Positions 1 through 40,335 of a stretch of 40,335 bases of DNA are shown piece by piece. Source of the DNA: Ascoidea asiatica JCM 7603 (Eukaryota > Fungi > Ascomycota). Made by a program: the position numbers and the translations under genes. The stretch covers positions 1,147,831 through 1,188,165 of the forward strand of contig BCKQ01000004.1 of assembly GCA_001600695.1 (NCBI GenBank). Direction: 5' to 3'. The notes below the pieces were generated by a model. The model had not been told where the DNA came from, made no database searches, and saw only the letters and a list, made by a program, of their open reading frames with translations. Numbering within the stretch: position 1 is the first letter of the stretch; each line of letters opens with the position of its first letter.

Positions 1-65
1 TTTTTTTTTTTTTTTTTGAAAAATCATTTCAAAATAAAAGGTTAAAAATTCAAAAATTTTATAAA

Positions 66-923
66 ATGACTGTGGATATTGAAAAAATTCAAACTGTTAG
101 TGATATTGTTCCAAGTTTTAGACTAGATGGAAGAGTAGCTGTTATCACAGGTGGATCTGGAGGGTTAGCAACAGTTATTAAAAAAGCTTTATTAGCTCAA
201 GGTGCTTCAGTTGCTTTAGTAGATTTAAATAAAAGTGTTTTAGATATTGCTGCAGAAGAGTTAATCAATTGGGGAAAAGTAAATAATATTCCAACCGAAA
301 CTTCAGATGGAATTTCAAAAGTTTCTTCTTGGGAATGTGATGTTACAAATTATGATAAAATTACAGAAACTGTAAAATCTATAAATGATTTTCATAAAAA
401 TATTGCAAATTTATTACTTCATACAGCTGGTACTTGTCATCATTATAATGCAGAAGATTATCCACCAGATAAAATCCAATCTTTAGTTAATTTAAATCTA
501 ACTGGTTCATTATTTTTTACACAAGCAATGGCAAAACCATTAATCAATGCAAAAAAATCAGGTTCTTTTATTCTTGTTGGTTCAATGTCTGGTGTAATTG
601 TAAATTATCCTCAACCACAATTTGTTTATAATGCAACTAAAGCTGGTGTTATTCATGCTGTTAAATCTTTTGCCACAGAATGGGCTAAATATAATATTAG
701 AGTAAACTGTTTATCTCCAGGTTATATTGCAACTCCATTAACTGATGTTCTTATTGGTAATGATCCAATAATGAAAGAAGCTTGGGAATCAAGAGTTCCT
801 ATGCGTAGAATTGCTGATCCAAAAGAATTTGTTGGTACTGTTTTATATCTTGCTTCAGATTCTGCTTCATCATATACCACTGGTGAAAATATTGTTGTTG
901 ATGGTGGTTATCAATTATGGTGA
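66..923 (+). CDS. Short-chain dehydrogenase/reductase, D-arabinitol 2-dehydrogenase-like (Candida ARD1 type)
   Basis: IVPSFRLDG start, TGGSGGLA Rossmann motif, GSMSG..VN.PQPQ..YNATKAG (YxxxK), and C-terminal SYTTG.N.VVDGGY..W closely follow yeast D-arabinitol dehydrogenases. Confidence 0.85.
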   Translation: MTVDIEKIQTVSDIVPSFRLDGRVAVITGGSGGLATVIKKALLAQGASVALVDLNKSVLDIAAEELINWGKVNNIPTETSDGISKVSSWECDVTNYDKITETVKSINDFHKNIANLLLHTAGTCHHYNAEDYPPDKIQSLVNLNLTGSLFFTQAMAKPLINAKKSGSFILVGSMSGVIVNYPQPQFVYNATKAGVIHAVKSFATEWAKYNIRVNCLSPGYIATPLTDVLIGNDPIMKEAWESRVPMRRIADPKEFVGTVLYLASDSASSYTTGENIVVDGGYQLW

Positions 924-1681
924 ACGAGATAAATTCCAAATACCTTCAAATTGATCTTTTTATTTTTTTTACTTTCATTTTTTATTTCTTACCTTCAATT
1001 CTCTTCTTTTTTTTGTTTTTATTTAAATTTTCTATTATATATTTCGAAATCTATTAATCTAATTCTTTAATATTTGTATTTTGGAAAAAAACCTTTCAAA
1101 ATACTTTTAATCATGAACTTCTTTGTTATTTTAGTATTTAAATTAAAATTTTGTATAGAGATCTCTTTTTACCTCGGAATCTTTAACGTTTTAGTCTTAA
1201 ATTATTAAAAAAAGAATTATAATATAGAAATTCTTTTAGTTTCGATTCAGTTTGTTCTTTAATGATTGGATGTAGTAAATTGAGTATCATTTTTGAATTT
1301 AATAATATAAAAGAAACTTTTGGTAAAATATGAACAAATGAATAATTTTTCCGGTTCGGATTATTTCATTTAAGCCAACGCTCAGCGTTTTATATAATAT
1401 ACTGTTTAACAGCAAAAAACAGACCCCTGCATTCACTCATATTTCTTTTTTTATAAACATTTATATTACTTTTTCTATTTTTCTTTAGAAATGATAATTT
1501 TCAATAATTCCAAGATAATTATAAAATATATTTCTCCCATTTATAACCCAAAAGCAATAATCTCAAATTAATGATTTTTCTTTTAAATATTGGCTAATGC
1601 TTTTTATAAAAAAAAAAAATAATATTTCCTGAAATTTCACGTGGTGAAGAAACTTCGTAAAAAATTCACAAATATATCCTT

Positions 1682-1755
1682 GGTCCCTTGGCCCAGTTGG
1701 TTAAGGCATCGTGCTAATAACGCGGGGATCAGCAGTTCGATCCTGCTAGGGACCA
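1682..1755 (+). tRNA. tRNA-Ile (anticodon AAT)
   Basis: GGTCCCT/AGGGACC acceptor stem, anticodon loop CTAATAA, TTCGATC T-loop. Near-identical to yeast tRNA-Ile(AAU); T-run terminator at about 1760-1764. Confidence 0.97.
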
Positions 1756-2075
1756 ATTCTTTTTGGAATTTCGTTTTAATTTTTATTTTTTAATATTTTT
1801 AAGAACTATTTTGTAATTATAAGAAAATTTATTTTTTATTAACTCAATTTATTGTTCTAATGAAGAAACTACAAAAAAACCCAATAACTAATTCAAAAAG
1901 AAAAAAACAGAAGTTAAACTTTATTAAGGAGTTTGGAAAGAAGATAAAAAAAAAAGAGAATCAAAGACAAAAAAAACAAAAGTTTTCATTTAAAATTTTA
2001 AAAATGATAATATAAAAAAAAAGAGAAAGATAAATAGAAAAAAAAGTTTTAGGAAAAATTGTTGAAAAAAAAAAA

Positions 2076-3641
2076 TTAATAAACATATTTATAAGTTAAA
2101 ACTTTATCACCTTTTCTATCAATTTTTTTATCAGTTTTATCACCAGCTAAAATTAATTCTCTTTCTTTGTTTTCACGACGAATATGAATTGTCATTAAAA
2201 TATTACAAATTTGAGAAACACAAATTGCACCTAAAGTAAAAGAATGACCTAAAGTATATGGAGATTTTCTATAAATTTGACCAGCAACAATTCCAGAACA
2301 ATTACCTAAAAATTGATTTAAACCTAAAGCAGGAGCTCTTTTATAATGAGGAGCAATATTATTTGTTAACCAAGCAATATTTAAACCAGTACCAGTATAT
2401 AAAGAAAAAGTCATTAAATAACATGCAAAATATTTAACACCATTACTTTTAACAGTTAACATTAAAATATAACCAATAATTCCAGCAAAATTATAAATAA
2501 AAAAAATTGGACCTCTAATTTTATATTTATCAGAAATTATTGCAGAAGTTAAAAAAACAACAAAAGCTAAAAAATAAACTGGAATTGTCATATATTGAGT
2601 TTCTAAATTTATGAAACCAATTGATTTTAAAATTACTGGTAAAAATGTACTAAAACCATATAAAACAGTATCTTGACAAAATTGAATAATTACAGATAAC
2701 CAAACTTTAATATCTTTAAAAGCAGAATTTATAACTTTCCAATCAAATTTATTATCACCAATATAAGCAGATCTTTGTCTTGAACGTACAGCCATCATTT
2801 CATGTTCTCTTTCATTTAAAAAATTTAAATGATCAGGATCATCAGGTAAAAAAAAATATAATAAAAAACCTCCAAGTAAAGAAATTAAACCTTCAACAAT
2901 ATAAAGCCATCTCCAATTTGAAAAAGAACCAGTATCAATTTTCATTATACCAGTTGCAATTAAACCACCAAAAGCAGAAGCTATAGCAGAAGAAGAAAAA
3001 AATAAAGCAATTCTTCTTGCTTGTTCTTTTTTTTTATAAGCAGTTGAAACATATAAAGACATTAATGGGAAAAATCCACCTTCAAATAAACCTAAAAGGA
3101 TTCTAGTTGCAAGTAAAGAAGAATAATTTGAAACAAAACATGAAAAAATTGTAATTAAACTCCAACCAAAAACTAAACATGACATATAAGTATGTGGTGG
3201 AAAAATTTTAAATAATAAAGTTGCAGGTAATTCAGTTGTTACATAAGTTGCATAAAATACAGAAACTGCATTTGAATATTGAGAACTGGAAATTTTTAAA
3301 TCAGTTTTTAAACCTGCAGTTGCAGCATTACCGATATTTGATCTATCTAAAGAACTTAAGAAATACATTAAACAAAATAAAGGTATTAAATGCCAATCTA
3401 ATTTTCTTACAAGAGCAGCTTCTTCTTTTGGATCTAATAATTGTTCTTCTTCTTCTTCTTCATTATCATGATTATAAATTATAGAGAAATATGGAATTTT
3501 AAAATTGAATTTTTTTTTATTATTAATTTCATTTTTATTAATTTCTATTTCTTTAATATCAGATGATATATCAGATTTATTATTATCATTAATAATTTCT
3601 TGTTTAACTTCAACAGTTGAAGCTTCTTTTTGTTCTGACAT
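2076..3641 (-). CDS. MFS transporter, anion:cation symporter (DAL5/TNA1) family; substrate uncertain
   Basis: RKLDWHLIP, LDRSNIGNA, R..LGLFEGG..P and WRWLYIVEG motifs; about 12 hydrophobic segments. Confidence 0.9.
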   Translation of the reverse strand: MSEQKEASTVEVKQEIINDNNKSDISSDIKEIEINKNEINNKKKFNFKIPYFSIIYNHDNEEEEEEQLLDPKEEAALVRKLDWHLIPLFCLMYFLSSLDRSNIGNAATAGLKTDLKISSSQYSNAVSVFYATYVTTELPATLLFKIFPPHTYMSCLVFGWSLITIFSCFVSNYSSLLATRILLGLFEGGFFPLMSLYVSTAYKKKEQARRIALFFSSSAIASAFGGLIATGIMKIDTGSFSNWRWLYIVEGLISLLGGFLLYFFLPDDPDHLNFLNEREHEMMAVRSRQRSAYIGDNKFDWKVINSAFKDIKVWLSVIIQFCQDTVLYGFSTFLPVILKSIGFINLETQYMTIPVYFLAFVVFLTSAIISDKYKIRGPIFFIYNFAGIIGYILMLTVKSNGVKYFACYLMTFSLYTGTGLNIAWLTNNIAPHYKRAPALGLNQFLGNCSGIVAGQIYRKSPYTLGHSFTLGAICVSQICNILMTIHIRRENKERELILAGDKTDKKIDRKGDKVLTYKYVY

Positions 3642-4299
3642 TGTTTATAAACTTAAATAATTTGATTATATTAAATTGGAGATATTGAATATGATTAGAA
3701 ACTATAAAGTAAAAAGAAAAAAAAAAAGGAAGAGATATAAGACCTTTTATGTATTTTTCATGATTCAAAGGAATATACAGTTTCTATAAAATCTTTTTTT
3801 TTTTTTCCTCTATAATTCAAGGTTTGAATGAACTTTAATAGACTGAACAGTATTACATAGAACTGTTATCAATTTCTTTATCACTATGATTATAATTATG
3901 ATTATGATTTTGATTATGATTATGATTATGATTATCAATACCATATCATAATCTATCATAATCTCTATCGGTATGTTTTAAACATTTTGATAAGGAAATT
4001 AAATTTTCTATTCTTTAATTACAAAATGTTGATAATAAAGTTTATGGATAAACCTTTAAAGAATACATAAAAAATAAGCTCAAATCAATTATTGAGTACA
4101 TAAGTTGAATTCTTATCGATTTAATTTGATGAATTGAAGAACTGAATATACTGTATTTCTAGTTTCTTATTATTATTAAAATCTAGCTAAAATTACTGTT
4201 TTCTTTGATAAGTTTATTTTAGTTTAATTCAAATTATTTTTATTTTTTATGCCATTTTTGCAGGAGTTCAGACACTTTCAAAAAGATAAAAAGGTAAAA

Positions 4300-4620
4300 T
4301 ATCCAATTTTTAACCGACGGCCGGCGCCCATGCAAACCCCATTCATCGTATCCAAAGTCAGTTCCGAGGTGGTTTCAGTGCTTGAGCCAGCCACAATTAG
4401 TGCTGAGAAGTACCGAGGTATGATATGTTCACCCAAATACAGTACTTTTGTAACTAAGGTGTGCACGGCCGGAAAGCATTTGGAGGTTTGCAGGTGGGCC
4501 TCGCTGGAGCTGCTTTCGAATGCCATTTGAGATTTGGCTCTGTTTGCAGCTGTGAAAATGTCTCGAGAATGCCCAGTTTTGCTCAAGTTTTATTGAATTT
4601 TGTCTGCCAGAAGCTTTTTT
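4300..4620. promoter_or_regulatory. GC-rich island upstream of the MFS transporter with repeated CGG/CCG motifs
   Basis: ACGGCCGG at 4317 and 4465, CCGAGGT at 4364 and 4413; sharply higher GC than the flanks. Confidence 0.4.
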
Positions 4621-4905
4621 CTGTTTTGTTTTCTTTGTCAATTTGTCAATTTGTCAATTTGTCAATTTAGTGTTTGGTTTGTGTGCTTTTCCTTGGAAAA
4701 ACTGAGTTTTTAGTGCTTTTTTTAGTGCTGGTTTTTATTGTTGCATTTAATCTGGAATATCGGTCAAAAACTCGATTTCATCCCGATAATATTTTATTTT
4801 CCTAATAATAAATAATTATTCAATATTTTATTCATTTAAGTGATTGAATAAACGTTAAGAAAAGAGAAATGAATAAATATTTCACTTGTACAATAAGTAA
4901 CTACT

Positions 4906-4937
<32 letters not shown>
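4906..4937. repeat. (GTA)10 microsatellite
   Basis: Directly visible. Confidence 0.9.
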
Positions 4938-4944
<7 letters not shown>

Positions 4945-5272
4945 TAATTCGATAAATTAAAGTATCTCTTTCTTTGCAATTGCTTGAATGAATTCAATTC
5001 ATAGAAAATGGTCTTATTTTAAAGTAAAAAAAAGTCGGGAATTATATTTCCAATTAAGCGATTTCATTATTAGAAATATAATTGTAGTAATAGAAATAGA
5101 AATAGTAATAGAAATAGAAATAGAAATAGAAATAATGAACTTTTATTGTCATTTTGAAATTAAATTTTGTTTTTTGTTTTTTGTTTTTTGTTTTTGTTTT
5201 TGTTTTTAATAGAATAATACTATTAATAATAATATATACTGTATATATAAAAAATTATTTAGAAATAATTTA

Positions 5273-7204
5273 TTATAAATCACCAATTTGATCAGTAATT
5301 TCTCTCCAATAATTATAAAATCCATGAAAAAATTTAACACCTAAACCAAGATCTTTTGAACCAGTCATAGCTCTAATTGAATGCATTGAAATTTGTGGAA
5401 TACCTAAATCTATAGTTCTTGCACCAGTTTGTGAAGAAATTGAAGGTCCAATAGTACCACCAGATCTTGAATCATTTCTAATCATAAAATATTGAATTTT
5501 ATCATTATTTTTTTTTGCAATTAATTCAATAATTGTTTTACCAATAGAATCTGTAGCCATATTACCATTTGAATCTAAAGCTAAACAAAGTCCAATATTT
5601 GGTAAAGGTTTATGATTTTCAAGATAAACTTCATTAAAATTTGGATTTAACATATGATTAACATCACTTGATAAAATTAAAGAATTTGAATAAATTAATT
5701 TTAAATTTTCATTAAAATTTAAATTAAATTTTAAATTATTACTTAAAATTCTTTCAATTAAACTTTCTGTTAAACCACCTTTTACACCTTGTCTTGATAA
5801 TGAACCAATTTCTTCATTATCATAACAAGAAGCAATTTGAAAAATATTTGAATTTAATAAATCTTCTTCATTATTTTCTAATTTATAATTTATTAAAGCT
5901 TGAATTGCTGCAAATCCACAAATTCTATCATCAATTCTTGGAGAAAATAAAAATTCATTTTTTAAACCACCAATTGTTGATTTTTGTCCATCATATAAAT
6001 CTAAATCTAAATTTAAAATATCTGATAATTTATATGGACTTTCATTTTCATTTTCATTTTCATTTTTATTTAAAAAATTTTCATTAATTAAATTTAATAT
6101 ATATCTTAAAAGATTTAAAGAATGTTTACCAAATAATGGAGAATTTTTTTCATCATCAGTTGGTGGTAAATCTTGTTTTAAAGAAAAGCCAATAACAGGT
6201 ACAGCTTGAGTTTCTTTATTAAAAGGACCTTGAGATGGAGTACCAAAATGTGGAGCTAATGAAGGTATATGAGCTATTGGATTATCACTTTTAATTAATT
6301 TACTTATAATTTTAGAATCTGATTGAGATTTAAGTAAAACTGAACCACCAATATATAAATCTCTATCCCACCATAACCAAGATAAAGCACCAGCATATGG
6401 AGCAACACCTAATAATTCAAAACCTTCAATTTTATTTTTTATTGAATTTGGTTTTAATTTTGTAGTTAAAGCATCAATATGAGAACCAATAATACCTACA
6501 CCATTTTTTGGAGACCAATTTTTTGAAATTATAAAAGCAGAAATTGAAGTTTTATTTCTTGTAGTATAATAAAAACCAGGTTTTAAATTTTTCCAAGAAA
6601 TTTTTTCAGATAAATATTTAAAATTATTTAAATTTAATAAATTTTCAAAATATTTAACAACATGAAATGTAGTTGGATTTTCATAAGTAAAATTTATATA
6701 TTTTTTTGTAAGATTTAATAAATAATCATCATTATAAGTAATTTTTGAATTTTTAATTGAAATTTTTGAAATATTTTTATTTGAATTTATTGAAATTGGA
6801 ATTAAATTTGGAGATAAATTTAATGGAGTAAATTGTTCATCAATTTCATTATCACTATCATTATCATTATCATTATCATTATCATTATCAGAATTCTTGT
6901 TATTATTATTATCATTAAATAAAATATTTGAAATATAAGATAAATTATCATTATTAATATTTAAATTATTAAATTGATTTAAATTAGGATCATTAAAATT
7001 TTTAACTTTAAAAGATTTTCTTCTTTTTGAAGATAATGAAGAATTTGAAATTGGAAATTTATCATAAGTTGGAAATTTATCATCACTTGGATCTTTTTCC
7101 ATATGAGATGGATTTTTAATCATATCCATTACTTTTAATACATTCATTGCATTAAGTAAATCTCTTGTTGAATTTTGATAATTTTTTTGAGATTCATTAT
7201 TCAT
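5273..7204 (-). CDS. APE1: Vacuolar aminopeptidase I (M18 family) with long N-terminal propeptide
   Basis: NPTTFHVV, GSHIDAL, WWDRDL.IGG, IPSLAPHFG, PRIDDR, DNEEIGS, RSGGTIGP and SMHSIR match yeast Ape1/Lap4. Confidence 0.93.
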   Translation of the reverse strand: MNNESQKNYQNSTRDLLNAMNVLKVMDMIKNPSHMEKDPSDDKFPTYDKFPISNSSLSSKRRKSFKVKNFNDPNLNQFNNLNINNDNLSYISNILFNDNNNNKNSDNDNDNDNDNDSDNEIDEQFTPLNLSPNLIPISINSNKNISKISIKNSKITYNDDYLLNLTKKYINFTYENPTTFHVVKYFENLLNLNNFKYLSEKISWKNLKPGFYYTTRNKTSISAFIISKNWSPKNGVGIIGSHIDALTTKLKPNSIKNKIEGFELLGVAPYAGALSWLWWDRDLYIGGSVLLKSQSDSKIISKLIKSDNPIAHIPSLAPHFGTPSQGPFNKETQAVPVIGFSLKQDLPPTDDEKNSPLFGKHSLNLLRYILNLINENFLNKNENENENESPYKLSDILNLDLDLYDGQKSTIGGLKNEFLFSPRIDDRICGFAAIQALINYKLENNEEDLLNSNIFQIASCYDNEEIGSLSRQGVKGGLTESLIERILSNNLKFNLNFNENLKLIYSNSLILSSDVNHMLNPNFNEVYLENHKPLPNIGLCLALDSNGNMATDSIGKTIIELIAKKNNDKIQYFMIRNDSRSGGTIGPSISSQTGARTIDLGIPQISMHSIRAMTGSKDLGLGVKFFHGFYNYWREITDQIGDL

Positions 7205-7497
7205 TTTTATTTAGTAAATTTAAATATAGTGAGATTATGAACAAAAATATAATTTTAAATAGTGATATAAAGTAATTGTTTCAAATAAAGATTATTGAAG
7301 TAGTTCCGAAGTAGTTTTGTAAATGAGATTCTTTTTATTATTTCAATTAACTTGATGAATATTTATATGAATTGAAGTTTCTTTATTATTATCTTCATTA
7401 TCTTTATCATCTTTATCATCTTTATCATCTTTATCATCTTTATCATTTTTATATACGCTATCATGAAATTTGCCATCATCAACTTCTACGGTGGTGA

Positions 7498-7539
7498 CTG
7501 AGAACAGTGGCTGAGAACAGTGGCTGAGAACAGTGGCTG
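7498..7539. repeat. 13-bp tandem repeat (CTGAGAACAGTGG)x3
   Basis: Exact copies at 7498, 7511 and 7524, followed by CTG. Confidence 0.9.
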
Positions 7540-7866
7540 CGTGGGGACGAGTGCCGGTGCTGGACCCCGAGAACCAGCGCAGCCCGCTGATTGGCCAGCA
7601 GCAGACGCGTTTGTTGTCGCTTATCGCAGGCACGTGAAACGGACATGGGACAGATGTGGGTAATATCGGGGACGGGGATATGGGACACGATTATGGGGAC
7701 ACTTATCCAGGACAGCTGAAAGCATTATCTGGGACATTTGCACCAAATATTACTTCAAATACTGTATATAAACAACAATCAAAATATTGAATAGATAAAT
7801 AATATAATATAATATAATAGAGAATATATAGAAATAAAAGTCAATTAATAGATAAATGATTGCAAA

Positions 7867-9174
7867 ATGTCGAATTCAAATAACAATTTAAGAATGAGAG
7901 ATATAAATACTTTCAATACCAATTATAATGATATCTCAGATAATCCTCCAACAATTCCACCAAATAATTCTCCAGTAATTTCTCAAATTAATTCTGAAAT
8001 AAATACTCAAGTAAATATTCAATTAAATACTACAAAGAATTCTTCCATAAATTCAATTGGTAATTCAAATAATAATTCAATTGTTAATTCAATTGTTAAT
8101 TCAAATAAATTATCACAAAAAAAATCAAATGAAATATTTAATGAAATAATATTTGTATTATTAATTAATAATTTAACAATTATAGATTTTTTAACATATT
8201 TAATAAAATATAATATTCAATCAAATTTAACTAATTTTATAAATTTGCAAAAAATATTATTAAAAAATTTTTTTTATTTAAATTATTCAACCTTAACTTA
8301 TTTTTTAATTAATAGTAAAGATAATGTTAGTATAAATTATAGAAAAAGAAAGAAAAAAAATGATAATAATAATGATAATAAAGAAGTTGAAGATGATGAA
8401 AAAAATGAAGAAGATATGAAGAATTTTAAAGAGATTTTAAATTTAATAATTTTTAAATTTTTAAAAGAATTAAATAAATTAATAAATTTAAGATATTTTA
8501 ATAATTTAAAAAATTTAAAAGATTATAAAATTATAAATAATTATCAAATTTTTTCAAAAGATTTAAAAATTATTTTAAATAAAAATTCACCATTATTATT
8601 TTATTTTTTTAAAAAATTATTATCAAATAAAGAAGAAATGGAGATTGATAATTTAAAATTATATAAAATTTATTTATTTTTAAATATTATTAATAATTCA
8701 AGACATTCAATAATGAGTGATTTTTTACAAAAATTTTTATCAATAAAATTATATTCATTAGGTATTGATAAAAAAATAATAAAATTATTATCATTATTTG
8801 GATTAACATGTCAAAGATCAACTATATATAATTTAATTAATGAATATATTAAATTTAAATCAAAAGAGAAAATAAAAGAAAAAAATGAAAATGAAAATGA
8901 AAATGAAAATGAAAATGATTTAAAAAAAATGGAGATAAATAAATTAAATTTATTATATAAAATTAATTCCAAAGTTAGTTTATTTGAAAATGATTCATTT
9001 TATAATGATATTAGTGATAATAATGATAATAATGATAGTGATGGAGAAGAATTTAAAGAAATGAGTTTAAATGCAAATAAATTTCGATATTTTTATTATA
9101 ATAATATAATGAAGAATACATCAACATATAAAAAAGAGAAAAATGAAAATAAGAAAAAAAGGAAAAAGATTTAA
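7867..9174 (+). CDS. Hypothetical N/K/I/L-rich protein with basic NLS-like stretches; central part resembles the N-terminal region of fungal DUF6589-type proteins
   Basis: 435-aa uninterrupted ORF in very AT-rich DNA; RKRKKK and KKKRKKI; segment SPLLFYFFKKLL...NSRHSIMSDFLQKFLSIKLYSLGIDKKIIKLLSLFGLTCQRSTI. The family resemblance is from memory and was not searched. Confidence 0.7.
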   Translation: MSNSNNNLRMRDINTFNTNYNDISDNPPTIPPNNSPVISQINSEINTQVNIQLNTTKNSSINSIGNSNNNSIVNSIVNSNKLSQKKSNEIFNEIIFVLLINNLTIIDFLTYLIKYNIQSNLTNFINLQKILLKNFFYLNYSTLTYFLINSKDNVSINYRKRKKKNDNNNDNKEVEDDEKNEEDMKNFKEILNLIIFKFLKELNKLINLRYFNNLKNLKDYKIINNYQIFSKDLKIILNKNSPLLFYFFKKLLSNKEEMEIDNLKLYKIYLFLNIINNSRHSIMSDFLQKFLSIKLYSLGIDKKIIKLLSLFGLTCQRSTIYNLINEYIKFKSKEKIKEKNENENENENENDLKKMEINKLNLLYKINSKVSLFENDSFYNDISDNNDNNDSDGEEFKEMSLNANKFRYFYYNNIMKNTSTYKKEKNENKKKRKKI

Positions 9175-9199
9175 ATTAAAGTAGTATTTAAAGTGGTAT

Positions 9200-9985
9200 T
9201 TAGTCAAAGAAGTCATCATCATCATCATCATCAAAGTTATTATTATTATGAGATATATTTGATTTTCTTATAGTTTTAATCTTTTTGTTATCACTATCAT
9301 AACCATCATTATCATTATCATCATCATCATGAAAGTCATTATGTTGATTAATAATTAATCTTTCATCATTTGATTTAATAATATTTAAATCAATTAAAAT
9401 TTTATTTTCAAAATCATTAATTGTAAAAGAATTACCACCTAATTGTAATAAAGTTATAAATTTTTTAATAATTTCACCATTATAATAAATTAATAAAGTT
9501 GGAATATTAAAATTTGAATAATTTTCAAAAATTCTATTTGAAAAAATTTCAATAAATTTTAATTCATTAAATTTTAAAGATAATTTTAAAAAAATTGAAT
9601 TTAATAATTTTGATTGAAAATTATTTAAATTTTTTATATGTAAAAATATAAAAGTATTTTTAATATTTGTAATTTCATTTTCATAATCAATTTTTGAAAT
9701 TTCAATAATTGAATTATATTTCTTAGATTTATTTAAATTTATAATTTCTTTAAATCTTTTTAATTTTAATGAATTTAAAATTTCATCATTTTCTAAATCT
9801 TCTAAATTATTTAATTCATTTAAATTTAAATCATTTAAATAATTATTTTTCTTAAAATTTATTGATTCTTCTATAGCTTCTTCAATTTCCTCAGATGGAG
9901 ATTTTGGTCTTTCTGGAATTACACCTTTTTCTCTTAGGATATCATTCCATTCAGTATCTTCATTAGGATCCACTTGTACCTCCAT
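9200..9985 (-). CDS. PLP2: Phosducin-like protein 2 (CCT co-chaperone)
   Basis: VQVDPNEDTEWNDILREKGVIPERP start, PTLLIYYNGEI..FITLLQLGG thioredoxin-like region, acidic DDDDFFD end. Confidence 0.92.
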   Translation of the reverse strand: MEVQVDPNEDTEWNDILREKGVIPERPKSPSEEIEEAIEESINFKKNNYLNDLNLNELNNLEDLENDEILNSLKLKRFKEIINLNKSKKYNSIIEISKIDYENEITNIKNTFIFLHIKNLNNFQSKLLNSIFLKLSLKFNELKFIEIFSNRIFENYSNFNIPTLLIYYNGEIIKKFITLLQLGGNSFTINDFENKILIDLNIIKSNDERLIINQHNDFHDDDDNDNDGYDSDNKKIKTIRKSNISHNNNNFDDDDDDDFFD

Positions 9986-10263
9986 TGTATTATTAGTATT
10001 TGTTCCTAGTTGTATAATAACTCTTCACTCTTCACTCTTCATCATCTACTTTCTCATGAATATTTCATCATTATTCACCTTCTCCATTTAATATTTTCCA
10101 TTCCAATTGCTTCACTGTTCCTTCACTGCTGCTTCAATTTCTTCACCAGTGGCAAAGTGATGCATATGTGGCAAAGCACCACCGTGGCTAGTTTTGATTC
10201 TCCACGTGACCCTTTCCTCAGACCCGTCTCTCTGGTACCATCTTCAACCACTCTCACTTCTCT

Positions 10264-10339
10264 CACCACCACCACCACCACCACTACTACCACTACTACT
10301 ACTACTACCACCTCAACTACCTCCACTTCCACTTCCACT
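10264..10339. repeat. Compound (CAC)/(ACT) trinucleotide repeat in the PLP2-GDI1 divergent promoter
   Basis: Directly visible; explains the spurious poly-Thr and poly-Val ORFs. Confidence 0.8.
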
Positions 10340-10829
10340 TTAAACTCGCTTCATTCCTCTGTCTCCAGAATTCATTGTCGCTTCAGACTTCGCTCAGCCC
10401 ATACAGTCTGGTATTGTTCTGTTTACTACAGGGATGTACACTCCTGCTACACTACTACTCTGCACACAATATATCTGAATATATCTGAATATATCTGTAT
10501 AGTGATAATGGTATATCCCACTTGCACAGTCAATCCACACATTCCCTGGCTACAGTATTATTACTCCATTAAATACTCTCTTAACAATATGACACTGAAG
10601 CAATTTACTTCACTTCACTTATCTCTCTCTTCAATTCAATCACTTCAATTCAATCACTTCAATTCAATCACTTCATCTATTTATTTCATTTATTTACTTA
10701 CTTATTTATTTCATTCAATTTTATGTCAATGTCAATTAAATTCAATTGAGATTGTAATTGAAGTTAAATAAATACAATATTATTTACATTACTTACATTA
10801 TTATATTTATAAATTTATATATATAAAAA

Positions 10830-12176
10830 ATGGATGAAGATTATGATATTATTGTTCTTGGAACAGGTTTAACAGAATGTATTTTATCAGGTTTATTATC
10901 TGTTGAAGGTAAAAAAGTTTTACATATTGATAAATTAGATCATTATGGTGGTGAAAGTGCTTCATTAAATTTATCACAATTATATTCAAAATTTAAACCA
11001 AATAAAATCCCAGATCCAAAATTAGGTAAAGATAGAGATTGGTGTGTAGATTTAATACCAAAATTTTTAATGGCAAATGGTGAATTAACAAATATCTTAG
11101 TTCATACTGATGTTACAAAATATATTGAATTTAAACAAATTAATGGTTCTTATGTTTATAGAAATGATAAAATTGCAAAAGTTCCATCAAATGAATTTGA
11201 AGCTGTTAGATCTTCATTAATGGGAATTTTTGAAAAACGTAGAATGAAAAATTTTTTAGAATTTATGGTAAATTATAATGAAAATGATATTCAAACTCAT
11301 AAAGGTATAAATTTAGATAAAAATTCAATGAATGATTTATTTTATAAATTTGGTTTAGAATCTGGTACAAAAGATTTTATTGGTCATGCAATGGCTTTAT
11401 ATTCAAATGATGATTATTTAAAAAAACCAGCAAGATTATCTTTTAATAGAATTATGTTATATTTACAATCTGTTTCAAGATATGGTAAATCTCCATATAT
11501 TTATCCACTTTATGGTCTTGGTGAATTACCACAAGGTTTTGCAAGATTAAGTGCAATTTATGGTGGTACTTATATGTTAAATACTCCAATTGATGAAATT
11601 TTATATGATAATATTACAAATAAATTTATTGGTGTAAAATCTGGTAATGGTATTGCAAAAGCTCCAATTGTTATTGGTGATCCAACTTATTTTCCAAATA
11701 AAGTTAATAAAATTGGTTTAAAAGTTATTAGAGCAATTTGTATTATGGATCATCCATTATCTGTTGCTTCTGATATTGATTCTTTACAAATTATTATTCC
11801 TCAAAATCAAGTTAATAGAAAAAATGATATTTATATTGCAATTATTGGTTCTCAACATAATGTTTGTTCAAAAGGTTATTATTTAGCTATAATTTCAACA
11901 ATTATTGAAACTGATAAACCTCATATAGAATTAGAACCTGCTTTTAAATTATTAGGTGATACTATTGATATACTTATGGGAATTTCTGATTTATATGAAC
12001 CAAAATCTGATGGTACTGATGATAATGTTTTTATTTCAAAATCTTATGATGCTTCTTCTCATTTTGAAACTGCAACTGATGATGTTAAAGATATATATTT
12101 TAGAGTTACTGGTAAACCTTTAGTACTTAAAAAAAGAGAACAACAAAAAGATGATGATGATGAAATTAATAATTAA
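10830..12176 (+). CDS. GDI1: Rab GDP-dissociation inhibitor
   Basis: MDEDYDIIVLGTGLTECILSGLLSVEGKKVLHID, DLIPKFLMANGEL, YGLGELPQGFARLSAIYGGTYML. Confidence 0.98.
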   Translation: MDEDYDIIVLGTGLTECILSGLLSVEGKKVLHIDKLDHYGGESASLNLSQLYSKFKPNKIPDPKLGKDRDWCVDLIPKFLMANGELTNILVHTDVTKYIEFKQINGSYVYRNDKIAKVPSNEFEAVRSSLMGIFEKRRMKNFLEFMVNYNENDIQTHKGINLDKNSMNDLFYKFGLESGTKDFIGHAMALYSNDDYLKKPARLSFNRIMLYLQSVSRYGKSPYIYPLYGLGELPQGFARLSAIYGGTYMLNTPIDEILYDNITNKFIGVKSGNGIAKAPIVIGDPTYFPNKVNKIGLKVIRAICIMDHPLSVASDIDSLQIIIPQNQVNRKNDIYIAIIGSQHNVCSKGYYLAIISTIIETDKPHIELEPAFKLLGDTIDILMGISDLYEPKSDGTDDNVFISKSYDASSHFETATDDVKDIYFRVTGKPLVLKKREQQKDDDDEINN

Positions 12177-12274
12177 ATTCATCTCTTCATCTCTTCATCT
12201 CTACTTTATTACTTCTTTTCATATATATCTATATCTATATCTAAATCTATATATATTATTTTATTTTATATACT

Positions 12275-12305
<31 letters not shown>

Positions 12306-12462
12306 TATATTTTATTTAATCATTTTAATCCTTAAAGCCCTAAGTACGTATCAGGGCTCTTAAATCCCATTATTTAATTATATATATAAAACAATTAAAC
12401 GCTACAATACAAAATATTTATATTATATCAAATTATTAATCATAGATAAGAGATAGTTAGTA

Positions 12463-12876
12463 ATGGGAAGCATATTTTTACCACATTTACATTCAGGTTG
12501 GCATGTAGATCAAGCAATTTTATCAGAAGATGATAAATTAGTTATTATAAGATTTGGTAGAGATAAAGATAGAGATTGTAAAAAAATGGATGAAATTTTA
12601 TTTAAAATTTCTGAAAAAATTAAAAATTTTGCAATAATTTATTTATGTGATATTGATGAAGTTAAAGATTTTAATGAAATGTATGAATTATATGATCCAA
12701 TGACTATTATGTTTTTTTATAGAAATAAACATATGATGTGTGATTTTGGTACTGGTAATAATAATAAATTAAATTTTCTCATTCAAGATTATCAAGAAAT
12801 GATTGATATTATTGAAATTATCTTCAGAGGTGCCATCAAAGGTAAAGGTCTAGTTACCTACAATCGTTCCTTCTAA
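12463..12876 (+). CDS. DIB1: U5 snRNP thioredoxin-like protein Dib1/Dim1
   Basis: LPHLHSGWHVDQAI, LVIIRFG, NKHMMCDFGTGNNNKLNF. Confidence 0.96.
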   Translation: MGSIFLPHLHSGWHVDQAILSEDDKLVIIRFGRDKDRDCKKMDEILFKISEKIKNFAIIYLCDIDEVKDFNEMYELYDPMTIMFFYRNKHMMCDFGTGNNNKLNFLIQDYQEMIDIIEIIFRGAIKGKGLVTYNRSF

Positions 12877-12900
12877 CTCTCTTCCTCTACTTCTTCATCA

Positions 12901-12904
<4 letters not shown>

Positions 12905-12934
<30 letters not shown>

Positions 12935-12943
12935 CTTCTTCTT
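12905..12943. repeat. (CTT)13 microsatellite
   Basis: Directly visible. Confidence 0.9.
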
Positions 12944-13215
12944 GTTATTGTTATTGTTTATTTTTGTGGGTTTTGTTCCGAGACCACTTTCACGGTGCTT
13001 CTTATTTCTTCTACTTTTCCACGGTGTTAAAAACTGTAGAAATATTGAATGTGTCAATAAATAAAGCAAATTGGTAAATAAACTGAAAATAAACGATATT
13101 TTATTCAATAATGAAGTAATTCAAGTCAATTCAATTCAGATAATAAATAAAGATATAATTAATGAATTAAACATATTCTATAACAATAATGACAATATAC
13201 AAATAAAAAATAAAA

Positions 13216-14688
13216 ATGATATCAAATTTAATTTTAATCTCAATTTCAATTCCATTAATTTTTAATAAAAATATCATTTATACTTCAATAGGTTTTGGAA
13301 TTTTATCATATTTATTAACAATTTTTATAATACCAAATGTTAAACAAAATTTTATAAAAATTGGTTTATTTGGTAAAGATTTATCAAAAAAAAATTCAAA
13401 TAAAATTCCAGAATCTTTAGGTATAGTTTCTGCAGGTACTTATGTTTTAATAATGCATTTATTTATACCATTTTTATTTGCAAAATATTTTGTAGATTTT
13501 GATAATAATATTATCACAAAACATATTATTGCTTTTAAATTTGATCAATTTAATAATTTTAAATTAACTGAATATTTAGCAGCTTTATTATCTTTAATGT
13601 TTATGATTTTATTAGGTATAATTGATGATTTATTTGATTTAAGATGGAGAAATAAATTTCCATTACCTTTAATTGGTTCAATTCCATTATTAATTGTTTA
13701 TTATGTAGATTATGGTATAACTTCAATTTTATTACCAAATTTTATAAAATTAAAATTTAATTTACCAAATACTATAGATCTTGGAATTTTTTATTATATT
13801 TATATGGCTTTAATTGTTGTATTTTGTCCAAATTCAATAAATATTTTAGCTGGTCTTAATGGTTTAGAAGTTTTACAATGTATTATATTATCAATAATTT
13901 TCTTAATTAATGATTCTTATTACCTTTTATCAAATTCTTCTTTTCCACAATCAAAAGATTCTCACCTTTTTTCTTTATGTTTAATAATTCCATTTTTAGG
14001 TACTTCTTTAGCTTTATTAAAATTTAATTGGTACCCTTCAAAAGTTTTTGTTGGTGATACTTATTGTTATTTTGGTGGTATGCTTTTTGCAATTGTTGGA
14101 ATCTTAGGACATTTTTCAAAAACTGCTTTAATTTTTTTTTTACCTCAAATTTTTAATTTCTTATATTCAACTCCACAATTATTTGGTTTAATTAATTGTC
14201 CAAGACATAGAATTCCAAGATTTAATTTAAATAATAATTTAATGTATCCTTCCTTCACAACTTTAAATTATTTCATCAATGATAATGATAATGATAATCA
14301 AGATCAAGATAAAGATCAAGATAAAGATCAAGATAAAGATAAAAATGAAGATAAAGATAAAAATTTTACTCAAAGAAATGAAATTTATAAAATTTCAAAA
14401 TTACCTAATTTTATAAAAATTAATTTTGAAAAAATTTTATATTTATTATCATATTTAAAATTAATTCAAATTAAAGAAAAAGAATTAATAATTTCAAATA
14501 AAAAACAAAAACATATAATAAAATGTAATAATTTAACTTTAATAAATTTAGTTTTAATTTGGTTTGGTCCAATGAGAGAAGATCATCTTTGTTTAACAAT
14601 TTGTTCTTTACAATTATTATCTGGTTTAATAATGATTTTTGGTAGACATACTTTAGGTCCAATATTTTATGGTTTTGATAATTTATAA
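13216..14688 (+). CDS. ALG7: UDP-GlcNAc:dolichyl-phosphate GlcNAc-1-phosphate transferase
   Basis: GLFGKDLSK, LLGIIDDLFDLRWR, FCPNSINILAGLNGLE, VFVGDTYCYF, CPRHRIPRF; DQDK-repeat insertion at about 14281-14360. Confidence 0.96.
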   Translation: MISNLILISISIPLIFNKNIIYTSIGFGILSYLLTIFIIPNVKQNFIKIGLFGKDLSKKNSNKIPESLGIVSAGTYVLIMHLFIPFLFAKYFVDFDNNIITKHIIAFKFDQFNNFKLTEYLAALLSLMFMILLGIIDDLFDLRWRNKFPLPLIGSIPLLIVYYVDYGITSILLPNFIKLKFNLPNTIDLGIFYYIYMALIVVFCPNSINILAGLNGLEVLQCIILSIIFLINDSYYLLSNSSFPQSKDSHLFSLCLIIPFLGTSLALLKFNWYPSKVFVGDTYCYFGGMLFAIVGILGHFSKTALIFFLPQIFNFLYSTPQLFGLINCPRHRIPRFNLNNNLMYPSFTTLNYFINDNDNDNQDQDKDQDKDQDKDKNEDKDKNFTQRNEIYKISKLPNFIKINFEKILYLLSYLKLIQIKEKELIISNKKQKHIIKCNNLTLINLVLIWFGPMREDHLCLTICSLQLLSGLIMIFGRHTLGPIFYGFDNL

Positions 14689-14905
14689 TTATTTAAATTA
14701 GAAATTAAAGAAATCATTTGTAATTTTATAGTTTATAGAGTTTTTAAAAAAAAAAAATATTTTAATATAGAAATTTAAAATTAAAGTTTAAGAAAATGTA
14801 TTTTTATATTCCTAAGATAAAATGAAATAAAAATTAAGTTAAATAAGACAAAAAAAGAGAAAACCAATTACAATAAGAATAAGAATAAAAAACAGAAAAA
14901 ATGAA

Positions 14906-17062
14906 TTACCACACTTGATTTTCTTCAAAATAATCAATTCTTTTATCATTCATATCAAGCATATGAGCAATATTATAACGAATTTCATCACTCATTTCTG
15001 AATGACAACAACTCATTATAGCTGTTGAACCTGGTGAAGAAGTAATTTCTTGTTCCAATAATTCTTTAATATCTGGTCTTCCAGTTTTAAATTCAATATT
15101 AGATAATTTAGAACTTCTAAGTCTAATGAGAACATCATCATTGAATTGTTTTATATTACTACTATCTTTTTCACTACCTGTAGAAACTGATGTTAAATCT
15201 CTGAATGAATCATTTAAAAATTCAGGTTGTTTTCCACCTTTAGTAACATATATAGTTACTTCAATTAAATCTCCAAAACTTTGTAGTTGTAATAATTCTT
15301 CATAAAACCATTCCAATGAACTCCAATATCTAACAATCCAAACAACTTTAACTACTTTTTTACAATCACTTGAAAGTGCTGAAGCAATATTTACTGCATG
15401 TGCATAAATTCCTGGTATACCATTACCACCAGAAATTAAAAGTGATTTATCATATTTACTTACTGGAGCTTTATCTCCATATAAACCTTCAACAGCCACT
15501 CTTATTAATGCAGTTTTATCCTTTTGATCTTCTAAACAATTGAAAATATATTGTGTTAATCCTTTTTTCACTTTCACAAAAAGTTTTATTTGACGTTCAG
15601 TTTCTTCACAATCAACAACTGTGAAAGGATGTGATTCCCAAAATCTTAATGGTTTGAAAAAATAAATATAGCAAAATGATCCTGGAAATGGTTTCCAATA
15701 TTTTGGTCTTGGAATTGAAATTTTAATGGTATCTTCACCAACTATTTTACATTCAGCCTTTGGAAATCCAAAACTAAATATTCTTATAAATCTAACCAAT
15801 CTATCAAAACACCAAACTGCTGCACCTGCAAATACAAATTCTTCATATTCTAATAATTCAAAGCAATGAATCCATAAACCTGCTAAAAATAGAGCACCAA
15901 CACAAACATGAATTGTAACAAATAAATCATAATAGTTTTTTCTAAATATCCATTTAGCCTGATAACACATTATAATCATAGAAAAAGTTGCAACTATACC
16001 CCATAAAAAATATCTTTCTCTAGCATCTTCAGCTAATACTTTATATAATGCACAATATACAAAATAAGCAACACTATGTATAAATGCTTCAATTGTGCAA
16101 ATTCTTGCAAGCCAACGATGATAAGTATTATAAGATGCTTGATTTATACCTGTAAGCCACATTAAAAAATTATTTCTACCAGCAAACAAGATAACAAAAG
16201 GAACCATATATACCGATAAAATACCTGATCTTAAACCAAGGTAATCAAGTTGTTCAGTAGAAGAACTTGAAAATAAAGTATCATACTTATAAACAACCAT
16301 ATCCACTGCTGTAAAAGCTATAGTAAGTATATAAAATATAAAAATAATTATTGATTCAAGTCTTGTTGGAATTAAACCAATTATATCTAGTCCGAAAAGT
16401 TTTGGAGTAGTGTTATGCTTTTCTCCAATTGTTGCTGGTAGAGAAATATATTTTCTCCATATCTTTACAACACCAAAGTTAATATTTTGATAAAAAGTTG
16501 GAAATAAAATTTTAGTCCAATGAACAATACCAAAAAGTCCCAAAATAATACCCCAATATATTAATAAAGCATAACCATAGATATAAGAATTATCATAAGC
16601 TGCATAAAATCTTACATATGATTCTAGATCAAAAGTATAAGTTGCTTTATTATAATAAACAGGAAGTGGAATTACATCAGTAGTAACATTAAAATTCTCT
16701 ATTGTAGATATATTTGTCATATATTTTGTACCATTTTCATAAGAAGCAAGTAACTCTTCAGTAGTAAAAGCTGGAAGTCCATAATATTGACAGTCTTCAT
16801 TAACAACTGGAGTAAGAGCAGCATTTCCAACACCAACCTGATCGTAGGCACAGTTTAATATGGAACTTAAACCGGGTTCCACACACATACAGTCAAAATA
16901 TGTACTTCCTTCAGGAATAGTACAAAAAGTACCCATGGTTGATAAAGAAGCACTACATGCCCAAAATGAACTATATGGAAGACCATGTTTTGAATATTTC
17001 AAAGCAGAAGTAGTAAATATTAATGAGAATAATGGAATTAAATTAATAATAGGTATAATCAT
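14906..17062 (-). CDS. Ferric/cupric reductase transmembrane component (FRE family)
   Basis: Signal peptide, Cys-rich N-terminus, FAGRNN, heme-ligand histidines (YHRW...H, H...H), HPFT FAD motif, GGNGIP, C-terminal FEENQVW. Confidence 0.93.
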   Translation of the reverse strand: MIIPIINLIPLFSLIFTTSALKYSKHGLPYSSFWACSASLSTMGTFCTIPEGSTYFDCMCVEPGLSSILNCAYDQVGVGNAALTPVVNEDCQYYGLPAFTTEELLASYENGTKYMTNISTIENFNVTTDVIPLPVYYNKATYTFDLESYVRFYAAYDNSYIYGYALLIYWGIILGLFGIVHWTKILFPTFYQNINFGVVKIWRKYISLPATIGEKHNTTPKLFGLDIIGLIPTRLESIIIFIFYILTIAFTAVDMVVYKYDTLFSSSSTEQLDYLGLRSGILSVYMVPFVILFAGRNNFLMWLTGINQASYNTYHRWLARICTIEAFIHSVAYFVYCALYKVLAEDARERYFLWGIVATFSMIIMCYQAKWIFRKNYYDLFVTIHVCVGALFLAGLWIHCFELLEYEEFVFAGAAVWCFDRLVRFIRIFSFGFPKAECKIVGEDTIKISIPRPKYWKPFPGSFCYIYFFKPLRFWESHPFTVVDCEETERQIKLFVKVKKGLTQYIFNCLEDQKDKTALIRVAVEGLYGDKAPVSKYDKSLLISGGNGIPGIYAHAVNIASALSSDCKKVVKVVWIVRYWSSLEWFYEELLQLQSFGDLIEVTIYVTKGGKQPEFLNDSFRDLTSVSTGSEKDSSNIKQFNDDVLIRLRSSKLSNIEFKTGRPDIKELLEQEITSSPGSTAIMSCCHSEMSDEIRYNIAHMLDMNDKRIDYFEENQVW

Positions 17063-18968
17063 CTTGACCCAAAAAGACTGAATTGTTTCCCAATTTTTTT
17101 TTTGCTTACTAATTCTTTAGGTATTTTTTTCAGGAAACTAAATAAAAAAAATGAACAATTATGTGCATATTTATATCTCTCAACTTTTTATGTTTTAACA
17201 AAGAAACTAAAAACTAAAAAAAAGAAAAATCTATTGAAAATTTAATTTTTGGAAACAGTAGTCAGAGTTTGATATTTGGAAGGAATTTCATTTGATAAAA
17301 ATTGAAAATTTTTAAAGCATGTGAGATGGTTGTATGTTTGAATTTTTATGCGAAATTTCTCTATTCAGATGAAAGCATCTCTTTTTCTCAAAAAAATTGT
17401 TAATCAACAATGTTAAAAAAAGTATATTGGAAATTAAAATCTGAAAGATGTTGAAAATGCATATAATATGACATGTTATTCCTAGATGTGAATATGAAAA
17501 CAGTAACAGAAACTTAATTTTCCCTTAAATTTTTTATAAATTTCAAAGAAGAAAAGAGGAAACAGAAAGAAACACATTTTTTTGTCTCAATATCTTAGTT
17601 GAAAATAGCTATTGCTTGAGCTTGTTCATGATACAAAAAAATCTGACTGTCCAATTAAAGTCTGATAGTTCGAAGTTATTAATTAACTGTGGATACATTC
17701 AGGGCTTTCCCAAACTTTTTTGCTGCATAACCATTGATCTAATAGATTAAAAATAAAAAGAGTGGCCCAAGACAAGTTATCTTTTTGATCAATTTTTGCT
17801 AATAACACCCCGGGTTCAAAATATGGCAAATTCTAACTTTAAATGAGTAGGAGTTTTTTTGATTGTTTGAAAACTAACGGAAAACAATTAAGCAGAGATA
17901 ATTCTAAATAATCCCCAAAGAAGATATGCAAATGCAAAAAACGATTATTTTTTTTTCTTTTAAATTAAGATAATTCTAATTCTGCTTCTTATTTCCACTT
18001 TTTTTTCATAGAAACCTTTTTTTGAGTCAGAAAAGTTTTTGAAAAACTACTACAGTAGTATGGAATAGCTCAAAGAATTTTTCCTTCAATACTGAATAAA
18101 CAAGTAAATACCAAGAACAGCTAAGAAGAATAATTGGCAATTGAAGCTTTTTTTTATTTTGAAACTAATAGCCAAAAAACTGTCAATAAAAAACGTTAAC
18201 AAATTACTAGTGAAAATATTACTTAAATCCGCTTTTCCAGCCAAAAATATTTGTGCTTCCGTTTTTTTGCATCCGAAAAAATATTTTTTTCACTTTAAAT
18301 CTTGTTGCGGGCACTCCCGATTTTTTAACTTTAAAATATAAACCTAAATTTTTCAGAATCAGTAATCCCTTGAAACCAATAAAGCTGGATTTAGATTAAT
18401 GAAAATTGATGAAAAGTAATAAAAATTATTAATAAAAATCAATAAAAATAGTCATTATGTCAAATAGAAATGCCCATTAAAAGATAGAGTATGGCAACAT
18501 TGTTAAAAGGAAGTTCAGACTTCAATCTCAAGTAAAAATCCAACGAATGGATCCACTCCAAGAAAAAAAATCATAGAGCTTATGTGAGTCCCTGAATTCA
18601 AAGTGCTTCAATGCTTAAAGTAAAATCTTAGTTGAAATTGTTGAAAATAGATAATTTTCTTCTTTTTTGATTTCCTTTTCGGTAAACCAACATACCTTAA
18701 TTATTTAGTAATTCGAGTGAAACAAATCCTCTCGATTAATTGTTTATCTAAAACTTGATATGTTCATAATAAAAAACAACTAGCAACCAGAAAAATACGT
18801 TAGTTAAAAGCATAATATCTTTAGATTAAATTACTATTTTCTAAAAATTACTCGGACCAAAATAAAATGGATCCATGATAATGTAGACAGCACTTGTTTC
18901 AATTCAATTAATTATAAGGCTTTGTGCATCTATTACATAGAAAAAAATAATTAAAATTAAGTTTTTTT

Positions 18969-21900
18969 TCAAAGTGGGGTGAAAGGGAAAACTGAATGAT
19001 GATCAAATTTAAAATGAGAATAAAAATAACCGTTAGTAAAATAATTTTTTTTGAGTTATTGATATGTAGGGCTTAAAATGAAAAAAAAGAGAATTTAAAT
19101 TAATGTACTTACGTTCAGCAGAAACTAAAAGATTCGATTCAATACTTTTATGAACAAACTCTTCATTCACAACTCTCGGGATTCCATGAAACTGAAAGCC
19201 ATCTTTAATTTCAAATATCGATGATATAGATTTTCTTATTTTTTCAACTGCATTGTTTATTTTATCTTTTAAATCTTCAATAATCAAATTATTGTTATCA
19301 ACTGAATCCTCCTTTAAAAAATTGGGAATGATTATAAAACTTGAGTCACTTATAATTTTAGTTAACTCCCCATTATGAGAAGTAATAGTTGTTTCTATTA
19401 CTTTGGTTTTATATGTCTCTGTATAACTTAATAAACTTTCTTTTTCAATTATGATATTTTTTTCATTCATCAACTGTTCATACCAATCTTTAAATGTTTG
19501 ATTGCTATCACATTTTTTCCCATTACTTTCTGAAATATCCTCATTAAAATCATGAGTTATAGTTTCAATATCAAGTACATAAAATTTCAAACCATGAAAA
19601 ATCATTGGCACTGGTAGAACTTCGTTCATTGTTATATATTCTTTGAGTATCTGTTCATCTATTTGATGAATATTCTCTAAATTATCTATTTCAAAATCTT
19701 TAACTAAATCTGTTTTCTTAGATTGTTCAATAATTTTATCAAATTCATCAAGTTCAAGTGAGACTCTATAACTGTCTCCATATTTATCTGCTCTGCCACT
19801 AACCATTTTTCTAAGCTTTTTATTAACTAAAAATAGATATTTTGGTTCCAATTGAACAATTTTTTTGAGTTTAATACAATCAAAAATCCATTTATTTGAT
19901 ATTATATCATATGCTTCACTATATAAACTTAATGTTTTTCTAGTTTTAACATCAGATATCAATATAAGTATTCTATTTCTTTCCTCTTTAGTTTTAGATT
20001 TTAGAGATTCTGATTTAGTTATAATTCCTCCATTTCTTTTTATAATTTTTTCAATATCTTTAACTTCTATTGTTTTATTCTCCTTATTATTTAAATAAAA
20101 ATCACTTAAAATGAAAAATTTAAAATCAGAAAATAAATCGGATTCCATTGTTAAGTTTCTCAATTCTTCATTTTCTTCTTCGATTTCATCTAATGCTGAT
20201 CTTTTTCTTTTTCTATGTTTTTTACCTTTATTTAATTTTGAAAATCTAAGAGTACTACTTTCCTTTGTAGCTAAATTACTCTCGGGATTTTTCAAATTTG
20301 AATCACTATTATTAATATCATCATTATCATGGTTATTGTAATCATTGTCATCATTATCATCATTATCAATCTCATTATCATCACTAGATGCCTGACTTTC
20401 ATTATCAGCTTCCTCTTCATAGAAACTTTTTCCAGTTTTATTATTAATAAAAGTATGTTTTCTTCTTAATTGTTGATATTCTTCTAAACTTAAACAATCT
20501 AAATAATTTTTATCAGTTCTAATAGATTTCATATACAAGTTATGTAAAGTGCTACCTAACATATAACTTCTTTCTGATTTTTCAATAACAATTGATCTAG
20601 CTTTAATTTCTAAAACTATAGAATCTGAAGGATTAATCCAAACATCTGGTTTTTTTTTACCAAATTCCATTATATTTAAATCAGGTTTTTCTAATTTATA
20701 ATCATGCCATTTATTAATAGTTAAATTTTCAATAATTTTAACTTCTTCTTGAGATATTCCATTTGAAACACCAGCAAAAGAAATAAATTTTTTATTTTCA
20801 TTATCAATTCTTAAACCCATAATAAAAGTTGGTTTTTTACTTATAATTTTTCCAATAATACATAAATCTACATTATCACCAAATTCTTCAAGATATTCAG
20901 GTTTAACTTTAATCCAACTTAAACCTCTATAATTAATTTTATAAATTGAAGAAGGATTTTTAATAATTATACCTTCGGAATTTTTTTCAATTGCAATTTT
21001 TAAAGCTAATTCAATATCTTTAATTGTTTTTGCTTTTGAAAATTTAATTAATTCTATATAACCAGGTTTTGATTTAATTAAATTAAATAATAAATTTTTT
21101 CTTTGAATTAAAGAATAATTTAAAATTGGTAAATCATTTAATAATAAAATATCAAAAATGACAAATAATGGTCTTGAATCTATATAATTTTTTTTAATTG
21201 GATCAAATTTAAAAGTTTCTTCAATTGCAGAATTTTTTAAATTACCTAAAGGTAAAATTAAATTTCTTTTAATATCATAAGATAACATTTCACCATCTAA
21301 AATTAAATTATTAATTTTATTAATATCTTTTTTAAAAATATCTTTAAAATGAGTAACAAAACCATTTGAATTTAATAAATTATTACCAAATAAATTAGTA
21401 TAATCTTTTGAATTTCTAGTAAAAAATTTAAAATTAAAATTATTTGTATTTTCAATTTTACTCATATGAACTAAACTTCTTTCACCATCTAATTTTTCTT
21501 CAATAAAAAATTCATTATTATTAAAATTTTCAATAATTTTTTTAAAATTTAAAGGTTTTGAAGCTAATTGGGGACTAAAAGCATTATTAATTTTGATTAC
21601 TAAATCTTTATCATTTAATTTTAGATTTGGATTAAGATTAATTAATTTGATTATTAAATTTTTTAAATCATTAACTATAGAAAAATAATAATTTGCATTA
21701 CAATGAAATGAATTTAAAAAATTTGAATCAATATTTGAAATTAAATTTGTTTTTAAAATAATTTTTAATAAATATTTAATTTGTAATAAAGGTAAATTAT
21801 TAATTAAATTTTTTAAAATTTTAATTTGAATTGAATTTTTATTTTCTTTATTTATTGATAAATTATTTAAATAATTATTAATTTGAAAAATAGATAAATT

Positions 21901-22851
21901 ATTATTTATATTTATATTTGATTTTCTTAATTTAATTAAATCAATAATTGAATTAACTAAATCATCTAATTTTTTATAATTAATATTATTATTATAAGAT
22001 TTATTATTAAAATTAATTTGTTTCCAATTTTTTAAAAGAATTGAAGTTTTATTTTTTGAATTAATATTATAAATTTTTAAAATATAATTAATTAAATTTG
22101 ATTCTTTAATATTATAATATCTTTCATTATCCTTTTTTGGTAATAATAATCTAAGTAAATTATACATTAATTCAATATTATAATTATTATTATTTTTAAT
22201 AAAATAATTTTTTCTTATATTTTGATAAAATTGACTAATAATTTGATTTTTTTGAAAATTTAAAGTTTTTTTTTCTTGATTTATTCCTATTGTTTTTGAA
22301 ATTGAAGAATTTGAAGATGAATTAGATTGTGGAATTATGGATAAATGATTTTTATTTAAATAATTTGAAGGTTTTTTAATTTTTAAAAGTTTTTCAGATA
22401 ATTCAACTAATAATGAAAATGGTGGAGATTTATCTTCATAATCTTTATTATTAAGATTATCGTTATCATTATCATTAACATTGATTTGATTTTGGTTAAA
22501 TTGATTTCCAGTTTCATTTTTATTTTCTTCTGGATTTGAATTTGATTGTTGTAAATGAGGAACAGGATTTGTAACAGTATATGAAACATTAAATGACTTT
22601 TTTATATTTTTCAGAAATGATTTATCCAAATTATTTGAATTATCATTAGATTTATCATTGAAGTTATAATTATCATAAATTTTGCTTTGATTTATTTCAT
22701 CAATATTCATTTCAGAAGGATAATTAATTGTCATATTATCTGGAAATGGAGGTGGAATATATAGAGAACCATCATCATTTTCAATATCACTTTGAGTTTC
22801 AAGAATATCAGTGTTTTCATTTTCATCATCAATGGATGAATTATCAGCCAT
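18969..22851 (-). CDS. DNL4: DNA ligase IV (NHEJ); two exons, 22851-19113 and 18991-18969
   Basis: EEKLDGER adenylation motif, LDGEM, EGIIIK, WIKVKPEY, two BRCT-like regions. Splicing gives the C-terminus ...SNLLVSAELFPFTPL*, resembling S. cerevisiae ...NCQVPEEDFPVVNY*. Confidence 0.92.
18992..19112 (-). other. Spliceosomal intron (121 nt) near the 3' end of DNL4
   Basis: Minus strand: GTAAGT donor at 19112, perfect TACTAAC at 19038-19032, first downstream AG is CAG ending at 18992. Confidence 0.85.
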
Positions 22852-23210
22852 TGTTTCGTACCTTTGTAATCATTTGATTTATTCTCATCAATTGATTCAA
22901 TAAAAGATTATAAATTAACAAAAGATAAACAAATCAAGATATAAAAGAAGATATAAAAGAAGATAAAATATACCAAAAATACCAAAATCTCGGCGCTTAA
23001 TCAAATCAAAGCAAATTCGGAACAAGAAAAAGGTTCGGCGGAAGAAGGCCAGGCGGATAGTTCCGTATCCAGCTTACCAAGGAAATTAATATGAAACTGG
23101 AAACTCCATCCTTACACAACGGATCCAAAGGACGTATTCATAAGTTTTGTTATGCATTAAATGCATGCTTCTACATATTTATAAACTTTAAAAATGTAAA
23201 AACAAAATTA

Positions 23211-23219
23211 GTCACGTGA
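23211..23219. promoter_or_regulatory. Cbf1/bHLH E-box GTCACGTGA in the DNL4-PMT2 divergent promoter
   Basis: Full match to RTCACGTG; a bZIP-type TTACGTAA lies at 23272-23279. Confidence 0.5.
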
Positions 23220-23770
23220 TATCCGTGACCCCATAACCATGGTTTATCTGAATCCTGAATTGTGGTTGAGCTTACGTAATCCTCCCACCAAACAAAAAGA
23301 AATCGATCTGAGCTGTTTTCCACTTTTCACTTTTCACTGAGCCCACGATTCACCAATTTTAAAGTGTGAAAAAGATATCGAACACTTGTTAAAACAGAAA
23401 CACCATTGAAAATAAAATAATAATAATAATATCAATAATAACAACAATAATAGAATCAAAAAATAAAAAATTAAAGGTTTGAAAATCACTAATAAAGATT
23501 TGAAAAAAATTTTTAATTTTATATTGAATTGATTTACTTCTTTTATCTTTCTTTCATTTACTTAATTATCTTAATTCACTGGTTGAAATTATTCAATATT
23601 TGTTAAAATATTTAATATAACATTATTGAAATATTAATTTATTTTCATTTTTTTTTTGCATTTATTTTATATTTTTCAGTCATTTTCAATTCAATTTCAA
23701 TTCAATTTCAATTCAATTCCATTCAATTTAATTTACTTTAATTTAATTATATATTATATCTTATCTCATA

Positions 23771-26212
23771 ATGAGTTCTAGTAAATCTACTGGAATTCAG
23801 AGAACTTCAAATAGTTCTCCATCTAAAAGAGGTTTATCAAATACAAATAATAACAAAAACAGTAACAATACTACTACCAATAATAATAATAATAATAATA
23901 ATAAAATAATAAATAATGATAATGATAATGAAATAACACAATCTAATGAAACTAGTGATAATAATAATGATGATTCAATAGATGATATAATCTTTGATGA
24001 TCCAAAAAAATATGCTGAATATGAATTAAATAATATGAAAAATTCTTTAATTAAAGCTGAATCTATAATAATGCCAATTATTTTTACTTTATTAGCTTTT
24101 TTCACAAGAATGTATAAAATTGGTATAAATAATCATGTAGTTTGGGATGAAGCTCATTTTGGTAAATTTGGTTCTTATTATTTAAGACATGAATTTTATC
24201 ATGATGTTCATCCACCTTTAGGTAAAATGTTAGTTGGTTTATCTGGTTATTTAGCTAATTATAATGGTTCTTGGGATTTTCCAAGTGGTCAAGAATATCC
24301 TGAATATATAGATTTTATTAAAATGAGATTATTTCAAAGTTTTTTTTCAAGTTTATGTGTACCTTTTGCTTATTTTACTTGTAAAAGTATTGGTTTTTCA
24401 ATTTATTCAACTTGGTTATTTACTTTAATGGTTTTATTTGAATCTTCTTATGTTACCTTAGGTAGATTCATACTTTTAGATTCTCCTTTAATGTTATTTA
24501 CTGTCACCACTTTTTTTTGTTTAATTAGATTTCATAATGAAAATATTAAAAAAGATAATTCTTTTAATAGAAAATGGTGGAAATGGTTATTATTATTAGG
24601 TATTTCAATTGGTTGTGTATGTAGTGTGAAAATGGTTGGTTTATTTGTAACTTCATTAGTTGGAATTTATACAATTCATGATTTATGGTTAAAATTTGGT
24701 AATAAAAATTTAAAAAATTCAATTTATATAATTCATTGGATCTCAAGAATTTTTTCTTTAATTATTATACCAATGATTGTTTTTCTTTTATGTTTTAAAA
24801 TTCATTTTGAATTATTATGGCATTCTGGTCCAGGTGATGCAAATATGAATTCATTATTTCAAGCAAATTTAGTTGGTTCAAATGTTGGTATTGGTCCAAG
24901 AAATATTGCTATGGGACATTCATTAATTACAATTAAAAATCAAGGTTTATCTGGTGGTTTATTACATTCTCATGTACAAACTTATCCAGAAGGTTCCAAT
25001 CAACAACAAGTTACAACTTATTCTCATAAAGATTCAAATAATAATTGGAGATTTGAAAGATCAAGATTTGAAGAAAGTTTTAATTTTGAAATTAATGATA
25101 CTTTATTATTTAATGAATTTATTAAAGATGGTATGACAATTAGATTAATGCATCCAATGACTGGTAGAAATTTACATACTCATGAAGTTAATGCACCAGT
25201 TTCAAATTCTGAATTTGAAGTTGCTGGTTATGGTAATTTAACAATTGGTGATGAAAAAGATCATTGGATTATAGAAATTATGCATCAACAATCAGATGAA
25301 GATTCAAAAATTTTACATCCTTTAACAACATCATTTAGATTAAAATCTCCTGTATTAAATTGTTATTTAGGTACAACTGGTGAACAATTACCACAATGGG
25401 GTTTTTCACAAGGTGAAGTTGTTTGTCATAAAAATCCATTTAAAAGAGATAAAAGAACATGGTGGAATATTGAATTTCATGAAAATGAAAAATTACCACC
25501 ACCACCAGCAGATTTTAAATTACCAAAAACTAATTTTTTTAAAGATTTTATTCAATTAAATTTAGCAATGATGGCAACTAATAATGCTTTAGTTCCAGAT
25601 TCTGATAAACAAGATGATTTAGCATCATCATTTTGGCAATGGCCAACTTTAAATGTTGGTATAAGATTATGTTCATGGGCTGATGATACACCAAAATATT
25701 TTTTAATTGGATCACCTGCAACAACTTGGACATCAACAATTGGAGTTATTTTTTTTGCAATTTTAGTTATTTATTATATTTTAAGATGGCAAAGACAAAT
25801 TGATGATTTTCCATTAGTTACAGAATCTCAAACTCATAAATTAAATTTATTTTTAATGGGAGGTATTTATCCAATGTTTGGATGGGGTTTACATTATATG
25901 CCATTTGTTATAATGTCAAGAGTAACATATGTTCATCATTATTTACCTGCATTATATTTTGCAATGTTAGTTGGAACATATTTAATTGAATTAAGTACAT
26001 CAGGTTTAAGAACTTCAATTACAAAAAAAAATAAAATTATTGTATTTTTAATATATTTAATTTTATATTTATTTATAATTTTAACATTTATTTATTTTTC
26101 ACCAATAAGTTTTGGAATGATAGGTAAAAGTGAAGATTATACATATTTAAATTGGTTACCATCATGGAGAATTTCAAGTGAAAAAAGATGGGATTGGAAT
26201 TATGATGATTAA
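23771..26212 (+). CDS. PMT2: Dolichyl-phosphate-mannose:protein O-mannosyltransferase, PMT2 subfamily
   Basis: [35 protein letters not shown]-domain [31 protein letters not shown]. Confidence 0.95.
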
Positions 26213-27330
26213 TTTATAAATAACTTATTAATTTATATACTTTTATATACAATATATTCATTTTATATTTTTTGTTGTATATTAAAAAAAAAAAAAAAAA
26301 AGAGATTATATAGTTATTTTTTAAATATTTTAAGCGTGAAATAAAAAAAATAAGGGAAAATAAATAAAAATACTACAAAACTTTACTTGTAATGATAATT
26401 CTGAATTCATTAATATCTGATATGATAAATATTTCAATATAGTTTAAGTGTCTTTAGATTTCAAAAACACATTAAATATTTCAATCATGATAGGCGAGTG
26501 TAAGTTTACACTTCTTTAGAGACTTTGAACTTTTCAATAAACAGCCCTTGTTTTTTTTTCATTCAAAATAATTCAATTCCTACATTTAATTCAATATTTT
26601 TATTTTTCAAATTCAAAACTGAAATAATATAAAAGAAACTGATTTCCTTTGATTTAATTCAATTTCTTCTTTTTATTTCCTTTTCTTTTCTTTATCTTCA
26701 GTAGGTTATACTAATAGTATAATTTATTTTTCTAGGAACAAAATAATTTTTTTATTTCTTATTCTAAGTTAAATGAATTAATTTATAAAACCAAGCTTAA
26801 TTAGTTGAATATAATTTGACATTACCAACAATAATGTAACAAATTATATTTCGTTCCTGTTTCTTAGATTAAATTTAATCATTCTAGTTAAAATTAATTG
26901 AAATAATTCATATTCTGATTCTTCAATCATTATAATTTAATTATTTTTTCTTAACCTAGATGATACATTATTACTATTATTATTTTTCAGACTATCTTTT
27001 CTTTTGATAGATTGAAAATACATAATCGGAATTTCCATTATTCATTAAGTTGAAATTGATTCCTTTATTTCCAATTGTCAATGAACTGACTTTTTTAAAG
27101 ATATTAAATCAATTGATAAATTTTTTTTCTTTTAGAATGTTTATTCTATTAAAATTAATCTCGATTTCTGTCTTTTTTAAAAGAACTAGTTGTTTGCCTA
27201 GTACTCAAGCAGTTCTCAAAGACCTAAACACAATAAAAAAATCTTTTTCAATCAGGATCAAGCAATTACTAAATTATCTTTAACCAGTTCTCCTTTGATT
27301 CACTTTATAAATTAACAAATAGTTTTCATT

Positions 27331-27375
27331 GAATTGAATTGAATTGAATTGAATTGAATTGAATTGAATTGAATT
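27331..27375. repeat. (GAATT)9 pentanucleotide microsatellite
   Basis: Directly visible upstream of MTR2. Confidence 0.9.
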
Positions 27376-27625
27376 GAAATAAGTTTTAATTCAAATTGGC
27401 ATTTAAATTTAAAGTCTGTGCACGTGACACTCGCCAATTTTCTATTTTTTTATTTTTTTATTTCTTTATTGCAGGATTGAAAAGAAATAAATAAATGAAA
27501 TAAATAAATGAAATAAATAAATAAATAGATAAATGAATGAATAAATAAAATAAATAATTGAGTAAACAAATCCAATTGTAAGAATAAATAAATATCAATT
27601 CAGAGGAATATAATAACTAAGCACA

Positions 27626-28165
27626 ATGGTGGATCAACAAACAACTGCTGTTCAAGATTTAATCAATCAATTACTTGATTCTTTAGATCTGTCTCCAACA
27701 AATAATGATCCAGCTTCAATAGAATCATATAAAAAAAATTTATTACCACAAATTTCTTCAAATTCTTGTAAAATTGTAATAAATTCAAATCCATTAAGTT
27801 CTAAATCTCTATTACAAGATTTTTTCATAAGAATTCCAACAACTCAACATACTTTTCAATCTTTTGATTATCATTTTATTCCAGGTTTAAATTTTATAAC
27901 TGTAATAATTAATGGTAAAATAAAATTTGATGAAAGTGGACAAAATAAACTTGGACAAACTGCAGATTTAATTCAAGATCAAACTTATACTCATTTACCT
28001 TTATCTTCAAATTTAAGTAAATTAAGACCAATTTGGGGTTCTCAATTTGGTTTTACTTTAAATTTAATAATTAATAGTGATGCTCCTCATTTTTATACTG
28101 ATTCAATAATATCTTTTATTTATAAAATTAATTATATACCTGATCAATCAAAAATTGAAGTATAA
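27626..28165 (+). CDS. MTR2: mRNA export factor Mtr2 (NTF2-like)
   Basis: TQH....DYH.IPG, K.KFDESG..KLGQ.A, RPIWGS.FG, Y.P.S..; matches yeast Mtr2. Confidence 0.88.
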   Translation: MVDQQTTAVQDLINQLLDSLDLSPTNNDPASIESYKKNLLPQISSNSCKIVINSNPLSSKSLLQDFFIRIPTTQHTFQSFDYHFIPGLNFITVIINGKIKFDESGQNKLGQTADLIQDQTYTHLPLSSNLSKLRPIWGSQFGFTLNLIINSDAPHFYTDSIISFIYKINYIPDQSKIEV

Positions 28166-28442
28166 CATAAATCATTTTCATGACTAGACTTCTGTTTACT
28201 AATTCATTCATTCATACAATTTACATTATTTATAATATATGAAATGGTTAACAATTATTTAAACTTTGCTTTCTAATAAACATTATTCAATTACTTAGTA
28301 CTCAATTACTATTATCGATGTTCAAATTAAAGATTTAATAATAAAATTTATCATTTAAATAAGAATAAAAAAAAATGTAAAGGAAAAGAGCTAAAGCAAG
28401 ACAAAAAAAATGAAGAAAATGAATGAATTTATATACTTTATA

Positions 28443-28473
<31 letters not shown>
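28443..28473. repeat. (TAAG)7 microsatellite, followed by (TA)n at about 28503-28523
   Basis: Directly visible in the MTR2/MES1 convergent terminator region. Confidence 0.85.
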
Positions 28474-28474
<1 letters not shown>

Positions 28475-28529
28475 TGCTTAAATAAAAAAAAACTAAATAG
28501 GTATATATATATATATATATATACGTGAA

Positions 28530-30947
28530 CTAAACTTGTTTACCATTAAATTTTAATTTCCATTCTTCAATTTTTGCACTATCAATACGTTTAAATAAAT
28601 ATTGAGCTTTATTAATACAATGTCCAGGTAAAATAATTTCTGGATTAATTTCATCTGGAATATATAATTCTGGTACATTTAAAATTTCATAAATAATTTT
28701 TGAAGTTTCTGGTATAAATGGTGAAAAAATTGAACTTGAAATATATATAAGATTTAATGCCATTGAAACAACACAATTTGATTTTTCTAAATTATTTTTA
28801 AATAATGAATTATCTAATTTATTTTCTTGTATAAATATATTACATTTTGTTGAAAATTGCATTGCAATTTCTAAACCTTTTTTAATATTAACATTATTCA
28901 TATTTTCATTATAATTTTTTAAAATTAAATTAAATTCATTTAAATTTTCTTTAAAATTTTTTAAATTTTTAATATAATTATAATTTGGTACAACACCATT
29001 ATAATTTTTATTAACAAATTTTATAACTCTATTAACAAAATTACCAAAATTTGCTAATAATTCATTATTATTTCTTGCAACAAAATCAGACCAAGAAAAT
29101 TGAGAATCTGCAGATTCTGGTCTAATTGAAATTAAATAATACCTCCAAACTGATGATGATAAACCAATATCTTTTGCATTATTACCAAATACACCAATTC
29201 TATCAGATTTTGAAAATTTTCCACCTTCATATTGTAAATATTCTGTACAATTTAAATGATATAACATTGTCCATGGATCTTTTGTACCAATTTCACTTGC
29301 TGGAAAAATAATTGTATGAAATGAAACATTATCTTTACCCATAAATTGATATAATTTAACATTATTTTTTGGAGTTTTCCACCATTGTTCCCAATCATCA
29401 GTATAATTTGCAGTTATAGAAATATAACCAATAGTTGCATCAAACCAAACATATAAAACTTTATTTTCAAAACCTTTTAAAGGTACTGGAGTACCCCAAA
29501 CTAAATCTCTAGTAATTGAAAATTCTCTTAAACCTTCTTTTAACCAAGAATTTGCAATAGTTTTTGAATTTTTTGTCCATTTACCAATTTTACTTTGTTT
29601 ATTAATAAATTCTTCAACATTTGGTTGTAAAATATCTAATTTTAAATAAATATGAGTTGTATTTCTTAATTCTGGAGTACCATTATCTAATTGACATTTT
29701 GGATTAATTAATTCTTCTGGAGATAATAATTTACCACATTTATCACATTGATCACCTCTTGCATTATCAGCATTACAATATGGACAAATACCTTGAACAT
29801 ATCTATCAGCTAAGAATTTATTATGAATTGGACAAAATAATTGTTTTATAGTTTTTTGTTGAAGATAATTATTTTTATATAATTTTAAAAAAATATCTTG
29901 AGAAATTAAAGTTTGTTTTTCAGTTGTTGTTCTACCAAAAAAATCAAAATCAATATTAAACCATTTATAAATATCTTTATGAATTTTATGATATTTATCA
30001 CATAATTCTTTTGGAGTACAATTTTCTTTAATTGCTCTAGTTTCAGTAGCAGTACCATATTCATCAGTACCACCAATAAATAAAACATTATAATTTTTTA
30101 ATTTTGCAAAACGTGAAAATACATCTGCAGATAATACAGAACCAACAATATTACCAAGATGTGGAACATTATTAACATAAGGTAAAGCAGAAGTTATTAA
30201 AATATTTTTTTTATTTAAATCTGGTAAAATTTTTTTATTTTTATTAATTGAATAAAAAGTTGAATTAATATTAATATTTGAAAGTTTTCTAATATTTGTA
30301 TTTCTTAATGGTTTAAATTGAATTTTTAAATTATTTAAAATTTCTTTTGAATTATTTAAAAAAATTTGAATATTTTTATTTGAATTAATTAAAATTTCAT
30401 TAAAATTATTAAACCAAATTAATAAATTATTATTTTTAAAAATTTCATTATTTCTATTGTTATTATTAATGATTGTAAATAATGAAGAATATAAAATAAT
30501 TTGTTCAATTGAATTAATATTAATTGGGAAATTTATTTCAAAATTATTATATTTTTTAATAAATTCATTATCTTTATCATTATCATTATTATTTTCATTA
30601 ATTTTTTTAATTAAATTAAATAAAATATCTTCTTCAAATTTTAAACATGAATTATTTTTTTTTAATAAAATTTTTGAATTATTTAAGATTGAAAATAAAT
30701 AAAATAAAATTGTATTTGAATCAAATAAACTAAAAGAATTATTATTTAAATTAATTAAATTTAAACGTGAATTGATAGTTGATTCAATTGAATCTGAATC
30801 ATTGTTATTATTATTATTGTCAATTAACTTTAGATTTAATTTCTTTTTGGAATTGAAGATTAAATTGAATAAATTAATCTTTAAGTAATCTGAAAGTACT
30901 AAAGGTGATGAAATTTTAGGTAAAGTGATAGAAAATGAAGAAGACAT
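28530..30947 (-). CDS. MES1: Cytosolic methionyl-tRNA synthetase
   Basis: ITSALPYVNNVPHLGN (HIGH), GTDEYGTATE, zinc-knuckle cysteines, YVWFDA, KFSKS (KMSKS); Asn-rich N-terminal extension. Confidence 0.96.
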   Translation of the reverse strand: MSSSFSITLPKISSPLVLSDYLKINLFNLIFNSKKKLNLKLIDNNNNNNDSDSIESTINSRLNLINLNNNSFSLFDSNTILFYLFSILNNSKILLKKNNSCLKFEEDILFNLIKKINENNNDNDKDNEFIKKYNNFEINFPININSIEQIILYSSLFTIINNNNRNNEIFKNNNLLIWFNNFNEILINSNKNIQIFLNNSKEILNNLKIQFKPLRNTNIRKLSNININSTFYSINKNKKILPDLNKKNILITSALPYVNNVPHLGNIVGSVLSADVFSRFAKLKNYNVLFIGGTDEYGTATETRAIKENCTPKELCDKYHKIHKDIYKWFNIDFDFFGRTTTEKQTLISQDIFLKLYKNNYLQQKTIKQLFCPIHNKFLADRYVQGICPYCNADNARGDQCDKCGKLLSPEELINPKCQLDNGTPELRNTTHIYLKLDILQPNVEEFINKQSKIGKWTKNSKTIANSWLKEGLREFSITRDLVWGTPVPLKGFENKVLYVWFDATIGYISITANYTDDWEQWWKTPKNNVKLYQFMGKDNVSFHTIIFPASEIGTKDPWTMLYHLNCTEYLQYEGGKFSKSDRIGVFGNNAKDIGLSSSVWRYYLISIRPESADSQFSWSDFVARNNNELLANFGNFVNRVIKFVNKNYNGVVPNYNYIKNLKNFKENLNEFNLILKNYNENMNNVNIKKGLEIAMQFSTKCNIFIQENKLDNSLFKNNLEKSNCVVSMALNLIYISSSIFSPFIPETSKIIYEILNVPELYIPDEINPEIILPGHCINKAQYLFKRIDSAKIEEWKLKFNGKQV

Positions 30948-31188
30948 TATTGATGAATAGTAATTCTAATGAAAAAAAAAAAGAATATAAGAATCTAAAT
31001 ATCTAAATAAATGATGATTTTATGAAATTGAATAGTGAAATCTTTTCAAGTTTTTTCAAATCTTTTTAAATCTTTCACTTCTGATGAATTGGAGAATTGT
31101 TTCTTTTAAATTGTTATTTAATTCTTTATTGTCGATTGATAAATTAGTCACAGTGAAAACGAAAAGAAATTTACAAAAGTTTCACAGA

Positions 31189-31340
31189 AGTCACATGACT
31201 GAAAAGTAAAAGTACCTCAAATATGGTCTCATTAAAGAAGGCCCAAATAACTGGACTCAAAAACAAATTCCAAGAAACTGGTCTCTAATAAGGGCTTCCA
31301 CAAATCTGGTCTCATTTAAAAGTACCTTTAATCTGGCTTC
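31189..31340. promoter_or_regulatory. Near-palindromic E-box AGTCACATGACT plus five-copy 27/28-bp periodic TGG(T/A)CTC-like array in the MES1/MUP divergent promoter
   Basis: Cores start at 31224, 31252, 31279, 31307 and 31334; AAAAGTACCT recurs 110 bp apart (31208, 31318). Confidence 0.55.
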
Positions 31341-31781
31341 AACTACATCACATGCTTTGCCGCGGGACTGATCCCAGCTCCCTCGGCCTCCCGGTTTTTG
31401 AACAGATTTTGTTTATTTGTTTATTTCTTTGTTTATTCATTTTATTGTTCTTTTTGATGTTAATTCAATTTGAAGTGAAATGAATTTGAGAAATGATTAA
31501 TGATTGAGAAATATGAATCAGTCTTCATTTTATTTCATTGATTCAATTAAAGATGTATAACTCCAGTCAATGACAAGTTAAGTTACTTTATCATGATTCA
31601 TTTCATTTCCTAAACGGATAAGAATTCCCAAAAGGCAAGATTCAGTTTTATTTCTAAAATATTAGATAAAGAATTACTGATTTAATATTTTAAATATAAA
31701 TAGAATGAAAAAGTATCTTTATTTATATTGTCATATTAACTAGATAATATCCAGTATTGTTATTATATTCTTTGATAAATC

Positions 31782-33581
31782 ATGCTTGAAAATAATACTA
31801 CTTTGAAAAAGAATTATAATAATATTGATGAATCTTCATCTTTATTATCAAATTCGAACTTGGGTTCTTCAACTTATCTGAATCAAAATAACAATAGTAG
31901 TAATGATAATCAATATAATCCATTATTGGAAATAGATGATGATGATCTAATAGATTTAAATATAAATTCTCCAATATTACCAACTTCTGGTAAAACTTCT
32001 TTAATTCCATTAGAAGAATCTCCTCATGGTAGAAATTTAGGAACTTATTCAACAATAATCTTATTTATTTCAAGAATGATAGGTTCTGGAATTTTTGCAA
32101 CTCCAGCTTTAGTATTTAAAGAAATGAATAATAATATAATTTTATTTTTCTTAATTTATTTTATTGGTTCTTTAATTTCATATTCTGGTTTATCTATTTA
32201 TTTAGAATTAGGTTCACTAATACCAAGATCTGGTTCAACAAAAATTTTCTTAGAATTTATTTTTCCAATTCCAAAATTCTTAGTTTCTATAATTTTTGGA
32301 ATTTTTACAATTTTATTTAATTTTTCTTCAACTAATGCAATTGTTTTTGCAAAATATTTTTTATTTTCTTTTCATTCTTCAATTGATAATGAAAATATTA
32401 ATAATATTAATACTTTTAATACTACTTACAATAATGATGACTTTCAAGTTAAATTATTTTCAATATCTTTAATAATTTTTGCATTTTTAATTCATTCATA
32501 TTCAAGAAATTTTGGTATATTTATTCAAAATTTAATTGGAACTTTTAAAATTTTAATTTTATTTATTTTAATTTTAATTAATTTATATGTTTTAATTTTA
32601 CCAACATATTTAACAAATATTAAAAAAATTCCAATAAATTTAAATTTAAATTTAAAAAATTTTAAAAATGATTTAATTTCAATAAAACCTTCAATTTATG
32701 CTTCTGCATTTTTAAAAGCAATTTATTCTTTTGGTGGTTGGACAACTGCACATTGTGTACAAAATGAAATTAAAAATCCAATAAAAACTTTAAAATTTTC
32801 TGCAAATTTTTCATTTTTTTTAATTTTTTTAATTTATATGATTATGAATTTAACTTATATTAAAATTATACCAATTAAAGATTTTTTAAAAAATGATGAA
32901 TTAATTGGTGCAATTTTATTTAAAAAATTATTTGGAGAATTAATTGGTAAAAAAATTTTATCATTAATAATTTCATTATCTGCTGCAAGTAATGTTTTAG
33001 TTGTAATTTTTTCAGATTCAAGATTAATTCAAGAAATTTCAAGAGAAGGTTTTTTACCATTTAATTTAAATAAAATTTTAAGTTTAAATTTAAAACCATT
33101 TAATACTCCAATTTTTTCAATTTTTTCAAATTCTTTAATTTCAATTATAATTATATTATTACCAAATGGTAAAAAAAATTTATATAATTTTTTAATTTCT
33201 ATGCAAATTTATCCAAATCAATTATTTCATGCAATTTTATGTATTGGAGTTTATAAAATTAGAAATAAATTTCCAAAAATTATTGCACCATTAAGAACAT
33301 TTCATTTTATGATTATATTTTGTTTTTTATCATCTTCATATATTGTTTTAGCACCAATTATTGATTTTTTTATAAGTAATAATAATAATGGTAATATTAA
33401 TGGTAATGGTAATGGATCTTATGCTATTGGTGGATTATTAACTTTAACAATTGGATTAATATATTGGATAATTTATATTAAAATTTTACCATTTTTTGGA
33501 AATTATAAAATTAAAAGAAAAATTGAAATTTTAGATGATGGTTTGAAGATTAAGAAATGGTATAAAGTTTATAATTACTGA
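31782..33581 (+). CDS. APC/LAT-family amino-acid permease, methionine permease (MUP1/MUP3)-like
   Basis: R.LGT.S...LFISRMIGSGIFATP, YLELGSLIPRSG, YSFGGW..AH.V.NEIKNP.KTL, SRL.QEI.REG.LPF. Confidence 0.85.
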   Translation: MLENNTTLKKNYNNIDESSSLLSNSNLGSSTYLNQNNNSSNDNQYNPLLEIDDDDLIDLNINSPILPTSGKTSLIPLEESPHGRNLGTYSTIILFISRMIGSGIFATPALVFKEMNNNIILFFLIYFIGSLISYSGLSIYLELGSLIPRSGSTKIFLEFIFPIPKFLVSIIFGIFTILFNFSSTNAIVFAKYFLFSFHSSIDNENINNINTFNTTYNNDDFQVKLFSISLIIFAFLIHSYSRNFGIFIQNLIGTFKILILFILILINLYVLILPTYLTNIKKIPINLNLNLKNFKNDLISIKPSIYASAFLKAIYSFGGWTTAHCVQNEIKNPIKTLKFSANFSFFLIFLIYMIMNLTYIKIIPIKDFLKNDELIGAILFKKLFGELIGKKILSLIISLSAASNVLVVIFSDSRLIQEISREGFLPFNLNKILSLNLKPFNTPIFSIFSNSLISIIIILLPNGKKNLYNFLISMQIYPNQLFHAILCIGVYKIRNKFPKIIAPLRTFHFMIIFCFLSSSYIVLAPIIDFFISNNNNGNINGNGNGSYAIGGLLTLTIGLIYWIIYIKILPFFGNYKIKRKIEILDDGLKIKKWYKVYNY

Positions 33582-34033
33582 ATTAATATAATTTGATTTG
33601 ATATTATTACTTCTTTTTTATATAAAGTTATATCATTCAATGAATAAGTTTTTCTCAGTAAAGTCTCTTTTTTTGATCTCACTTCTTTTGATTTCCGACA
33701 GTGGTGATTTGATATCAAATATTAATAAACATGATTAATCAATTAAACACTTCTTGTTTATTGATTATTGATTATTTGAATTTCTCCACTCTTTTTACTC
33801 TTTTTCTTCGTTTCTTTTCAATTTCCATTTTAAAACGGGTTGTTTTTATATTTTTTCATAATTTTGATTAAACACGCATTAAAAAAAAGAATAAACACAG
33901 ATTTAATTTGGTTAATTGTGTTAATATATTTGAATAGACTAAAATTTTTATTAGAGATTGTTTTATTAATCTTTTAATGCTTCCATGAATTGTGTGTTTT
34001 GATTGATAGTTAGTTGTGAAGAAATATTTCAAA

Positions 34034-35091
34034 ATGGGGTTTCCAATAAGAAGAGAAAACAGATTTTATGCAGTTGCAGTTGGTGAGTATATTTCTTTCA
34101 GTTATTTAATTTACTTAGGTTATATTCAATTTATTGAATTAATGGTTATGATTATGATTATACTAATATAATAATTTATATTACATTAATTAATACTATA
34201 TAATAGTTTATATTCATAGTTATATTAAACTAAACTAATTAATATATTAAGTGAGTAAATATATATATATTTAATATAATAGTTTATATTCATAGTTATA
34301 CTAAACTAAATTAACTTAACTAATATAATAATCTATATTAGACTAATTAATTAATATTATATATTAGTTTATATTCATAATTATACTAAATTAAACTAAC
34401 TAATATAATAATTTATATTATAGGACGAGTACCAGGAATTTATCTTGAAAATAAATCATGTCAAGAGCAAGTTCTTCATTTCAGTTATGGAAAATTCAAA
34501 AGATTTGATACAATTGATGAAGCAAGAGATTTTATTGAGAGATATTCAAATGAAACTCCATTGAATTTGTATTATGATTATATATTTGAATCTAAATTAG
34601 AATTCATTTACACAGCTGGATCTGCAACTAATAATGGTACAATATTTGCCAAAGCTGGATTTGGAGTTTATTTTGGTCCAAATGACTCAAGAAATTGTTA
34701 TAGTAGACTTCAAGGACTTCAAACAAGTCAAAGAGCTGAATTATCTGGAGTTCTTCAAGCAACAAGAATAATTTTAAGAAAATTAATTAATTTAAATTAT
34801 AATGAAAAAATTTATCATTATAATATTATTATGGATAGTTTATATACTTTTAATTGTTTAGAAAATTGGTGGAAAATTTGGAATAATCGTAATTGGATAA
34901 ATGCAAATGGTAATCCTGTAAGTAATCAAGATTTAATTAAAGCTGCTTTATCAAATATTAAAAATATTAATAAAATTTATTTTAAAAATGGTCTTCCACA
35001 TCTTGGTTTACAACATATCAGAGGTCATCAAGGTAATCAAGGTAATGAAATGGCTGATAAATTTGCAAGAAGAGCAATTGGCTTAGAGTAA
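34034..35091 (+). CDS. RNase H1 paralog (hybrid-binding domain plus RNase HI domain), 238 aa, exons 34034-34082 and 34424-35091; first catalytic Asp replaced by Ala
   Basis: Spliced N-terminus MGFPIRRENRFYAVAVG|RVPGIY...C..QV....GKFKRFDT..EA..FI is in frame with the 34561 ORF. RNase H motifs: YTAGS (canonical YxDGS), AGFGVYFG, QTSQRAEL, DS, RGHQGNQGNEMAD. Confidence 0.9.
34083..34423 (+). other. Spliceosomal intron (341 nt) containing internal ~80-bp tandem duplications
   Basis: GTGAGT donor, AACTAAC branch at 34394-34400, TAG acceptor at 34421-34423; splicing restores the conserved YAVxxGR motif. Confidence 0.88.
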
Positions 35092-35302
35092 TTTATTACT
35101 ATAATAACTTGACTTCCACCTATTGTAAAATTAAATTTTTATTATATCATATTTGAAATATTCATTCTATTTCAAACATATAAAATTTAGTAGTTAAGAA
35201 TGAATGTCTTTTTTTTTTTTAAAGAAATATCATTATATAAAAGTGAGTGAAGTGATAGAATGATCTGATAATCACACTCATTAATATTATTTTATGTTAA
35301 TT

Positions 35303-35372
35303 TGGCGTGCATAGTTGGTAGCGCGTCTGCTTAGCGTGGAGAAGGTCTCCGGTTCGACTTCGGACTCGTCCA
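35303..35372 (+). pseudogene. Degenerate tRNA-Ala(AGC)
   Basis: 3' half AGGTCTCCGGTTCGACTTCGGACTCGTCCA matches yeast tRNA-Ala(AGC); anticodon AGC at 35333-35335. It has G1>T, a 3-nt deletion at the acceptor/D-arm junction (70 nt total) and a G-G mismatch in the anticodon stem; a T-run terminator follows. Confidence 0.8.
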
Positions 35373-36000
35373 GTTTTTTTTTGTTTTTTTTTGTTTTTTT
35401 TTGTTTTTTTTATTGTTTTCTTAGTGAAATGTTTTTTTGGGGCTGACAGACTTTATTACGTAATTGGTGTTTGCGTCATCAGGGTCCAGTCATTTGACTA
35501 AGTCACTTTTTAAGTTTGGCTTTGATATAAGACAAAAGCGGGAATGCCGAGGAATTAGCAGTAATAAGGTTTAAAAATTTATTTTATTTTTATATGAGAG
35601 AAGCAAAAAATACTCATTATATTTTCATATTTTTACATTTCATTGTTATAATCTAGCAATCAATGAATTTTGAATGAGTTTAGTTACTGAATGTAGCAAT
35701 GTAATATCAAAACTTCAAAGATTTATTTTCATTTTATTTTTTATAATCATATTATTGGCTTACTTTAAGCAATCTAATAGATCTACATTGCTACTTCAAA
35801 TATAAAAATAAAAAATAAATTTAAAGAACGTAATTGGAAAAAAAAATAAATAAAGATGTGTAACTCTTCCTTTTTTTCAAATTTGATTTGTTTTTTCTTT
35901 AATTGATTATATAGTAGTTATACTTTGCTCATTAGTATTAAACTACTATACGATTATTTTCATTAATTTATTTACATTATTAAAATTTTACAATATTAAA

Positions 36001-37491
36001 ATGTCTCAAATTTCAAATGAAGAATTATATTCAATCTTAGAATTACCAAATGGTACTACAGATATATCATTAATTAAAAAACATCATAAAAAAGTTATTT
36101 TAAAACTACATCCAGATAAATCAAAATCTGAAAATGATACATTATTTAAGAAATATTATCCTGCATATCAAGAACTGATAAATTCTTTATCTAATTTAAA
36201 TAGTACATCAACAACGTCATCACCATCATCACCATTCTGTTCTTCTTCTTCGTCATCTAATTCAAACTTTTCAGATTATTTTAATTCTAGTGAATCTTAT
36301 ACTTATAATTATAGTTATAATTATAACCATTCCAGGAGTAATTTATTCTTCTCTTCGAATTTTTCAAATTTTCATGATACTTCTTACAATACTTATTTTG
36401 ATACCCGAAATAGTACTTCTTATAATGATTATGATGATGATAATTGTTCTGAGACTTCTGATAATTTCAATGAATCCAATTGTTCTAATTACTTTTATGA
36501 TTCTAAAGATTCTGAAGATATAAACGACTCTCAAAATGAGATTAAGTATGATATAAAATCTTCAAATAGAACTATAAATCTTCAGGAAATATTAACTAAA
36601 TATGTTAAGGATTTAAAATTACCTTTTTATTTTATAAAAAATGAGAATTTAAATTTATTAAATGAAAATTATAAAAATAATGGTAATATTCTTCATTTTA
36701 ATCAAGGTATCTCAATTGAAGAAATATTTAATAGAAATCGAATAAAAATTAAAAATAATATTGAAGAAATTGAAAAAATTGAATTAAATGTTGATGAGTT
36801 TTCTATTTTTAATGCACTTAATGTTTTATCATATATTAAACTTGATTATAAACAAAAATTTAGTAATAATAATAATAATGATAATAATACTAATAAAGTA
36901 TATGATCATGGACTTTTAAATTTCCATTTAAAGAAATTTTCTGTTTTTGTTTTGGATATTACTTCAAATTCAATATCTAATCAAGGAAATTGTAATAATA
37001 TCGAGAATCTTAATGTTATGGATGATACTAAATTTCCTAGACTTAATTCAAATTCAAACTCAGTTAAAAATCATTCAGATAAATCTTCTTTACATATTTC
37101 TATAGAAACCAGTTCAATTTGTGATATTTATAAAAAATCTTTTATTATTAGGTCAGATTTATTACATAAAAAATTATTTGAAGAATTAGAAGATAAAAAT
37201 GATATAAAATCAACAATTTTATCAAATGATATTATATTACCTAGTTTTTTAGTTCAAAAAAATATTTCAATGATAGGTGGATATCTTAAAACTACTCATA
37301 GTATTAAATTGGATTGTGTTGATAGATTATATATTATGAGTTCTATGAAATATTGGGATTTGAAAAGACCATTCAATGAAATCTTTGATAAAAAATCATA
37401 TCAAAATTATATTGATAATAATAAAGAGTTTCATGATAATCTAAAAGAAAACGAAAAAGGATTATTTATTATTGATTTTTTTTATTCATGA
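36001..37491 (+). CDS. Diverged J-domain (DnaJ/Hsp40-like) protein
   Basis: LYSILEL...IKKHHKKVILKLHPDK...FKKYYPAYQEL (HPD at 36109-36117), followed by an S/Y/N-rich linker and an unrecognised C-terminal region. Confidence 0.8.
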   Translation: MSQISNEELYSILELPNGTTDISLIKKHHKKVILKLHPDKSKSENDTLFKKYYPAYQELINSLSNLNSTSTTSSPSSPFCSSSSSSNSNFSDYFNSSESYTYNYSYNYNHSRSNLFFSSNFSNFHDTSYNTYFDTRNSTSYNDYDDDNCSETSDNFNESNCSNYFYDSKDSEDINDSQNEIKYDIKSSNRTINLQEILTKYVKDLKLPFYFIKNENLNLLNENYKNNGNILHFNQGISIEEIFNRNRIKIKNNIEEIEKIELNVDEFSIFNALNVLSYIKLDYKQKFSNNNNNDNNTNKVYDHGLLNFHLKKFSVFVLDITSNSISNQGNCNNIENLNVMDDTKFPRLNSNSNSVKNHSDKSSLHISIETSSICDIYKKSFIIRSDLLHKKLFEELEDKNDIKSTILSNDIILPSFLVQKNISMIGGYLKTTHSIKLDCVDRLYIMSSMKYWDLKRPFNEIFDKKSYQNYIDNNKEFHDNLKENEKGLFIIDFFYS

Positions 37492-37805
37492 GTTTTTATA
37501 TTTTTTCTATATTTTTTTATGTTCTTTAATAATTTTTTGATTTTTATTTCGATGTTCTTTTTTGTTTTTTTTATTTTTTTGTTTTGATCTTTTTCTTTTT
37601 ATGTAACTGAAATATTCAATAAATGAATAACTGATTATTTAATAACTAAATCAGTGTATAATTATATTTCTATTTCTTGTACTTCTTTTTTTGTTTAAAA
37701 ATATTTCTCACATAAACACAAATCCGCAGCAACCAAAGAAAAAAACACTTTCCGTGCTCTGGTTTGAAAACCGCGGATTTCAACCAATTGATTTTATTTG
37801 ATTTT

Positions 37806-37875
37806 ATTTTATTTTAATACTTTTTATTTTGATACTTTTTATTTTAATACTTTTTATTTTAATACTTTTTATTTT
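37806..37875. repeat. 15-bp tandem repeat (TTTTTATTTTRATAC)x4+
   Basis: Directly visible. Confidence 0.8.
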
Positions 37876-39199
37876 ATTTCAAAAAAATTAAAGATACTGA
37901 AACACACATACTTAAGTGATCAAATATAATAATGGAATGCCCTTTCTAGAACTTCACTATATTGCTTGCTTTTGGCATTGTATACATCAAACAAATCATC
38001 CTCATTCATTCAAATATAAAATAGAATTTATTGAAAAATGTATTAATTTCAAACCTTTATGAAGAAAAACAGAATTAGATAAATAGAAGCGTTTTTTCTC
38101 ATTCCTTTTGGTTTCTATTCAATTCTCTTTATTGTTTTTTATTTCATCTTTTAAATAACACACACAATTTTGAAAAATCATATCTGACAATTAATTTCTG
38201 GCACACTAAATATCCAAATCTTATTCAATTCATATCCAATTTATATTCAATTTATACCTGATATAACCAAAATTTATCCAATTTTCTAATTATGGATATT
38301 TTATTACTATTCTTAACATTATTATTATTTATGATATGCTTTAAAATTCAACCTCTAATTTTAATAGAACTACAATAATTCCATCTGAATCTTCAAATAA
38401 TGATCTCTAAGGTCTTTCTTAACAATAAATATAGATTAAACTAAATGAAAATATAAAATATACTTTCAATATTTTATTACTTATTGATTAGATGTTTCTT
38501 TACTTCAAATTTTTTAAATATGTTTACAATATTATTTAGCTACTATTTATGTTTTCAATGCATGATTATAATATTTTATGTCTAAAATTTTGTAGTTCTT
38601 AACCTTCTTTTTGACTTCTTCAATGCTTTTCTTATAAAGCTCAGTTGATCAAATTATGTAGAAAGGAACACAAAATTTTAAAACGAGTCTCAAAATCGAG
38701 TAGTGAAATTGATCCTAAATCTTAATATCCCACAGCAGATCACATGGTGCACCAGAATCCTGGCCCGCCGTTTTGTTCAAGCGCATTTTGTGATAAACCT
38801 TAAAGTTACCATTATTATTTTGATTCTCAGGAACGCGACTTTTATTTTCATTATCATTGATAATTGAGGACAATAATTATTAATTGAAAGTTAGAAGTTA
38901 TATCAATAAACTCTTGAAAGAAATAAAAACCAATCTTTTGGAGTTAGAGGTGGTTTGAAATCAATTGAATTCTTTCAAACGCACTAATTTAAGGCTTATG
39001 AAATACTTTTTCTGCTGGGGCAATTGCAAAAGTAAAGCGAAGTTGTGTTTTAGAGTAAATAACCCATATACATTTGATTTAACAAGAATTTATAATCTAG
39101 CAAAAAAATTAGAAATAATAATTTTAATAGGATATTACTATTCTAAAAAAGAATAAAAAATAAAAATAGCTAAAATCAATTCAATTCCAATAATTCAAA

Positions 39200-40335
39200 A
39201 TGGATGGAAAAGGATACTATGCAGTTGCTGTTGGTGTGTACCTCTTGAAATATTTAAACGAAATAAAGATTCAATCAGATTTTGAATATCGTTTTCACTA
39301 TCGTTTTTATCTATTTTTTATATTCTAAATTTAATTTAAGTATCATTCCTACTAACTAATTTAATTTAAATAAAGGTCGGAAAACTGGTATATTCCACAC
39401 TCGTGAAGAGTGTCAACAGCAAGTATTAGGTTTTCGTCATGGAAAATGTAAACGGTTTGATTATTACAATGATGCCCAAAATTATTTAATTGAATTTGAG
39501 GGAGTAAATAGGTTTTATAGGGAGGAATACTATTATAATCCTATAAAAAGTATATATGCTCTTGATGATATTAAAGAAGCTGAAGATGAGGAAGATATGT
39601 ATTTTGAGAATTTAAATAAAAGAGATTATAATTATTTTGAGAATTACATATATGAAAAAAATAGTTACAATCAACATAATAAAGACAGTGAAAGTAATAT
39701 AGATAATGATAAGGATAGTGAAGTTAGTGATAAACACACGGATAGTGACAGTTATGACTCAGATAGTGACAGTGATAGTGACAGTGATAGTGATAGTGAT
39801 AGTGATAGTGATAGTGACAGTAATAGTGACGAAAGTGAAAATATCAAAGATACTAAAGATACTGAAAATACTAAAAATTCTGAACACAAAGATAATGATA
39901 ATGATAATGAAGATTCAAAGGGAAAAAATAATAACAATGAAAACAGTCATAATGAAGAAATTTATATTGAAAATAATGACAATAAAGAAAGGGATAATGA
40001 ACATAGTAATAAAAAGGATTATGGTGAAGTCGATGGTAACATCGAAGATAATAGTAAACAGGAAAGTAGCGAGTATAATAATGAAGAAAATGATAAGAAA
40101 AAGGAAGATATTGAAGAGAATTGTGATGAAGAAGATTATGATGAGAAAGATAATAATGGACAAGAAGATATCGAAGAAGATATTGAAGAAGATATTGAAG
40201 AACGATATGATGAAGAAAATTATTCTGGAGAAGATGATAATGAAGATGATAGTGAAGATGATAGTGAAGATGATAGTGAAGATGATAGTGACGATGATAA
40301 TGACGATGATAGTGACGATGATAATGACGATGATA
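39200..40335 (+). CDS. Second RNase H1-type hybrid-binding-domain protein with very long D/E/S/N-rich tract; exons 39200-39233 and 39376 to beyond 40335 (partial)
   Basis: Spliced MDGKGYYAVAVG|RKTGIFHTREECQQQVLGFRHGKCKRFDYYNDAQNYL. Exon 2 has no stop codon over 960 nt to the window end. Not in the ORF track. Confidence 0.87.
39234..39375 (+). other. Spliceosomal intron (142 nt)
   Basis: GTGTGT donor, perfect TACTAAC at 39350-39356, AAG acceptor at 39373-39375; same position and phase as the intron at 34083. Confidence 0.85.

Follow-up and report, generated by a model that had tools for sequence, protein, structure and literature searches.

The RNase H1 gene described here, on the forward strand of Ascoidea asiatica JCM 7603 contig BCKQ01000004.1 (GenBank assembly GCA_001600695.1), encodes a 238-aa protein in which the first catalytic aspartate of the RNase H domain is replaced by alanine (Ala81), and the protein is predicted, with good support, to be nuclease-dead, i.e. 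without RNA:DNA hybrid cleavage. It is somewhat probable that the substitution is a recent loss-of-function (null) change in an old, dispensable, intact RNase H1 duplicate. The gene lies in a window, as we call the whole stretch of 40,335 nucleotides that was analysed (positions 1,147,831 to 1,188,165 of the contig), which is yeast DNA of 23% GC with ordinary housekeeping genes. The GDI1 encoded in the window has 83% identity to that of Ascoidea rubescens and no more than 76% to any other match listed, which points to a relative of that Ascoidea.

Joining the two exons at the predicted splice sites (donor GTGAGT, acceptor TAG) gives 238 codons without an internal stop, and Pfam recognises in the product, above the curated cut-offs, a hybrid-binding domain (HBD; PF01693, E 8e-8) and an RNase H domain (PF00075, E 1.4e-22). 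With PF01693 at its N-terminus and PF00075 at its C-terminus the protein belongs to the eukaryotic RNase H1 sequence family, and the intact two-domain product proposed in a preliminary description of this DNA is borne out. The same description called the linker between the domains unusually short; at 25 aa, against a median of 73 in the HMM alignment set, it is short but not unique, as 7 of the 207 are equally short. The RNase HI fold is predicted to be intact, the AlphaFold model of exon 2 having a mean pLDDT of 89.1 and matching human RNase H1 (2qkb_A) with a Z of 22.6 and an rmsd of 1.7 Å over 148 aligned residues.

Table 1. Coordinates in the window of the RNase H1 gene, its active-site codons and the neighbouring sister gene (X3, one of three DNA runs that contain the region).
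Feature	Position	Strand	Basis
Exon 1, from the ATG through the first base of codon 17 (Gly); its last residues, FYAVAVG, open the HBD	34034..34082	+	Spliced translation; split position as in sister gene
Phase-1 intron, predicted (GTGAGT...TAG), 341 nt long in the window and 104 nt in the X3 contig	34083..34423	+	Sequence, contig comparison
237-nt stretch of 76-nt AT-rich tandem repeat, flanked by exact 22-nt direct repeat	34162..34398	+	Absent from X3 contig
Exon 2: remaining HBD, 25-aa linker, RNase H domain, stop TAA	34424..35091	+	Translation, Pfam
Asn26, replaces HBD Trp (human W43)	34450..34452	+	Alignments
Catalytic RNase H1 domain (residues 77-234), fold predicted to be intact	34603..35076	+	AlphaFold model, structure match
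Ala81 (GCT), replaces first catalytic Asp (E. coli D10, human D145)	34615..34617	+	Translation, alignments, run X3 contig
Glu122 (GAA), second carboxylate, kept	34738..34740	+	Sequence, alignment
Asp154 (GAT), third carboxylate, kept	34834..34836	+	Sequence, alignment
His218 (CAT), conserved active-site loop His, kept	35026..35028	+	Sequence, alignment
Asp228 (GAT), fourth carboxylate, kept	35056..35058	+	Sequence, alignment
Sister gene: exon 39200-39233, 142-nt intron (GTGTGT, TACTAAC, AAG), exon from 39376, open at window end	39200..40335	+	tblastn, Pfam

In alignment the YTAG of the 238-aa protein stands opposite the YTDG of the human enzyme, and the Ala81 column is Asp in all 139 homologues aligned (out of 153 matches, the 14 longer than 420 aa being excluded). 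The columns of Glu122, Asp154, His218 and Asp228 are likewise uniform in 139 of 139, and on an HMM alignment the first-Asp column holds Asp in 274 of 280 RNase H domains, with two gaps and four other residues. The D-E-D-D carboxylate set is incomplete owing to Ala81, and the conserved active-site His is present (H218). The motif TNQRAE reads TSQRAE, the Ser at its Asn position (N118S) being shared with 4 of the 139 homologues. The alignments confirm how the preliminary description had read the active site: alanine at the first DEDD position, the Glu, two Asp and His retained, and Ser in the TN[N/Q]RAE motif. Asp10 of E. coli RNase HI is described as ligating and bridging both Mg2+ ions (PMC8900815), D145 of human RNase H1 is named catalytic in PMC4914116, and human D145N is reported to recognise and bind hybrids without processing them (PMC6027298). 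Because the equivalent Asp ligates both Mg2+ ions and human D145N does not process hybrids, the protein is predicted to be non-cutting, and the earlier claim that it is nuclease-dead stands as a well-supported prediction according to these sources (PMC8900815, PMC6027298). The codon GCT means Ala under any CUG code, and the long ORF of the gene has no CTG. Alternative splicing that would restore the Asp was also considered and rejected on inspection, as an acceptor at 34613-34615 yields xCT, never Asp.

The genome holds other members of the family. In each of the three DNA runs that contain the region (X1-X3) one further contig, of depth 50, 63 and 49, has matches to both 34720-34744 and 34957-34986. 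Manual translation of its flanks in the frame of the gene gives RNYSGSVIGR ahead of QRAE and LNFPPLKIKH ahead of the GH motif. Compared by hand, the former agrees at 7/10 positions with fetched protein P0025, at 5/10 with P0011 of A. rubescens and at 3/10 with the window gene, and the latter at 6/10 with fetched protein P0006 and at 3/10 with the window gene; P0025 and P0011 pair in the catalytic-domain quick tree with support 96. Among 271 fetched proteins the flank motifs were met in only two, both of them RNH1 of other species. As judged from these flanks, a second, more canonical-looking RNase H1 domain is present in the organism of X1-X3, its visible part excluding the first Asp, and this contig could come from a separate RNH1 or from the distal part of the sister gene at 39200. 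That sister gene, 4 kb downstream, was found by tblastn within the window through its HBD at 39375-39488 (PF01693, E 2.2e-8 in Pfam), which is followed by a D/E/N/S-rich acidic low-complexity tract of at least 260 aa that runs off the window. Its intron, with a perfect TACTAAC, lies at the same codon position as that of the RNase H1 gene. The two HBDs are identical at 22 of 44 residues (pN 0.31; pS 0.67, i.e. synonymous sites near-saturated), both are without the Trp, and both have the rare residues Leu34 (2 of 237 HBDs) and Gly39 (5 of 237); they group with support 90 in a quick tree that is weak, with 44 columns and 33 rows. The preliminary description had raised the question of a separate RNH1, and the second domain, with its first Asp outside the visible part, and the sister HBD gene are what was found.

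Codon-position GC of the gene (0.38/0.34/0.09, and 0.04 at fourfold sites) resembles that of neighbouring genes, none of 20,000 shuffled sequences had an open frame, and the marks of an old pseudogene (stops, frameshifts, lost codon-position bias) are absent, all 238 codons being open. In neutral-decay simulations the frame stayed open in 555 of 1000 cases at 0.01 substitutions per site, in 51 of 1000 at 0.05 and in just 4 of 1000 at 0.1, and because of this last figure an old pseudogene is ruled out; a recent release from selection is allowed. The branch of the RNase H domain is 1.54 long, against a median of 0.37, in a quick catalytic-domain tree in which the position of the gene is not settled. 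Of 21 variable positions at which P0011 and P0025 are identical the gene keeps only 6, and it keeps 18 of 20 near-invariant positions, the exceptions being D81A and N118S. The remaining catalytic residues have not drifted after the loss of catalysis, as 4/4 are kept on the long branch; the probability that all four would survive if freed is about 0.007 for the whole branch, 0.08 for half of it and 0.29 for a quarter, rough values from few columns. The fetched proteins include five degenerate RNase H domains, each of which has lost 2-4 catalytic positions and has an intact domain alongside. A carboxylate missense as first hit is just 4-6 times rarer than nonsense, indels ignored. Since the other four catalytic residues and 18 of 20 near-invariant positions are kept on a long branch, the active site looks to have been under selection for most of the history of the gene and D81A looks recent, a dating drawn from 21 columns and the quick tree.

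These observations would fit a history in which an old duplication of RNH1 in an Ascoidea-related lineage was followed, in the extra copy, by loss of the HBD Trp and of most of the linker, with selection as an enzyme persisting. D81A would then have arisen late and been tolerated because another RNase H1, presumably also RNase H2, covers the function. Without the first Asp no two-metal site would form and no hybrid would be cut, the fold being predicted normal, and if the protein is expressed, weak hybrid binding through the basic catalytic domain would be a by-product and not a selected role. Several points sit less easily with a recent null. The redundancy is presumed, as the first Asp of the second gene lies outside the visible sequence and the further contig is possibly the far end of the sister gene; GAT to GCT opposes the AT bias of the genome; and the remaining acids and the His may have been retained for structural reasons. 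A protein that binds hybrids would also be expected to have a basic RNase H domain and the retained contact-aligned residues.

Second in likelihood, though we regard it as unlikely, is that the protein is a selected pseudo-nuclease that binds RNA:DNA hybrids or other duplexes uncut and shields R-loops or competes with the active RNase H1. An open frame with splice signals and a codon pattern resembling that of genes is as expected of such a protein, as is the intact predicted fold, and the architecture of the subfamily is diverging, judging by the sister HBD gene. The catalytic domain is also basic, with a net charge of +10 (136 of 138 homologues have the same or a lower charge), part of which may be AT-driven because the domain of A. 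rubescens is also at +8. T117, W165, W169, N184 and R232 are retained and align with human T181, W221, W225, N240 and R278, which we take to be hybrid-contact positions. The HBD points the other way. Its Trp column is W in 103 of 121 sequences of the homologue alignment, and W in 217 and Y in 18 of 237 distinct motif-selected HBDs, which substantiates the preliminary observation that a conserved Trp is Asn here. At the positions of the contact residues W43, K59 and K60 of the human HBD the protein has Asn, a kept Lys and Arg, and the net charge of the HBD is 0 against a median of +3.

PMC6027298 describes human D145N and fission-yeast D129N as traps for hybrids, and these engineered eukaryotic traps keep an intact HBD, whereas the window protein is natural and has no equivalent of W43, a residue whose change to Ala in the human HBD is reported to compromise hybrid binding (PMC10639055). 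If the 238-aa protein binds hybrids at all, it is predicted to do so more weakly because of this loss. Against a selected pseudo-nuclease stands also that, despite the long branch, only a single one of the 5 catalytic positions has changed. Among the matches listed there is no orthologue with the same substitution, a comparison that is no test, as close relatives are absent from it. A close orthologue, or the protein of the second gene, was not found in a search that gave 3 matches from 140 candidates, among the best 150 of 5959, all of them at 47% identity or less, or among the best 120 of 753. No close orthologue was found in 125 stretches either, where 3 loci of 36-38% identity all have the Asp, and the ESM Atlas gave ordinary RNase H1 clusters only. 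Of the functions offered in the preliminary description, a relaxed duplicate is supported by the other family genes in the genome, and an R-loop binder, protector or dominant-negative has no positive evidence: only one of five catalytic positions is changed, no orthologue with the change was found among the matches listed and the HBD Trp is lost.

A wider version of the binder hypothesis, somewhat more doubtful, takes both window genes together as a small family of non-cutting RNase H1-derived nucleic-acid binders, in both of which the HBD lacks the Trp and is joined, in the one, to a dead but basic RNase H domain and, in its neighbour, to a long acidic tract. Their role would be to shield or mark R-loops, or to control the active RNase H1. 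It is improbable that RNase H1 activity is decaying family-wide in the species, with the other copy dead too and RNase H2 doing the work. The first Asp of the second gene is outside the visible sequence and the HBD Trp is missing in both window genes, as such decay would have it, but the flanks of the second gene are nearer to canonical yeast RNH1 (P0025 and P0011) than to the window gene, and YTDG is kept in the RNase H1 of A. rubescens. Residual cleavage through a rearranged metal site (e.g. with Mn2+) would explain why E122, D154, H218 and D228 are all kept, but it is very improbable, given that Asp10 ligates both metals (PMC8900815), that no homologue in the alignments has an otherwise complete site without the first Asp and that the homologue alignment revealed no new acidic residue at the conserved active-site columns.

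As the change is of a single base, the codon was also compared with the runs, of which only X3 covers it. Contig 17 of X3 (4794 nt, depth 37) covers 33700-34161 and 34399-34847, where the cover ends, with 0 differing letters; holes in X1-X3 prove nothing, and the window may itself derive from X3, which would then not be an independent second sample or strain. A base error at GCT is unlikely because this depth-37 contig matches the codon, which answers the sequencing-error concern of the preliminary description with the proviso that X3 is possibly the window's own source. The X3 contig is without 237 nt of the intron, skipped between two exact 22-nt repeats, which leaves 104 nt, and the donor and acceptor are present in both intron forms. 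Short contigs that match the repeat at 34162-34398 have a depth of about 1450-2100, roughly 40 times the 37-63 of single-copy contigs. The 237-nt stretch is either a misassembly or a strain-specific insertion, and for the repeat itself a dispersed repeat, organellar DNA or misassembly may be offered. That the GCT codon stems from an error in assembly or sequencing, or represents a single allele at a heterozygous position, is the least probable explanation of all: the intron difference suggests that the local assembly is imperfect or the strain different, but the X3 contig has no other letter over the codon and there is no alternative contig there.

Compared with eukaryotic RNase H1 (human RNASEH1, PDB 2qkb/2qk9/6vrd; A. 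rubescens ODV64413.1, 39% identical to the 238-aa protein), the window protein has the same layout of HBD and RNase H domain and keeps E/D/H/D, and it differs in Ala for the first Asp, Asn for the HBD Trp, the 25-aa linker and the long branch, its gene belonging to a family that has at least two or three members in the genome. Most eukaryotes are described as having a single HBD-bearing RNase H1 copy, although duplicates are known, with four genes in C. elegans and at least three human pseudogenes (PMC1950709); against this single-copy norm (PMC1950709) the window alone carries at least two HBD-bearing genes. Extra or tandem copies in other yeasts were seen among the matches in Spathaspora sp. 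JA1 and Diutina catenulata. The same residue is replaced in the engineered traps human D145N, S. pombe Rnh1 D129N and E. coli RNase HI D10A (PDB 1jl1), the last being the same D-to-A change as in the window protein. Degenerate RNase H modules (Diutina catenulata CAN3369021.1, Terramyces KAJ3274725.1, P0005, P0056) are natural RNase H1-type domains without catalytic residues, but these have lost 2-4 positions and have an intact domain in the same protein, while the window gene has lost one and stands alone. The fungal Ssd1/Dis3L2 pseudonucleases, described as repeated in origin, are a precedent for a fungal nuclease paralogue turned nucleic-acid binder, and according to the same source they differ in fold and in that the dead state is conserved across species there (PMC8097288).

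As a recent null in a spare copy, the gene would be a modest example of duplicate turnover in a usually single-copy gene. If it were instead a conserved and expressed binder, it would be a natural endogenous R-loop protector in budding yeast, a counterpart of the engineered D145N trap, and would make it testable whether cells stabilise hybrids with a dead RNase H1; the assay for this is simple, as the Ala81 substitution corresponds to one in standard laboratory use. The literature searched, which excludes most subscription papers, yielded no account of RNase H1 in Ascoidea, nor of a naturally dead RNase H1 paralogue from a budding yeast.

The surroundings of the gene yielded further observations. 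At 35309-35364 (+) lies a degenerate tRNA-like sequence with anticodon AGC (Ala), followed by T runs, which at 15.1 bits against a gathering score of 29 is probably a tRNA pseudogene; ARAGORN does not call it, and at low threshold gave only noise among the matches listed. Between the two RNase H1-family genes a 496-aa ORF (36001-37491, +) has an N-terminal DnaJ domain and a Ser/Asn-rich stretch, its C-terminal part having no Pfam match; the gene for the 238-aa protein is flanked by an amino-acid permease gene and this DnaJ-domain ORF. A 435-aa ORF at 7867-9174 (+) also has no Pfam match. Among the fetched proteins, P0074 (Diutina catenulata), P0080, P0056 and P0005, from unrelated eukaryotes, have tandem RNase H domains, one degenerate and one intact. 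In the long ORFs of the window CTG is nearly absent (0-1 per recognisable gene) and fourfold sites have 0-15% GC; Ascoideales are reported to read CUG as Ser (PMC13148404).
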